This document shows positions 1 to 64,000 of a DNA stretch of 64,000 nucleotides, piece after piece. The notes below the pieces were generated by a model. That model saw nothing but the letters and a program-made list of their open reading frames with translations. It ran no database searches and was not told the origin of the DNA. The position numbers and the translations under genes were made by a program. How positions within the stretch are numbered: position 1 is the stretch's first letter; each line of letters opens with the position of its first letter. The DNA is from Alphaproteobacteria bacterium (GTDB lineage: Bacteria > Pseudomonadota > Alphaproteobacteria > GCA-2731375): positions 6,784,001 through 6,848,000 of the forward strand of contig CBDDPY010000002.1 in the NCBI GenBank assembly GCA_965232515.1, written 5' to 3'.

Positions 1-827
1 GCCTGGTCGTCGGTGAAGGCGTGCGGGCTGTCGGGGCCGCGTTCGATCCAGTCGCGGATGGCGGCGACATAGGTCGACTTGGCTTCGGCGGTCTTGGCGG
101 CGACGTCGTCGGGCATGGTGCGCGTGGCGAGGTCCATCGCCCGGAAGCCCTCGTAGGCGCCAGCATTCTCCGCCGGCCGGACCATGCGGCCACGCTCGTC
201 GATCCACACCGCCTGCGGCACGTTGACCATATCGTAGAGCTCGGCCAGCCGATGCTCCCGGTCGATCAGGGCGGGGTAGGTGGGACGGGCCGCCTCGATC
301 CAGGGGCGCGCCGCCGCGATGTCGTTGTCCATGGCGACGGCGATGACGACAAAGTTCTGTTCCCGGTAATCGTCGTAGAGGCTCTGCCACACGGACAGAT
401 CAGCACGACAGCCTCACCAGGACGCCCAGGTCGCGAGCAGGACCTTCTTGCCGCGGTAATCGGAGAGCGCGTGGCGACGGCCTGCCAGGTCGGGCAGGGT
501 GAAGTCCGGCGCCTGCAGCGTCTTCAGCCGGCTGGTCCGGGCCTCGGCGCCGTCGCCGAATGCCCAGACCGCGCCATCGGTGCTGTGGGCGCACGGGCGG
601 TTCATGCGTTGCCAGAACGCCGCCAGGTTGATGGCGTCCTCGCGCACGAATTTGTCGGCGCGGCTCGCCGGCACGGGCACGCAGATATCGTCGCGGCACA
701 GGCCTTCGGGCTTCATCGTCCAGCCCGACAGCCGTTCGCAATCCTCAGGCGACAGCCACAGCTCGCCATCGCCGCCCGCGCGCGCCGACACGTCGGCGGG
801 ACCTGCCGCCCTCAGCACTGTTGTCAT
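1..827 (-). CDS. Probable selenoprotein redoxin (TlpA/ResA/AhpC-TSA fold, WAxxUGC type); in-frame UGA at 414-416 read as Sec; 3' end lies beyond the window
   Basis: ATG at 827 with AAGGAG upstream. Translation APDFTLPDLAGRRHALSDYRGKKVLLATWASW-TGA-GCRADLSVWQSLYDDYREQNFVVIAVAMD...PTYPALIDREHRLAELYDMVNVPQAVWIDERGRMVRP stays open in the same frame to base 1 and completes a thioredoxin-like fold. Confidence 0.85.
378..415 (-). promoter_or_regulatory. Putative bacterial SECIS element
   Basis: mRNA U-GAGGCU-GUCGUGCUGA-UCUG-U-CC-GUGU-GG-CAG-AGCCUC: upper stem CUG/CAG plus CC/GG with a bulged U and a GU-starting apical loop; lower stem GAGGCU/AGCCUC overlaps the UGA. Confidence 0.65.
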
Positions 828-962
828 GAACAGGTTCTCCTTCGATACAGACATTCGTGGCAACTATGCCGGTTCCGCGCGCCGGCACAAAGCCTTGACC
901 GGCAGCCGTATCGTATCATCGGCGGCTTGATGCCGTTGACCTGCCGGTGGAAGACGTAGTGC

Positions 963-1967
963 ATGCCTGACGATCCCGAAGTGCTGACAACGCTGTCGGA
1001 AAGCTATCGCCGGTTCGCCGTCGAGGAGGCCCGCGGCGTCTCGGCGCTGTATGAGAGCATGGCCGGTTTCATTGCGCAGTCGTCCGAGCTCCTTCGCTTC
1101 CTCGTATCGCTGCCGGTCGAATGCCGGCAGCCGAATCTGTTTCTGGCCGCCGTGCGGCACGTGGCCGGCGTGCCGGCGAGCGGCGAGGCGCTGGTGGATA
1201 TCATTCGGCGATCGCCCGCCGATGTGCGGCAGGTGATGCTGGGCCGGACGACGCAGACGAACGAGCCGGGCCGCTGCGCCGTCCTGTTGCCCGTCCTGGC
1301 CAGCTTGCCGCAGCCGCTGGCACTGCTGGAGGTTGGCGCGTCGGCGGGGCTGTGTCTGTTGCCCGACCGCTACGGGTACGACTATGGCGCGGTTTCGCGG
1401 TTGCCCGAGTCCGGGTCCGGAACGCCGCCGGTCTTTCCTTGCCGGGCAACGGCCGAAACGCCGTTGCCGGCGGCCCTGCCGACGATCGTGTGGCGCACGG
1501 GGCTCGATTTGAATCCACTCGACGTCTACGCCGAGGCCGACATGGGTTGGCTCGAGACGCTGGTCTGGCCGGGCCAGAAGCATCGCGCGGCGCGGCTGCG
1601 GGCAGCGATCGATGTGGCGCGGCAGGACCCGCCGTGGGTCCACCGTGGCGATCTGCTGACGGACCTGCCGGCGCTGATGGACACCGCGCCCAAGGACGCG
1701 ACGCTGGTCGTCTTCCACACCGCCGTTCTCGCCTACATTCCCGACCGCGGCCTGCGCGAGCGGTTCGCCGAGGCGATGACGGCCTCGCCGGCGGTGTGGA
1801 TCAGCAACGAGTCGCCGCGGGTATTTCCGCAACTGGCCGCGAAAGCGCCGGCGCCGAGCGCGCCCGGCCAGTTCCTCCTGTCGGTGGACGGCGCGCCGGT
1901 CGCCTGGACCGGCCCGCACGGCCAGTCCATCGAATGGTTCGGTGGGTCGGCGCTCTCGTTAGCGTAG
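963..1967 (+). CDS. DUF2332-family protein (SAM-methyltransferase-like motif)
   Basis: TQTNEPGRCA, LLEVGASAGL, GLDLNPLD, WLETLVWPGQ..RAARL and HGQSIEW motifs typical of the family. Confidence 0.75.
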   Translation: MPDDPEVLTTLSESYRRFAVEEARGVSALYESMAGFIAQSSELLRFLVSLPVECRQPNLFLAAVRHVAGVPASGEALVDIIRRSPADVRQVMLGRTTQTNEPGRCAVLLPVLASLPQPLALLEVGASAGLCLLPDRYGYDYGAVSRLPESGSGTPPVFPCRATAETPLPAALPTIVWRTGLDLNPLDVYAEADMGWLETLVWPGQKHRAARLRAAIDVARQDPPWVHRGDLLTDLPALMDTAPKDATLVVFHTAVLAYIPDRGLRERFAEAMTASPAVWISNESPRVFPQLAAKAPAPSAPGQFLLSVDGAPVAWTGPHGQSIEWFGGSALSLA

Positions 1968-2042
1968 GTCTTGTCTGTAATCCGCCTCGACGGCGCATCA
2001 ACGGCAACGTCTCGCGATGTCGGCCGCGCAACAACGTGGCCG

Positions 2043-3437
2043 TCAGATGTTGGGGTGACGTCCGGAATTTCCGCTTGATTGCTCGTAGGCATGCGCCAAT
2101 TGCAGCAATCGCGCTTCGCCGAAAGGCTGGCCGACGAGTTGCAGGCCAATCGGCAGACCGTGGTCGTCGAAGCCGGCCGGCACCGAGACGGCGGGAACAC
2201 CCAGTGCGTTAAACGGCAAGGTGTTGCGCATGCGCTCACCGACCATGGACGGGTCGTCTTCGTCGACCCGACAGGCCGGTGCGGTCGTGGTCGGCAATAC
2301 GAGAGCGTCGAAACCGGCAAAGGCCGCCAGATATTCCTCGGTAGCAAGGCGTCTAATGCGCTGGCCTTGAACGTACTGAACGCCGGAAAACTGTTGCCCG
2401 ACCTCGATGAGTTCGCGAAGCACCGGGCCAAAGGCGTCCGGCGCCTCCTTATACCTGTGGGCGTGAAAGGCCGCACACTCAACGAATATGAGCGTTGACG
2501 CCACGTGGTAGAGATCCTTGAGGTTCGGCAGTTCGACTTCTTCAACGCGGGCGCCCAGGCTCTCGAATATCGCCAAAGCGCGCGCCGTCGCATCCTCCCA
2601 TTGCTTGTCCGCGGTGGCGTAGCTGCCCCGTCGCATGACGGCAAGCCGCGCGCCTTGGATTTCCCCGTCCAAAGCAGCCACGTAGTCGACCTCTTGTGTC
2701 AACACGCTCGACGGATCTCTCGGATCGTGACCGGCGATGACCTGTAGCATGATCGCGGTTTCGCGCACGGTACGGGCCATGGGCCCGACATGGTCAAGAG
2801 AGTATGCGAGCGGCATCGCGCCGTATTTCGACACCAGTCCGTATGTCGGCTTCAGGCCGACCACGCCGCAGAGCGCCGCCGGTTGGCGGATCGACATTGC
2901 CGTATCCGATCCGATGGCGCCATAGGCCAAACCCGCGGCCACCGCAGCCGCCGAGCCGCCGGAAGATCCGCCCGTGATATAGTCGGTATTCCATGGATTG
3001 TTCGGTCCGCCGAAGACCGACGACTGGCTGCTCGAATCCGCCGCACCCTCCGACAGATTGGTTTTACCGACCAGAACCGCGCCGGCATCGGCCAGCCGCG
3101 TCACCACCGTGGCATCGTAGTCGGTGACGTAGTTCTCATAGGCGCGGGACGCAAAGGTCGTGGGAATGCCCTTGGTTACCAGCAAGTCCTTGATGGCAAC
3201 GGGAACCCCGTGCAGCGGTCCTCGGATGCGGCCTTCGCGGCGTTCTTGATCCGCCCGATCCGCCTGGTGCAGCGCCAACTCGTCGGTGACACGAATGAAG
3301 GCGTTGAGCGACGGTTCCTTTTCGGCAATGCGATCCAAGATCGCCTGCGTCAGTTCGACCGCGGTCGCTTCGCCTGCTTTGAATAAATCCGCGATCTCAT
3401 CGATCGAGCGGTAATGGACATCCTCCGGCAGGCTCAC
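2043..3437 (-). CDS. Amidase-signature family enzyme (GatA/AtzE-like)
   Basis: GPLHGVPVAIKDL, GKTNLSE, GGSSGGSAAAVAAG, GSDTAMSIRQPAALCGVVGLKPTYG, GLPIGLQLVG. The GTG start overlaps the upstream TGA. Confidence 0.9.
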   Translation of the reverse strand: MSLPEDVHYRSIDEIADLFKAGEATAVELTQAILDRIAEKEPSLNAFIRVTDELALHQADRADQERREGRIRGPLHGVPVAIKDLLVTKGIPTTFASRAYENYVTDYDATVVTRLADAGAVLVGKTNLSEGAADSSSQSSVFGGPNNPWNTDYITGGSSGGSAAAVAAGLAYGAIGSDTAMSIRQPAALCGVVGLKPTYGLVSKYGAMPLAYSLDHVGPMARTVRETAIMLQVIAGHDPRDPSSVLTQEVDYVAALDGEIQGARLAVMRRGSYATADKQWEDATARALAIFESLGARVEEVELPNLKDLYHVASTLIFVECAAFHAHRYKEAPDAFGPVLRELIEVGQQFSGVQYVQGQRIRRLATEEYLAAFAGFDALVLPTTTAPACRVDEDDPSMVGERMRNTLPFNALGVPAVSVPAGFDDHGLPIGLQLVGQPFGEARLLQLAHAYEQSSGNSGRHPNI

Positions 3438-3670
3438 GTCGTTCGCCTGCCGATAAGCATGCTGACATGCGCCGGCTCGGTCAGGTCAAGTCGGCCTTCC
3501 CAACCGGCGACACGTTTTGCGAAGGCCAAGACATGTCCCAATCGTCCCCGGTTGCGGGCGATCTCATCCAGCGACATATCGCGTCCCAATTCGGACCGGA
3601 TGCGTTCCTGAAGAACTTTCAGATCTTCGTCCATCAATTTCGGCCCTGATGGCTTATCGGATCCGACCAT
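3434..3670 (-). CDS. Small protein coupled to the amidase; possible GatC/AtzG/HpxX-like small subunit
   Basis: 78 aa (or 66 aa from ATG 3634), helical character, C-terminal LTEPA motif, GTGA overlap with the amidase start. Confidence 0.55.
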   Translation of the reverse strand: MVGSDKPSGPKLMDEDLKVLQERIRSELGRDMSLDEIARNRGRLGHVLAFAKRVAGWEGRLDLTEPAHVSMLIGRRTT

Positions 3671-3906
3671 CCCGTAGGTCTTTGACGGTACAGATTTCGA
3701 TAAGCAACGAAAAGGCGAATTGATTCCGAGTTATCGAGGCCAACGGATCGGCAAACATCCGAATGGGGTCGGAGCCGCTTTAACCGCGATGATTGCGTTG
3801 ACCGTGCCCGTTGTTTGGACAGACTCCTTCTCAAGCTCGATTAAGTATACTGTCACCGGAACTGCCGAAACTATCTATGGCCTGACCGCCATCGGGCCGG
3901 ATCAGC

Positions 3907-4347
3907 CTACGGCGCAACCTTCACGTCCCACGGTCCTTTCTGGTGGAGGTACATGACGCATGGCTCTTCGCTGACGCAGCGAGTCAGGTGCCTGACGTTG
4001 GCCGGCATGTAGTAGTAGGCGCCCGCGGCATGCGTCTGGACCTGCTGGGTGTCGGCGATGACGTTTTCGAAGGTGCCGGACAAGATAACCGAATGGTAGG
4101 CGTGCGAATGCATGTGCATGGGCGACGCGGTTCCGGGGTTCCACTTCGACAGCCGGCCATAGGCTGATCTCTGCATATCGCCCCAGAGCGGGGCGGCGGC
4201 GCCGACCGGCGTGGGGAACCATTCGATCTGTTCCGGCGATTTCGCGATCATCTCGTCCTGCGACAGGGCCTCCGAGGATGTCAGGCCGAGTCCGAGCGTG
4301 GCGACCGCGGCCGCCATTAAAACCGGTAAGGGCATCGGGTAGTTCAT
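3907..4347 (-). CDS. Secreted cupin-domain protein (DUF4437-like)
   Basis: AAGGAG RBS, signal-peptide-like N-terminus, PLWGD, SPMHMHSHAYHSVILSG, AGAYYYMPANVRHLTRC, GPWD. Confidence 0.75.
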   Translation of the reverse strand: MNYPMPLPVLMAAAVATLGLGLTSSEALSQDEMIAKSPEQIEWFPTPVGAAAPLWGDMQRSAYGRLSKWNPGTASPMHMHSHAYHSVILSGTFENVIADTQQVQTHAAGAYYYMPANVRHLTRCVSEEPCVMYLHQKGPWDVKVAP

Positions 4348-4576
4348 CGCACATCTCCTTGTTTGGACGCCGTGGTCGCGTCGGCGCGAGAGACAGGGTT
4401 CTCGGATGGTTGACGAATGGCGCGCGTCAGAATCGACGGCTTCACGGTCATTTGATGACAGCGGCTTCGATACGAAGCTTCGGCCCGTCAATACGGACGC
4501 GCCTCAGACATGCAGGTCGACCAGCATCGCATTGCCGTCGGGGTCGATGACGACGAAACCCGCCGCGCCGCTGAGA

Positions 4577-4957
4577 TCAGGTCGCTTTGACCATACAGAA
4601 GAAGGCGATCTTGTGACCGTCCAGATCCCGGCAGTAGCCGAATTCCGTCTTGCGCGTACCGCGCGGTCCCGGCGCGCCTTCATCGGTGCCACCCAACGAC
4701 AGGGCCTTGGCGTGCATCTCCGCGACCTTTTCCGGGCTGTCGACGGGAATCGCCACCATGGTGCCGTTGCCGACGGTCGCGGTCCCGCCGTCGAAGGGCT
4801 TGATCACGCCCAGCATGCCGCCGGTCGGTGCTGTACCCCAGACCGTAATGTGGTCGCCGTCATGAATGCGTGTCGCACCGACGTCGCCCAGCAAGGCATC
4901 GTAAAACCCGCGCGCTCTGTCGATGTCGTTCGTGCCGAGCGTCATATAGCCAATCAT
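4577..4957 (-). CDS. VOC/glyoxalase family protein
   Basis: MIGYMTLGTNDIDRARGFYD, PFDGGTATVGNGTMVA, GGTDEGAPGPR, YCRDLDGHKI. Confidence 0.9.
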   Translation of the reverse strand: MIGYMTLGTNDIDRARGFYDALLGDVGATRIHDGDHITVWGTAPTGGMLGVIKPFDGGTATVGNGTMVAIPVDSPEKVAEMHAKALSLGGTDEGAPGPRGTRKTEFGYCRDLDGHKIAFFCMVKAT

Positions 4958-5126
4958 GATTTCCCCCACCTGATGCGCGCGGCGACGGGCGGCCGCGATG
5001 TCACCTCACTTATTGCCGATGGAGACGCGTCCGTAAAGGCTTGCCCGGGACCTGGGTCGAGTGCGTAATCTGATCGGCGCGATCGGTTTGTGGACGGCGG
5101 ATGCCGGCGTCAGTGAGAGGTGGGGA

Positions 5127-6035
5127 ATGAGCGAGTTCACGGCTGACGGGATCCATACGGCGCTGGTGACAGCGTTCGGCGAGGACGGGAACCTCGACGC
5201 GCAAGCGCTCGCCGAGAGCGTCCGGTTCCAGATCGCGGCCGGCGTGCAGGGGGTCTGCGCGCTGGGCGGCACTGGCGAGCCGCTGGCGCTGACATCGGAC
5301 GAAACCAAACGAGTGATCGACACCGTCGTCGCGGCGGCGAACAGGCGGATCGCGGTCGTGATCGGCTGTCTGGCCGCATCCCAGCCAGACATCATCGCCG
5401 CCGGCCGGCATGCCAAGGCGGCGGGCGCGGACGCGGTGATGGTGCTGCCGCCCTACTTTGTCGGGGCGACGCCCCGACACATTGCCGGGCATTTGGGCGA
5501 GGTGGCCGCGGCCGTCGACCTGCCGCTGGTCCTGTTCAACACGCCGTCGCGGGCGGGCCTCTGTCTCGAGGTCGCGTTCGTTCTTGAGCTGGTCGATGCC
5601 GTGCCGCAGTTCGTCGCCATCAAGGAGGCGAGCGGCGATATGGTCGCGGTAACCGAGCTGGCGCGGCGGGCGCCCGAAGGGTTTTCGGTCTTGCAGGGAC
5701 TCGACGAACTTATCCTGCCGACGCTGGCGGTTGGCGGCAGGGGCGCAATGGTCTCCGGTTCCTGTTTGACGCCCCGGCTTCATGTCGCGCTCGCCGCGGC
5801 CTTTCAGGGGGGCGACCTAGCGCGCGCCCGCGCGCTGCAGCACGCCCTGATGCCGCTCTGCCATGCGATCTACCGCGAGCCGAACCCAGCGCCGCTGAAG
5901 CGGGCGCTCACCATGGTGGGGCGCGGCGCGGGGCCGACCCGGCCGCCGCTCGGCGAGGTCGAGGACGAGACGGTGACCCGGCTGCAGGCCGCGCTCGCCG
6001 ATCTCGGTCCCTGGCTCGACGCCGGTCCGGAATAG
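5127..6035 (+). CDS. DapA/NanA-family class I aldolase (divergent active site)
   Basis: GIHTALVTAF, LGGTGE, GADAVMVLPPYF, LVLFNTPSRAG, Schiff-base Lys in AIKEASGD, EPNPAPLK. Confidence 0.85.
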   Translation: MSEFTADGIHTALVTAFGEDGNLDAQALAESVRFQIAAGVQGVCALGGTGEPLALTSDETKRVIDTVVAAANRRIAVVIGCLAASQPDIIAAGRHAKAAGADAVMVLPPYFVGATPRHIAGHLGEVAAAVDLPLVLFNTPSRAGLCLEVAFVLELVDAVPQFVAIKEASGDMVAVTELARRAPEGFSVLQGLDELILPTLAVGGRGAMVSGSCLTPRLHVALAAAFQGGDLARARALQHALMPLCHAIYREPNPAPLKRALTMVGRGAGPTRPPLGEVEDETVTRLQAALADLGPWLDAGPE

Positions 6036-6053
6036 CGTCGGAGCCGCGTTGGC

Positions 6054-6542
6054 CTAGTCGACGAACTTCCAGGCGCCGTCGGGCTGGCGGCAGGCCTGGC
6101 CGTAGAGCTGTTGCTCGCGGCCGGCGATGGTGGCCGTGGTGATGACTTCGCGGCAGGGACCGGCGCCGACGACATCGTTGGGCACGGGGGCCGGTGCCGC
6201 GTCGGGAAGGGGCGCGACCGTGACCTCGTTTTCCCGGCTGTAGTCATCGTCGCGCCAGTCGTCGTAACGGTCCCGATCTGCGACATGGTAGCGATAAGGA
6301 CCGTGGTCGCGGCGCCAGTGATGCGGGCGCTTGCACTTGACCTTCTTGCGATAGCCCTTGCGGCCGTATTTCTCGACGATCTTGCAGCCGTTGATGTAGC
6401 GCACGCTCTTGTAGGACTGGTGCGCGTGGTGATGCGGGCCGTGCCAGCCGGGACCGTCATGATGCTTCCAGGAATGCGCGGCGGCGGGCGAGAGTGGGGC
6501 GATCAGCAGTGGCAGCAGCGGGAGCAGGAATTTCATTTTCAT
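6054..6542 (-). CDS. Secreted His/Arg-rich protein with 17-kDa surface-antigen-like C-terminus
   Basis: Signal peptide (MKMKFLLPLLPLLIAPLSPAAA), His-rich segment, C-terminal CRE..TATIAG..QQLYGQACRQPDGAWK motif. Confidence 0.65.
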   Translation of the reverse strand: MKMKFLLPLLPLLIAPLSPAAAHSWKHHDGPGWHGPHHHAHQSYKSVRYINGCKIVEKYGRKGYRKKVKCKRPHHWRRDHGPYRYHVADRDRYDDWRDDDYSRENEVTVAPLPDAAPAPVPNDVVGAGPCREVITTATIAGREQQLYGQACRQPDGAWKFVD

Positions 6543-6608
6543 GACGGCACGTCCTCGGCGACCTTGGAATCGATGCGCCTATCTGAGCATGCCGGCGCTA
6601 TATCGGAC

Positions 6609-6636
6609 CTGAACGCGCCGTTCATGTCAGGTTCAT
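6609..6636 (-). promoter_or_regulatory. 11-bp-periodic repeat (ATGAAC-N5-ATGAAC-N5-GTTCAG on the - strand); candidate OmpR/PhoP-family site
   Basis: GTTCAT at 6620 and 6631 and CTGAAC at 6609 on the + strand, about 70 bp upstream of the His-rich gene. Confidence 0.45.
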
Positions 6637-6659
6637 CCGCGCGCCGGCGTCACGTCCAT

Positions 6660-7934
6660 TCAATCGGCGATCTGGCGGCAGTGGGTTTCGGGGATGAAGC
6701 GGACGGCGATAAGGCCGGCGAGCAGCAGGACGGGGATGGCGGTGAAGCCAAGGCGGTAGGTCTCGGCATCGTAGAGGCGGACGCCGTTTTCGATCTCGCC
6801 GGTCCAGTTCAGGTCGAGGATGTAGCCGATGACGACCTGCAGGACGGCGATGGAGATCATGACGCTGGCGTTCAACAGGCTGGTGATGGTGCCGGTGGCG
6901 GCGGTGGGGGTGAATTCCTTGGCGACGGCGAAGCCGACGAGGAAGCCGCTGAGGCTGCCGCCGGCGGCGAAGGCCAGCAGGTAGAGCAGCGGCACCGGCA
7001 GGTCGGGCACGTAGATCAGCACGGGCCAGACGATGAGGCCGATGAGCGGGCCGGCGTAAAGCAGCGGCTTGCGCCGGCCAAGGCGATCCGAGAGCCAGCC
7101 GGCGGCGGGGCCGACGACGCCCCAGCCGATCAGAATGGTCGAGGCGAAGGCGCCGGCGGCGGGCCGGCCGAGGCCGTAGGCCTGCATGACGAAGGGCACG
7201 CCCCAGAGCACGGCGATGGCGAGCGTCGGACCGGCGGCCAAGGCGCCGTAGGCGCCCATGGCCCAGGCGGCGCGGCGGCCGAGCGCCAGTTTGAGCACCG
7301 GCAGGACGCCGACCCGCGGCCGTCCGCCGGCCGTGGCGGCGGCCGCGGCGGGCGTGGGCGAGAGCCAGCGCGTCGCCCAGAAGGCAAAGGCGATGGCGAA
7401 GCCGACGGCGGCGGCGGCGTAGCTGGCGGCGCGCCATCCGACGGCGTCGATGACCAGCGCCAGCGGGCCCTGGCCGGCGGCGCCGCCCAGCATGGCGATC
7501 AGGTTGGTGAGGCCGACCATGAAGGCGTAGCGCTCGGGCGGCAGCCAGATCGTCGTCAGGCGCATGGTGCCGACCCAGGCCGCGGCCGCGCCGGCCCCGA
7601 TCAGCAAACGGCTGACGAAGGCCAGTGTCAGGGTGTCGGCGGCGGCGAACAGCGTCGCGCCCGTGGCGCAGACCAGCACCGCGCCGATCAGCACGCGGCG
7701 CGGGCCGACATTGTCGACGGCGATCCCAAACGGGATCTGCATCGCCGCGTAGATGTAGTAGTAGGCGGCGGCGAGGTTGCCGAGCATGGCCGCGTTGACC
7801 GCGAAGTCGCGCATCAACTGGTCGATCATCACGCTGGGCGCGACGCGCAGGAAATAGACGTAGCCGAAATAGAACGCGCCGAGGCAGCAGATCAGCCAGG
7901 GCAGTACGCCCAGCCTGGCGCCAGCATCCCTCAC
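6660..7934 (-). CDS. MFS transporter
   Basis: About 12 hydrophobic segments, motif A (GIAVDNVGPRR; GWLSDRLGRRK). Starts 1 nt after the dctM stop. Confidence 0.85.
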   Translation of the reverse strand: MRDAGARLGVLPWLICCLGAFYFGYVYFLRVAPSVMIDQLMRDFAVNAAMLGNLAAAYYYIYAAMQIPFGIAVDNVGPRRVLIGAVLVCATGATLFAAADTLTLAFVSRLLIGAGAAAAWVGTMRLTTIWLPPERYAFMVGLTNLIAMLGGAAGQGPLALVIDAVGWRAASYAAAAVGFAIAFAFWATRWLSPTPAAAAATAGGRPRVGVLPVLKLALGRRAAWAMGAYGALAAGPTLAIAVLWGVPFVMQAYGLGRPAAGAFASTILIGWGVVGPAAGWLSDRLGRRKPLLYAGPLIGLIVWPVLIYVPDLPVPLLYLLAFAAGGSLSGFLVGFAVAKEFTPTAATGTITSLLNASVMISIAVLQVVIGYILDLNWTGEIENGVRLYDAETYRLGFTAIPVLLLAGLIAVRFIPETHCRQIAD

Positions 7935-7935
7935 G

Positions 7936-9219
7936 TCAGTAGAACAGGTTCGGCAGCCAGAGCGCGATGTCGGGGAAGGCCACGAGCAGCACGATCATCA
8001 CGAACATGGTGGCGACGAACGGCAGCGCGCCGACGATGACGTCGTTCATCGAGCCGCGGCCGCGCACGCCCTGGACGACGTAGAGATTGACGCCGATGGG
8101 CGGCGTGATCAGCGCCGTCTCCAGCATCACCATCATCAGGATGCCGAACCAGACCGGGTCGTAGCCGAGGCCGACGATGATCGGCACGATCAAGGGCGTC
8201 GTGGTCAGCAGCATGGAGAGGGTCTCCATAAAGCAGCCGAGGATGAGATAGAAGGCGATCACCGCCAGCAGCGTTTGGAACGGCGTCAGGCCGAGGCTGG
8301 TGATGAAGTCGGACAAGGCTTGCGTGAGGCCGACCGCGGCCAGCGTGAAGTTGAGGAAGATCGCGGCCAGGATGATCAGCATGACCATGGCCGTCGTGCG
8401 CATGGTGCCCTCGATCGCCAGCCGCAGCATCTGCAGATTGAGCGAGCGGTTGGCGGCGGCGAGGATCAGGGAGGCGACGACGCCGAGCGAAGCGGCTTCC
8501 GTGGGTGTCGCCAGGCCGGCATAGATCGAGCCGACGACGACCAGGAAGATGCCGAGCGGCGGCAGCAGGTGCGGCAGACTGTCGATGCGCTTGCGCCAGC
8601 TGGTGTCGACCGGCGTGCCGCCCCAGCTGCGCCGGAACAGGCAGGCGACGATGACCGTGGCCATGAACAGGAGCGCCAGCAGCAGGCCAGGCAGGAAACC
8701 GGCGAGATAGAGTTGCGGCACGGAGGTGTCGGTCAAAAGGCCGTAGATGATCAGGTTGATCGACGGCGGGATGAGGATGCCGAGCGTGCCGCCGGCGGCG
8801 AGCGTGCCGACGAACAGGCGCTCGTTGTAGCGGTGCTTCTCGACCTCGGGCAGCGCGACCGTGCCGATGGTGGCGGCGGTGGCGACCGACGAGCCCGAGG
8901 TGGCGGCGAAGAGCGCGCAGGAGCCGATGTTGGAATGCATGAGCCCGCCCGGCAGCCAGGACAGCCACTGCACCATGGCGGCATACATGCGCTCGGCGAT
9001 GCCGGAGCGCAGCAGGATCTCGCCCATCAGCACGAACAGCGGAATGGCGATCAGCAGGAACTCGATGCTGTTTTCCCAGGCGACGTCGCCCAGCGCCAGA
9101 AACAGCGGCATCGGCGAATAGATTTCGTCGAGCGTCAGCGCCAGCACGCCGAGCACGGCGGCGATCGGCACGCTGAGCACGATCAGAGCCAGCAGGACGC
9201 CGAGCGTGGTGCCGAGCAT
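7936..9219 (-). CDS. dctM: TRAP transporter large permease
   Basis: LIAIPLFVLMGE, FAATSGSSVATAA, AGGTLGILIPPS, ATPTEAA, ITPPIGVNL. Confidence 0.92.
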   Translation of the reverse strand: MLGTTLGVLLALIVLSVPIAAVLGVLALTLDEIYSPMPLFLALGDVAWENSIEFLLIAIPLFVLMGEILLRSGIAERMYAAMVQWLSWLPGGLMHSNIGSCALFAATSGSSVATAATIGTVALPEVEKHRYNERLFVGTLAAGGTLGILIPPSINLIIYGLLTDTSVPQLYLAGFLPGLLLALLFMATVIVACLFRRSWGGTPVDTSWRKRIDSLPHLLPPLGIFLVVVGSIYAGLATPTEAASLGVVASLILAAANRSLNLQMLRLAIEGTMRTTAMVMLIILAAIFLNFTLAAVGLTQALSDFITSLGLTPFQTLLAVIAFYLILGCFMETLSMLLTTTPLIVPIIVGLGYDPVWFGILMMVMLETALITPPIGVNLYVVQGVRGRGSMNDVIVGALPFVATMFVMIVLLVAFPDIALWLPNLFY

Positions 9220-9220
9220 C

Positions 9221-9814
9221 TCAGTTGTCCCCGGGCTCGGATTTGATCATGCCGTGGGTCTCTTCCTCGACTTCTTCGTCGAGGGTGCGCACGCCGGCAA
9301 TGCGCTGCACGCCGGCAAGATCGCCGCGTATCAGCGCCCAGGCGGTGGCGAGGATGACCAGGAAGAGCGTGACGGAGAACAGGCTGAGGCCGGCGACCCA
9401 GAAGGCCTGCGGATAGACCAGCGGCGTCTGCAGCGGCGTGATCGAGCGCGACCAGTTGTCGATTGTATCGAGCAACAGCAGCCAGGCCCGGTAGGTCAAG
9501 AGGCCGACGAAGCCGGCGAGGAGCGCGGTGCCGAACAGGTCGAGGACCGCGCGCAGCCAGGCCGGGAAGTGCAGGTAGAGCGCGTCAATGCGCACATTCA
9601 CGCGGTGCAGGAGCGCATAGGAAAAGGCCCAGGCGGTGGCGATGGCGAACAGGTAGCCCGAGATCTCGTCGGCGCCGCCGAGAGTGGTGGCGAAGAACTT
9701 TCGCAGGAAGACGTCGACCGTGACCATGCAGGCGGCGAAGATCATCATCGCGCCGCCGGCCCAGACCGCGACGCGGGCGACCTTCTCGGTCGCGTTCAGG
9801 ATCGGAGTGAACAT
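9221..9814 (-). CDS. dctQ: TRAP transporter small permease
   Basis: 4 TM segments, DVFLRK, GADEISGY, NVRID; lies between dctP and dctM. Confidence 0.88.
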   Translation of the reverse strand: MFTPILNATEKVARVAVWAGGAMMIFAACMVTVDVFLRKFFATTLGGADEISGYLFAIATAWAFSYALLHRVNVRIDALYLHFPAWLRAVLDLFGTALLAGFVGLLTYRAWLLLLDTIDNWSRSITPLQTPLVYPQAFWVAGLSLFSVTLFLVILATAWALIRGDLAGVQRIAGVRTLDEEVEEETHGMIKSEPGDN

Positions 9815-9832
9815 GCCGGTCTCCGCGGAAGG

Positions 9833-9866
9833 ACCGGCGGGACGCGGCCTGACGCGTCCCGCCGGT
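9833..9866 (-). terminator. 14-bp perfect hairpin between dctP and dctQ (mRNA stabiliser or partial terminator)
   Basis: ACCGGCGGGACGCG-gcctga-CGCGTCCCGCCGGT. Confidence 0.6.
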
Positions 9867-9874
9867 TTGCGCGC

Positions 9875-10945
9875 TTACTGCGGGATCGGCGCCTCGATGC
9901 CGACGACTTGGCCGACCGTGGCGTTCCACTGCTTGACGCAGTCGGCGCCGCAACGTTCGGCCCATCGTTTCAGCACGAAGTCGTTGAGGATGGTCTCCCG
10001 CGCCTCGAGGTCAGCGGCGCTGGGCACGACCTTCTTCATGGCGCCGGGATCGCCCTCGGTGCAGTTGCCGGTGTTGGTGTTACAGATGATGCCCATCTCG
10101 TCTTCGCGGATGGTCTCGGCCCAGGCCCGGTCTTCGAAAGCCTGGAACTCCTTGGTCAGCAGCGCCTGGGTGTCGGCGTTCAGCCGGTTCCAGGTCTTCA
10201 AGCTGATGGCGCCGAATGTCGCGGTGAAGCCGACGCGCAGCAGATAGGCGTGCGTGACAACCTCGTACCACTTGGCGCGATAGGCCGGCATGGTGCCGGT
10301 GATGCCGCAGTCGGCGACGCCCTTCTGCAGGGCCGGCACGACCTCGGCGAAGGGGATGGTGACGGAAACGCCGCCGGCGCCCTCGACGAAGTCGCCGAGC
10401 GTTGTCGAGTAAACGCGGATCTTCTTCCCGCGCAGGTCCTCGATGCCGTTGATCGGCTTGGCGCACCAGAGCATCTGGCTCGGGAACGGATAGATGGCCA
10501 TCAGCTTGGCGCCGTAGGTCTCCTGGAAGGCCTTGTCGAGCGTCGGCTTATAGGCCTCGGACACCTTGCGCATGGTGTCCCAGTCCTGCACCAGCGTCGA
10601 CAGGTCGACGCCCTCAATGACGGCGCTCTCCTTGGCGACATAGCCGACGACGCCGTGCGCCACGTCGAACACGCCGAGCTTGAGCAGGCGCATGACCTCG
10701 AAGCCTTTCAGGCCGAGCTCGGTGAGCGGCGAGGCCTGGGCCGTCAGCTTGTCGCCCGAGGCCTGCGGTATGGCGTTGTTCCAGAGATTGCTCTCGTGCT
10801 TCTGCCAGTTCGACAGGTTGCCCCAGGTGCCGACGACCTTGAAGTTGTAGGGCTTGAGGTCCTGGGCCGAGGCAAGCGTTGCGCTGAAGGCCAGTGCGAC
10901 CGCGGCAACGCCCCCCAAGGCGGTGCGAATGAAGGTTTTGTGCAT
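9875..10945 (-). CDS. dctP: TRAP substrate-binding protein
   Basis: Signal peptide, DLRGKKIRV, IPFAEVVPALQKGVADCG. Confidence 0.9.
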   Translation of the reverse strand: MHKTFIRTALGGVAAVALAFSATLASAQDLKPYNFKVVGTWGNLSNWQKHESNLWNNAIPQASGDKLTAQASPLTELGLKGFEVMRLLKLGVFDVAHGVVGYVAKESAVIEGVDLSTLVQDWDTMRKVSEAYKPTLDKAFQETYGAKLMAIYPFPSQMLWCAKPINGIEDLRGKKIRVYSTTLGDFVEGAGGVSVTIPFAEVVPALQKGVADCGITGTMPAYRAKWYEVVTHAYLLRVGFTATFGAISLKTWNRLNADTQALLTKEFQAFEDRAWAETIREDEMGIICNTNTGNCTEGDPGAMKKVVPSAADLEARETILNDFVLKRWAERCGADCVKQWNATVGQVVGIEAPIPQ

Positions 10946-11298
10946 GTTTGTTGCGTCTCCCGGTTGGCGTTCGCCCCGCGCATGCCAACAACCGCACGCC
11001 GCAGCGCCGGTCGTCCTCGCCGTTCAGGTGGTGGGTCAGTGTGCCGCCGCCTGACGCCAATGCCTCCCCGCATGCGCGGGCCAAAGATCCGCTAGCTTAG
11101 GTAAATTTCCGGCAATGGCAAATGCCGTCGGAGTCGTGGCCCGGCAACCTTTTCTACAGGCTTCGCCGCTAGCCTGACCGATGCCGTGACAGGCGCCCGG
11201 ATTCGGGCGTCGACATGGTTAACGCGAGATGTCGGATCGCGTGGGGTCAAGGCAAATCCGAGCGCCATGGCGCCGGACCGGGTTGGGTGGGAAATCAG

Positions 11299-13698
11299 AT
11301 GGACCAAGGCATGCCGACGCCGGGCGGTCGGCCCGCCGGGCGGCTGTTCGACGACCGCTGGGTAACGGCTTATGCCGGCTGGGTGCTGCGCTGGCGCTGG
11401 CTGGTGATCGCCGGTCTGGTGATGCTGGCGCTGGCGACGGCCAGCGGTGGCCGCAATCTCACGTTCTCGACCGACTACAAGGTGTTTTTCGGGGCCGAGA
11501 ACCCGCAGCTCCAGGCCTTCCTCGGCCTGCAGAACACATATACGAAAGACGACAATGTGATGTTCGTGCTGCGGCCGTCGGCCGGCACGAGTTTCTCACC
11601 GGAATTCCTGACGGCGATGCGCGGGCTGACCGAAGCGGGCTGGCGCCTGCCGTTCGCGACCCGCGTCGACAGCCTGAACAACTTCCAGCACAGCTATGCT
11701 GACGGCGACGAGCTGACGGTGCGGGACCTGATTCCGGCCGATCAGCCGCTGACCGACGCGGCGGTCGCCGAGATCCGTGACGTGGCGCTGAACGAACCGT
11801 TGCTGGTGAACCGGCTGGTCGCGCCAGACGGGGCCACGGTCGCCGTCAACGTGACGCTGAACCTGCCGCAGGCGGACGAGACCGAGGTGCCGGCGGTAAT
11901 GACGGCGGCGCGCAAGCTGGCGGCCGACTTCCGGGACGCCAATCCCGATGTGCATGTCGCCATCATCGGCAGCGCGGCGCTGGGCTACGCCTTCACCGAG
12001 GCGGCGGAGGCCGACCTGCAGACGCTGGTGCCGCTGATGTATGTGGTGCTGCTGGCGGTGACGGCGGCGCTGCTGCGCTCGATCGCCGGCACTGTCGTCA
12101 CGTTGATGGTGATCGGCCTGTCGACCGTGACGGCCATGGGGCTCGCCGGCTGGGCCGGCATCGCGCTGACGCCGGTCTCGGCAAACGCGCCGACCATCAT
12201 CCTGACCATCGCAATCGCCGATTCGATTCACCTGCTGGTCACCATGTTCCACGAGATGCGGCGCGGGACGAGCCGGCAGGCGGCGATCGTCGAGAGCCTG
12301 AGGATCAACTTCCAGCCGGTGTTCCTGACCAGCCTGACCACGATCATCGGTTTCCTCAGCCTCAATTTCAGCGATTCGCCGCCGTTCCACGACCTGGGCA
12401 ACATCATCGCCGTCGGCGTCGCGGCGGCCTGGCTGTACTCGATCCTGTTCCTGCCGGCGGTGATGGCGGTGATGCCGCTGCGCGTGCGGCCGGCCGCGAT
12501 GGCCCGCGGCACGGCGATGGATCGCCTCGCGGGCTTCGTCATCGATCGGCGCCGGCCGGTGCTGGTCGGCATGATCCTCATCGTCGCCGGACTGACGGCG
12601 CTGATTCCGCGGCTCGAGGTGAACGACCAGTTCCACGCCTACTTCGACGACGACAGCACCTTCCGTCAGGATGTCGATTACGCGGCCGAGCACCTGACCG
12701 GCATGTATCAGCTCGAATGGTCGATCCCGGCTGATGAGGCCGGCGGCGTCAACGAGCCCGCGTTTCTCAGCATGCTGGAACGGTTCAGCGACTGGCTGCG
12801 TGCGGACCCGCACGTGGTGCACGTGCAGACACTGACCGACCTGCAGCGGCGCCTCAACCGCAACATGCACGGCGACGATCCGGCCTACGACCGGCTGCCG
12901 GAAGACCGCGAGCTGGCGGCGCAATACCTGCTGCTGTTCGAGATGTCGCTGCCCTATGGGCTCGACCTCAACAACCAGATCAACGTCGACAAGTCGGCCG
13001 TGCGCGTCGTCGCCACGACCGAGAACGTGACCACATCGGAGCTGCGCGCCATCGACGATGCGGCCAAGGCCTGGCTGGCGGCGAACCATCCGCCCGCGGC
13101 CGAGGTCGGTGCGACCGGGCCGGCGGTGATGTTCGCCTACATCTTCACCCGCAACATCGAGGGCATGCTGACCGGCACGCTGATCGCCTTCCTGCTGATC
13201 TCGGGCGCGCTGATCGTGGCGTTGCGCAATCTGCGTCTCGGGGTCATCAGCCTGGCGCCAAATCTGCTGCCGGCGGCCGTCGCCTTCGGTCTGTGGTCGC
13301 TGTTTGTCGGCGAGGTCGGGCTTGCCGCGTCGGTGATCACGGCGACCAGCCTGGGCCTGATCGTCGACGCCACGGTGCACTTCCTGTCGAAGTATCAGCG
13401 CGCCCGGCGCGCCGACGGCGCCGATGCCGAAGAGGCAGTGCGCTATGCCTTCCGCACGGTCGGCACGGCGCTCTGGGTGACCTCGGCCATTCTGATCGCC
13501 GGCTTCGGCGTGCTGGCGCTCTCCGGCTTCCGGATGAACGAGCATATGGGCCTGCTAACGGCCGCCGCCATCGCCGCGGCCGTGGTGATCGACTTCCTGC
13601 TGCTGCCGGCGCTGCTGCTGGCGCTCGACGGCAAACGCAAAACCCAATCGAAGGAGCTGACGCATGAGCTGGAACCCGCTGCCGAAGCCTCTCATTAG
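11299..13698 (+). CDS. MMPL/RND-family (HAE3-like) exporter
   Basis: Two repeats of TM1, large loop and 5 TMs; IAIADSIH, FLTSLTTIIGFLSL, GLIVDATVHF motifs. Confidence 0.88.
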   Translation: MDQGMPTPGGRPAGRLFDDRWVTAYAGWVLRWRWLVIAGLVMLALATASGGRNLTFSTDYKVFFGAENPQLQAFLGLQNTYTKDDNVMFVLRPSAGTSFSPEFLTAMRGLTEAGWRLPFATRVDSLNNFQHSYADGDELTVRDLIPADQPLTDAAVAEIRDVALNEPLLVNRLVAPDGATVAVNVTLNLPQADETEVPAVMTAARKLAADFRDANPDVHVAIIGSAALGYAFTEAAEADLQTLVPLMYVVLLAVTAALLRSIAGTVVTLMVIGLSTVTAMGLAGWAGIALTPVSANAPTIILTIAIADSIHLLVTMFHEMRRGTSRQAAIVESLRINFQPVFLTSLTTIIGFLSLNFSDSPPFHDLGNIIAVGVAAAWLYSILFLPAVMAVMPLRVRPAAMARGTAMDRLAGFVIDRRRPVLVGMILIVAGLTALIPRLEVNDQFHAYFDDDSTFRQDVDYAAEHLTGMYQLEWSIPADEAGGVNEPAFLSMLERFSDWLRADPHVVHVQTLTDLQRRLNRNMHGDDPAYDRLPEDRELAAQYLLLFEMSLPYGLDLNNQINVDKSAVRVVATTENVTTSELRAIDDAAKAWLAANHPPAAEVGATGPAVMFAYIFTRNIEGMLTGTLIAFLLISGALIVALRNLRLGVISLAPNLLPAAVAFGLWSLFVGEVGLAASVITATSLGLIVDATVHFLSKYQRARRADGADAEEAVRYAFRTVGTALWVTSAILIAGFGVLALSGFRMNEHMGLLTAAAIAAAVVIDFLLLPALLLALDGKRKTQSKELTHELEPAAEASH

Positions 13699-14485
13699 AA
13701 TCGCCGCCGCGCTGGCGGCGCTGACCCTGCCGTTGACGGCCGGCGCCGCGACGCCGGCGCAGAAAGGCCTGGCCATCGCCACCGAGATGGACCGCCGCGA
13801 CGAGGGTTGGGGCGATAGCGAGGTGTCGCTGGAGATGGTGCTGGGCAACCGCCAGGGCGAAACCAGCACCCGCGAACTGCGCATCCGCAGCCTCGAGGTG
13901 TCGGAACCCGAATTGGGCGACCGCAGCCTGACCGTGTTCGACCGGCCGCGCGACATCAAGGGCACGGCGCTGCTGTCGCACACCCGCGTGCTCGAGGCCG
14001 ACGACCAGTGGCTCTACCTGCCGGCGTTGAAGCGGGTGAAGCGGATCTCGTCGTCGAACAAGTCGGGGCCATTTGTCGGCAGCGAGTTCGCCTACGAGGA
14101 TCTGCTGTCGCAGGAGGTGGCGAAGTACACCTACAAATGGCTGCGCGACGAGGCTTGCGCGCCCGGCAACACGCTGACGTGCTTCGTTGTCGAGCGCTAT
14201 CCGCAGTACAAGAATTCCGGCTACACCAAGCAGATCGTCTGGATCGACCAACAGGAATACCGGCCGATGCGGATCGACTATTTCGACCGCAAGGACGCGC
14301 TGTTGAAGACTCTACGCATGACCCAGTACCGGCAGTATCTCGGCCAGTACTGGCGCGCGCATCACTGGCGCATGGAGAACCTGCAGACCGGCAAGACCAC
14401 GGACTTGGTCTTCAGCGACTTCGGCTTCCGCCTCGGCCTCAACGAAAACGCGTTTTCGTCAAGCCGGCTGAAGCGGGTGCGGTGA
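13664..14485 (+). CDS. LolA-like outer-membrane lipoprotein-sorting protein family
   Basis: Signal peptide, FDRPRDIKGTALL, DDQWLYLPALKRVKRISS, FVGSEFAYEDL, IDYFDRK. AAGGAG RBS; overlaps the MMPL gene by 35 nt. Confidence 0.88.
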   Translation: MSWNPLPKPLIRIAAALAALTLPLTAGAATPAQKGLAIATEMDRRDEGWGDSEVSLEMVLGNRQGETSTRELRIRSLEVSEPELGDRSLTVFDRPRDIKGTALLSHTRVLEADDQWLYLPALKRVKRISSSNKSGPFVGSEFAYEDLLSQEVAKYTYKWLRDEACAPGNTLTCFVVERYPQYKNSGYTKQIVWIDQQEYRPMRIDYFDRKDALLKTLRMTQYRQYLGQYWRAHHWRMENLQTGKTTDLVFSDFGFRLGLNENAFSSSRLKRVR

Positions 14486-14530
14486 GGACGTCGGGACGGC
14501 GCCGGGCGTCAAATTCCGCCGTCGAGCGAC

Positions 14531-15826
14531 TCAACGGATGATGGGGCCCGAGCTGGCGTCGGACGCGGTATCGGCAAGCCAGACCTTGGCGTAGGGCAAT
14601 AGGGGGTCCGGCATCTCGTCCGGTGCGTACCAACCCCATTCGGTGCCCTCGTCCGAGCCGTGCAGCGCGCCGCCGGTCACGCGAGACGCGAACAGCGCCG
14701 TGACGAACTGCACGCGCCGACCATCCGGATAATCGACGGTCTGGAACGACGGATCGGAGTTGATCGAGACCAGCCGGTCGATCCTGACTGTCAGCCCGGT
14801 CTCCTCCAAGACTTCGCGGTGGAACGCCTCGCGGAGGGATTCACCCGGCTCGACATGGCCGCTGACCGGCGCCCAGCCGTCGCCGAAACGGCGCCTGTGC
14901 AGAAGAACCTGGCCGGCGTCGTTGTAAATAACGGCGCCGACGCCGACCTTTGGCCGCGCGGCCTCGCGCGTGTCGATGATGGTGTGAAGGTGATTCAACG
15001 GTCCCGCGCCGCCGCCGAAGCCCGGCGCCGTGCGCAGCGCCTCGTGGACATACCGCACTGCGGTGGCGGCGGCGGCGCGCAAATCGTGACCCGACGCCAG
15101 GGCCGTCGCGAGCGCTGCCGACAGCGTGCAGCCGGTGCCGTGCGTGCTGCGGGTCGTCAACCGCGGATGCCGGAACTCGGTCGTCTCATCCCGCGTCATG
15201 AGCAGGTCCAAGACCTCCGGCCCGTCGAGATGGCCGCCCTTCATCAACACGGCGCCGGCGCCGGTTCGCAGGAGCCGGTCTCCGGCGCGTCGCATATCGT
15301 CCTCGTTCTCGATCGCCTGACCGGTGAGCACGGCGGCCTCGGGCGCATTCGGCGTCAGAACGGCGGCGCGGGGCAGCATACGATCCGCGAGCGCCGCTTC
15401 GGCTTCCGGATCGAGGAGCCGATGCCCGCTCTTGGCCACCATCACGGGATCGAGAACGATGGGAACCCCGTCGGGGAGGCCGGACAGCGCCTCCGCCACG
15501 CGCTCGATCACCGCCGCCCGATGCAGCATGCCAATCTTGATCGCATCAACGCCAATGTCATCCAGGCACACGCGGATCTGGTCGGCCACGAACCGCTCGG
15601 AGACCTTGACGACGCTCTGGACGCCAAGCGTGTTTTGCGCGAGCAGGGCGGTGATGGCGCCTTGCGCGTACCCGCCGAGCGCGGTGATCGTCTTGATGTC
15701 GGCCTGCAGCCCGGCGCCGCCGCTGGGGTCCGTGCCGGCTATGGCGAGAACCCTCGGCAACGCTGGTTTCGAGCGCGTGGCGTTCGGTGCCGGACTGAAC
15801 CGGGTCGTGTAATCACAGGATGGCAT
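14531..15826 (-). CDS. thiD: HMP/HMP-P kinase fused to a C-terminal Nudix hydrolase domain
   Basis: ThiD motifs GTDPSGGAGLQADIKT, DPVMVAKSG, TPNAPEA, KGGH, HGTGCTLS, GAGPLNH, followed in frame by the Nudix box GHVEPGESLREAFHREVLEETGL. Confidence 0.9.
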   Translation of the reverse strand: MPSCDYTTRFSPAPNATRSKPALPRVLAIAGTDPSGGAGLQADIKTITALGGYAQGAITALLAQNTLGVQSVVKVSERFVADQIRVCLDDIGVDAIKIGMLHRAAVIERVAEALSGLPDGVPIVLDPVMVAKSGHRLLDPEAEAALADRMLPRAAVLTPNAPEAAVLTGQAIENEDDMRRAGDRLLRTGAGAVLMKGGHLDGPEVLDLLMTRDETTEFRHPRLTTRSTHGTGCTLSAALATALASGHDLRAAAATAVRYVHEALRTAPGFGGGAGPLNHLHTIIDTREAARPKVGVGAVIYNDAGQVLLHRRRFGDGWAPVSGHVEPGESLREAFHREVLEETGLTVRIDRLVSINSDPSFQTVDYPDGRRVQFVTALFASRVTGGALHGSDEGTEWGWYAPDEMPDPLLPYAKVWLADTASDASSGPIIR

Positions 15827-15832
15827 GATCGC

Positions 15833-15935
15833 AGCTCCCTCCGCCGGTCCTAACCGGATCAGGTGATGCGGGTCGCGACGCCGACCGAAACTCGGTCCGT
15901 TCGCCTCTCAGCTGCCTGCCGCAGCTCCCCGGCTC
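15833..15935 (-). ncRNA. TPP (thi-box) riboswitch
   Basis: - strand GGGGAGC...GCUGAGAGG...GACCCGCAUCACCUGAUCCGGUUAGGACCGGCGGAGGGAGC matches the TPP consensus (UGAGA, ACCC, CCUGAU, AGGGA) and lies directly upstream of thiD. Confidence 0.93.
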
Positions 15936-16004
15936 GTTTCAAATCTAGTCAGTCCCGATCAGGACATCAACGGTTGACACGGCGTTCTCCGATGGTGCCG
16001 CGTC

Positions 16005-16625
16005 CTACGTCGTTTCGGGCTCGTCCTTGACGTCGCGCTCCTCGAGGATACGGTCGATCAATCCCCACTCCAGGGCTTCTTCCGCCGACATGAAGCGGTC
16101 GCGGTCGAGCGTACGTTCGACCTCTTCAAAAGTGCGGCCGCAATGCTTGGCATACAGCCCGATGATGCGGCGTTTGGTCTGCTGGATCTCCTCGGCATGG
16201 ATGAGGATGTCCGAGGCCTGTCCCTGGAAGCCCCCCAACGGCTGATGCACATGCAAGCTCGCATTGGGCAGCGCGGCGCGCTGGCCGGGCTCGCCCGCCA
16301 TCAGCAGGAACGACCCCATGGAGCGGGCCGTCCCCATGCACAGCGTATGCACCGGCGCTCCGATAATCCGCATCGTGTCGTACATCGCGAGGCCGCTGGT
16401 GATCACGCCGCCGGGCGAGTTGATGTAGAGGTGGATCGGCTTCTTGGGATTCTCGGATTCCAACAGGAGCAACTGCGCGCAGACAAGCGCGGATACCGAG
16501 TCATTCACCTCGCCGTTGAGGAAGACGATCCGCTCGCGCAGAAGCCGTGAATAGATGTCGAAGGAACGTTCGCCCCTCGCCGATTGCTCGACGACCATGG
16601 GGACGAGTTGCATGGCTTCGCGCAT
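16005..16625 (-). CDS. clpP: ClpP protease proteolytic subunit (accessory paralog)
   Basis: [25 protein letters not shown], catalytic Ser in ARSMG, His in HVHQP, Asp in DRDRF. Confidence 0.92.
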
Positions 16626-16670
16626 TGGCGAACTCCTGTCTTCCAGCGTTTGTGTTGTCGACCGATGGCG

Positions 16671-17027
16671 TCAGGCCGCGCACATCAGGCAAGGCCGGTT
16701 GTCGTTCATGGCCGTAGGCGGCTGCGCCAGTCGTGCGTCCACCAGCCCATGGACGATTCTCAGTATGGTGCCGCCGTCGGCGTTCGGTTCGATCTGAAAC
16801 GTGACGATACTTTCAAGGAAGGGCGGTTCGCTGTCCCGCATTCTGTAGCCGATTTCCTCGCCCGGCGCCGAAGAGACCGGCGCGGCATCGGCCAAGTCGC
16901 CGTTCGGCAGCCATCTCTCGCGAAACGCTGGCGTGCTGATCGCCCGCCAGACTTTTTCGGGCGGCGCGTCGAGCTCGTATTCGAGCACCAGTTCCTTCGT
17001 CCGTTCCTCGGCCGCCTTGTCGGTCAT
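16671..17027 (-). CDS. SRPBCC/AHSA1 (START-like) domain protein
   Basis: YELDAPPEKVWRAIS, VTFQIEP..GGTILRIVH; ATGA overlap with the ArsR gene. Confidence 0.8.
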   Translation of the reverse strand: MTDKAAEERTKELVLEYELDAPPEKVWRAISTPAFRERWLPNGDLADAAPVSSAPGEEIGYRMRDSEPPFLESIVTFQIEPNADGGTILRIVHGLVDARLAQPPTAMNDNRPCLMCAA

Positions 17028-17338
17028 TGGTCCATGTCCTTAAGCAGAGCTTTCAATGCGTCGACCCGCGCGGGCCAGTAGGCGCGATACTTCGCCAGCC
17101 ATCCGGCGATCAGCGCCAAACCGTCCGGATCGACCTCGTAATTCACGAAACGGCCCTGCCGTTCATGCCGTACCAGTTTTGCGTTGCGCAGCACGGAAAG
17201 GTGCTGGGACATGGCCGGCTGGCTGATCTCCATGCCTTGCCGCAGGGCACTGGCGTTCATGCCGCCCGACGCCAGCTTCTCGAAGATCGCGCGGCGGGTC
17301 GGATCGGCAAGCGCCCTGAAGATGTCGTTCTCGATCAT
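17024..17338 (-). CDS. ArsR/SmtB-family transcriptional regulator
   Basis: IFRALADPTRRAI, ISQPAMSQHLSVLRNAKLV, RQGRFVNY. Confidence 0.9.
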   Translation of the reverse strand: MIENDIFRALADPTRRAIFEKLASGGMNASALRQGMEISQPAMSQHLSVLRNAKLVRHERQGRFVNYEVDPDGLALIAGWLAKYRAYWPARVDALKALLKDMDQ

Positions 17339-17340
17339 GC

Positions 17341-17368
17341 AATCACATAAGTACAGACTTATGTGATT
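17341..17368. promoter_or_regulatory. Perfect 12-4-12 inverted repeat; probable ArsR autoregulatory operator
   Basis: AATCACATAAGT-acag-ACTTATGTGATT, 2 nt upstream of the ArsR ATG. Confidence 0.75.
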
Positions 17369-17512
17369 CGCAAGCATTTTTTGCGCCGGTTGCGGCTGGC
17401 GAGGCGCGGAGGGGGCGGGAACTGACCCGAGGCGGCCGTCCGGCCAGGCGATGTGGACGACGGCCAAGCGGACATTTTCTGACAAATCTGCCGTCGTATG
17501 TTACTTGGCCCC

Positions 17513-18244
17513 ATGCGCGCTTCCTACGATACGATCGGCGTCAATTATTCCGACCTCAGGAAACCCGACTCCCGGATCGAGATGGTGATCGGAAGGGCGC
17601 TGGGGTCCGCAAGAACCGTCCTCAATGTTGGCGCTGGAGCGGGGTCGTACGAGCCGGCCGACAGGCAAGTCACGGCTGTCGAGCCTTCGGCGGAGATGAT
17701 CCGACAGCGCGGCGCCTCGGCGGCTACCGTTATTCAGGGTTATGCGGAAGACCTGCCTTTCGACGACAATTCCTTTGATGCGTCGATGGCGATCCTGACG
17801 GTCCACCATTGGGCCGATAAGGAGAAAGGCCTCAAAGAAATGCGTCGCGTGACGCGGGACCGGGTCGTCGTGCTGACATACGACCCTTCGATTCGTGGCT
17901 TCTGGCTTGCCGACTACATTCCGGAACTCGTGGCGTTGGACGAGGGGCAAATGCCTCGGATGACGGACTACGAGGCCTGGCTTGGTCCGGTAGAGATCAA
18001 GGCGGTTCCCATTCCGCATGACTGTACGGACGGTTTCTTGTGCGCCTATTGGCGGCGGCCGGCGGCCTATCTCGATCCCAGAATTCGGGCCGCCATGTCG
18101 TCCTTCTGGGCGATAGGTGACGTTTCGACGGCGTTGGCAAAGCTCGAGAGCGATCTGCAGTCCGGGGCTTGGGACCAGCGCTATTCGGAACTGCTCAACC
18201 TCGATGCGTGCGACTTTGGCTACCGCCTCGTCACGACGAAATAA
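17513..18244 (+). CDS. Class I SAM-dependent methyltransferase
   Basis: VLNVGAGAGSYE, AVEPSAEM, AEDLPFDDNSFD, TVHHW. Confidence 0.85.
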   Translation: MRASYDTIGVNYSDLRKPDSRIEMVIGRALGSARTVLNVGAGAGSYEPADRQVTAVEPSAEMIRQRGASAATVIQGYAEDLPFDDNSFDASMAILTVHHWADKEKGLKEMRRVTRDRVVVLTYDPSIRGFWLADYIPELVALDEGQMPRMTDYEAWLGPVEIKAVPIPHDCTDGFLCAYWRRPAAYLDPRIRAAMSSFWAIGDVSTALAKLESDLQSGAWDQRYSELLNLDACDFGYRLVTTK

Positions 18245-18375
18245 CACGCGCTGAAGATCGAGAGGCTCGATCCCGGTCAAAGGTCCGTCTCGGCCACAAC
18301 GAATTCGCCGTCTCGACCGGCAGGCTGACGCGCCCGCGGTGAGGAAGGCGGGCTGGGGGGCGGCGCGGCCGACTG

Positions 18376-19146
18376 TTAGTCGGCACTCGCTGGGAACCGG
18401 CCGACGAAAAACGCGTAGCCATACCAGTCGCCGAAACGCCGCCGCATGTCGATTTCGCGCTCGGTTGTCGCGATAATCCCAAGCGCCGCATCGTCGCCGG
18501 CATATCTTTCGCGCAACGTCGGCAGCTTTGCCGCCAGCGGCGTGTAATAGTGTTCCCACCAGGCGGCGTCGGGCAGGGTGAAATGGCCAAGCGGTTCGTA
18601 ACCGCATTGCCGGACGGTCTCCACGTTTGTCTCGACGTCGGCCATGGCCGGGTATTCGCTGGCAAAGAATTCGGTCACTTCGGCGGGCGGATCCGGCCGA
18701 AGCCACACCAGCTCGGAGGCAGCGATACATCCGGCGGGTCTGAGAAACCGCCGCCAGGCGACCAACGCCGTCTCAAAACCCATGATATAGGCCGAGCCTT
18801 CAGCCCAGATGAGATCGAAGCTTTCGGGGCCGAACGGCAGCGCGCTCATATCCGCCGTCAGCGTCTCAATGCGTTCGGCGACGCCTGCCGCCTCGGCGCG
18901 CACTTGCAACGCATCGAGATACTCCTGGAACACATCCACGGCCGTGATGAGGCCGTTGCAAGCCTTTGCCAGGGCGACGGTCTGCATACCCGGTCCGCAG
19001 CCGATGTCGAGGACGGCCGGCCGCGGCGGCAGGCCGCGGCACAGGGAGAGCGCTTTAAGCGTGCTCTCGTCGCAACCCGGTCCTTGCCGGGGCAGGCCGC
19101 GTTGCACATCCAGGAAGATCTCGAAAAGGCGCGGATCTTCATCCAT
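18376..19146 (-). CDS. Class I SAM-dependent methyltransferase
   Basis: PRQGPG, VLDIGCGPG, DMSALPF..ESFDLIWAEG. Confidence 0.88.
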   Translation of the reverse strand: MDEDPRLFEIFLDVQRGLPRQGPGCDESTLKALSLCRGLPPRPAVLDIGCGPGMQTVALAKACNGLITAVDVFQEYLDALQVRAEAAGVAERIETLTADMSALPFGPESFDLIWAEGSAYIMGFETALVAWRRFLRPAGCIAASELVWLRPDPPAEVTEFFASEYPAMADVETNVETVRQCGYEPLGHFTLPDAAWWEHYYTPLAAKLPTLRERYAGDDAALGIIATTEREIDMRRRFGDWYGYAFFVGRFPASAD

Positions 19147-19303
19147 TCGCGTTGCTCTGCGTCGATACGGGTTGCAGGGAAAACAAGTCTGTCAGTCGTG
19201 GGTCGGCACCGACGCTGCAGCCTGCAGCGTGGCTTCATGATATCCGGAATGCCGGGCCCGGCGATGATTCACGTCAATCTGACCTGCGAACTCTGAATCG
19301 CCG

Positions 19304-20794
19304 TCATTCATTCGGCCTGTTTGGCTCTATGGAACTGTGCGGCGTGTGATCCAGCGGTCGGCCCTTCGCGCCGAGAAACACGAACCGGACCGTCGCCGCG
19401 AGGCCGATAGCAATAAAGGGTAGGCAGAACAGGAAGATGGACCTTGCGGTATACGCGATGGCTTCCATGTCGGAGACTTCCGTGAAGCCGGTGGCGTTGG
19501 CGACGATGCCGACATAGGCCGCGCCGACGGCATAGCCCAGCCGTTGCACGGTCGGAATGGCGCCGGCGACGCGTTCGGTGTCGTCCGGCGGCGCCAGGGC
19601 CGTCATCTGCCGCAGGATGAAGCCCCAGGCCATGCCGAAGCCGACGCCCTCCGAGGCCGACAGGACCGCGATCAGCCCAAGCGGGCCCTGCGGCACGGCA
19701 TGGACAAAACCGGCAAAGCTCGCGCCGACCAGCAGCATGCCGGCGAGGATGAATTTCAGGTCATGGCGCGCCGGCGATCCGGAGACGATGACGGCGGCAA
19801 TGGTCCAGCCGATCGAGGCGCAGGCGATGATGTAACCTGCCGTCATGGCCGAGGCGCCATGCAGCATCACCATCAGCAGCGGTCCGTAGGCGGACATGGC
19901 GACCGTCGCGATGGCCATGCAGAAGATCATGACCAGCGCCGATCCGACCGGCGTGGCGAAGCCGAGCGCCCGGCGCGGCAGCAGCCGGGCGGCGTCGCTT
20001 CGGGTATCGAGGAACAGAAAGCCGGCGATTGCGGCGATGCCCGCGAGCACGAAGAACGCCGTGCGCAACGGCGCGACCTCGACCCCGCCATAGGCGATCA
20101 GCACGACGCCGGCCGCGAGCAGAGCGAGGCGCGGCGTGACGATCCGGCCGGCATTGTCGCGGTCCGCCGGTCGTTCGCGGACATTCCGCGCCAGCGCGAT
20201 CCATAGCGACAGCGCGAGCGCCTGCGCGGCGAAGAACCAGAATCCGCTGCGCCAGTCCGCGTGCGCGACGAAAAGGCCGCCGATCAGCGGCCCGAGAAAG
20301 GCGGATACGCCCCAGAGCGCCGAAATTGCCGCGATGGCGCGTGGGATCAACGGTTTTGGAAACAGTACACCGGTGGCGACGAACGAGAGCGCCATCAATC
20401 CGCCGCCGCCGAGGCCCTGCAGAAGACGCCCGACCAGGACGACCCACATGGCCGGCGCCAGGGCGCTGATCGCGCAGCCCAGCGCAAAAACGGCGGCGGC
20501 CACGCTCATCGGCAGACGCACGCCATGGCGGGTGGCCAGCAGCCCGCTGGCCGCGCCCGTGAGGATGGTGCCGATCTCGTAGAGCGAGATCGTCCAGCCG
20601 ACAAGCGCTTCGCCGCCGATCTCGGTCACGAGCGCCGGCAGCATGGTGGCGACCAAGAGGCCGTTCGCCGCGTGCAGCCAGACGCCCAGACAGACCAGGA
20701 TCAGCGCGGGGCCATGCCGGCGCGTGAGGATGTCGGTCCACCCGACGGGGCCGTCGTCGGGGCGGTTGTGGAAGTTGTCCGTCACCGAAACCAT
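19304..20794 (-). CDS. MFS transporter (DHA2-like, about 14 TM)
   Basis: Many TM segments, GRLLQGLGGG, GPLIGG, WRSGFW. Confidence 0.85.
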   Translation of the reverse strand: MVSVTDNFHNRPDDGPVGWTDILTRRHGPALILVCLGVWLHAANGLLVATMLPALVTEIGGEALVGWTISLYEIGTILTGAASGLLATRHGVRLPMSVAAAVFALGCAISALAPAMWVVLVGRLLQGLGGGGLMALSFVATGVLFPKPLIPRAIAAISALWGVSAFLGPLIGGLFVAHADWRSGFWFFAAQALALSLWIALARNVRERPADRDNAGRIVTPRLALLAAGVVLIAYGGVEVAPLRTAFFVLAGIAAIAGFLFLDTRSDAARLLPRRALGFATPVGSALVMIFCMAIATVAMSAYGPLLMVMLHGASAMTAGYIIACASIGWTIAAVIVSGSPARHDLKFILAGMLLVGASFAGFVHAVPQGPLGLIAVLSASEGVGFGMAWGFILRQMTALAPPDDTERVAGAIPTVQRLGYAVGAAYVGIVANATGFTEVSDMEAIAYTARSIFLFCLPFIAIGLAATVRFVFLGAKGRPLDHTPHSSIEPNRPNE

Positions 20795-20803
20795 GCTGAT
20801 TTA

Positions 20804-20833
20804 AAAGCAAAAACTTTAGAAAGTATATGCTTT
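20804..20833. promoter_or_regulatory. AT-rich imperfect inverted repeat (candidate repressor operator) upstream of the MFS gene
   Basis: AAAGCAAAAACTTT-ag-AAAGTATATGCTTT, 12/14 symmetric, 10 nt from the ATG. Confidence 0.55.
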
Positions 20834-20959
20834 ATAAACCGGCGAAGCCATGTCGAATTTCAGACCGCGCGCAACCGACAGCTCGCGCACGCACAACAGC
20901 GTTATCTCGCGACCGATGCGGGCGCCGCGACGGTCTCGACAATCGACTCGTCGGATCCG

Positions 20960-21499
20960 CTATTCGGCGGCGACGATCTCACCGCAGGCGACGCGTGAGC
21001 CGGAGCCGCCGATGGGCTGGGAGACGTGATCGTCGGGATTTTCGTGAATGACGAAGGTGGAGCCGTCGGCGTCGAGCAGGTTGTTCGGGCCCTCGGTCAG
21101 CGACACCAGGGTCGTGAAGGCCTCCATCTCGCCGATGCCGTCGGCGCCGACGAAGATGTTGGGCAGGTCGCCCGGCTCCGGCCCCTTGGGGTTCAGCAGG
21201 CCGTGACCGCCCGCGACCAGGCCGACATGGCCCTTGGCGGTCTTGAAGCGCTCGCCGGGCTCGCAGACGCCGTGGCTGTGCAGGTGCAGGCCGTGGGCGC
21301 CGGGCGTCAGCCCGGAGACCTTGATATGCAGCAGAACGCCGGCCGGTCCCTGGCGCAGGGTCGCCGTGCCGATCTCCGCGCCATCGACATTGATAATGGT
21401 GGCTTGGGCCTTGGCGGCTTTCGCGTGGCCATCGGCCAGCGTCGGGCTTGCCGCCGTAATGAAGGCAAGCGTGGCGGCGGCGAGAACAGGAACATGCAT
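20960..21499 (-). CDS. sodC: Periplasmic Cu/Zn superoxide dismutase family protein
   Basis: Signal peptide, HGLHLH, KGHV, GHG, GDLPN, VIHENPDD, GGSGSRVACG. Confidence 0.85.
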   Translation of the reverse strand: MHVPVLAAATLAFITAASPTLADGHAKAAKAQATIINVDGAEIGTATLRQGPAGVLLHIKVSGLTPGAHGLHLHSHGVCEPGERFKTAKGHVGLVAGGHGLLNPKGPEPGDLPNIFVGADGIGEMEAFTTLVSLTEGPNNLLDADGSTFVIHENPDDHVSQPIGGSGSRVACGEIVAAE

Positions 21500-21812
21500 G
21501 GCAATCCACTCCACGGGACATCGCATCAAGCAACCGCGCTCGATGGATATCACCTGTGGATGATTTTCGCCCGGACAACTCTTGACTCACGGCTTTTTGA
21601 CCTGGGCGGCGCTGCAACAGCCGCTGCTTGCCGGCCCGCCGGGCGCGGAAACCATTGAAACAATTTTCCGTGTCAGTGGAAACCGAACTGACGCAGAGCT
21701 ACCCCATTTCTCGAACGACTGGGAGAGGCAACCGGCTCAAGCACCACACGCACCGCCGAATGAACCCGGTCGCGAGAGGGGCTTGGGCACAATTCCAAGA
21801 GAGGATAAGGAA

Positions 21813-22388
21813 ATGACCCAGGACTCCGTTCAGAACACAGCAACGGACGTAAACAACGGTGTCAATGTGGAGGCTTTGCTCGGCGCCCGAGAAGCGTTGG
21901 ACGCGACCCCCGAGGCGGCGCAGTTCAAGTGGCGCGCCACCTGCGAGTGGGTGAACGGCACACATAGCCGGTCGACCGTGAGCGGCTTCTTCGGTCTCGG
22001 CGAAGAGCAGTCGCGCGGCAAGACCTTTACCCTGGAAGCCGATCACCCCGAAGTATTCGCGTCCGAGGACAAGGCGCCGACACCGGCCGAGATCGTATTG
22101 TCGGGGCTGGCCAGCTGCCTGACGGCCGGCGTCGCCGCCGTCGCCCAGCATCGCGGCATTCAGTTGCGATCGGTCAAGGCCACGATCGAAGGTGACATGG
22201 ACCTGCAGGGCATCCTCGGCATCGACGACCAGGTCCGTAACGGCTTCGGCGGCATCCGCGTGCACTTCGACATCGACGCCGATGCCGACGCTGACGACAT
22301 CAAGGCGCTGGTCGCCCAGTCGCAGAAGCGCTCCGCGGTCTTCGACGTCGTCACCAATCCGACCAACGTCTTCGTTACCGTCAACTGA
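21813..22388 (+). CDS. OsmC-family protein (single conserved Cys subtype)
   Basis: NGVNVEAL, ADHPEVF..D.APTPAE..L..LASCL, RGIQL..V...IEGDMDL.GILG, RSAVFD. Confidence 0.85.
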   Translation: MTQDSVQNTATDVNNGVNVEALLGAREALDATPEAAQFKWRATCEWVNGTHSRSTVSGFFGLGEEQSRGKTFTLEADHPEVFASEDKAPTPAEIVLSGLASCLTAGVAAVAQHRGIQLRSVKATIEGDMDLQGILGIDDQVRNGFGGIRVHFDIDADADADDIKALVAQSQKRSAVFDVVTNPTNVFVTVN

Positions 22389-22417
22389 CCGCCCTCAACC
22401 GGTAGGGGACGGCGGTC

Positions 22418-23659
22418 GTGACGTACGCGACGACCGTCATCGTCGGCGCCGGGCATGCCGGGCTGGCGATGAGTAAACACCTTGCCGACCGCTCGATCGA
22501 CCACGTGTTGATCGAGCGGGGCGAGGTTGCCCATTCATGGCGGACGGAGCGGTGGGACTCGCTGCGTCTGCTGACACCCAACTGGCAGAGCCGTCTGCCG
22601 GGCTATGCCTGGTCCGGCGGCGATCCGGACGGCTATATGGACATGGCCGACGTCGTCCGATTCGTGCAGGGCTATGCCGAGGCCATCGCGGCGCCGGTCG
22701 AATGCGGCACCACCGTGACGTCGGTCCGCCAGGCGGAGCATGGCTACGACGTGGTCACCGATCGCGGCACCTGGCGTTGCCGGATGCTGGTCCTGGCGAG
22801 TGGCGCCTGCAACGTCGCGACCGTGCCGCCGGTCGCCGAGGCATTGCCGGTGGCGATCGAAAGCCGGACGCCCATGCAGTACCGGAACCCGGACGGCCTG
22901 GCCGACGGCGGCGTGCTGGTCGTCGGCGCGTCGGCGACCGGCGTTCAGCTCGCGGCCGAGATCCAGGCTTCGGGCCGGCAGGTCACGCTCTCCGTCGGTG
23001 AGCACATTCGCATGCCGCGCCTTTATCGCGGCCGCGACATCGCCTGGTGGATGGACGTGACCGGCGTGATGGGCCTGACTTACACGGAGGTCGATGACAT
23101 CAGGCGGGCGCGGCGGGTGCCGTCATTGCAGCTCGTCGGTACGCCGGAGCGGCAGACGTTGGATCTGAACGCGCTGCGTCGCGAGGGCGTCGAGATCGTC
23201 GGCCGCCTGGCCGGCATGCGGGACGGCGAGGTGCAGTTCTCGGGCGCGCTCGGCAACCAGTGCGCGCTCGCGGACCTGAAAATGAACCGGCTGCTCGATT
23301 CCATCGACGACTGGATCGCGGCGAACGGCATGGACGGCGAGGTCGGTCCGCCGCAGCGTTTCGACGCCACCGAGGTCGACGCCAACCCGCGGCTGTCCAT
23401 GAACCTTGTCGACGCCGGCATCCGCACGGTGATCTGGGCGACGGGATACCGCCCGGATTATTCCTGGCTCGACGTGCCGGTGCTGGATCGCAAGGGCCGC
23501 ATCCGCCATGACGGCGGCGTGGTCGATGCGCCCGGCATGTACGTGCTGGGGCTGCCGTTCCTGCGGCGGCGCAAGTCGTCCTTCATCGACGGCGCCGGCG
23601 ACGATGCCCACGACCTGGCCGAGCACCTGCTCGCCAGGCTGCGCTCCGCGGCGGCGTGA
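22418..23659 (+). CDS. Flavin-containing monooxygenase-like NAD(P)/FAD oxidoreductase (TrkA/CzcO-like)
   Basis: VGAGHAG, WRTERWDSLRLLTPN, VGASATG, IWATGY. Confidence 0.85.
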   Translation: MTYATTVIVGAGHAGLAMSKHLADRSIDHVLIERGEVAHSWRTERWDSLRLLTPNWQSRLPGYAWSGGDPDGYMDMADVVRFVQGYAEAIAAPVECGTTVTSVRQAEHGYDVVTDRGTWRCRMLVLASGACNVATVPPVAEALPVAIESRTPMQYRNPDGLADGGVLVVGASATGVQLAAEIQASGRQVTLSVGEHIRMPRLYRGRDIAWWMDVTGVMGLTYTEVDDIRRARRVPSLQLVGTPERQTLDLNALRREGVEIVGRLAGMRDGEVQFSGALGNQCALADLKMNRLLDSIDDWIAANGMDGEVGPPQRFDATEVDANPRLSMNLVDAGIRTVIWATGYRPDYSWLDVPVLDRKGRIRHDGGVVDAPGMYVLGLPFLRRRKSSFIDGAGDDAHDLAEHLLARLRSAAA

Positions 23660-23669
23660 GGCGGCGGTG

Positions 23670-24845
23670 ATGAACGATCGACAAACGTGCAGTGCGCGCT
23701 ACGACGCCGTGATCGTCGGCGCGCGCTGCGCCGGGGCCGCGACGGCGATGCTGCTGGCCCGGTCCGGGGCCAGGGTGCTGCTGATCGACCGCCAGAAATA
23801 CGGCACGGATGTGGTCTCGACCCATGCCCTGATGCGCGGCGGGGTCCTGCAGCTCCGGCGCTGGGGCCTGTTGCCCCGGCTGATCGCCGCCGGTACGCCG
23901 GAAGTGCGCCGGACCACGTTCCACTATGGCGACGAGACGATCCCGGTCCCGATCAAATCGGAGCATGACGTCGACTATCTGTGCGCGCCGCGCCGCACCG
24001 TGCTGGATCGGATCCTTGTGGATGCGGCCAGCGATGCCGGCGTCGAGGTGCGCCACGGCGTTTCGCTGACGGACCTGCGGCGTGCCGCCGACGGCCGTGT
24101 GATCGGCGTGGATCTGAAGGACCCGGACATTGATGGCGTCGTCGCGGTGAATGCCGACATGGTGATCGGCGCGGATGGACGTCAGTCAACCGTCGCCCGT
24201 CTGGTCCAGGCGCCGTTCACCGTCGAGGGCACGCAAGCGTCCGGCTACGTCTATGGCTATTTCGAGAACCTCGCGGACGACGGCTATCACTGGTACTTCG
24301 CACGCGATGTGGCGGCCGGCGTCATTCCGACGAACCACCTGCAGCACTGCGTCTTCGTCGGCGTGCGGCGCGCGGAATTCGCGTCCGTGTTCCGCGGCAA
24401 TCTGGACGGCGGCTTCCGGCAGGTGGCGCGCGCGAACGCGGACTCGCTGGCCGAGCAGATCGACGATGCCTGTCTGGCCGGACGCCTGCGCGGCTTTGCC
24501 GGCAGCCCTGGTTACCTCAGGCAGTCCTACGGCCCGGGCTGGGCGCTGGTCGGCGATGCCGGCTACTTCAAGGACCCGTTGACTGCGCACGGCATCACCG
24601 ACGCCTTGCGCGACGCCGAGCTACTGGCCCGCGCCGTCGGCGCGGGCACGGAAGTGGCGCTGGCGCGGTATCAGGACATACGCGATGCGCTGTCCCGGCC
24701 GTTGCTGGACGTCACCGATGCGATTGCCTCGTTCGACTGGACCCTCGACGAGGTCAAGGCGCATCACGCCGATCTGAGCGACGCCATGAAGGCGGAAGTC
24801 AATCACATCGCCAGGCTATCCGCGACGGACACCCTGGCAGCCTAG
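23670..24845 (+). CDS. FAD-dependent oxidoreductase (geranylgeranyl reductase/halogenase-like fold)
   Basis: VGARCAGA, APRRTVLD, IGADGRQS, GWALVGDAGYFKDPLTAHGITDA. Confidence 0.85.
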   Translation: MNDRQTCSARYDAVIVGARCAGAATAMLLARSGARVLLIDRQKYGTDVVSTHALMRGGVLQLRRWGLLPRLIAAGTPEVRRTTFHYGDETIPVPIKSEHDVDYLCAPRRTVLDRILVDAASDAGVEVRHGVSLTDLRRAADGRVIGVDLKDPDIDGVVAVNADMVIGADGRQSTVARLVQAPFTVEGTQASGYVYGYFENLADDGYHWYFARDVAAGVIPTNHLQHCVFVGVRRAEFASVFRGNLDGGFRQVARANADSLAEQIDDACLAGRLRGFAGSPGYLRQSYGPGWALVGDAGYFKDPLTAHGITDALRDAELLARAVGAGTEVALARYQDIRDALSRPLLDVTDAIASFDWTLDEVKAHHADLSDAMKAEVNHIARLSATDTLAA

Positions 24846-24856
24846 GAGTGAGGACA

Positions 24857-25315
24857 ATGACCACGACAACCAAAGCGAAATCACCCTGGAACCGCACCAT
24901 CGCCGGTCAACCCGCGAAAGGCGCAACGGCAAAGCGAACGCGGACGACGAACATGCGGGATGTCGAGATGTTCACCGAGATGACCGGTGACCGGAACCCG
25001 ATCCACTACGACGAGGCGCTGGCGACCGCGTCGCCGTTCGGCGGCCTGATCGTGCAGGGCGGCGTGACCACGGGCCTGCTGAACGCCGCCGTCGCCGAGG
25101 ACCTGCCGGGCCCCGGCACGGTCTTCCTGGAAACCAACTGGAAGTTCGTCAAGGCCGTGAAGGTGGGCGAGACGATCACCGCCACGGTGACCGTCGCCGA
25201 CGTGCGCGACGACAAGCCGATCTGCAAGCTGGAGACGGTCGTGCGCAATAGCGACGGCGACGACTGCGTCGTCGGCACCGCCACCACCTACACGATGCCG
25301 CTGTCGAACGGCTGA
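24857..25315 (+). CDS. MaoC-family (R)-enoyl-CoA hydratase/dehydratase
   Basis: FTEMTGDRNPIHYD (catalytic D and H), LPGPGTVFL, VKVGETIT. Confidence 0.88.
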   Translation: MTTTTKAKSPWNRTIAGQPAKGATAKRTRTTNMRDVEMFTEMTGDRNPIHYDEALATASPFGGLIVQGGVTTGLLNAAVAEDLPGPGTVFLETNWKFVKAVKVGETITATVTVADVRDDKPICKLETVVRNSDGDDCVVGTATTYTMPLSNG

Positions 25316-25322
25316 GTTCGGG

Positions 25323-25757
25323 CTAAACCGGTTCGGCGAGGAAGACCGGGATCTTCCGGTCGGTCTTGGCCTGGTAGTCGTCGTAGGGCGGATAGGCCTT
25401 GGCGGCGGCGGCCCAGAGGCGGGCGCGCTCGTCGTCGTCGCTCACCTCGCGGACCCGCGCCTTGATCACCTCCGTGTGGTCGCGGATTTCGACATCAGGG
25501 TTGGCGCGCAGGTTGTGGACCCAGACCGGGTCCTTGGGCCGGCCGCCATAGGAGCCGATCAGGACGTGGCCGCCGTCGACCTTGACCTGCATGACCGGGA
25601 TCTTGCGGATGGCGCCGGTCTTGTTGCCGGTATGGGTGATGATGATGCAGGGCAGGCCGGTGTCGCGCAGCGTCGTGCCTTCGGTGCCGCCGCTGCTCTC
25701 ATAGAGCTCGACCTGCTCGCGCACCCAATCGATGGCGGGCGGGATGTATTCGGGCAT
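25323..25757 (-). CDS. Deazaflavin (F420)-dependent nitroreductase/oxidoreductase, Ddn-like
   Basis: GNKTGAIRKIP, SYGGRPKDPVWVHNLRANP, YPPYDDYQAKTDRKIPVF; CAGGAGG RBS. Confidence 0.88.
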   Translation of the reverse strand: MPEYIPPAIDWVREQVELYESSGGTEGTTLRDTGLPCIIITHTGNKTGAIRKIPVMQVKVDGGHVLIGSYGGRPKDPVWVHNLRANPDVEIRDHTEVIKARVREVSDDDERARLWAAAAKAYPPYDDYQAKTDRKIPVFLAEPV

Positions 25758-25883
25758 GGTGACCTCCTGTCGATCCGTCGCGCGACTCTGACACAAGCGC
25801 GCGAGCTATGAAATGCGGGCTAAGGATGACGTAGTGAATGCGTTGCGTCATTGTTAGGCCCTTGCAAGGTCTGGGGGCCGAAC

Positions 25884-26357
25884 ATGCCTGACATCCGCGC
25901 GTTCCGGGATGCCGACATCGGCGCGCTGCAGCGGCTGATCTTCGAGACCATCGACGTCAGCTATGCGCCGGTCTATCCGCCGCGCGCGCTCGCGTTCTTC
26001 AAGACGTTTCATGGCGAGGCGGAACTCCGGGCGCGCGGCCGGACCGGCACCATTCTCGTGATCGAGGACGATGGCGAGCTGATCGCCACGGGCAGCCTGG
26101 TCGGCAACGAGATCCTCGCCGTGTTCGTCCGCCCGGGCCTGCAGGGCGGCGGCTACGGCAAGGCGCTGATGCGGGCCTTGGAAGAGAAGGCGCGCGCCGA
26201 CGGCGAGACGGAATGCGCGCTCAGCATCTCGCTACCGTCGCTGAAATTTTATCAGGGGCTCGGCTACGAGGTCCTCGAAGAACGCTCGCGGGATCTCGGC
26301 GACGGACAGCGGCTGGACTTCTGGAAAGCGAAGAAGTCATTGGCGTCGACGCCTTGA
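25884..26357 (+). CDS. GNAT-family N-acetyltransferase
   Basis: VFVRPGLQGGGYGKALM (acetyl-CoA motif A), FYQGLGY. Confidence 0.85.
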   Translation: MPDIRAFRDADIGALQRLIFETIDVSYAPVYPPRALAFFKTFHGEAELRARGRTGTILVIEDDGELIATGSLVGNEILAVFVRPGLQGGGYGKALMRALEEKARADGETECALSISLPSLKFYQGLGYEVLEERSRDLGDGQRLDFWKAKKSLASTP

Positions 26358-26439
26358 CACCCATGGCGGGCGGACCGCAGTCTTTCTCGTGATCGTTGAT
26401 TGACGAGCGCCGGAACCATGACCTGCCGTCTCGTGTCCG

Positions 26440-27396
26440 ATGTATAGCTATATCGTGCGCCGCCTGGCCTTCGGCGGCCTGACCGTGTTCGGCGTCTCCG
26501 TCATTGTCTTCCTGATCATGCGCGTGATGCCCGGCGATCCGCTGGCCGCGATCTTCGGGCCGGAGGGCATGACCAAGCTGACGGAAGCGCAGCGCGCCAG
26601 CTACATGGAGGAGCTGGGCCTGTCGGACCCGCTGATCGTGCAGTATTTCCGCTGGATGGGGGACATTGCGCGCGGCGACCTGGGCCGGTCGTTCTTCCGC
26701 GCCGAAAGCGTCGGCGAGATGGTTATGCGGCGCGGACCGCTGACGGCGCAGATCGGCATCCTGTCGGTGATCTTGTCCTGGCTGATCGGCATTCCGGTCG
26801 CCATTATCAGCGCGCTCAGACCGAACAGCACCGCCGATACGACGGTGCGGGTCGTCACCATCACATGTCTCGCCGTGCCCGGCTTCTGGCTCGGCATGCT
26901 GATCGTGCTCGGCCTGCTGTTCGGCTTCGGCTATCGCGCGCCGCTGACCGGCGCGGCGCTGTTCGAGGACCCGTGGACGACCTTCCAGATTGTCATCGGG
27001 CCGGCCTTTGTGCTGGCGCTGGGGCAGGCGGCCTATATCGCCCGCATGGCCCGGTCGAGCCTGCTGGAGGTGATCCGCGAGGACTATGTGCGCACGGCCC
27101 GCGCCAAGGGCCTGAGTGGGCGGCTGGTGGTGAGCCTGCACGCCCTGCCGAACGCGCTGCTGCCGGTGATCACGTTGTCGGGCATCCTGCTGGGCTTCGT
27201 GCTCGCCGGCTCGATCCCGGTCGAGCGGGCCTTCGGCACGCCGGGCCTCGGCTACGCCATGTTCACCGCGGTCAACGAGCGCGACATCTTCGTGATGCAG
27301 AACCTGGTGTTCCTCTACGCCGTCGTCTTCGTGATGCTGAACATCATGGTCGACATCATCATCGCCTGGCTCGACCCGAGGATCCGATACCAATGA
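26440..27396 (+). CDS. Peptide/nickel ABC transporter permease (DppB-like)
   Basis: PGDP, GDLGRS, EDYVRTARAKGL EAA loop, DPRIR. Confidence 0.9.
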   Translation: MYSYIVRRLAFGGLTVFGVSVIVFLIMRVMPGDPLAAIFGPEGMTKLTEAQRASYMEELGLSDPLIVQYFRWMGDIARGDLGRSFFRAESVGEMVMRRGPLTAQIGILSVILSWLIGIPVAIISALRPNSTADTTVRVVTITCLAVPGFWLGMLIVLGLLFGFGYRAPLTGAALFEDPWTTFQIVIGPAFVLALGQAAYIARMARSSLLEVIREDYVRTARAKGLSGRLVVSLHALPNALLPVITLSGILLGFVLAGSIPVERAFGTPGLGYAMFTAVNERDIFVMQNLVFLYAVVFVMLNIMVDIIIAWLDPRIRYQ

Positions 27397-28310
27397 CGCC
27401 GCGGCTCGAATCCGACCTGCCGCTGGAGCCGGGCCCCGGCGCCGCCGAGCTGCCGATCTGGCGGCGGGCCGCGAAGGGCCTCGCGACCTTCGCCCGGCGC
27501 TCGCCGCTGTCGGCCTTCTGGGGCTGCATCGCGCTGCTGATCGTGGTCATGGCCGTGGCCGCGCCGGCGATCGCGCCCTTCGATCCGCTGCAATCGGACT
27601 TCCGGCGCATGCAGAAGCCGCCGGATGCGCATAACTTCTTCGGTTCCGACCAGATCGGCCGGGACACGCTGAGCCGGGTCATTCACGGCAGCCGGACGTC
27701 GCTGACCGTGGCCATCGCCGCGGTGCTGCTCGGCACCACGTTGGGCTGCTTGTGGGGCCTGGCGAGCGGCTATTTCGGCGGCCGCTTCGACATCATCAGC
27801 CAGCGCATAATCGAGTTCGTACAGGCCTTTCCCGATCTGATACTTGCCATGGCCATCGCCATGGCGCTGGGCGCCGGCACCGACACGGTGATCATCGCCA
27901 TCGCCATCACCCGAATACCGTTCGGCGGGCGCGTCATCCGCTCGGTGGTGCTGTCCGTGAAGGAGATGTCCTTCGTCGAGGCGGCGCGCGGCCTCGGCGC
28001 CTCGCATTTGCGGATCATGCTGCGGCACATCCTGCCGCAATGCGTCGCGCCCTACCTGATCCTGGCCACGACCCATCTCGGCGTCGCCATCATCATCGAG
28101 GCCTCGCTCGGCTTCCTCGGCGTCGGCATCCCACCGCCCACGCCGACCTGGGGCAACATGCTGGCCGACGCGCTGAACGCGGGCCTGGTGCCACCCTGGT
28201 GGCTGGTGCTGTTCCCGGGCCTCGCCATCACCATCACCGTGCTGGCCTTCAACCTGCTGGGCGACGGCATCCGCGACATGCTGGACCCGCGGCTGCGCGG
28301 CTCCGTCTGA
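27393..28310 (+). CDS. Peptide/nickel ABC transporter permease (DppC-like)
   Basis: FGSDQIGRD, FVEAARGLGAS, EASLGFLGVG, GDGIRDMLDPR; ATGA overlap. Confidence 0.9.
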   Translation: MTPRLESDLPLEPGPGAAELPIWRRAAKGLATFARRSPLSAFWGCIALLIVVMAVAAPAIAPFDPLQSDFRRMQKPPDAHNFFGSDQIGRDTLSRVIHGSRTSLTVAIAAVLLGTTLGCLWGLASGYFGGRFDIISQRIIEFVQAFPDLILAMAIAMALGAGTDTVIIAIAITRIPFGGRVIRSVVLSVKEMSFVEAARGLGASHLRIMLRHILPQCVAPYLILATTHLGVAIIIEASLGFLGVGIPPPTPTWGNMLADALNAGLVPPWWLVLFPGLAITITVLAFNLLGDGIRDMLDPRLRGSV

Positions 28311-28312
28311 GC

Positions 28313-29362
28313 TTACGCGTTCGCCGGCTTCTCCAGCGGGAAGGTGACGCCGTCGTCGTGGAGGTGGCAGGCGGCCCAGTGGCCGGGGACGACCTCGCGC
28401 AGGGCGGGCGACTCCTGCTTGCAGCGGGCCATGGCGTAGGGGCAGCGGGCGTGGAAGTGGCAGCCCGACGGCGGGTTGATCGGGCTCGGCACGTCGCCCG
28501 TCAGGATCACCCGCTGGCGACCCCGGGAGCGCGCCTTCGGGATCGGCACGGCCGAGAGCAGCGCTTCGGTATACGGATGCAGCGGCATCTCGAAGAGCGC
28601 GGTCTTGGTCGTGGTCTCGACGATGCGGCCGAGATACATGACGGCGACGCGATGGCTGATATGCTCGACGACCGCCAGGTCGTGGGCGACGAAAAGGTAG
28701 GACAGCTTGAGCTCGTCCTGCAGGTCCATCAGCAGATTGATGATCTGTGCCTGGATCGAGACGTCCAGCGCCGAGACCGGTTCGTCGCCGACGATCAGCT
28801 CCGGGTTCAGCGCCAGCGCGCGGGCGATGCCGATGCGCTGGCGCTGGCCGCCGGAGAATTCGTGCGGATAGGCATGCATCAACCGCGCCCGCAGGCCGAC
28901 ACGCTCGAACAGGCTGGCGACGCGTTCCTGCCGCTCCTGGCGCTCGGCGACCCGGTGGATGATCAGCGGCTCGGCGACGATGTCGCCCGCCGACATGCGC
29001 GGGTTCAGCGAGGCGTAGGGATCCTGATAGATCATCTGCATCTGCTGCCGGTAGGGCATCATCGCCGTCGCGTCGAGATCGGTGATGTCCTGGCCGGCAA
29101 CGGCGATCTGGCCGGCGGTCGGCTCCAGCAGCTTCAGCACGGTGCGGCCGACGGTCGACTTGCCGCAGCCGCTCTCGCCCACGAGGCCCAGCGTCTCGCC
29201 GCGCCCGATATGGAAGGAGACGCCGTCGACCGCGTAGACGTGGCCGGTGACGCGGGAAAACACGCCGGTGTGAATAGGGAAGTGCTTTTTGAGGTCGCGG
29301 ACCTCCAGCAGCGGGCCGGCCGTGTCGGCGCGGGGCTCCGGCGTCGATGCCGTGACGCTCAT
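28313..29362 (-). CDS. Peptide ABC transporter ATPase (DppF/OppF-like)
   Basis: [26 protein letters not shown]-terminal Cys-rich [12 protein letters not shown]. Confidence 0.9.
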
Positions 29363-30417
29363 GCGCCCGCGCTCCACACGCGGTCGGCGTGCCAGCAGGC
29401 GACCCAGTGGCCCGGTCGTTTTTCTTCCAACGGCGGATAGGCGGCGCGGCATTCGTCGCTGGCGAAGCCGCAGCGCGCGGCGAAGGCGCAGCCCGGCGGC
29501 AGGTTGGCGAGCGAGGGCACCATGCCCTTGATCTCGTTCAGGCGCGCACGGCCGCCGTCGGCTAGGGCCGCATCGTCGAGGCTGGGAATGGCGCCGAGCA
29601 GGCCGAGTGTGTAGGGGTGGCCCGGCCGCTCGAACAGTTCGTCGACCTCGGCCTCCTCGACCTTGCGGCCGGCGTACATGACAACGACCCGGTCGGCATT
29701 CTCGGCGACCACGCCCATGTCGTGGGTAATCAGGATCACCGCCGCGCCGAGCGTCTCCTGCATCTCGCGCATGAGGTCGAGGATCTGGGCCTGGATGGTG
29801 ACGTCCAGCGCCGTGGTCGGCTCGTCGGCGATCAGCACCTTCGGATTGCAGGACAGCGCCATGGCGATCATCACGCGCTGCCGCATGCCGCCGGAAAGCT
29901 GATGCGGATAGGCTTGCACGCGGCGCTCCGGCTCGGGGATATGCACGCGGCGCAGCATCTCGACGGCCTGTTCCATGGCCTCGCGCTTGGACAGACCCTG
30001 ATGCAGGACGATCGCCTCGCTGATCTGTCGGCCGACGGTGAACAGCGGGTTCAGCGAGGTCATCGGTTCCTGGAAGATCATCGAGATGTCGTTGCCGCGG
30101 ATGGTCTCCATCTCTGGTTCGCTCAAGTCGAGCAGGTTGGCGCCCTCGAAACGGATGGCGCCGCCGACGATGCGTCCGGGCGGATCGGCGACGAGGCGCA
30201 GGATCGACAGCGCCGTCACGCTCTTGCCGCAGCCGGACTCGCCGACCACGCCCAGCGTCTCGCCCCGACGCACCTCGTAGGAAACACCGTCGACCGCCTT
30301 GACGACGCCGTCCTCGGTAAAGAAGTGCGTCCGCAGGTCGTCGACCTCCAGCACGACGTCTGCCGGGGCCGGGCGCGATTCGCGGTCCACTTGTTCCAAT
30401 GTCTCGGTTCGGTTCAC
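29359..30417 (-). CDS. Peptide ABC transporter ATPase (DppD/OppD-like); start uncertain
   Basis: [34 protein letters not shown]. Confidence 0.9.
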
Positions 30418-30532
30418 AATAAGGGCCTCGGGATTGTAAGGAGTCGAGGTAACCGTCCCCGATACGCAACGCACACATAAGACCACAACGACCTGAATTG
30501 CGAAAACGCAATAGGCAATTGGGAGGAAGACG

Positions 30533-32221
30533 ATGCAGAACCAAGGAATTGTACCTCCGTGGTGGAGCCGGCGAAACTTCCTGAAAGGCAGCGCGGCCGT
30601 ATTGGCAGGCGCTTACGGTCTGTCCTGGGGCGCGGCGCGCGCGGCGATCCCCATGGAGTTCGACGGCTCGAAGTTCACGCTTGCCGCGCCGGAGCCCAAT
30701 CCGAAGTCGGGCGGCGTCCTGCGCTACGGCATCACCATGCGGCCGCCGCACCTGGACTTTCACCAGTCCGGCACGGTGAACAATCTCGGCAGCCAGGGCT
30801 GCATGTACGACAACCTGATCCGGCATGATCCACGCGACAGCGGCCAGTCGATCATCCCCGACCTGGCGCATAGCTGGGAGATCTCGAAGGACGGCAAGAC
30901 CTACACGTTCTTCCTGCGCAAGGGCGTCCTGTTCTCCGACGGCGCCGAGCTGACGGCGGACGACGTCAAGGCGACGTTCGATCGTATCGTCAAGCCGCCG
31001 GCCGGCATCAACATTCCGCGCAGCGCGCTGTTCACCTCGGTCAGCGAGGTCAACGTGCGCGACAAGTACACCGTCGAGTTCAAGCTCGAAGTGCCGCGGC
31101 CGCCCAGCTTCATCATGGCGGCGATCGCCAGCGGCTGGAACGGCATTGTCCGCAAGAAGACGCTGGAGGACAACAACTACAACCTGCGCAAAACGCTCGA
31201 CGTGCCGGGCACCGGCCCGTTCCGCAGCGTGCGGCGGGTCGAGCAGGAAGTCTGGGTCATGGAGAAGAACCCGGATTACTGGATGGAGGGGTTGCCCTAT
31301 CTCGACGGCATCGAGTTCTATCACGGCTTGCCGTTCTCGCCCGAGCTCGGCTCGGCCTTCCTGGCGGGCCGCACCGACTATGCGCGCCTCATCGATCCGG
31401 TGACGCGCCGCGAGGTCGACAAGCGCGACGGCATGACCGGCACCGACTATTTCCAGAGCGTCATCCAGGCGACCTGGGTCAACGCCAAACGTCAGCCGTT
31501 CGACGATCCGCGCGTGCGCCGGGCCATGCACCTGGTGCTGGACCGGCCGGTGCTGGTGGACGTGGTGAAGGACGTGGCGCCGATGATGGTCGGTGGCTTC
31601 ATCTATCCGTTCTCGGACGTGGCGACGCCGAAGGAAGACCTTGTCAAGCGGTTGGGCTATCAGCCGGATACGGCGGCGTCCGTCGCCGAGGCCAAGTCGC
31701 TGTTGGCCGCGGCCGGGCATCCGAACGGCATCCAGGGCCTCGATTTCCTGGTGCGCGAGGTGGCGAGCTTCAAGCTCTGGTCGCAGGCCATTCAGGCCAT
31801 GCTGCAGCAGACGCTGAACGTCCAGTGCAACCTCAGGACCGTGGTCGAGTCGGTCTGGTTCGACGACACCAACTCGGGCAATTTCGATATGTCGATCGGG
31901 GCCATTGTGTCGACGCTGATAGACCCGTCGGATTATTTCAACACCTGGTACGGCGAGGACGGACCGCAGAACTATTCGCAGTGGTCGGACAAGACCTTCT
32001 CGTCGAAGCTGGGAGAGATCGACAGCGAGGTCGATCCGGCGAAGCGGCTGGCCGCGATCCGGCAGGCCGAGGACGCCATGGAGGCCAATCCGCCGCTGCT
32101 GCCGGTCGCCTGGGAGAAGATCAACGACGGCTGGTACGACTACGTCAAGGGCCACAACCCGTACAATTATTTCGGCATCTACGACGTGGTCCGGATGGAT
32201 ACGTTCTGGCTCGACAAGTAG
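30533..32221 (+). CDS. Family 5 ABC substrate-binding protein with Tat signal
   Basis: SRRNFLK Tat motif, [42 protein letters not shown]. Confidence 0.9.
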
Positions 32222-32231
32222 CGACGTAACG

Positions 32232-32259
32232 GCGGCGCGCGGTATTTGCCGCGCGCCGC
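32232..32259. terminator. GC-rich hairpin between the convergent SBP and tctE genes
   Basis: GCGGCGCGCGGT-attt-GCCGCGCGCCGC. Confidence 0.55.
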
Positions 32260-32260
32260 G

Positions 32261-33649
32261 TCAGGCGCATTGGAGCGTCACGGCGACCGTCAGGCCCGGG
32301 CCCGCCGGGCTTGGCGCCAGCGTCATGCCGCCGCCGAACAGGCGGGCGATCTCGTTGACGATGGCGAGGCCGAGGCCGCTATGGGCCGACGTTTCGGATG
32401 CGCTCGAGACGAAGCGGTCGGAGACGGTCGCTCGCAGGTCGGGCGGAATGCCGCAGCCGTTGTCCTCGACCTCGAGGATCGCCCTGGCGCCGTTCTGTCG
32501 CGCGCGCACGGTGATCGCGTTGCCGCCGCTCGCATGCTTGATGGCGTTGTCGATCAGGTTGCCGACGAGCTCGCGGAGCAGCAGCGCGTCCGCCTTGCAC
32601 AAAACGGGCGCGTCGCCCTCGAAACCCAGATCGAAACCGGCCTGCGCCGCTTCGATCACCGACGCCTCGCAGGCGGCTCGCGCGACTTCCGTCAAGTCGG
32701 CGGTACGATCGGCGAGCGACGCCGAGGACGTCTCGTCGACGCGCGCCAGCAGCAGGAGCTGCGACAGCGTCCGCTCGACATCGACGACGGCCTGGTCGCA
32801 GTCGCGCAACGCCGCGCGTGCGTCGGCCAGGTTTTCGGACCGGCCGGCGAGCGCCAGTTGCGTGCGGATGATGGCGAGCGGAGTCCTGAGCTGGTGGCTG
32901 GCGTTGCCGGTGAAGTGGCGCAGAGCGGTGAGCGCCTGGTCGAGCCGCGTCATGAAGCCGTTGATGGTGCCGACCAGGCCGGTCACTTCCGACGGCACGT
33001 CGTGCTCGATGGGGTGCAGGTCGTCCGGACTGCGGCGGCCGATGGCGGCCTGCAGTCGGCCGAGCGGAACGAGCGACCGCGTCACCGCGATCCAGACGAT
33101 GACGGCGGCGGCGGCGATCAGCAGGGCCTGGCGCAGGGCGGTGCGCAGCAGGATTTCGCGGCTGAGCCTGTCGCGCGCGTTCGTCGTCTCGGCGATGGCG
33201 ACACGATAGGAAATGGTGCGTTCGCCCGTTGACGCCGCGCCGCGGTAGGCGGCGATACGGATCGGCGCGCCGCGGAAGGTGGCGTCCGAATAGGAGAAGC
33301 GGTCTTCGCCGGCATCGTCGGCTTCCGGCACGACGAGTTGCTCGTAGCCGGTGATGAAATCGCCGTCGGTGGTCTCGACGCGGTAGAATACGCGGTCCTG
33401 GGCCGCCGAGGTCAGCATGTCGAGTGCCACGTAAGGGATGTCGACGTCGAGTTTGCCGTCGTCGTTGACGAAGACCCGCTCGGCGATTGCCAGCGCCGAG
33501 CCGGACAGCACGCGGTCGAAGACCTCGTTCGCCGTATCCCGCGCCGATCGGTCGGCGTCGATCAGCGCGAAGACCCCGATGGTGCAGAGCGGAATCAACA
33601 GGAAAGCGAGCAGACGCCGCCGCAGCGAATAGGCGCCGCCCGCGGTCAA
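32261..33649 (-). CDS. tctE: Sensor histidine kinase, TctE-like
   Basis: 2CSK_N-type N-terminus (FDRVL, QDRVFYRV), H-box ASHQLRTPL, NLIDNAIKH, EDNGCGIP, GLGLAIV; next to tctCBA. Confidence 0.85.
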   Translation of the reverse strand: MTAGGAYSLRRRLLAFLLIPLCTIGVFALIDADRSARDTANEVFDRVLSGSALAIAERVFVNDDGKLDVDIPYVALDMLTSAAQDRVFYRVETTDGDFITGYEQLVVPEADDAGEDRFSYSDATFRGAPIRIAAYRGAASTGERTISYRVAIAETTNARDRLSREILLRTALRQALLIAAAAVIVWIAVTRSLVPLGRLQAAIGRRSPDDLHPIEHDVPSEVTGLVGTINGFMTRLDQALTALRHFTGNASHQLRTPLAIIRTQLALAGRSENLADARAALRDCDQAVVDVERTLSQLLLLARVDETSSASLADRTADLTEVARAACEASVIEAAQAGFDLGFEGDAPVLCKADALLLRELVGNLIDNAIKHASGGNAITVRARQNGARAILEVEDNGCGIPPDLRATVSDRFVSSASETSAHSGLGLAIVNEIARLFGGGMTLAPSPAGPGLTVAVTLQCA

Positions 33650-34326
33650 GACGCGCGCTCCGCTTCCGAGAACAGAAAATAGCCCATGCCCCGCGCCGTC
33701 CGGATGCCGACGCCATGCGCGGCGAGGCGCTTGCGCAGGCGGCTGATCGTCTGTTCGACGGCGTTCTCGCTGATATCGGCGTCGAAGGTCGACAGCGCGG
33801 CGACGATCTGCGCTTTCGGCACCACCTGACCGCGCGACATCAGCATCAGGCGGAACACGCTGAGCTCGCGCGGCGAAATCTCGACCGGCGCGCCGTCGGC
33901 CGTCAGGGTGTTGTTGGCGATGTCCAGCACCAGGCCGGAAAAGTCGATGGCCGACTGCGCCTTGCCGGCGCTGCGGCGGATCAGGGCGCGGACGCGGGCT
34001 TCCAGCTCGCTGACCTCGAACGGCTTGGTCAAATAGTCGTCGGCGCCGATGTCGAGGCCACGGACGCGGTCGTCGAGGTCGCCGCGGGCCGTGACCACCA
34101 GGACCGGCACGGTGACGCCGCGGTCGCGCAGGTTTTTCAGGACGTCGAGGCCGTCGAGCCCCGGCAGGCTGAGGTCGAGGATGACGAGCGCGAAGGTCTC
34201 CACCAGAAGTGCGGCCTCGGCCTCTTCGCCGTCACCGACGATGTCGACCTGAAAGCCGCTGCCGGAGAGGACGTCGGCGATGCCTTTCGCCAGCTTCTCG
34301 TTGTCCTCCACAAGCAGAATGCGCAT
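33646..34326 (-). CDS. tctD: OmpR-family response regulator, TctD-like
   Basis: MRILLVED, LDLSLPGLDG, GADDYLTKPF, ISRLRKRL, IRTARGMGY. Confidence 0.88.
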   Translation of the reverse strand: MRILLVEDNEKLAKGIADVLSGSGFQVDIVGDGEEAEAALLVETFALVILDLSLPGLDGLDVLKNLRDRGVTVPVLVVTARGDLDDRVRGLDIGADDYLTKPFEVSELEARVRALIRRSAGKAQSAIDFSGLVLDIANNTLTADGAPVEISPRELSVFRLMLMSRGQVVPKAQIVAALSTFDADISENAVEQTISRLRKRLAAHGVGIRTARGMGYFLFSEAERAS

Positions 34327-34380
34327 TCGCCTGCCTCCCACGCTAAAGTGGTACTGCCCGCAAAACTGCTTGTGAAGGAA

Positions 34381-35481
34381 ATGTTGAGCCGAGACCGGGG
34401 CGGCGCGCCTGCCGCCATGACCGCTGCCGTTTTGCTGACGTTGCTGTTGGCCTGGAGTTTGCCTGCCGGGGCGCAGTCCGTGTTTCCAGCGTTGGAGACG
34501 AGCGAGGAGGGGCCTGTCGTCACGGTCTACTCGTCGCTCGATCTCGGTGTCGCGACGCCGCTGATCGATGCCTTCCAGGCGGACAATCCACGTCTGCGCA
34601 TGGTCTACCACGACTTGCAGACGCTCGACATCTATGAACGCGTGCTGCGGGAGACCGACGCCGGCGAAGAAACGGCCGACCTGGTGATCTCGTCGGCGAT
34701 GGACCTGCAGATGAAGCTCGCCAACGACGGCTATGCGCGCCGGATGGGTTTGGCGAACGCCGGCGGTTGGCCGGGCTGGGCGAACTGGCGGGACACGGTC
34801 TTCGCGCTGACCTACGAGCCGGCGGTGATGATCTATCACAAGCCAAGCTTCGAGGATGCCGATGTGCCGCGGACCCGCGCCGCGCTGGACGCCCTGCTGC
34901 GTCGCGCGGATGACGCCTTTTTCGGTCGGGTCGCGACCTATGACATCGAGCGGGCCGGCGTCGGGTTCCTGTTTCTGGCCCGCGACGCCGAGCACCACCG
35001 CGACGTCTGGCGCCTGGTGCGCAGCCTGGGCGCTGCGGGCGTGAAGCTCTATTCAAATTCGTCGGCGATCCTGGAGCGCGTCGCCGACGGCCGGTTCGCC
35101 GTCGGCTACAATATTCTCGGCTCCTACGCCACGGCCTGGGCCGAGCGCCATCCCGATCTCGGCATCATCCTGCCGACCGATTACACGGTGGTCATGTCCC
35201 GGCTGGCGCTGGTGCCCGAGGCGGCCGCGAACCCGGATCTGGGCGGCCGCTTCCTCGATTTTCTGATGTCGCGGCGCGGGCAGGCGGCGATGGCGCGCGA
35301 CGCCAAGCTGCCGGCATTGCATCCGCAGGTCTCCGGGCCGAACACGGCGGCTGCGCTGCGGGCCGATGTGGGCGCGCAGTTGCGGCCGATCGCCGTCAGT
35401 CCGGGTCTTCTGGTCTATCTCGATCAGGTGAAGCGCGCCCGCTTCATCGACCGCTGGAACCGGGCCCTGCGGGACAAATAG
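34381..35481 (+). CDS. Periplasmic binding protein associated with TctDE/TctCBA (no cognate ABC permease nearby)
   Basis: Signal peptide, ADLVISSAMDLQMKLANDG, TYDIERAGVG, GYNILGSYA, DYTVVMSR. Confidence 0.8.
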   Translation: MLSRDRGGAPAAMTAAVLLTLLLAWSLPAGAQSVFPALETSEEGPVVTVYSSLDLGVATPLIDAFQADNPRLRMVYHDLQTLDIYERVLRETDAGEETADLVISSAMDLQMKLANDGYARRMGLANAGGWPGWANWRDTVFALTYEPAVMIYHKPSFEDADVPRTRAALDALLRRADDAFFGRVATYDIERAGVGFLFLARDAEHHRDVWRLVRSLGAAGVKLYSNSSAILERVADGRFAVGYNILGSYATAWAERHPDLGIILPTDYTVVMSRLALVPEAAANPDLGGRFLDFLMSRRGQAAMARDAKLPALHPQVSGPNTAAALRADVGAQLRPIAVSPGLLVYLDQVKRARFIDRWNRALRDK

Positions 35482-35499
35482 CTGTCAGCTAACTGACAG
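35482..35499. promoter_or_regulatory. Candidate TctD-binding site upstream of tctC
   Basis: CTGTCAG-ctaa-CTGACAG is both a perfect inverted repeat and an 11-bp-period direct repeat (TGWCAG). Confidence 0.55.
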
Positions 35500-35561
35500 G
35501 TTGGTGTGGTTTCCTCCAGGCAGAAGAAAAGTGATCCAAGCGACGCTAGAGGGAGGAAACC

Positions 35562-36536
35562 ATGCTGAAAGCACTGACATCGGCGCTTCAAATCGCCGTC
35601 GTTTCGGCCGCCGCGATCGGCGCGGCGCAGGCGGACGGCCACCAGGTTCTCGACAAAGTTCATTTTCTCATTCCCGGCGGCGCCGGCGGCGGCTGGGACG
35701 GCACGGCGCGTGGCACCGGCGAGGCCCTGACCAAGTCGGGAATCGTCGGCGCGGCGTCGTACGAGAACATGTCGGGCGGCGGCGGCGGCAAGGCCATCGC
35801 GCACATCATTGAGACCAAGGACCAGGGCACGTTGATGGTGAATTCGACGCCTATCGTGATCCGGTCCCTGCAGAAGGTGTTCCCGCAGTCGTTCCGCGAC
35901 CTGACGCCCATCGCCGGCACCATCGGCGACTACGCGACGCTGGTGGTCGGCAAGGATTCGCCGATCAAGGACTTCCCCGGCCTGGTGGCGGCCTACAACG
36001 CCGATCCGCGTAACGTGGCGATCGGCGGCGGTTCCGTCGCCGGCGGCATGGACCATCTGGTGGCGGCGCTGGTGATGAAGAGCACCGGGGCCGATCCCAA
36101 CAAGGTGAAGTACATCCCCTACGATGCCGGCGGCAAGGCCATGGCCGGCCTGCTGTCGGGCGAGATCAAGGCGCTCTCGACCGGCTTCGGCGAGGCCATC
36201 GAGCTGGCGCGGCAAGGCGAGGTGCGCATTCTCTGCGTAACGGCGCCGGCGCGGCTGGACGCGTCGAAGGACACGCCGACCTGCGACGAGGCCGGCGCCA
36301 AGGGCGCCGAGTTCGTCAACTGGCGCGGCTTCTTCGCGGCGCCGGGGCTGCCGGCCGACAAGGCGGCGGCCTATCGGAAGGCGCTCGCCAACATGTACGA
36401 CACGCCGGAATGGGCCACGGTGCGCGACCGCAACGGCTGGGTCGACATCTTCAATCAGGGCGACGACTTCGTCTCTTTCCTGGAAGCCCAGGAAGAGCAG
36501 ATGGGCGGCCTGATGCGCGAGCTCGGCTTCCTCTGA
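35562..36536 (+). CDS. tctC: Tripartite tricarboxylate transporter substrate-binding protein
   Basis: IPGGAGGGWDGTAR, ENMSGGGG, GGMDHL, YIPYDAGG, NWRGFFAAPG. Confidence 0.92.
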   Translation: MLKALTSALQIAVVSAAAIGAAQADGHQVLDKVHFLIPGGAGGGWDGTARGTGEALTKSGIVGAASYENMSGGGGGKAIAHIIETKDQGTLMVNSTPIVIRSLQKVFPQSFRDLTPIAGTIGDYATLVVGKDSPIKDFPGLVAAYNADPRNVAIGGGSVAGGMDHLVAALVMKSTGADPNKVKYIPYDAGGKAMAGLLSGEIKALSTGFGEAIELARQGEVRILCVTAPARLDASKDTPTCDEAGAKGAEFVNWRGFFAAPGLPADKAAAYRKALANMYDTPEWATVRDRNGWVDIFNQGDDFVSFLEAQEEQMGGLMRELGFL

Positions 36537-36555
36537 TGCGCTGACTACGGTCGGA

Positions 36556-36578
36556 CGTCTCGCCAGCCTGGCGGGACG
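36556..36578 (+). terminator. Hairpin between tctC and tctB (stabiliser)
   Basis: CGTCTCGCCA-gcc-TGGCGGGACG. Confidence 0.45.
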
Positions 36579-36631
36579 CCCGGCTGTCGGCCGCCACGCC
36601 TCCGCCAGCCAGCCGCATTGGGGATCATCCC

Positions 36632-37096
36632 ATGCTGTTCTCGAAAGATCGTATCGGCGGCGTTCTGCTGCTGCTGTTCTGCTTGACCTACGGCTTCTTG
36701 AGCCAGAACATCCGGCTGCTGCCGTTTCAGGAAAACGTCGCCTTCCACGCCCGCACCATGCCGGAAGTCCTGGCGGTGCTGGGGATCGGGCTGTCGCTGA
36801 TCGTGATCCTGTTCTCGGGCGCGGGCGCCAGACCCGAGCTGCGCGGCTATCAGTGGGCGAAGTGCGCGCTGTTCCTGGTCCTGATGTCCGGATACGGCCT
36901 GACGATCCGGCCGCTCGGGTTCATCCTTTCGACGTCGCTGTTCTTGATGATCGGCTTCGCGCTGCTGGGCGAACGTCGGCCGCTGACTTTGGTGCTGGTG
37001 GCCGTGCCGCTGGTGGTCGCGTTCTGGGTGCTGATGAGCCAGGGCCTCGACGTCTTCATCGAGCCGTTGCCCGGCTTCCTGAAGGCGGAGGGCTGA
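36632..37096 (+). CDS. tctB: TTT small permease
   Basis: 4-5 TM segments, PLGFILST; lies between tctC and tctA. Confidence 0.85.
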   Translation: MLFSKDRIGGVLLLLFCLTYGFLSQNIRLLPFQENVAFHARTMPEVLAVLGIGLSLIVILFSGAGARPELRGYQWAKCALFLVLMSGYGLTIRPLGFILSTSLFLMIGFALLGERRPLTLVLVAVPLVVAFWVLMSQGLDVFIEPLPGFLKAEG

Positions 37097-37100
37097 GCCC

Positions 37101-38639
37101 ATGTTGGAAGGCATCCTGATCGGCCTGACGACCGCGCTGACGTTCAGCAACCTGCTGTTCGTCCTGATGGGCTGCCTGGTCGGCACCTTTATCGGCATGC
37201 TGCCGGGCCTGGGGCCGATGTCGGCCATCGCGCTGATGATCCCGATCGCCGCGAGCCTCGATCCCTCGGCCGGGATCATCCTGATGGCGGCGGTCTATTA
37301 CGGCGCCATCTTCGGCGGCTCGACCTCGTCGATCTTGATCAACGCGCCGGGCGTCGCCAGCACGGTGGCGACGTCGTTCGACGGCTTTCCCATGGCGAAG
37401 CAGGGCAGGGCCGGCAAGGCGCTCGCCATCGCCGCCTATTCGTCGTTTTCCGGCGGCGTGATCGCGGCGTTGTTCCTGCTGATCGCGGCGCCATTCCTGG
37501 CCGGCGTGTCGCTGGCCTTCCAGTCGACGGACTATTTCGCGCTGATGGTGCTGGGCCTGGTCGCCGTCGCCGCCTTTGCCGGCAAGGGCGATATGGCCAA
37601 GGCGCTGTTGATGACCGTGATCGGCCTGATGCTGTCGACGGTCGGCACCGACCAGACCCAGGGCGTGCCCCGGTTCACGCTGGGCATGATCGACCTGATC
37701 GATGGCATTTCGTTCCTGCTGCTGGTCATGGCGACCTTCGCATTGTCCGAGGCGCTGATGGCGATCCTGAAGCCGAAGGACGACGCTGAACGGCTGAAGG
37801 AAAAGGAAGCCTCGGAAAACCTCGGCTCCATGGCGATCGGCAAGCACGAGGTCAAGGAGATGGCGCCGGTGATCGGCCGCTCGTCCATTCTCGGCTTTCT
37901 GATCGGTGTGCTGCCGGGCGCGGGCGCGACCATCGCCAGCTTCCTCGCCTACGGAACCGAGCAGCGGCTCGCTGGCCCGAAGAAAGGCGCCGAGTTCGGC
38001 AAGGGTTCGGTGCGCGGCCTGTCGGCGCCAGAGACGGCCAACAACGCGGCGGCCACGGGGTCGTTCGTGCCGCTGCTGACGCTCGGCATTCCGGGCTCCG
38101 GCACGACGGCGATCATGCTCGGCGCGCTGATCGGTTACGGCATTCAGCCGGGCCCGCGTCTATATATCGATCAACCCGAGGTGTTCTGGTCGGTCATCGT
38201 GTCCATGTGGATCGGCAATATCGTGCTCTTGATCCTGAACCTGCCGCTGATCCCTTATATCGCGCGGGTGCTGGCGATCCCGTCGCGGTTCCTGCTGCCG
38301 CTGATCCTGTTCTTCTCGCTGATCGGCGTCTATTTCGTCAGCTTCAACACCTTCGACATCCAGCTGATGGTGATCTTCGCCGTGGCCGCTGTTGTCCTGC
38401 GGTTTCTCGATTTTCCCATGGCGCCGATGATCCTGGGCTTCATTCTGGGCGGCATGATGGAGGAGAACCTGCGCCGGGCGCTGCTGATCAACAACGATAG
38501 CTGGTCGTTCCTGTGGGAGCGCCCGCTGACCCTGTCGATCCTGCTGATCGCCGCTGTCTGCCTGGTGCTGCCCTTCGCGACGGCGCAGATCAAACGCGTG
38601 AAGGACAGCGTCTACGGCCGCACCCGGGAAGGCGACTGA
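37101..38639 (+). CDS. tctA: TTT large permease
   Basis: GMLPGLG, YYGAIFGGSTSSILINAPG, PETANNA, LTLGIPGS. Confidence 0.93.
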   Translation: MLEGILIGLTTALTFSNLLFVLMGCLVGTFIGMLPGLGPMSAIALMIPIAASLDPSAGIILMAAVYYGAIFGGSTSSILINAPGVASTVATSFDGFPMAKQGRAGKALAIAAYSSFSGGVIAALFLLIAAPFLAGVSLAFQSTDYFALMVLGLVAVAAFAGKGDMAKALLMTVIGLMLSTVGTDQTQGVPRFTLGMIDLIDGISFLLLVMATFALSEALMAILKPKDDAERLKEKEASENLGSMAIGKHEVKEMAPVIGRSSILGFLIGVLPGAGATIASFLAYGTEQRLAGPKKGAEFGKGSVRGLSAPETANNAAATGSFVPLLTLGIPGSGTTAIMLGALIGYGIQPGPRLYIDQPEVFWSVIVSMWIGNIVLLILNLPLIPYIARVLAIPSRFLLPLILFFSLIGVYFVSFNTFDIQLMVIFAVAAVVLRFLDFPMAPMILGFILGGMMEENLRRALLINNDSWSFLWERPLTLSILLIAAVCLVLPFATAQIKRVKDSVYGRTREGD

Positions 38640-38651
38640 GGTTCAAGCGAA

Positions 38652-39038
38652 CTAGCCGCCATTCGAGCCGCGGTTCCGGTCGACGCGTAACCGGTAGACC
38701 GCGCGGTCGTCGATATACGTCTCGGGGCTGAGTATCCCGTATTGCCCGTCTTCCGATACGGCGAGAAAGCTATCTTCGCTTGATCGAAGGAGCTGCCTTA
38801 GATCGCTGACGGGTGACCCGAAGTCGTCAGGCGGGGCAAAGCGGAAGCCTTTGATGGGCCGGCCGGCCGGCAGATTGGCGATCCGCAAGGCGCCATCCAG
38901 TTCACGTTCGAGATCGTGATCGATCGCGCGCAGGAACTTGGAACGGGATTTCGGTTTGGCGACAAAGCCGAGATAGCGGTCGTGCTTCTGTAGCAGCGCG
39001 CCTTTGAGGAATCTCTGCAATGCCGCTTGTGCTTCCAT
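38652..39038 (-). CDS. Hypothetical protein
   Basis: 128-aa ORF filling the gap after the aminotransferase; no recognised motif. Confidence 0.5.
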   Translation of the reverse strand: MEAQAALQRFLKGALLQKHDRYLGFVAKPKSRSKFLRAIDHDLERELDGALRIANLPAGRPIKGFRFAPPDDFGSPVSDLRQLLRSSEDSFLAVSEDGQYGILSPETYIDDRAVYRLRVDRNRGSNGG

Positions 39039-39084
39039 TACCCGGCGATTCGACTCTCAGAAATTGCAGCAGAGTTGAACCGGC

Positions 39085-40266
39085 TCAAGCATAGGACGGC
39101 GCGGCCTTGGTGAAGGCGGCGCGGAGCTTGTCGGCGATGGCGTCGATGTCGGCGCAGACGGCGTAGCGGACGTAGCCGGGGAAATGCACGCCGACGACGC
39201 CGGTCTCCTCGATCATGGCAAAGTTGAAGGCCTCTGAACTGTCCATCTGTTTGCCGAAGGCGTTCGTGGGCACTTCCCAGAGGGCGTAGAAGCCGGCCGA
39301 GGGTTCGATGGCGAGGCGCATGCCGGCGTCGCGCATGAGCGTGACCAGCGTCTCGAGGCGACGACGGTAGGTCTCGCGGCCGGCGGCGATGCCGGCCTGG
39401 TCGTCCTCCAAGGCGGCGAGCGCGCCGGCGGCCATGGGCGCGACGTGGCCGGAGTCGATCTTGCCCTTGATCTCGGCCATGTCGGCGATGAAGTCGGGCG
39501 AGCCGACCATGGCGCCGACATGCCAGCCGGTGCCGTTGCCGATCAGCTTCGCCGCGGTGAAGGCCTCGGCCCAGGAGAGCTGGGGGAAATCGACGGCGAC
39601 TTCGGTCAGCGTCGCGTTCTCGTCGGTGTGGGCGAGTGCGGTGTAGGCGGCGTCGTTGAAGAGGCGGATGTCGTTGTCGGCGCAGTGCCGGCAGAGCGTC
39701 GCCAGCCAGTCGCGCGTGGCGATCTGGCCCGAGGGGTTGTGCGGATAGTTGATCATCAGCAGGCCGGTGCCGGGCGCGATGTCGACCGGCGTGAAGCGGA
39801 ACGCGTTCGCGCTCGAGGTCGGCAACGGCACGTTGGTCACGTGATGCAGAAAGCCGCACCAGTCGGTCGGGATCGGATAGCCGGGCTTGGTCATGGTGCC
39901 GACGGTGAGCGGCGCGAGCGCGCCGCCGCAGGCGAGCGGCGGCACGCCCAGAACAGGCTTGATGCCGGGGATCGGCAGGTAGGCGACGTCCTGATCGGAG
40001 ATGTCGCGTTCGAGATGGCCGGCGACGAAGCGCTCGGCGAAGCCGGGCACGCCGGGGCTGAGGTTGTACTGGTAGGCGTGCATTGCCTCGGCGTCGCTCA
40101 TGACCGCGTCGCGGGCGGCCTCGCGCGCGCTCAACAGCGCCGCGCCGCGCGGCTCGCCGATCGACAGGTCCAGCAGCTCGATCCCGCGTCCCTGCGCCTC
40201 GGCGCGCTTGGCGCGCACGAGCTGAAACACGTTGGCGCCGCCCGCCGGCAATCGTCGTTGGCGCAT
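39085..40266 (-). CDS. PLP-dependent aminotransferase class I/II (LL-DAP-AT-like, divergent)
   Basis: DLSIGEP, PGYP, INYPHNPSG, NDAAY, Lys in TAAKL; GGAGG RBS. Confidence 0.8.
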   Translation of the reverse strand: MRQRRLPAGGANVFQLVRAKRAEAQGRGIELLDLSIGEPRGAALLSAREAARDAVMSDAEAMHAYQYNLSPGVPGFAERFVAGHLERDISDQDVAYLPIPGIKPVLGVPPLACGGALAPLTVGTMTKPGYPIPTDWCGFLHHVTNVPLPTSSANAFRFTPVDIAPGTGLLMINYPHNPSGQIATRDWLATLCRHCADNDIRLFNDAAYTALAHTDENATLTEVAVDFPQLSWAEAFTAAKLIGNGTGWHVGAMVGSPDFIADMAEIKGKIDSGHVAPMAAGALAALEDDQAGIAAGRETYRRRLETLVTLMRDAGMRLAIEPSAGFYALWEVPTNAFGKQMDSSEAFNFAMIEETGVVGVHFPGYVRYAVCADIDAIADKLRAAFTKAAPSYA

Positions 40267-40374
40267 GGCCCTTCCTCCGTTCCCGCCTTTTGGGCGAGAC
40301 TAGCGCCGTCCGGCGGATCGGGCTAGAACGGTGGGGTCGTTTGTTCAGAACAACAATTGCGTAGGGAGGATGAC

Positions 40375-41358
40375 ATGGCTCGGGTGATTTCACTCGTCGG
40401 CATGGCGGTTGCGCTGGCGCTGACGGCGGGCGCGGCGAATGCGAAGACCTATACGCTGACGCTCTGCGGCGCGAGCCCGGGCGGGCTCTGGTCGCTCTTG
40501 GGCGCGGGCGTGGACTCGGCCATGAAGGCGGCCTATCCCGGTTCCACCGTGACCTATCAGACCTCGGGCGGCGGTTTCGCCAATGTCGGCCTGCTGAGGG
40601 CCAAGAAGTGCGAGCTGGCGATCGTGCACGACGCCGAGGCCAAACTGGCGCTGGAAGGCAAGAAGCCGTTCAAGCAGGCGGCGGGCGACCTGCGGGCCAT
40701 TGCGGTGCTGTACAACTGGGCGCCGATGCAGTTCGTCATGAACAAGGATTTCGCCGACGAGCACGGCATCACGTCCTTCGAGGACATCGTCGCCAAGAAG
40801 GCGCCCGTCAGGATCGGCGTCAACCGGCGGGGCAACGTCGTCAGCCATGTGATCGAATCCATGTTCCAGGCGGCCGGCGCCAGCTTCGACGACATCGAGA
40901 GCTGGGGCGGCAAGGTCGTGTTCGCGGCCTCGAAGGAAATGTCGGGCCTGATCTCGGACCGGCGCATCGATGCATTCGGCAACGGCGTCTTCGTGCGGCA
41001 TCGCTCGGTGCGCCAACCGGCGGAGGCCGTGCCGCTGACGCTGCTGAACGTGTCGGACGCGACCATCGAGAAGGTCCGCGGGAGCTGGGAGATCGGCCGT
41101 TACACCGTGAAAGGCGGCTCGTACGACTGGGCGCCGAACGATGTGCACACGGTCACGCTGTCGGCGCAGCTCGTGGCCTCAAGCTCGTTGAGTGACGAGG
41201 ACGCCTACAACATCACGAAGGCGCTGATCGACAATGTCGGCAAGGTCTCGGGCGTGCACAAGGCGATGAAGAACCTCGACGCCAAGCTCATGGCCGGCTC
41301 GTCGACGCCCTATCACGCGGGCGCCGCGAAGGCCTTCAAGGAGGCCGGCCTGCAATAG
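40375..41358 (+). CDS. TAXI-family TRAP substrate-binding protein
   Basis: Signal peptide, GASPGGLW, TSGGGFAN, PYHAGA.KAFKEAG. Confidence 0.85.
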   Translation: MARVISLVGMAVALALTAGAANAKTYTLTLCGASPGGLWSLLGAGVDSAMKAAYPGSTVTYQTSGGGFANVGLLRAKKCELAIVHDAEAKLALEGKKPFKQAAGDLRAIAVLYNWAPMQFVMNKDFADEHGITSFEDIVAKKAPVRIGVNRRGNVVSHVIESMFQAAGASFDDIESWGGKVVFAASKEMSGLISDRRIDAFGNGVFVRHRSVRQPAEAVPLTLLNVSDATIEKVRGSWEIGRYTVKGGSYDWAPNDVHTVTLSAQLVASSSLSDEDAYNITKALIDNVGKVSGVHKAMKNLDAKLMAGSSTPYHAGAAKAFKEAGLQ

Positions 41359-41386
41359 CGGCCGCGCGGCCTAGTCTCTCGTAACG

Positions 41387-41414
41387 GCATCGGCGGCCAG
41401 GTGGCCGCCGATGC
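41387..41414 (+). terminator. 12-bp hairpin between the TAXI SBP and its permease
   Basis: GCATCGGCGGCC-aggt-GGCCGCCGATGC. Confidence 0.55.
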
Positions 41415-41432
41415 GCCTTTCGGACGGCGTCC

Positions 41433-43346
41433 ATGCAGCTCTTGAGTATCGCCTTCTCGACCGGTGGCCGGCGCAATCCGGAAGGCTGGCTCAAGGCCGC
41501 GATCACCGCCTATGCCGCGGGCGTCACCTGCTGGGTGGTCTACGCGGCGACGTTTGCCTTCATCGACGCGCTGGCACTGACCATCATCTTCCTGGCGCTG
41601 ATGCTGGTGCTGGTGTTCCTGACCATCAACGCCACGTCGGCCAGCGCCTCGGGCCGGCCGCCGATTTACGACGTCGTCTTCGCGGCGGCGAGCGCGGCCG
41701 CCGGCGGCTATTTCGCGGTCAATGTCGATGTCATCGCCGAACGGATCACGCTGCTCGACCCGTTGAGCGCATGGGACATCGTCTTCGCCACGATCCTCTG
41801 GGTGCTGACGCTGGAGGCGACGCGGCGCACGGTCGGGCTCGGTCTTGCCGTGCTGGTCGGGCTGTTCATCCTCTACAACCTGTTCGGCGACCGCTTCGAG
41901 GGCCCGCTGAACCACGGCCTGATCACCTATGAGCACTTCGTTGACATCATGGTGTTCACGACGGACGGCATCTTCGGCGTGCCGCTCAGGGTCGCTGGTA
42001 CTTACGTGTTTCTGTTCGTGCTGTTCGGCACCTTTCTGTCGAAGGCCGGCGGCAGCGAGTTCTTCTTCGACCTGGCGGCGGCGCTGAGTGGGCGCACGCC
42101 CGGCGGGCCGGCGAAGATCGCCGTGGTCTCGTCCGGCCTCTACGGCACGATTTCGGGCAGCCCGACGTCGGATGTGGTGACGACGGGCGCCGTGACGATC
42201 CCGATCATGAAGCGGCTCGGCTATTCCGGGTCGCTCGCCGGCGGCGTCGAGGTCGCGGCCTCGACGGGCGGCAGCATCCTGCCGCCGGTCATGGGTTCGG
42301 CCGCCTTCATCATGGCCGACTTCACCGACCTCGATTACCTCGACATCGTTATTGCCGGGCTGGTACCGGCGTTTCTCTATTACATCTGCATCTATACGCA
42401 GGTGCATTTGCGCTCGCTGAAGCTGGGCCTGGCGCCGCTGGCGGCCGCCGATGTGCCGCTGCTGCGCGACACCATGAAACGCGGCGGGCTGTTCTTGGTG
42501 CCGCTGGTGGTGATCGTGGTGGCGCTGGTGCAGGGCTATACGCCGACCTACGTGGCGGTGTTCGGCGCCGCGTCCGTGTTCGTGACCTCGCTGTTCCGGG
42601 CCGACACGCGCATGGGGCCGCGGGCGGTCTACGAGACGCTGGCGGAAGCCGCGCTGCGCATGGTGCCGGTGACGGGCGCCTGCGCCGCCGCCGGGTTGGT
42701 GATCGGCGGCATCACCATGACCGGGCTCGCGGCCAAGTTCTCGCATCTGATTTTCTTCTTGACCGACGCCGACCTGTTCCTGTCGTTGCTGGCGGCGGCG
42801 GCGCTGACCATCGTGCTCGGCCTCGGCATGCCGACGCCCAGCGCCTATATCCTCGCCGCCGTGCTGGTCGGGCCGCTGTTGATCAACGATCTCGGCGTCA
42901 ACCTGATGGCCGGGCACATGTTCCTGTTGTACTTCGCCGTGCTGTCGGCGATGACGCCGCCGGTGGCGGTCGCGGCCTATGCGGCGTCGGCTATTGCGCA
43001 GGACAATCCGTTGAAGATCGCCGTTACCGCCGTGCGGCTGTCGCTCGGCGCTTTCGTGCTGCCGTTCGCCTTCGTCTACGCCAACGGCATCCTGCTGATC
43101 GGCGAGCCAGTGGAGATCGTGCTGGCCTGTACGGGCGCGGCCGTCGGGCTGGTGTTGCTGTCGATCGCCGCCGAGGGCTATCTCAAGGCGCCGATCCCGA
43201 GTTGGCGGCGGCTGCTGGCGGCGGGCGCAGGCTTGGCGCTGCTGGCGCCGACTCCCGTCACGGGCGCAGCAGGGCTGGCAGCGGGCGCCGTGGCGCTGGC
43301 GCCGAGTTTTATCGGCGGGGCTGGCCGGCGCCGCCCTGGTGGCTGA
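41433..43346 (+). CDS. TRAP 4TM/12TM fused permease (TAXI-associated)
   Basis: LEATRR, GGPAKIAV, GTISGS, EVAASTGG, PPVMGSAAFIMA, LGLGMP, TPPVA. Confidence 0.9.
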   Translation: MQLLSIAFSTGGRRNPEGWLKAAITAYAAGVTCWVVYAATFAFIDALALTIIFLALMLVLVFLTINATSASASGRPPIYDVVFAAASAAAGGYFAVNVDVIAERITLLDPLSAWDIVFATILWVLTLEATRRTVGLGLAVLVGLFILYNLFGDRFEGPLNHGLITYEHFVDIMVFTTDGIFGVPLRVAGTYVFLFVLFGTFLSKAGGSEFFFDLAAALSGRTPGGPAKIAVVSSGLYGTISGSPTSDVVTTGAVTIPIMKRLGYSGSLAGGVEVAASTGGSILPPVMGSAAFIMADFTDLDYLDIVIAGLVPAFLYYICIYTQVHLRSLKLGLAPLAAADVPLLRDTMKRGGLFLVPLVVIVVALVQGYTPTYVAVFGAASVFVTSLFRADTRMGPRAVYETLAEAALRMVPVTGACAAAGLVIGGITMTGLAAKFSHLIFFLTDADLFLSLLAAAALTIVLGLGMPTPSAYILAAVLVGPLLINDLGVNLMAGHMFLLYFAVLSAMTPPVAVAAYAASAIAQDNPLKIAVTAVRLSLGAFVLPFAFVYANGILLIGEPVEIVLACTGAAVGLVLLSIAAEGYLKAPIPSWRRLLAAGAGLALLAPTPVTGAAGLAAGAVALAPSFIGGAGRRRPGG

Positions 43347-44091
43347 AAGCGCCCACATCAACGACAGTGCCGGAAATCTGCGCCGCCTGGTCCGAGAGCA
43401 GGAAGGCGACGGCGTTGGCGATGTCCTGCGGCGTGGTTGGACGCCCGCTCGCGGTTTGCACCGGCGGCAGCGGCCGTTGCGCAGCCATTTCCTCGACCAT
43501 GCCCGACGCGGTCTGCGGTCCCGGCACGACGGTGTTGACCCGGATACCGTCGCCCAGGTGGTCGTAGGCCATGGCGGCGCTGAGCGCGAAGACGCCGCCC
43601 TTGCTGGCGCAGTAGGCGGCCGAGTTCGGCTTGCCCCAGCCGGAACCCGAGCCGATGTTGACGATGGCGCCGCCACCGGCCGCGACCATGTGCGGGATCA
43701 CCGCGCGTGATGTCAGGTACGGGCCTTTCAGGTTGACGGCCAGCACCTGGTCGTAGGTGGCTTCGTCGGTATCCAGAATGGTGCCGCTTGGACGGATGGC
43801 GGCGTTATTGACCAGTCCATCGATCCGGCCGGTGGCGGCGAGCGCCGCCGTGACCACGCGGGCGACGTCGTTGGCGTTTGCGACATCGCCGTCCATTACC
43901 GCGCCCTCGAGCCCGGCTTCGGCCAGCGCCTCGCGCGTGTCCTCGACGCCGCCTTCGGCGGCGCTGCCGGGCTGGCGCGCCGACAGGCCGAAGGCGACCA
44001 CGCGCCAGCCGCGACGCGCGAGATCCATCACGATGCCGCGGCCGATGCCGTAGGTGCCGCCGGCGACGATAACGGTGCGACGGTCTGGCAC
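43309..44091 (-). CDS. SDR-family oxidoreductase (possible cis-dihydrodiol dehydrogenase role)
   Basis: AGGTYGIG, NNAA, YCASK, IRVNTVVPG; last gene of the dioxygenase operon. Confidence 0.85.
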   Translation of the reverse strand: MPDRRTVIVAGGTYGIGRGIVMDLARRGWRVVAFGLSARQPGSAAEGGVEDTREALAEAGLEGAVMDGDVANANDVARVVTAALAATGRIDGLVNNAAIRPSGTILDTDEATYDQVLAVNLKGPYLTSRAVIPHMVAAGGGAIVNIGSGSGWGKPNSAAYCASKGGVFALSAAMAYDHLGDGIRVNTVVPGPQTASGMVEEMAAQRPLPPVQTASGRPTTPQDIANAVAFLLSDQAAQISGTVVDVGAFSHQGGAGQPRR

Positions 44092-44103
44092 GGGGGCAGC
44101 CTC

Positions 44104-44640
44104 CTAGAAGAACGTGGTCAGGTTCTTGGCCAGCAGCACGTTCTGATCGAGGAAGACCTCGCGCCGGGCGATCAGGAAGCTGTCGCCCGACCGGCGCAGG
44201 CGGTCGTGGCGCTTGCCGACATAGAAATCGGTCTCGGTCTCGGTGCGGTTGCGGTAAAGCAGAAAGCGGCAGCGGGCCTCGACTAATGCGTCGTCGACGG
44301 CCTCGGCCTCGACGTTCGAGATCATGTGCGTCGTGCGCGAGACCGGTTCCTCGGCCCAGTGCACGCCGGTCATGATCTGTTTGACCCGCTGCTCGATCTC
44401 GAACTTGCCCTCGTCGAACCAGTTCAGGTCCTTGCCCTCGGCCGAGCGCTCGCCGTCCCATTCGCCGAAGGGCCGGTTGTAGTTCAGCGGCATCCAGTAG
44501 CGCAGGTCGTCGGCCAGCAGGTCGAGCCACGCCTGGAACTGTCTTGAATCGAGCAGATCTGCCTCGCGGGCGTAGAACTGCTCGACCGCGTGCTTCAACA
44601 GCAGTCGGTCGAGCAGGGCCTTGTCGGCGCCGATGTCCAT
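44104..44640 (-). CDS. Aromatic ring-hydroxylating dioxygenase beta subunit
   Basis: EQFYAREADLLD, YWMP, WAEEPVSRTTH, LDQNVLLAKNLTTFF. Confidence 0.92.
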   Translation of the reverse strand: MDIGADKALLDRLLLKHAVEQFYAREADLLDSRQFQAWLDLLADDLRYWMPLNYNRPFGEWDGERSAEGKDLNWFDEGKFEIEQRVKQIMTGVHWAEEPVSRTTHMISNVEAEAVDDALVEARCRFLLYRNRTETETDFYVGKRHDRLRRSGDSFLIARREVFLDQNVLLAKNLTTFF

Positions 44641-44644
44641 GACG

Positions 44645-46015
44645 TTACTCCGCCGCCTTGACGTCAGAAGGCCGCAAGGCGCCGGCGCCGGGCGGGGTGT
44701 CCATCATCGCCGCCCAGCGGGCGTAGAAGGCCCGCTGGTTCTGCTCCGAGACGTCCTCGGTGGCGTAGACGTCGCCGCCGAGCCAGTCGACCGGCCAGCC
44801 CTTGCGCTCGTGCCCCAAGCCCATGCCGTAGTGGAACGGATGCCGGCGGGCGATGGTGCCGCGCGCGCCCTCGTGCGCGTAGCCCCAGTTCTCCATGTCG
44901 TCCTGCTCGGTCAGGCCCGAGGGTCCCTGGTAGCGGATGACGTAGTGGCGCAGCACGTTCTTCACTTCGCCGGGCGCGGCCTTCGGCACCAGGAAGATGC
45001 GCCAGGTCTCTGTCTCGTGCGGGCCGGCCGGATGCCAGGTGCCCATGGACTGGACGCCGTTGGAGTAGGAGACGTTCGGAAAAATCGTGCCGCCATGGCC
45101 GAACCAGCGGGACTTCTCGCCCAGCCGCTCCTGGCGTTTGGCATAGCACTCACGGAACCAGTCCTCGACCACCGGCATTTCCTGGTAGGTCGGCATGTAG
45201 TCGTAATCGTCCTTGAACAGCTCGCCGCGCGCGGTGTGGCCTTCCGGCGTGATGCAGATGTTGAGCTTGTAGACCTCGCGCTTGCGCGTCACCGTGTCGT
45301 AGGTGTGGCGGCCTTTGACGCCCGCTGGCGACAGCACGACCTGGTCGACCGATGCGTGACTGGGGTTGTGGTAATAGTCGCCGGCGAAATTTTCGGCGCC
45401 GAACTTCCAGTTGTTGGGCATGCGCCATTTGAAGATGCCGCCGAGCGCTTCCCAGTCGCCGAACGTGCCGTCGGGCAGCTCGCAATAGTCGTCGAAATAG
45501 AAGCGGTGGTCGCCCAGATAGGTCTCGAAGTCGGGCGTGGCCTCGTCCCAGCAGGCGAAGATGAAGCCGTGATAGCTGCTGACCCGGGCCTCGATCAGGC
45601 CCCATTTGCCGCGGTCGAGCTCGTTGTGGTAGCCCGACTCCAGCTTGGGCACGGCGATCAGCTCGCCCTGATCGGAATAGACCCAGGCGTGATAGGGGCA
45701 GTAGAACTTGCGCGTGTTGCCGTGGTCGTAGCGGCAGACCCGCATGCCGCGGTGACGGCAGTTGTTCAGGAAGACGTGCAGGCGGCCGTCGCGGTCGCGA
45801 TTGACGATGACGGACTCTTCGCCCATGCGGCCGAGCACGAAATCGCCGGGTTCGGGGATCTGGCTCTCATGCCCGACGAACAGCCAGGCGCGCGCGAACA
45901 CGCGCTCCAGCTCGTCCTCGTAGACCGCCTGGTTGCTGAAGATATCGCGGCTGATCAGGCCCCGGTCGATATCGACCAGCCCGCCGCCATAGGTTCGTTC
46001 CCCGCCATCACGCAT
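44645..46015 (-). CDS. Rieske ring-hydroxylating dioxygenase alpha subunit
   Basis: Rieske CRHRG...CPYH, NWKFGAENF..D.YH...H mononuclear Fe site, QDDMENW. Confidence 0.93.
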   Translation of the reverse strand: MRDGGERTYGGGLVDIDRGLISRDIFSNQAVYEDELERVFARAWLFVGHESQIPEPGDFVLGRMGEESVIVNRDRDGRLHVFLNNCRHRGMRVCRYDHGNTRKFYCPYHAWVYSDQGELIAVPKLESGYHNELDRGKWGLIEARVSSYHGFIFACWDEATPDFETYLGDHRFYFDDYCELPDGTFGDWEALGGIFKWRMPNNWKFGAENFAGDYYHNPSHASVDQVVLSPAGVKGRHTYDTVTRKREVYKLNICITPEGHTARGELFKDDYDYMPTYQEMPVVEDWFRECYAKRQERLGEKSRWFGHGGTIFPNVSYSNGVQSMGTWHPAGPHETETWRIFLVPKAAPGEVKNVLRHYVIRYQGPSGLTEQDDMENWGYAHEGARGTIARRHPFHYGMGLGHERKGWPVDWLGGDVYATEDVSEQNQRAFYARWAAMMDTPPGAGALRPSDVKAAE

Positions 46016-46350
46016 ACCGCGACCTCCCGAAATTCCGGCCGACTATACACAGGGGCTCTCGGGCGCGACAACTCGGGCGCCGTCCGCCCGCACAGGGCCT
46101 GAAAAATCCGTTCCTGAGACAATAATCAACCGCCGCCGCGATGTTTTCGGTTGTGTGAAGAAGATTGACCTAAAGAAAAATCAAAAAGGCAAAATATTCA
46201 TCTCACCCATTTGGGGTAGATACTTGTGACCAAAAATAATCATCACACCGTGATGTGAAAAATATCACTATCAGAGAAATATGAACAGCTCATGTTTGAG
46301 GAAATAAAGGGAGGTCCCTTTGGATTTACTCGAACAAGGGATGTTTCACT

Positions 46351-48156
46351 ATGGCTATATCTCCATCTGAGCGTGCGCGTACCGTCGCCAAAGAGCTTTC
46401 GGCGAAGACCTTCAAGGCCAAGGACGTCCGGCTGGTCAGCGCCGTTCGTTCGGCGTTGGCGGAAAGTGGACGGGCCCTGCACCGGTTTATCGCCCATGAC
46501 AGCAAGGACCCCAACGGGCCCCGGCTTGCGGTCATCCTCGACGACGACGGCAGGGAAGTCGAGGCGGCGTCTCTCTCGGCAGCCGTTGCCGGGGCGCTTG
46601 GCGTCGAAGTCGCGGCCGGAGCAACGGTGGTCGGGCGGCCGGTGGCAACGCCGGCGGCCTCGGCGACGATCGATCCGACGTCGAACGATCTGGTGCTGGA
46701 GCTGGGCGAGGTCGAGGAAGAGATCGTCACCGTGACGATCCCGGCAATGGCCGGCGTGAGCAAGGCGGACGTCTATCTGCTGGCTGACACCACCGGCAGC
46801 ATGACGTCGGTCATTGATGCGGTCCAAATGGGCGCCAACGCCATCCTGAACGGCGTGCCGGGCGGCATCGACTTCGCCTTCGGCGTCGGCAACTACCGGG
46901 ACCTGCCCGACACCAATCCGCCCTTCGTGCATCAGCTGGACCCGGACACCAACCCGGCGAACGTGACGGCGGCGATCAATGCCTGGTCGGCCGGTATGGG
47001 CGGCGACACGCCGGAAGCGCAACTGTTCGCGCTGCACCAGCTGGGCGAGGCGCCAGGCGGCGCCATCGGCTGGCGGCCGGATTCGAAACGGATCATCGTC
47101 TGGTTCGGCGACGCGCCGGGCCACGATCCGATCTGCGCCGCGCTCTCGGGCCTCGGCTTCGACATCACCGAGGCGTCGGCGACGGCGCGTCTGGTGGCCG
47201 AGGACATCACCGTGCTGGCGATCAGCACCGACACCGGCACGGCGAACGCGCTGAACGGCGATCCGACTGCGGGCGCGGTCGACTACACGCCGCCGTGCGC
47301 GGTCGGCGGTGCGTCGGGTCAGGCCACCCGGATCGCGAATGCGACAGGCGGCAAGCATGTCGCGGGCATCGATGCCGGCGATATCGTCGACACAATCGTC
47401 GACCTGATCGAGTCGGCGGTGCTGGACATCGACAAGGTGACGCTGGAACCGACCGCGGCGGTGGCGCCCTTCGTCGAGTCGATCATGCCGCCGTCCTACG
47501 GCCCGCTGCCGGGCGACGAAGAGCACGTGCTGCCCTTCAAGGTCCGCTGGCGCGGCGTGAAGCCGTGCGGCGACGAGGATGTCGTGGTGACCGGCGGGCT
47601 GAACGCGGTGGCCGACGGTTCGGTGATCGCGCGCAAGCCGGTCAGGATCACGATCCCGGCCTGTCCGCCCGAGTTCGTCTACGCCATCAAGTATGTGTGC
47701 GGCACGTCCGAGGACTGCGGTTGTCCGGACGCGCCGGTGCGGCCCGGACGCTATGCGACCGAGATCAACATCCATAATCCGAGCCGCCATACTGCGGCGG
47801 TGGCGAAGTGGGTGTCGCCGACCGTATCGGCCGGCATCGGCATCGCCCGCGAGCCTCGGTCGCAAGGGCCGGTCAACCGCGACCGTATCAAGCTGCGGCC
47901 GCATGAGGTGACCATGGATGACTGCAAACGGCTGGCGGAGCTGCACTACGGTGCGCCGGCCGAGGGTAAGCTGCCGCTGACGATCGGCTTCCTGGAGATC
48001 GTGAGCACGCAGCAGCTCGTCGTCACCGCTGTCTATACCGCGACCGGTGCGGACGGCGGCCTGACCATGGATGTGGAGACCGTGCAGCCGATCGTTCGCC
48101 CGCAGTTGCCGCCGCGGGTGCCCGGCGGGTCGGCGCCGTCGGGCCCGGCCGGCTAG
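46351..48156 (+). CDS. vWA (MIDAS) domain protein, integrin-beta-I-like, with a Cys-containing C-terminal beta-rich domain
   Basis: DVYLLADTTGSM, GGDTPEAQLFAL, IGWRPDSKRIIVWFGDAPGH; C-terminal YAIKYVCG..PGRYATEINIHNP..GFLEI..VTAVYT. Confidence 0.75.
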   Translation: MAISPSERARTVAKELSAKTFKAKDVRLVSAVRSALAESGRALHRFIAHDSKDPNGPRLAVILDDDGREVEAASLSAAVAGALGVEVAAGATVVGRPVATPAASATIDPTSNDLVLELGEVEEEIVTVTIPAMAGVSKADVYLLADTTGSMTSVIDAVQMGANAILNGVPGGIDFAFGVGNYRDLPDTNPPFVHQLDPDTNPANVTAAINAWSAGMGGDTPEAQLFALHQLGEAPGGAIGWRPDSKRIIVWFGDAPGHDPICAALSGLGFDITEASATARLVAEDITVLAISTDTGTANALNGDPTAGAVDYTPPCAVGGASGQATRIANATGGKHVAGIDAGDIVDTIVDLIESAVLDIDKVTLEPTAAVAPFVESIMPPSYGPLPGDEEHVLPFKVRWRGVKPCGDEDVVVTGGLNAVADGSVIARKPVRITIPACPPEFVYAIKYVCGTSEDCGCPDAPVRPGRYATEINIHNPSRHTAAVAKWVSPTVSAGIGIAREPRSQGPVNRDRIKLRPHEVTMDDCKRLAELHYGAPAEGKLPLTIGFLEIVSTQQLVVTAVYTATGADGGLTMDVETVQPIVRPQLPPRVPGGSAPSGPAG

Positions 48157-48192
48157 GTCAGCGGCGTTTCTCCGATCACCGGAGAGGCACCA

Positions 48193-48230
48193 AGTTCACC
48201 GGCCCGCTCTTGGGGGCGGGCCGGTGAGCT
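48193..48230. terminator. 17-bp hairpin between convergent genes (bidirectional terminator)
   Basis: AGTTCACCGGCCCGCTC-ttgg-GGGCGGGCCGGTGAGCT. Confidence 0.65.
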
Positions 48231-48235
48231 CCCCG

Positions 48236-50977
<2,742 letters not shown>

Positions 50978-51038
50978 CTCGCCCAATACGCGGGCGGCAC
51001 TTTGGAAGCGGCCGCCGACCCGGATCGCCGCGCAGCAG

Positions 51039-51245
51039 TCAGGTGGTTTTGTCGTCGACGGTTGCGGCCGGCATCGTCGCGTGGGCGTTGACGAACGCTT
51101 CCAGATCCTTGACCGCGACCCGGAACTCGCGGCCGAACCGGACGGCCCGCAGTTCGGCCTCGTGGATCCAGCCGCGAACGGTCGTCTCGCTGACTTTCAG
51201 AAGCTCGGCCACGTCATGCGTGGTCATGAAGGGTTGGCTCAGCAT
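51039..51245 (-). CDS. Small excisionase/BldC-like (MerR-superfamily) helix-turn-helix protein
   Basis: FMTTHDVAELLKVSETTVRGWIHEAELRAVRFGREFRV..DLEAF. Confidence 0.82.
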   Translation of the reverse strand: MLSQPFMTTHDVAELLKVSETTVRGWIHEAELRAVRFGREFRVAVKDLEAFVNAHATMPAATVDDKTT

Positions 51246-51309
51246 CGCTTGAGCGCCTCGTAGTGCAAACGAACGCGGTTGAGCATGGTTGAGCGCAAAC
51301 GGGCGGTCT

Positions 51310-51323
51310 TTGACCGATATCAA
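51310..51323. promoter_or_regulatory. FNR/FixK box
   Basis: TTGAC-cgat-ATCAA, one mismatch to TTGAT-N4-ATCAA, in the divergent gap between the HTH/ATPase and ADH/USP arms. Confidence 0.7.
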
Positions 51324-51393
51324 TGCCGACCAGCGGCGGGGAGGGCACTTGGGCGTCAGCTCAGCAGGGGCCAAAAAGGAGACGGACCGAGCC

Positions 51394-52470
51394 ATGCCCA
51401 CGATGATGAAAGCGGCTGTTTTCGCTGAACCAGGACGCATCGTCCTGGACGACAAGCCGATGCCGGAGGTCGGCCCGAACGACGCGCTGGTGCGGATCAC
51501 AACAACGACGATCTGCGGCACGGATGTTCATATCCTGAAGGGCGAGTATCCCGTGGAGCGGGGCCTGACGGTGGGGCATGAGCCGGTCGGTGTCATCGAG
51601 AAGCTGGGCCGGAACGTGCAGGGCTACGCCGAGGGCCAGCGCGTGATCGCCGGCGCGATCTGCCCGAGCGGCTATTCCAACGCCTGCCTCGACGGCCTGC
51701 ATTCGCAGGACGGCCAGAGCGGGGCGCATGGCCTGAAGCCCATCGGCGGCTGGCGTTTCGGCAACACCATCGACGGCTCGCAGGCCGAGTTTCTGCTGGT
51801 GCCGGACGCCATGGCGAACCTGGCGCCGGTACCGGACGGGTTGAGCGACGATCAGGTGCTGATGTGCCCGGACATCATGTCGACCGGCTTTGCCGGGGCC
51901 GAGTCCGGCAACATCAAGATCGGCGACACGGTAGCCGTGTTCGCGCAAGGCCCGATCGGCCTCTGCGCCACCGCCGGCGCGAAGCTGAAAGGCGCGACGA
52001 CGATCATCGCCGTCGAGACCGTGCCCGAGCGGATGGCGATGGCGAAGAGCATCGGCGCCGATCTGGTGGTGGATTTCAGCCACGTCGATCCGGTCGCGGA
52101 AATCATGCGCCTGACGGACGGCCGCGGCGTCGACGTGGCGATCGAGGCGCTCGGCCTGCAATCGACCTTCGAGTGGTGCCTTTCCGTCTTGAAGCCCGGC
52201 GGCACGCTGTCGAGCCTGGGCGTCTATTCGGACGATCTGAAGATCCCGCTCGCCGCATTTCACGCCGGCCTGGGCGACCACAAGATCGTCACTTCGCTCT
52301 GCCCCGGCGGCAAGGAGCGAATGCGGCGGCTGATGAACGTGATTGCATCGGGACGCGTCGACTTGAAACCGATGGTCACCCACCGCTATGGATTGGACGA
52401 GATCGAGACGGCCTATGAGCTGTTCGCGAACCAGCGGGACGGCGTGCTGAAGGTTGCGATCACGCCCTAG
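51394..52470 (+). CDS. Zinc-dependent (MDR) alcohol dehydrogenase
   Basis: TICGTDVH, GHEPVG, CPDIMSTG, AQGPIG; AAGGAG upstream. Confidence 0.9.
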   Translation: MPTMMKAAVFAEPGRIVLDDKPMPEVGPNDALVRITTTTICGTDVHILKGEYPVERGLTVGHEPVGVIEKLGRNVQGYAEGQRVIAGAICPSGYSNACLDGLHSQDGQSGAHGLKPIGGWRFGNTIDGSQAEFLLVPDAMANLAPVPDGLSDDQVLMCPDIMSTGFAGAESGNIKIGDTVAVFAQGPIGLCATAGAKLKGATTIIAVETVPERMAMAKSIGADLVVDFSHVDPVAEIMRLTDGRGVDVAIEALGLQSTFEWCLSVLKPGGTLSSLGVYSDDLKIPLAAFHAGLGDHKIVTSLCPGGKERMRRLMNVIASGRVDLKPMVTHRYGLDEIETAYELFANQRDGVLKVAITP

Positions 52471-52514
52471 CCGCGCCAAATCAGGACGGACAACGGGAAA
52501 CGGGAGTTGCGTAG

Positions 52515-53363
52515 ATGAAGAACATCCTGATGGCGACGGATCTGTCGGCGCGGTCGGACCGGGCGCTGGCGCGGGCGCTGAGCCTGGCGCGTGACCGCGG
52601 CGGCGCGCTGACCGTGGTGCATGTGGTCGACGAGGATCTTCCGGCGTCGCTCGCCGATGCCCAGGCGAGCGCCGCCCGCGATGCCATCCGCGGGCATATC
52701 GACAGCCTTGCCGGCGATGACGGCGGCGATGTCACGATCAAGGTGGTCTTCGGCCGGCCCTACGTGAGCATTCTGGAGATCTCGGAGGACAGCGACGCCG
52801 ACCTGATCGTGCTGGGCCAGCATCGCGAAGACGCCTTCAAGGACATGTTCCGCGGCACCACGGTCGAACGCGTAATCCGCGCCGGCAACGCGCCCGTTCT
52901 GCTGGTCAAGGAACCGGTCAATGACCCCTACCGGCAGATCATGGTCGGGGTCGACTTTTCGGTCTACTCGAGGCGGGCCATCGAGTTCGCGATCACCTTT
53001 GCGCCGGGTGGCGAATTTCACCTGGTGCATGCCTACGACGTGCCGTTCAAGGGCTTTCTCTACGGTCACGATACGCGGCGGGAGGTCGGCAAGCAGCATC
53101 AAACCCAGTTCGAACAGATGATCGAGACCGAGATGGCGTCGTTCCTCGGCAGCCTGGACGGGCCGTTGCCGAAGCTGCAGCGGATCGCGCAGGAGGGCGT
53201 GGTGCGGGACGTCATCCACCAGCAGCTCGACCGGTTGAAACCGGACCTTTTGGTGATCGGTACGCACGGCCGGACGGGCGTCGCGCACGCCTTCCTGGGC
53301 AGCGTTGCCGAAGACCTGCTGCGGCAGCCGCCCTGCGACGTGCTGGCGGTGAAGGCCTGGTAG
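52515..53363 (+). CDS. Tandem-domain universal stress protein
   Basis: ILMATDLS..S, ADLIVLG, GTTVERV, VGVDFS, DLLVIGTHGRTG..FLGSVAE. Confidence 0.92.
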   Translation: MKNILMATDLSARSDRALARALSLARDRGGALTVVHVVDEDLPASLADAQASAARDAIRGHIDSLAGDDGGDVTIKVVFGRPYVSILEISEDSDADLIVLGQHREDAFKDMFRGTTVERVIRAGNAPVLLVKEPVNDPYRQIMVGVDFSVYSRRAIEFAITFAPGGEFHLVHAYDVPFKGFLYGHDTRREVGKQHQTQFEQMIETEMASFLGSLDGPLPKLQRIAQEGVVRDVIHQQLDRLKPDLLVIGTHGRTGVAHAFLGSVAEDLLRQPPCDVLAVKAW

Positions 53364-53468
53364 GCCGTGGTGAGCCAATCCCAGGGGCTGAATTTATTCA
53401 CCTTTTGGTAACCATGTTTAACGAGATTGGCGACGGCGCCGAGAGGCGTCGCGGCCATCTGGTGAGGC

Positions 53469-54764
53469 ATGGGTTCGAAATCTCGGCCGACGTTTTCGGC
53501 GACCAGGGCGACGATCGCGCGCTGCGCGCGGCGCGGCATCCGGCCGTCGCGACCGGTTTTCTGGCTGGCGATGGCGCTGCCGCTGCTGCAGGCCTGCTCG
53601 GGCATTCCGCAGGGCGAGTGGAGCCTTTCCGGCGAGATCGCCGCCGAGATGCGCTACTTCCCGCACCAGCCGCGGTTCGTCGGCCAGGACGACAATATCG
53701 AATTCTCGCCATCGGGCTTCATCCAGCCCGAGGTCATGTACGAGTGGAACGACGGCGACGATCGGATCACGCTGAAACCCTATTTCCGCTGGGATGCCGA
53801 CGACGACAACCGCACCCACGGCGACCTGCGCGAGGCCAACTGGCTGCATGTCGGCGCCGACTGGGATCTGGTGGTCGGCATCGATCGGGTGTTCTGGGGC
53901 GTCACCGAGTCGCGCCATCTGGTCGACATCATCAACCAGGTCGATCAGGTCGAGGACATCGACGAGGAAGACCGGCTGGGCCAGCCGATGATCAATTTTC
54001 GCCTGCAGCGCGACTTCGGCACCTTCAGCGCTTTCGTCTTGCCGGGTTTTCGTAAGCGCACCTTTCCGGACGCCAGCGCGCGCCTGCGCGGGCCGTTCGT
54101 GATCGACGACGACGATCCGACCTACGACTCCAGTGCCGACGAGAAGCACATCGACTTCGCCGGCCGCTGGGCGCACAGCGTCGGCGACTGGGATGTCGGC
54201 GTCGCGCATTTCCACGGCACCAGCCGCGAGCCGCGCCTGCTGCCGCAGGCCGAGCCGGGCGGCGGCGTCATCCTGCGTCCGCAATACGATCTGATCGACC
54301 AGACCAGCCTGGACGCGCAATTCACGCATGACGCCTGGCTGTTGAAGCTGGAGGCGATCACCCGCAGCGGCCATGGCGATCGCTTCGCCGCGGCCGTCGC
54401 CGGCTTCGAATACACCTTCTTCCAGGTCATGGAGACCGACGCCGATGTCGGCCTGCTGGGCGAGTACCTCTATGACGGCCGCGACGACGCGCCCGAGGCG
54501 CCGGCGACCATCTTCGATGACGACGTGTTCCTGGGCGCCCGCGTGACCTGGAACGATCCGCAGGACACGGCGCTGTTGCTGGGCCTGGTGGTCGACGTCA
54601 GCAACCAGTCGACCATGAAGTTCGTCGAGTTCGAACGCCGCGTCGGCGACAATTGGAAGTTCGAGCTCGAGGCCCGGCTGTTCAACGACGTCGACGAGAA
54701 CGACGCGCTCGACGGCCTGCGCGATGACGACTTCGTCACCCTGCGCTTCACCCGTCACTTTTAG
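53469..54764 (+). CDS. Putative outer-membrane beta-barrel of the type usually encoded with MMPL and LolA-like genes; start uncertain
   Basis: Amphipathic beta-strand pattern, acidic loops, HGDLREANW, VFWGVTESRHLVDIINQ.D.VE, C-terminal aromatic signal VTLRFTRHF. Confidence 0.7.
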   Translation: MGSKSRPTFSATRATIARCARRGIRPSRPVFWLAMALPLLQACSGIPQGEWSLSGEIAAEMRYFPHQPRFVGQDDNIEFSPSGFIQPEVMYEWNDGDDRITLKPYFRWDADDDNRTHGDLREANWLHVGADWDLVVGIDRVFWGVTESRHLVDIINQVDQVEDIDEEDRLGQPMINFRLQRDFGTFSAFVLPGFRKRTFPDASARLRGPFVIDDDDPTYDSSADEKHIDFAGRWAHSVGDWDVGVAHFHGTSREPRLLPQAEPGGGVILRPQYDLIDQTSLDAQFTHDAWLLKLEAITRSGHGDRFAAAVAGFEYTFFQVMETDADVGLLGEYLYDGRDDAPEAPATIFDDDVFLGARVTWNDPQDTALLLGLVVDVSNQSTMKFVEFERRVGDNWKFELEARLFNDVDENDALDGLRDDDFVTLRFTRHF

Positions 54765-55065
54765 GCGGCCTAGTTACGGAATTGCGGCCTGCATCTTTTC
54801 AGAGCGCGTCGCCCGGCAACAGCGACTGTGCGGCGGCTGCAAATGAATAGCCGGAAACGCCTCAGGGCCAACGTGGCGCTTGAGAAACGCCGACCATTTG
54901 CAATTCGTGTGTTGCGCAGTCAAAAATGCTCTGGCACGCAAGGTAAGTTGCAGCCGCAGGATGCGACAATTGTGACAGCCGATTTCAGTTGTTTGATCGC
55001 CTGCAATGATATGCGCGCTACTGTCTGAGTAGAACTCGTCCGCAAAGCCGGAATGGGCTCTCAGC

Positions 55066-56229
55066 ATGCATGGTCCGAGCTCGAACTTGGGGCTGATAAG
55101 CTGGCTGACGGCAGGCGCACCTCACGCAAATGATTTGATTGATCTTGCGGCCGGTATTGCGAAACGGCTGCGATCGACCGGCATAAATGCAGACCAATTC
55201 GCGCTTTATGCGACAACAATCCACCCGGAGATGCCGGGAAATTATGTGTACTGGACCGAAGCCACGGGCGCCCGCCACCTGACTTATTCGCCCGAACACC
55301 TCCGATCGTCTGACGTCTGGGTAGGATGCGCGGCACACAGGTGTGTCGAAACCGAGAGGATGATCGTCCATACGATCGGGAAGACTCCGGAATTCGATGT
55401 TCGACCGGAATCGCGAATGTTCCTCGAGCGCGGCTACAAGCAGTTCGTCTATACGCCGCTTCATTCGAGTCACACACTGGTGAACAGTGTGGCGGCCTAT
55501 GGAACGAAGCGAGAGGGCGGGTTTTCGGAGGACGATATCGATCGCATGCGCAACCTGCAGGGACATCTGGCTCGCGTCGCCGAGGGCATGGTCCTGCGCG
55601 AAAGCACAGAGCAGATTTTGTCGACTTACGTCGGACGCGATGCCGGCGGGCACGTCCTGCGGGGGAATATTCTCAGGGGTGATTCAGAAACGATTCCCTC
55701 GGTCGTTTTGTTTGCCGATCTGCGCGACTTCACCGCGTTCTCAAATACACGGCCCGTAGGCGAAGTCATAGAAAGGTTAAACAGGTTCTTCGAGATCGCC
55801 GGTACAGCCATCTACGAAAACGGCGGAGAGATTCTTAAATTTCTTGGTGACGGGTTCCTGGCGATATTCCCGACGCCGGACGACGTCAATGCCCAGTTGT
55901 CAGCGGCAGCGGACGCGTTAACAGCGATTGAAGTCACCCGATCTGCATTGGACAAAGAAGCTGGACCGATAATTCGTTTCAGAGCCGCATTGCATGTTGG
56001 TGACATCTTCTATGGAAACATCGGCAGTAAGTCGCGCATGGACTTCACCGCAATTGGCGCTACCGTTAATTTGGCAGCGCGTTTATTGGACTGTGCCGAC
56101 GCACTTGATGCGGACGTCGTGTGTTCGGACGCGTTCCACCGGCTGATCCCGGATCGAACGGCGTCGATTGGAGATCATTTCTTCAAGGGCTTTGAAGATC
56201 CTCAACCGGTTTTTCGCGTCGATTTTTAG
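55066..56229 (+). CDS. Class III adenylate/guanylate cyclase with N-terminal GAF-like region
   Basis: FADLRDFT, LKFLGDG, ALHVGDIFYGNIG, DFTAIGATVNLAARL. Confidence 0.9.
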   Translation: MHGPSSNLGLISWLTAGAPHANDLIDLAAGIAKRLRSTGINADQFALYATTIHPEMPGNYVYWTEATGARHLTYSPEHLRSSDVWVGCAAHRCVETERMIVHTIGKTPEFDVRPESRMFLERGYKQFVYTPLHSSHTLVNSVAAYGTKREGGFSEDDIDRMRNLQGHLARVAEGMVLRESTEQILSTYVGRDAGGHVLRGNILRGDSETIPSVVLFADLRDFTAFSNTRPVGEVIERLNRFFEIAGTAIYENGGEILKFLGDGFLAIFPTPDDVNAQLSAAADALTAIEVTRSALDKEAGPIIRFRAALHVGDIFYGNIGSKSRMDFTAIGATVNLAARLLDCADALDADVVCSDAFHRLIPDRTASIGDHFFKGFEDPQPVFRVDF

Positions 56230-56404
56230 AAGCGGTGCTTTGCGACAGATTCGCCATTTCGGATCTTTAAGCACCCGGCGGCGGATCTAGCGGTCCGGTG
56301 CAACTTTTTTGTCTGTCCGGGCGTCCCTGAAACGTCATTAACATGTCGGGCACGCGCGTCACGTCGCGCGGTGCTGTCGATAACTGTGTCATGACGGGGA
56401 GGGG

Positions 56405-57106
56405 ATGATGGCGAAGGCAGCGGCGTTCGAGGGGTTCTCGCGGGAGCTGATCGGGTTCTTCACCGAGCTGGAGAAGAACAACAGCAAGACCTGGTTCGAC
56501 GCGCACCGGGCCGACTACGAGGGCCTTTTCGTCGGGCCGGCGAAGCAGTTCGTCGCGGCCATGGGAAGTGGCCTTGCCAAGGTCTCCAAGGACATTCGGG
56601 CAGACCCGCGCATCAACGGCTCGATCATGCGCATCAATCGGGATGTGCGCTTCTCAAAGGACAAGCGGCCGTACAAGGCGGCGCTGCACATTTTGTTCGC
56701 CGAAGGCGGCTCGCGGCAGGCCTCGCCCGCCTTCTACTTCGGGCTCGACGCCGAGCATGCGTATCTCGGGGGCGGGTTGTTCGGATTCCGGCCGGAGCAG
56801 ATGGCACGTTTTCGCGCCGCCGCCGTCGACGCGAAGCAAGGCAAGGCGTTGGCCGCGGCGGTCGGGAAGGTCACGGCCGTGCCCGGCATGACGCTCGGCG
56901 GTCAGCATTACAAGCGCGTGCCGCGTGGTTTCGACGCCGATCATGCGAATGCCGAGCTGTTGAAGCATGCCGGGCTCTATGCCGGCGTCAGCGCGCCACC
57001 GCCGCCGGAGGTTTTCGGTCCCGACGTTGTCGACTACTGCCTTGCCGGCTTCAAGCGCGTGCGGCCGTTGCAGAAATGGCTGGTCGACGCCGTCGGCGAT
57101 GGTTAG
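56405..57106 (+). CDS. DUF2461-family protein
   Basis: NNSKTWFDAHRADYE, MRINRDVRFSKDKRPYK, YKRVPRGF. Confidence 0.88.
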   Translation: MMAKAAAFEGFSRELIGFFTELEKNNSKTWFDAHRADYEGLFVGPAKQFVAAMGSGLAKVSKDIRADPRINGSIMRINRDVRFSKDKRPYKAALHILFAEGGSRQASPAFYFGLDAEHAYLGGGLFGFRPEQMARFRAAAVDAKQGKALAAAVGKVTAVPGMTLGGQHYKRVPRGFDADHANAELLKHAGLYAGVSAPPPPEVFGPDVVDYCLAGFKRVRPLQKWLVDAVGDG

Positions 57107-57909
57107 GGGGATCGACGCTCAAGGAAGTCGCGCAGCGTCCGGGCGCATTCGGGGCCGTGCGACAGCGCCATGCCGTGGCGGGCGCCGGCCACGACTTGCA
57201 TTTCGCTCGCCGGCAGCAGCGCGTGCGCCGCGGCGCTGACATCGACCGGGACGAACGGGCTGCCGTCGGGGTGCAGCAGCAGGACCGGCAGGGCGATATC
57301 CGGCAGCAGAGGCGAGAGATCGGCGCCGACCAGCATGTCGGCGAGCCCAAGCACGGCGTCGGGCGATCCGTCGGCCTGTTGGCGCTCGAACCAGTCATAG
57401 GCCGCCTGCGGGATGGCGCCGTCGTGGAAGCGGTGCGGCATCATCCGCCGCGACCAGCCGGCCAGGCCGTCGGCGGCGATCTCGTCACGCCAGGCATGCA
57501 CCTGACCGATGCCGGCGCCCCGGTGCGCGCAGGAGACGCCGGTCACGCTGAGCAGCGCCTCGCCGCGCGTCGCCGCGGCGTGCAGCGCGATGGTGCCGCC
57601 GATGGATTCGCCGACCAGGTGGAAGCGTTCGGCCTCGGCGGCATCGGCCACCGCGAACAGGTCGTCGACCATGCCGTCGAACGTCCAGGCGTGGCCGGTC
57701 GCGGACCGGTGCGAGCGGCCGAAGCCGCGCATGTCGAAGCGCACCAGCCGGTAGGCGTCGGCCAGGACAGGCAGCCAGCCGGACCAGATCCCGGATGTGG
57801 CGCCGACGCCGTGGTGGAAGACGATGACCGGCGGGTCCGTGATCCAGGGCGGGGTCAGGTCGACGACGTCGTAGTGAAGGACGCCGTTAACAGTTTGCAC
57901 TTCGGGCAT
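57103..57909 (-). CDS. Alpha/beta-fold hydrolase
   Basis: FHHG, FDMRGFGRS, nucleophile elbow GESIGG, ARHG; GGAGG RBS. Confidence 0.85.
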   Translation of the reverse strand: MPEVQTVNGVLHYDVVDLTPPWITDPPVIVFHHGVGATSGIWSGWLPVLADAYRLVRFDMRGFGRSHRSATGHAWTFDGMVDDLFAVADAAEAERFHLVGESIGGTIALHAAATRGEALLSVTGVSCAHRGAGIGQVHAWRDEIAADGLAGWSRRMMPHRFHDGAIPQAAYDWFERQQADGSPDAVLGLADMLVGADLSPLLPDIALPVLLLHPDGSPFVPVDVSAAAHALLPASEMQVVAGARHGMALSHGPECARTLRDFLERRSP

Positions 57910-57968
57910 GCGATCTTCCTCCAGGGCCATCAGCATACCTCAGTGCTGACTTCGCGGCTGCTGCGCGC

Positions 57969-57999
57969 TTGATCCTGTAGGGGGTGCAGCTATTAGAAT
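57969..57999 (+). promoter_or_regulatory. MerR-type promoter (19-bp spacer) with imperfect dyad
   Basis: -35 TTGATC (57969-74), -10 TAGAAT (57994-99), spacer 19 nt containing CTGTA-GGGGG-TGCAG. Confidence 0.7.
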
Positions 58000-58162
58000 G
58001 GCGGCGCCCGGCACGGGAGGCACCTGTCGGGCGTGTTCCGTCGCGGAAATTGGGAGCCGCGACACGCCGCGGCGTCGCGCGGGGGATTCGGCGCCGCGGC
58101 CATTCGGCCGACAGGTCTCGTGCGGCCGACGCCCGCAACTGCCCGGATCGAGAGGCAGGGAC

Positions 58163-58393
58163 ATGAAGGAACAACGGCAACTGATCTGGTGCGCCGCCGG
58201 CACGGTCGTGGCCGCGCTCTGCTGCTTCACGCCGGTCCTGGTGGTGCTGCTAGGCGCGGTCGGGCTCTCGGCCTGGCTCGTTTGGCTCGACTACGTGCTG
58301 CTGCCGGCGTTGGTTGTCTTCGCCGGACTGACGGTTATTGCCTGGCTGCGCTGGATGAAGGCGCGGCGTCGTGCCCTGGAGGCCGCGTCATGA
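58163..58393 (+). CDS. merF: Mercury transporter MerF
   Basis: GTVVAALCCFTPVLVVLLGAVGLSA...LDYVLLPAL, the MerF signature. Confidence 0.88.
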   Translation: MKEQRQLIWCAAGTVVAALCCFTPVLVVLLGAVGLSAWLVWLDYVLLPALVVFAGLTVIAWLRWMKARRRALEAAS

Positions 58394-58605
58394 GCGTCTT
58401 CGAGCGGTTTTCGACGGTGACCTGTCCGGACTGCGGCCACAGGCAGACGGAGGAAATGTCGACCGACGCATGCCAGTTCTTCTACGACTGCAAGGGCTGC
58501 GGCACGCTGCTGCGCCCGAAGCCCGGCGACTGCTGCGTGTTCTGCTCCTACGGCACCGTCGCCTGCCCGCCGGTCCAAACCGGCGGTATGTGCTGCGGCA
58601 ATTGA
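58390..58605 (+). CDS. GDCCVxC-motif Cys-rich small protein
   Basis: TCPDCG..E.MSTDACQFFYDCKGCG.LLRPKPGDCCVFCSYG...CPPVQ; ATGA overlap with merF. Confidence 0.88.
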   Translation: MSVFERFSTVTCPDCGHRQTEEMSTDACQFFYDCKGCGTLLRPKPGDCCVFCSYGTVACPPVQTGGMCCGN

Positions 58606-58608
58606 CGT

Positions 58609-58697
58609 CTGGATTGCCGGGTCAAGCCCGGCAATGACGAATTGGCGCTGAGTATATGCCCGAATTCGTCATACCCGCGCATGACGCGGGTATCCAG
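58609..58697. repeat. Inverted pair of REP-like palindromic elements (BIME-like)
   Basis: CTGGATTGCCGGGTCAAGCCCGGCAATGACGA (58609-58640) and the reverse-oriented variant CTGGATACCCGCGTCATGCGCGGGTATGACGA (58666-58697, - strand). Confidence 0.75.
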
Positions 58698-58739
58698 AGC
58701 CGCCAGACGAATCCTCGGCAAGTACTGGAGGTCGCGCCG

Positions 58740-60464
58740 TCAATGCGACTCGCGCGGCACGGCGGCGCCGCGGTTGCCGACCAGGAAGTCGAGGTCGCAG
58801 CCGGTGTCGGCCTGCATGACGTGGTCGAAATAGAGCCGCTGGTAGCCGCCGGTCATGGGCGGTTCGGGCGGGGTCCAGTTCTCGCGCCGGCGGGCGAGCT
58901 CCTCGTCCGGCACGTCGAGGAACAGCAGCCGGTTCGGCACGTCGAGCTCGATCATGTCGCCGTCGCGCACCAGCGCCAGCGGGCCGCCGGCCGCGGCTTC
59001 GGGCGCGGTGTGCAGCACCACTGTGCCGAAGGCGGTGCCGCTCATGCGCGCGTCCGAGATGCGCACCATGTCCTTGATGCCCTTCTGCAGCACCTTCGGC
59101 GGCAGGCCCATATTGCCGACCTCGGCGATGCCGGGATAGCCGCGCGGGCCGCAGTTCTTCAGCACCATCACGCAAGTTTCGTCGATATCGAGGTCGGGGT
59201 CGGCGATCCTGGCCTTGTAGTCCTCGATGTTTTCGAAGACGACGGCGCGGCCGCGATGCACCATCAGCGCTTCCGTCGCCGCCGACGGCTTGATGACGGC
59301 GCCGTCGGGCGCCAGGTTGCCGCGCAGCACGGCGATGCCGCCGCTGTCGGTCAGCGCGCTCTCGCGGGTGCGGATGACGTCGCGGTCGTAGCAATCGGCT
59401 TCCTTGCAGTTTTCCCAAATGGTCTTGCCGTTGACGGTCAGCGCGTCCTTGTTGATCAGGTCGCCGATCTCGCGCACGACGGCCGGCATGCCGCCAGCGT
59501 AGTAATAGTCCTCCATCAGATACTGACCGGACGGCATGAGATTGACGATGGTCGGCACGTCCTTGCCCCAGGCGTCCCAGTCGTCGAGGTTGAATTCGAC
59601 GCCGAGCCGGCCGGCGATGGCCAGCAGGTGCACGACGGCATTGGTCGAGCCGCCGATGGCGCCGTTCACGCGCACGGCGTTCTGGAAGGATTCGCGCGTG
59701 ACGACGCGGGACATGGTCATGTCCTCGCGCACCATCTCGACGATGCGGCGGCCGGACATGTGGGCGATGACGTTGCGGCGCGAGTCGACGGCGGGAATGG
59801 CGCCGTTGAAAGGCAAGGCCATGCCCAGCGCTTCCGACATGTTGGCCATGGTCGACGCCGTCCCCATGGTCATGCAGTGGCCGGGGCTGCGCGACATGCC
59901 GCTCTCGGCGTCCATGAAGTCCTGCAGCGTCATCTCGCCGGCCTTCACGGCCTCGGCGAACTTGAAGACATCGGTGCCGGAGCCGATCTCGCGGCCCTGG
60001 TAGCGGCCGTTCAGCATCGGCCCGCCGGAAACGACGATCGACGGCAGGTCGCAGGACGCCGCGCCCATCAAGAGCGCCGGCGTGGTCTTGTCGCAGCCGG
60101 CCAGCAGCACGACGCCGTCCATGGGATTGGCGCGGATCGATTCCTCGACATCCATGCTGGCGAGGTTGCGGAACAGCATGGCGGTGGGCCTGAGATTGCT
60201 CTCGCCGAGCGACATCACCGGGAACTCGACCGGCAGACCGCCCGCCTCGTAGACGCCGCGCTTCACGCGCTCGGCGACGTCGCGCAGATGCGCGTTGCAG
60301 GGTGTCAGCTCCGACCAGGTGTTGCAGATGCCGATCACGGGCCGGCCGTCGAATTCGTCGGCCGGGATGCCCTGGTTCTTCATCCAGGAACGGTGCAGGA
60401 AGCCGTCCTTGTCCGACTTGCCGAACCATTCCTGCGACCTGAGTTTCTTCTTGCCCGAGGCCAT
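58740..60464 (-). CDS. IlvD/Edd-family dehydratase (sugar-acid dehydratase type)
   Basis: IGICNTWSELTPCN, GCDKTTP, GHCMTMGTASTM, IGGSTN, SDARMSGTAFG, C-terminal PRESH. Confidence 0.92.
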   Translation of the reverse strand: MASGKKKLRSQEWFGKSDKDGFLHRSWMKNQGIPADEFDGRPVIGICNTWSELTPCNAHLRDVAERVKRGVYEAGGLPVEFPVMSLGESNLRPTAMLFRNLASMDVEESIRANPMDGVVLLAGCDKTTPALLMGAASCDLPSIVVSGGPMLNGRYQGREIGSGTDVFKFAEAVKAGEMTLQDFMDAESGMSRSPGHCMTMGTASTMANMSEALGMALPFNGAIPAVDSRRNVIAHMSGRRIVEMVREDMTMSRVVTRESFQNAVRVNGAIGGSTNAVVHLLAIAGRLGVEFNLDDWDAWGKDVPTIVNLMPSGQYLMEDYYYAGGMPAVVREIGDLINKDALTVNGKTIWENCKEADCYDRDVIRTRESALTDSGGIAVLRGNLAPDGAVIKPSAATEALMVHRGRAVVFENIEDYKARIADPDLDIDETCVMVLKNCGPRGYPGIAEVGNMGLPPKVLQKGIKDMVRISDARMSGTAFGTVVLHTAPEAAAGGPLALVRDGDMIELDVPNRLLFLDVPDEELARRRENWTPPEPPMTGGYQRLYFDHVMQADTGCDLDFLVGNRGAAVPRESH

Positions 60465-60678
60465 CGCCGTCCCTCCCAATCGATTCACTTGATGCATTAA
60501 TCGGACGGCAGGCAATGGCCGCTGTCAACGGGCGGTGCAAGTCGGCGGGCGCGGATCGACCTGTCCGGCTTGACGCGAACAAGTCGGCTAACTAGCGTTG
60601 GCACGTTGCTGTAGGGCGCGTCGGCCAATGCGTCGGAAGGGCTATGCCCACCTACTCTCCAATAATTCCAACGCGCCA

Positions 60679-61320
60679 ATGCCCGACATCGACAACCTCA
60701 AAAAGCAAGCCAAGCGATACGTTCGATGGCACCGCACCCGATACCATCCGGTTGCGGCGCAGATCAGATCGCTGCTGCCGGGCCGCGAACACCTCTCGGA
60801 TCAGGAGATCCTCGAGGCGGCGTTCAAGCTCAGCGACGGTCAGGCGCTTGTGGCCAGAAAACACGGGTTCAAGAGTTGGGCGGCGCTTATCGAAGGGGCG
60901 AAAACCATGCCGGCAACGACACCCTCAACTGCCAACCGATCTTTCGTTTTGAGCGCCGAGCCGCAGATATTCGTGACCGACCTCGATGTCGCGTTGCGCT
61001 TTTATGTCGATTTGCTGAAATTCCAGGTCGCGTTCTCCTACGGGCAGCCAGCTTTCTACGCGCAAGTGTTTCGCGACAATGGCCGATTGAACCTGCGTCA
61101 AGTCGAAGGTCCGGTCTTCAATGAAGCGCTGCGAACGAATGAGCAGGACATCCTGTCCGCGACGCTCACGCTCGAAGACGCAAAACCCCTTTTCCTGGAG
61201 TTTCAACAAGCCGGCGTCCCTTTCCATCAGCCTTTGCGAACCGAACCCTGGGGCGCACGAACGTTCATCGTCGAGGACCCGGACGGCAATTTGATCGCGT
61301 TCGCGGGGAAAGACGGATAG
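60679..61320 (+). CDS. VOC/bleomycin-resistance domain with an N-terminal helical extension (LKKQAK...ARKHGFKSW)
   Basis: PQIFVTDLDVALRFY, EPWGARTFIVEDPDGN; candidate promoter TTGACG-N17-TAGCGT at 60570-60598. Confidence 0.8.
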   Translation: MPDIDNLKKQAKRYVRWHRTRYHPVAAQIRSLLPGREHLSDQEILEAAFKLSDGQALVARKHGFKSWAALIEGAKTMPATTPSTANRSFVLSAEPQIFVTDLDVALRFYVDLLKFQVAFSYGQPAFYAQVFRDNGRLNLRQVEGPVFNEALRTNEQDILSATLTLEDAKPLFLEFQQAGVPFHQPLRTEPWGARTFIVEDPDGNLIAFAGKDG

Positions 61321-61397
61321 TCCGACAGCTTCCATCAATGCGTGGCGAGGCCGGTGGTCGTTGTCCTACACGCGGGCCAGCCTGGCAAGCCGGCCGG

Positions 61398-62270
61398 TTA
61401 ACGCTGCGTCGGGTCGAGGCGGGAGCGGATCCAGTCGCCGACGAGGCACATGGACAGCGTGGTGAGGAAGATGACGGCGCCGGGGATGACGGCGAGGTAC
61501 CAGGCGTTCAAAAGGTAATCGCGGCCTTCGCCGAGCATCTGGCCCAACGACGCAAGCGGCGGCTGGATGCCGAGGCCGAGGAAGCTGAGCGAGGTTTCGA
61601 GCAGGATCGTCTGCGGGAAGTTGAGCGTGAGCTGGACGATGAGCGGGCCGATGACGTTCGGCAGGATGTGGCCGAGGTAAAGCCGGCTGGGCTTGGCGCC
61701 CAGCGCGCGGACAGCGACGGCGTAGCCCTGTTCGCGGGCGGCCAGCACCAGGCCGCGGGTGAGGCGGGCGTAGGTCTCCCAGCCGTAGAGCCCCATCAGC
61801 GCCAGGAACAGGTAGAAGTTGTTGCCGAAGAAGGCGAGGACGGCGAGCGCGATGATCAGGAACGGCATGGCCGCCTGCCAGTCGACCATGGTCATGACGA
61901 TCTCGTCGACGATGCCGCCGCGATGCGCCGCGAGCACGCCCAGAAACGTGCCGAGCACGGCGCCGATCAGCGTGCCGAGCACGGCGAGCGCGATCGACAC
62001 CTGCGTCGCCAGCAGCAGGCGGGAGAGCAGGTCGCGCCCGAGCTTGTCCGTGCCCAGCAGATACCCGTCGACGGACAGCGGCGACCAGAACGGCGGCTTC
62101 AGGCGGTAGAGCAGGTTGGTCTCTTCATAGTCGTGCGGCGCCAGCGCCGGCCCGAACAGCGCCACCAGACAGATGGCGGTCAGGAACGCGGCCGAAAGGG
62201 CGACGGTCGGCGGCACGCCGTTGCCGCTTTTCGGTTTCGCGCGCGGCCGGGAATGTACGGCGTCGGTCAT
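61398..62270 (-). CDS. Peptide ABC transporter permease (DppC-like)
   Basis: LGTDKLGRD, HILPN, ETSLSFLGLGIQPP, GDWIRSRLDP. Confidence 0.9.
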   Translation of the reverse strand: MTDAVHSRPRAKPKSGNGVPPTVALSAAFLTAICLVALFGPALAPHDYEETNLLYRLKPPFWSPLSVDGYLLGTDKLGRDLLSRLLLATQVSIALAVLGTLIGAVLGTFLGVLAAHRGGIVDEIVMTMVDWQAAMPFLIIALAVLAFFGNNFYLFLALMGLYGWETYARLTRGLVLAAREQGYAVAVRALGAKPSRLYLGHILPNVIGPLIVQLTLNFPQTILLETSLSFLGLGIQPPLASLGQMLGEGRDYLLNAWYLAVIPGAVIFLTTLSMCLVGDWIRSRLDPTQR

Positions 62271-63205
62271 CGGCCGCGCTCCCGCGCGCCGACGCGGACG
62301 CGCGGATCGAGCCAGCCATAGGCGAGGTCGACCAGCAGGTTGGCGGTGACCATGGTTATTGCCACCAGCACGACGATGCCCTGGACGACGGCGAGGTCGC
62401 GGTCGCCGACGGCACTGGTCAGCAGCCGGCCGACGCCGGGCCAGGCGAAGACGTTCTCGGTGACGACGGCGCCGCCGATAATAGCGCCGATATAGAAGCC
62501 GACGACGGTGACCACGGGGATCGCGGCATTCGGAAAGGCGTGCAGCCAGATCCGGCGCGACAGCGACGCGCCCTCGGCTTCCGCCGTGCGCATATAGTCG
62601 CGCGACAGCACCTCGAGCATGGCCGAGCGGGTGAAGCGGGCGAGCGAGCCCGCGAACGCGGTGGCGAGCGTGAACACGGGCATGATCATGTGTTCCCAGG
62701 TACCGTAGCCCGAGCTGGGCAGCAGGCGGAGCTGCAGCGCGAACAGCAGGATCAAGAGGATGCCGAGAAAGAAGTTCGGCATCGAGAAGCCCAGCACCGA
62801 GATCGACATGGCGATGCGGTCGACCCAGCTGTCGCGCCAGATCGCTGCCAGCACGCCGAGCGGGATGCCGATCAGAAGCGCGGCGAGAATGGTTGCGGCG
62901 CCGAGCTCGAGCGTCTTCGGGACGCGCTGCATGATCAGGTCGAGCGCCGGATCGTTGTTGCGGAAGGAGACGCCAAAATCGCCCTGCAACGCGGCCTGGA
63001 AATAGCGCAGATACTGCTCCCACAACGGCCGGTCGAGGCCCCAGGCGGCGCGGTAATAGTCGACGATCTGCGGCGAGACGTCGTCGGGCAGAAGCTGGTC
63101 CGTCGGATCGCCGGTCAGCCGCAGCACGATGAACACGAAGGTCACGACCAGCCAGAGCGTGAACAGCGCGCGCAGCAGCTTGGTGGCGACGTAGCGCAGG
63201 CTCAT
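62267..63205 (-). CDS. Peptide ABC transporter permease (DppB-like)
   Basis: GDP, GDFGVSF, SMPNF, DYMRTAEAEG, ENVFAWPGVG, DPRVR. Confidence 0.9.
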   Translation of the reverse strand: MSLRYVATKLLRALFTLWLVVTFVFIVLRLTGDPTDQLLPDDVSPQIVDYYRAAWGLDRPLWEQYLRYFQAALQGDFGVSFRNNDPALDLIMQRVPKTLELGAATILAALLIGIPLGVLAAIWRDSWVDRIAMSISVLGFSMPNFFLGILLILLFALQLRLLPSSGYGTWEHMIMPVFTLATAFAGSLARFTRSAMLEVLSRDYMRTAEAEGASLSRRIWLHAFPNAAIPVVTVVGFYIGAIIGGAVVTENVFAWPGVGRLLTSAVGDRDLAVVQGIVVLVAITMVTANLLVDLAYGWLDPRVRVGARERGR

Positions 63206-64000
63206 GCCAGCGCCTCGGCGTGGTGGCAGGCGACCGTGCCGCCGTCATCGAGCCTGCGCATTTCGGGCCGTTCGCGGCCACAGATGTCGGTGGCGAACGG
63301 GCAGCGCGGATGCAGCGCGCAACCGGGTGGCGGGGCGAGCGGACTGGGCGCTTCGCCGTGCAGGTGGACGGGCGGCCAGTCGGGCCGGCGGCGGGCGCGG
63401 GCGACCGGCACCGCGTCGATCAGGGCGCGGGTATAGGGGTGGCGCGGGCGGGTGAAGAGCGCGGCGCGCGGGGCCAGCTCGACGATGCGGCCGAGATACA
63501 TGACCGCGACCCGGTCGGCGACGTGGCGCACGAGGCTAAGGTCGTGCGAGATGAAGAGGTAGGCGAGGCCGAGCTCGCGCTGCAGGTCGCGCAGCAGGTT
63601 GACCACCTGGGCCTGGACCGAGACGTCGAGGGCGGCGACGGGCTCGTCACAGACGACGAGCCGCGGCTTCAGCATCAGGGCGCGTGCGATGACGGCGCGC
63701 TGCTGCTGGCCGCCGGAGAGCTCGTGCGGGTAGCGGCCGGCGAGATCGCCGTCGAGACCGACGGCGGCCAGCATCAGTCGCGCCTTGTCGAGACGGTCTT
63801 GCGGCTGCCCGACGCCATGGATTTCCAGCCCTTCCGCCACTTGCCGGTCGATGCGCAGGCGTGGGTCGAGGGCGCTACGGCTGTCCTGAAAGATAAGCTG
63901 CATGTCGCGCCGGCGGGCTCGCCAACGGGTATCGTCGGCCTCGTCAAGGGGCGCGTCGTCGAACAGCACACGGCCAGCGCTGGGCGCCAGCAGATTCAAG
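63202..64000 (-). CDS. Peptide ABC transporter ATPase (DppF-like), 5' part outside the window
   Basis: IFQD, LSGGQQQR, DEPVAALD, GCALHPRC..C..ACH. Confidence 0.9.
   Translation of the reverse strand, partial: LNLLAPSAGRVLFDDAPLDEADDTRWRARRRDMQLIFQDSRSALDPRLRIDRQVAEGLEIHGVGQPQDRLDKARLMLAAVGLDGDLAGRYPHELSGGQQQRAVIARALMLKPRLVVCDEPVAALDVSVQAQVVNLLRDLQRELGLAYLFISHDLSLVRHVADRVAVMYLGRIVELAPRAALFTRPRHPYTRALIDAVPVARARRRPDWPPVHLHGEAPSPLAPPPGCALHPRCPFATDICGRERPEMRRLDDGGTVACHHAEALA

Follow-up and report, generated by a model that had tools for sequence, protein, structure and literature searches.

A fusion of ThiD to a Nudix hydrolase domain, preceded by a TPP riboswitch, in an alphaproteobacterium and its possible role in thiamine pyrimidine salvage

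In the 64,000-nucleotide stretch of alphaproteobacterial DNA that was analysed (the window), a single gene encodes an intact ThiD kinase, a short flexible linker and an intact Nudix pyrophosphohydrolase, with a TPP riboswitch in front of it. As the best reading of this gene, we tentatively propose that the Nudix domain hydrolyses HMP-PP-type diphosphates, a proposal to which we give close to, but somewhat below, an even chance. The first-pass annotation of the window had described a complete ThiD joined in frame to a domain in which the Nudix box is perfect, under a TPP riboswitch, and this was borne out by an ORF of 431 aa and by matches to PF08543, TIGR00097, PF00293 and RF00059. That description was accurate except for the end coordinate, 15935, which falls 6 nt short of the 5' end of the aptamer.

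The ORF occupies positions 14531..15826 (431 aa and a stop codon) of the minus strand, on which all of the features given below also lie. Its ThiD (HMP/HMP-P kinase) domain, residues 33-278 (14993..15730, minus strand), matched the Pfam family Phos_pyr_kin, PF08543, over the whole profile (1-246/246, E 5e-89) and the NCBIfam model TIGR00097 (HMP-P_kinase) at 291.3 bits against a cut-off of 204.95 (model 1-253/254), which places it in ThiD. Ribokinase-type active-site motifs, namely the GTGC anion hole and DPV..K, are diagnostic of ThiD, and the domain carries GGAGLQAD (36-43), DPVMVAKSG (126-134) and THGTGC (228-233), with G230, T231 and G232 invariant across four fusion proteins. The NCBIfam models of ThiD fusions (NF011301, NF007070 and NF006346) matched the ThiD part only, all far below their cut-offs. 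The ThiD-ThiE, ThiD-TenA and ThiD-ThiN fusions contain the same ThiD domain, but there the partner is a synthetic or salvage enzyme, whereas in ThiD-Nudix it is a hydrolase that could undo the product of the kinase. The inter-domain linker of about 13 residues (279-291; 14954..14992, minus strand) is homologous to that of P0002, another ThiD-Nudix protein that is discussed below; past it, the identity between P0002 and the present protein, P0001, collapses. Linker residues 284-288 have a pLDDT <50, and no fixed inter-domain interface was found in the full-length model (pTM 0.68).

The Nudix hydrolase domain, here called type A, spans residues 292-413 (14588..14953, minus strand) and matched NUDIX PF00293 of Pfam with an E value of 1.2e-21 (77.5 bits against a cut-off of 21.1), while a conserved C-terminal tail extends to residue 431 (14534). 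The Nudix box GHVEPGESLREAFHREVLEETGL, residues 323-345 (14792..14860, minus strand), agrees with GX5EX7REUXEEXGU at every position, which assigns the domain to the Nudix superfamily, and all four fusion proteins share its catalytic residues R337, E338, E341 and E342 without exception. The predicted model of the domain (pLDDT 93.6, pTM 0.87) adopts the canonical alpha/beta/alpha Nudix fold, and all of the top PDB matches listed by Foldseek are Nudix proteins. In the subfamily alignment (A2), type A is marked by the signature GVYSDP..Q.V.YPDG..V.FV and by a near-invariant C-terminal Arg. In the ADP-ribose pyrophosphatase subgroup of Nudix proteins, a Pro some 16 residues beyond the Nudix box is conserved; here, the Pro that is invariant in the subfamily (SDP; P75 of the domain alignment) stands 14 residues past the last residue of the box, which may or may not correspond to it, depending on how the rule counts.

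Upstream of the fusion and on the same strand lies a TPP riboswitch aptamer, RF00059 (15819..15941, minus strand), which a local search scored at 57.8 bits (gathering score, 54.3) over the complete model (1-105/105, E 5.6e-11), so that it can be counted as a member of this riboswitch family. Its 3' end overlaps the start codon (ATG, 15824-15826) and reaches 7 nt into the ORF. The element GGAGGGA (15836..15842, minus strand), recognised from the sequence and its alignment to the RF00059 consensus, is at once a conserved 3' element of the aptamer and Shine-Dalgarno-like, with its GGAGG core located 11 nt upstream of the ATG. From the sequence, we infer that the TPP-bound aptamer would occlude the Shine-Dalgarno site and switch translation off. 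No sigma-70-like promoter sites were found in 14300-16100, in a scan that is uninformative for this organism, and the only terminator-like hairpin lies inside the ORF and corresponds to the chance rate (1 found vs 1.1 expected).

The fusion is not private to this assembly. Ungapped 431-aa versions (P0302-P0304) were found on three other metagenome contigs at 91-92% identity, with 34-38 substitutions that are spread over both domains, 20-22 of them in ThiD and 14-16 in Nudix, while the Nudix box is free of them. Moreover, the junction was crossed without an indel by contigs of the runs X3, X4, X5 and X7, which come from four studies and in which the contig cover of the stretch is incomplete (X3, for example, has no cover at 15318-15479). 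The differences listed in the Nudix-coding part fell at third codon positions in 19 of 26 cases in X4 and 11 of 13 in X5, and the Nudix frame of the diverged relatives is under purifying selection. An artefact, i.e., the loss of a stop codon or an assembly error by which two neighbouring genes were joined, could draw on the rarity of the fusion, of which 18 same-family genomes and a sample of 400 genomes from the class showed no instance. However, the three independent contigs with ungapped versions, the indel-free crossing of the junction in four studies and the homologous fusions P0002, P0003/P0305 and P0121, at 46-60% identity to P0001, all speak against it. Its probability is negligible, and P0302-P0304 together with the junction-bridging contigs rule it out; the lost stop codon that the first-pass annotation had named as one way for its idea to fail can thus be set aside.

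The genome in which the fusion was found is 96% complete and contains no match to ThiC, and the host must therefore salvage the thiamine pyrimidine. Three TPP riboswitches were found in it: one controls a pyrimidine-type ABC importer, which consists of an ABC ATPase, a BPD_transp_1 permease and an NMT1/THI5-like binding protein, the second a DctP-binding-protein/ThiM unit and the third the thiD-nudix fusion. Two other ThiD copies of the host have no riboswitch. Because ThiC is absent and a riboswitch is present on the fusion but not on the other two ThiD copies, ThiD-Nudix is predicted to be a starvation-induced salvage kinase. When the ThiD part was used as a query, each of 18 same-family genomes returned one match, at only 52-58% identity, while a close homologue of the Nudix domain was present in none of 24 same-family genomes (best match 38% identity, 7.8e-11). 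Of the 401 genomes from the class that were searched with P0002, only that of the host itself gave a match at E <= 1e-90. ThiD-Nudix is thus far an accessory ThiD, the third of its host, and was not encountered in the sampled relatives.

Outside of these relatives, the ThiD and Nudix architecture was found again in P0002, P0003/P0305, P0121 and a cluster of the ESM Atlas. These proteins pair the same two Pfam families and were already in sequence databases, but they are uncharacterised, and P0002 and P0003 have another Nudix type while P0121 has another ThiD (44%). The statement of the first-pass annotation that no characterised ThiD-Nudix fusion was known also holds, as none was found in the literature search. 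The Atlas cluster, which is known here from annotation alone and whose automatic name contains a Nudix N-terminal element, has 97 members, of which 100% carry PF00293 and PF08543, most commonly from the phylum Candidatus Fermentibacterota. The comparison of the individual proteins revealed a mosaic: identity between P0001 and P0002 amounts to 78% for ThiD and 30% for Nudix, whereas between P0001 and P0121 it is 44% for ThiD and 60% for Nudix. P0002 and P0003 are carriers of a 'type B' Nudix domain with 30% identity to type A. In the ThiD tree, an exclusive clade (SH-aLRT 99) unites P0001, P0302, P0002, P0003 and P0305; within it, P0001 groups with the type-B carrier P0002 (91). In the maximum-likelihood (ML) Nudix tree, type B falls outside the type-A clade, and stand-alone proteins are placed between P0001 and P0121. 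The AU test did not reject the grouping of all four Nudix domains from the ThiD-clade fusions in one clade (p 0.276, lnL difference 9.1), so that the case for a replacement of the Nudix domain is built on the contrast in identity and on the ML trees and not on a formal rejection. Two or more Nudix types, which are only 30% identical, have been fused to ThiD, and type A is present on two very different ThiDs. Such recurrent joins of ThiD with unrelated Nudix types argue for a functional link.

The Nudix domain could not be assigned to a named family by the NCBIfam, PDB sequence and fold searches. All NCBIfam Nudix matches of type A were far below their cut-offs (best 35.1 bits vs 139), and the best match of type B, NF006530, reached 49.1 bits vs 245. 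The PDB sequence search returned only generic Nudix neighbours for both types, the best match of type A being the uncharacterised 3smd and that of type B 4dyw; the top matches that Foldseek listed for the type-A model were equally generic (Ap6A hydrolase, ADP-ribose pyrophosphatase, UDP-X diphosphatase, CDP-Chase and NUDX1). The closest type-A Nudix genes are stand-alone, at 72, 70 and 68% identity. ThiD was found in none of the 37 metagenome loci with a stand-alone type-A Nudix gene, and no TPP riboswitch was found near the 20 best of these 37; pqqBCE or LysE/ArsR/EamA genes are their neighbours. A profile search of genome contigs with an alignment of closer homologues found only two loci, with a frameshifted remnant and no riboswitch. 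Among the 28 longer relatives that were scanned, there was no ThiD; HAD domains were present in 11 and tandem Nudix domains in five, and others had SIS, NTP-transferase or methyltransferase domains. HAD-IIA-Nudix proteins of ~400-430 aa are the commonest fused relatives, and the source databases name members of the family 'ADP-ribose pyrophosphatase YjhB'. The HAD-IIA, SIS and NTP-transferase partners in the wider family fit NDP-X or sugar-nucleotide substrates.

Several described systems resemble the fusion in part. NudJ (YmfB) of E. coli is described as a diphosphatase of HMP-PP, MeO-HMP-PP, CF3-HMP-PP and MeO-TPP that protects against bacimethrin-type antivitamins (PMC5158307, PMC5389931), and its hydrolysis of MeO-TPP is also mentioned elsewhere (PMC5627462). 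NudJ is a Nudix enzyme at the step whose product ThiD makes (PMC5158307, PMC5389931), and we propose it as a working analogy; it is, however, a stand-alone protein, whereas ThiD-Nudix has two domains on one chain. Its structure, 3SHD, was absent from the 50 PDB sequences retrieved at E <= 1e-3 and from the top Foldseek matches listed. Judged from these search listings rather than from a direct pairwise alignment with NudJ, the Nudix domain is not detectably NudJ-type. Tnr3 of S. pombe is described as a thiamine diphosphokinase fused to a Nudix domain that removes damaged ThDP (PMC5158307). Like the present fusion, Tnr3, which is considered here with YJR142W and AtNUDT20, combines a thiamine-pathway kinase with a damage-pre-empting Nudix domain, an oxy/oxo-ThDP diphosphatase according to the same source (PMC5158307), but its kinase is a TPK and not ThiD, it acts at another step of the pathway and it is eukaryotic. 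On residues 285-431 of our protein, only the generic PF00293 was found at E <= 0.01, and the partner is ThiD and not TPK, so that the protein is not detectably of the Tnr3/YJR142W type. The Nudix domain of the Tnr3/YJR142W family is reportedly distinctive, as Goyer is said to have described in 2013. In paenibacilli, the gene of the HAD-Nudix protein YzgD shares an operon under a TPP riboswitch with thiM, thiD, thiE and the genes for bacimethrin and thiaminase I, and its Nudix domain was reported to be active on CDP-alcohols, ADP-ribose and NDP-sugars (PMC5627462). In Paenibacillus thiaminolyticus, the Nudix gene is under the same TPP riboswitch as thiD (PMC5627462); in a comparison by description only, it differs in being separate from thiD and in having a HAD (pyridoxal phosphatase) partner. 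Pfam detected no HAD family on the 431-aa protein, which is therefore not a YzgD-type HAD-Nudix protein. That 11 of the 28 longer relatives are HAD-Nudix fusions is the one hint that the Nudix domain of YzgD may fall in the same subfamily.

The preferred reading, hydrolysis of HMP-PP-type diphosphates, would work as follows. At low TPP, the aptamer would free the Shine-Dalgarno site and the start codon, and the importer and ThiD-Nudix would be made together. The ThiD kinase would convert the imported pyrimidines to diphosphates, and the adjacent Nudix domain would cleave the beta-phosphate off the HMP-PP-type diphosphates. Its preferential targets would be wrong diphosphates, which arise from bacimethrin-type or damaged pyrimidines that ThiD would also phosphorylate; alternatively, it may remove surplus HMP-PP if thiazole phosphate runs short. 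Salvage would then yield fewer antivitamin cofactors, which would amount to a NudJ-like working without membership of the NudJ family. The cleavage of HMP-PP during TPP scarcity looks wasteful unless the enzyme discriminates. By analogy, we infer that ThiD-Nudix may carry out proofreading. The idea of editing or overflow control had already been put forward for this gene, and a part of it stands, since the fusion is real and recurrent; the part on the action of the Nudix domain on HMP-PP or its analogues is not supported, given the missing kinship to NudJ and Tnr3, the non-thiamine contexts of the stand-alone genes and the NDP-X-like partners. In its boldest form, which is possible but doubtful, ThiD-Nudix would be a dedicated 'salvage editor' of bacteria that depend on imported thiamine pyrimidine, in which the kinase that activates any incoming pyrimidine has its own diphosphatase to eliminate the diphosphates of antivitamin or damaged pyrimidines before they reach ThiE, under a selection strong enough to explain the replacement of Nudix type B by type A in place within one ThiD clade, the rebuilding on an unrelated ThiD (P0121) and again in another phylum.

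It is also conceivable that the Nudix domain, as in the remainder of its subfamily, serves in house-cleaning of NDP-X, ADP-ribose or nucleotides and that its link to ThiD is either indirect, e.g., through the recycling of nucleotide conjugates, or neutral, with no thiamine-specific role. The HAD-IIA, SIS, NTP-transferase, methyltransferase and tandem Nudix partners in the family, the naming of its members as 'ADP-ribose pyrophosphatase YjhB', the non-thiamine contexts of the stand-alone genes and the generic structural neighbours are all consistent with this, as is the activity reported for the YzgD Nudix domain on CDP-alcohols, ADP-ribose and NDP-sugars (PMC5627462), which may or may not be akin to type A. 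We nevertheless hold it to be unlikely, because repeated joins, with at least two Nudix types on ThiD, type A on two ThiDs and a cluster of 97 members, are improbable if neutral, and because the Nudix frame is under purifying selection in the diverged relatives. A different substrate within the thiamine pathway would be provided by the ThDP analogues (oxy-, oxo- and 2'-methoxy-ThDP), on which the Nudix domain would act one step later in the manner of Tnr3/YJR142W while riding on ThiD for co-expression with salvage. Tnr3 (PMC5158307) and the activity of NudJ on MeO-TPP (PMC5627462) are precedents for it, the fusion gene is under a TPP riboswitch and discrimination against analogues would avoid the problem of waste. 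However, the fusion partner is a pyrimidine kinase and not the enzyme that makes ThDP, PF00293 is the only Pfam match on residues 285-431, with no detectable kinship to the characterised thiamine Nudix enzymes, and the stand-alone relatives are without thiamine context, all of which makes action on ThDP analogues quite improbable.

To our knowledge, a single E. coli screen (NudJ) is the sole source on the hydrolysis of HMP-PP and its antivitamin analogues, an activity whose role in the cell is not settled. If the Nudix domain proved to be a generic NDP-X hydrolase, the finding would shrink to a rare domain architecture. The mosaic, in which one ThiD clade has two Nudix types and one Nudix type is found on two ThiDs, speaks for selection on the pairing itself, independently of any assay. 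If the hydrolysis of HMP-PP-type diphosphates is true, a kinase with a built-in diphosphatase, produced solely when a bacterium that must salvage its pyrimidine runs short of thiamine, would be a natural and directly testable instance of damage and antivitamin pre-emption at the pyrimidine step, parallel to that of Tnr3 at the ThDP step.

The ThiD-Nudix fusion P0001 is encoded by a single open reading frame of 431 aa on the minus strand (window 14531..15826), and the protein is a member of both the ThiD and the Nudix superfamily. Its phosphomethylpyrimidine kinase domain (residues 33-278) covers the complete Pfam profile (PF08543, 1-246/246, E 5e-89), and the protein scores 291.3 bits with TIGR00097, an NCBIfam equivalog-domain model with a cut-off of 204.95. 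The NUDIX domain follows at residues 292-413 (PF00293, 77.5 bits vs a cut-off of 21.1), and its Nudix box, GHVEPGESLREAFHREVLEETGL (residues 323-345), matches the consensus at every position. Along with the Rfam match upstream, these results agree with the first-pass annotation, which had described a ThiD and a Nudix box in one frame under a TPP riboswitch. In the full-length model, two confident domains are connected by a disordered linker (284-288), and no fixed ThiD/Nudix interface was predicted (pTM 0.68). GC3 is 0.84 in the ThiD half and in the Nudix half, and the composition is that of the host. The fusion gene is a lone gene, with the end of a clpP-like gene 63 nt upstream of its TPP aptamer and a convergent gene as its downstream neighbour. 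A GC-rich hairpin followed by TTATTTACAA (window 14932-14945, minus strand) lies exactly where the Nudix-coding part begins; it is the sole terminator-like site in window 14300-16100, where 1.1 would be expected by chance.

A lost stop codon, the origin of the fusion that the first-pass annotation had considered fatal to its reading, was ruled out by independent copies. When clustered at 90%, the protein is joined by three more 431-aa sequences from other contigs, which are 91-92% identical and ungapped; each carries 34-38 substitutions, 20-22 in residues 1-284 and 14-16 in residues 285-431, with none in the Nudix box. Moreover, contigs of four public sequencing runs from four studies (X3, X4, X5 and X7) were aligned to window 14400-16000, and no insertions or deletions were found among the differences listed. 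The domain junction near 14975 is spanned by identical pieces of 538 nt in X3 and 209 nt in X7, by a gap-free 611-nt piece with 26 differences in X5, and by a gap-free 662-nt piece with 44 differences in the coral-reef metagenome X4, which also covers the stop codon and the entire Nudix domain. Among the listed differences in the Nudix-coding part, 19 of 26 (X4) and 11 of 13 (X5) are at third codon positions; they change eight and two amino acids, respectively, and introduce no stop, so purifying selection maintains the frame in these diverged relatives. X5 is filed as RNA, but because contigs are unable to show transcription, it is only a hint that the fusion region is transcribed. Diverged copies of the stretch were also seen in runs labelled coral-reef, coral and marine metagenomes (X4, with 93% identity over 662 nt, X6 and X8-X13), of which the small-share runs are uninformative on habitat.

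The full-length TPP aptamer (window 15819..15941, minus strand; 57.8 bits vs a gathering score of 54.3) reaches 7 nt into the fusion ORF. Its conserved element GGAGGGA (15836-15842) is also a Shine-Dalgarno-like site, the GGAGG core of which lies 11 nt before the ATG. Because this overlap leaves no space for a separate expression platform, we infer that the TPP-bound aptamer would occlude translation directly. The host genome (7.39 Mb, four contigs, 96% complete) has no match to ThiC; of 18 same-family genomes sampled, 17 likewise gave no ThiC match, so pyrimidine auxotrophy is a family trait. Matches were obtained for ThiE, two TenA-family genes, 17 Nudix proteins and ThiS-ThiG, the last as one 353-aa frame (G000:C2:1753660-1754718, minus strand; L078:3661-4719; PF02597 at residues 28-91, PF05690 at 104-348) with no TPP riboswitch near it in the genome scan. 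Three TPP riboswitches are present, including that of the fusion gene. Of the others, one lies ahead of genes for an ABC ATPase, a BPD_transp_1 permease and an NMT1/THI5-like protein, the composition of ThiXYZ-type pyrimidine importers. Another (66.3 bits) precedes a minus-strand series of a DctP-type (TRAP) solute-binding protein (G000:C2 about 6281054-6282340; L075:5555-6841), ThiM (L075:4723-5535; PF02110, 4.6e-77) and a BCCT-family transporter (L075:2905-4698), a unit that could be a thiazole-moiety uptake route with an unusual binding protein. Two further strong ThiD copies, to which the ThiD part of the fusion is 54% and 46% identical, are a 264-aa copy after glmM and a 293-aa copy (G000:C2:6959766-6960644, minus strand; L081:3266-4144); the genome scan found no TPP riboswitch at either. 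The latter adjoins a UPF0047 (YjbQ-like) gene (L081:4157-4681, minus strand) in a patch of lower GC3 (0.67 vs about 0.84 elsewhere), and the two look like a separately acquired pair. The small contigs C3 (5516 bases) and C4 (10862 bases) have a GC of 0.46 and 0.42 vs 0.65 in the main contig and may be foreign or contaminant DNA. The window also holds a Cis8_sRNA (Ruegeria cis8 sRNA) match at 38151-38278 on the minus strand (63.3 bits vs a gathering score of 58).

In each of 18 same-family genomes, exactly one ThiD matched the ThiD part of the fusion, at 52-58% identity, the level of the glmM-linked copy, and no close homologue of its Nudix domain was found in 24 such genomes; the fusion is thus an accessory gene of the host species and its near kin. 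The architecture itself is already present in sequence databases, and homology searches located it beyond the host assembly. Among the best 120 of 7999 matches to the whole protein, three combine both families (its own cluster, P0002 of 419 aa and P0003 of 404 aa), while the other 117 are plain ThiD with identities up to 62%. The Nudix part returned 32 matches, two of them ThiD-Nudix (its own cluster and P0121, 424 aa), and the Nudix part of P0002 matched only P0002 and P0003. Additionally, the ESM Atlas groups 97 proteins (448 aa; most often from Candidatus Fermentibacterota) in a cluster in which PF00293 and PF08543 are present in 100% of members, and the automatic name of this cluster includes a Nudix N-terminal element.

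The two halves of these proteins differ in their relationships. P0001 shares 78% identity with P0002 in ThiD vs 30% in Nudix, 70% vs 30% with P0003, and 44% vs 60% with P0121; for P0002 and P0003 the values are 68% and 60%. In 20-residue windows, P0001/P0002 identity is 50-100% in ThiD past a variable N-terminal extension and 57-67% in the linker, and falls to 10-50% starting at the first Nudix strand. There are thus two Nudix types, A on P0001 and P0121 and B on P0002 and P0003/P0305. In the ThiD tree (67 rows), P0001, P0302 (one of its 431-aa versions), P0002, P0003 and P0305 cluster to the exclusion of all other rows (SH-aLRT 99); within this clade P0002 groups with P0001 (support 91), and P0121 is remote on a long branch. 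In the Nudix tree (119 rows), the type-A clade does not include type B (separating branch support 96), and the stand-alone L037, P0156, L038 and L039 fall between P0001 and P0121 within type A (supports 87-94). The simplest reading is that ThiD-Nudix(B) is the older gene and had its Nudix swapped for a type-A module in the P0001 lineage, and that ThiD and Nudix(A) were joined independently in P0121. A caution comes from an AU test (39 rows), in which uniting the four Nudix domains of the ThiD clade in one group was not rejected (p 0.276); the case for replacement is therefore built on the contrast in identity and on ML tree topology.

Type A as a subfamily is not tied to thiamine, since its nearest metagenome genes (72, 70 and 68% identity) stand alone, no ThiD was detected at 37 metagenome type-A loci (ThiD HMM, which recognised 9 of 9 controls), no Rfam family was found at the 20 best loci, and the neighbours, assigned by eye, are pqqB/C/E-like or LysE/ArsR/EamA-like. 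An exhaustive profile-free search gave 7973 Nudix relatives (8 at E <= 1e-30), and a Pfam scan of 28 longer ones, chosen from the 150 listed, revealed no ThiD domain; the partners were HAD-IIA-type (11), tandem Nudix (5), SIS (2, one with HAD-like), NTP-transferase (1), methyltransferase (1) and DinB/MST (1), and seven had an N-terminus without a family. The subfamily is a very promiscuous fusion partner, and its alignment has a clear signature with a near-invariant C-terminal Arg. In P0254, P0287, P0218 and P0207 the same subfamily is joined to HAD-like plus SIS, SIS alone, a sugar-nucleotidyl transferase and a class I methyltransferase. A frameshifted type-A remnant (69% identity, last 48 residues) occurs at L036:5904-6329 and in L035 (a Rhodobiaceae MAG and Parvibaculum indicum) beside a ParB-like 591-aa ORF and a cation-efflux gene, with the same partial match at three metagenome loci (L056-L058); mobile DNA may be spreading the stand-alone gene within the host's class.

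As regards function, both the kinase and the hydrolase are intact on one chain, under TPP-riboswitch control, in a salvage-dependent host, and the pairing recurs. The favoured reading, at somewhat less than an even chance, is that the substrates of the Nudix domain are HMP-PP-type, and it would then strip the beta-phosphate from such products of the neighbouring kinase; one support is that the pairing recurs with non-orthologous parts (a Rosetta-stone argument). A generic role on NDP-X substrates is rather doubtful. The domain model is of high confidence (pLDDT 93.6) and its structural neighbours are generic (E 1e-10 to 1e-8): Ap6A hydrolase Ndx1, Rickettsia ADP-ribose pyrophosphatase, 3smd, UDP-X diphosphatase, CDP-Chase and NUDX1 with geranyl diphosphate. 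The closest solved relative by sequence is the uncharacterised 3smd (1.2e-14); 3SHD, given as the NudJ structure in an excerpt of PMC5389931, is absent from the 50 PDB matches. Tnr3-like action on ThDP analogues is improbable, and a similarly small share of the probability goes to other roles. No NCBIfam model came near its cut-off on the Nudix domain; the fusion protein is not detectably of the NudJ or Tnr3/YJR142W family, nor is it of the YzgD family, as its chain carries no HAD domain.

With HMP-PP-type substrates, the domain could alternatively act as an overflow valve, and the HMP-PP riboswitch described in an excerpt of PMC7266159 shows that cells monitor HMP-PP build-up. Editing, i.e., discrimination against wrong pyrimidines, would be the more coherent variant because HMP-PP destruction during TPP shortage would be wasteful. 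According to an excerpt of PMC5627462, paenibacilli encode the HAD-Nudix protein YzgD in an operon with a TPP riboswitch, together with thiM, thiD, thiE, thiaminase I and genes for bacimethrin synthesis, and the Nudix half of YzgD is active on CDP-alcohols, ADP-ribose and NDP-sugars. The first-pass annotation knew of no characterised ThiD-Nudix fusion, and full-text literature searches likewise yielded none, characterised or described. By analogy, the fusion would join, as a variant, the thiamine-pathway enzymes that carry a sanitising Nudix. Its function is a matter of inference only; what gives the proofreading idea enough weight to merit a test is the mosaic evolution together with the salvage-only regulon.
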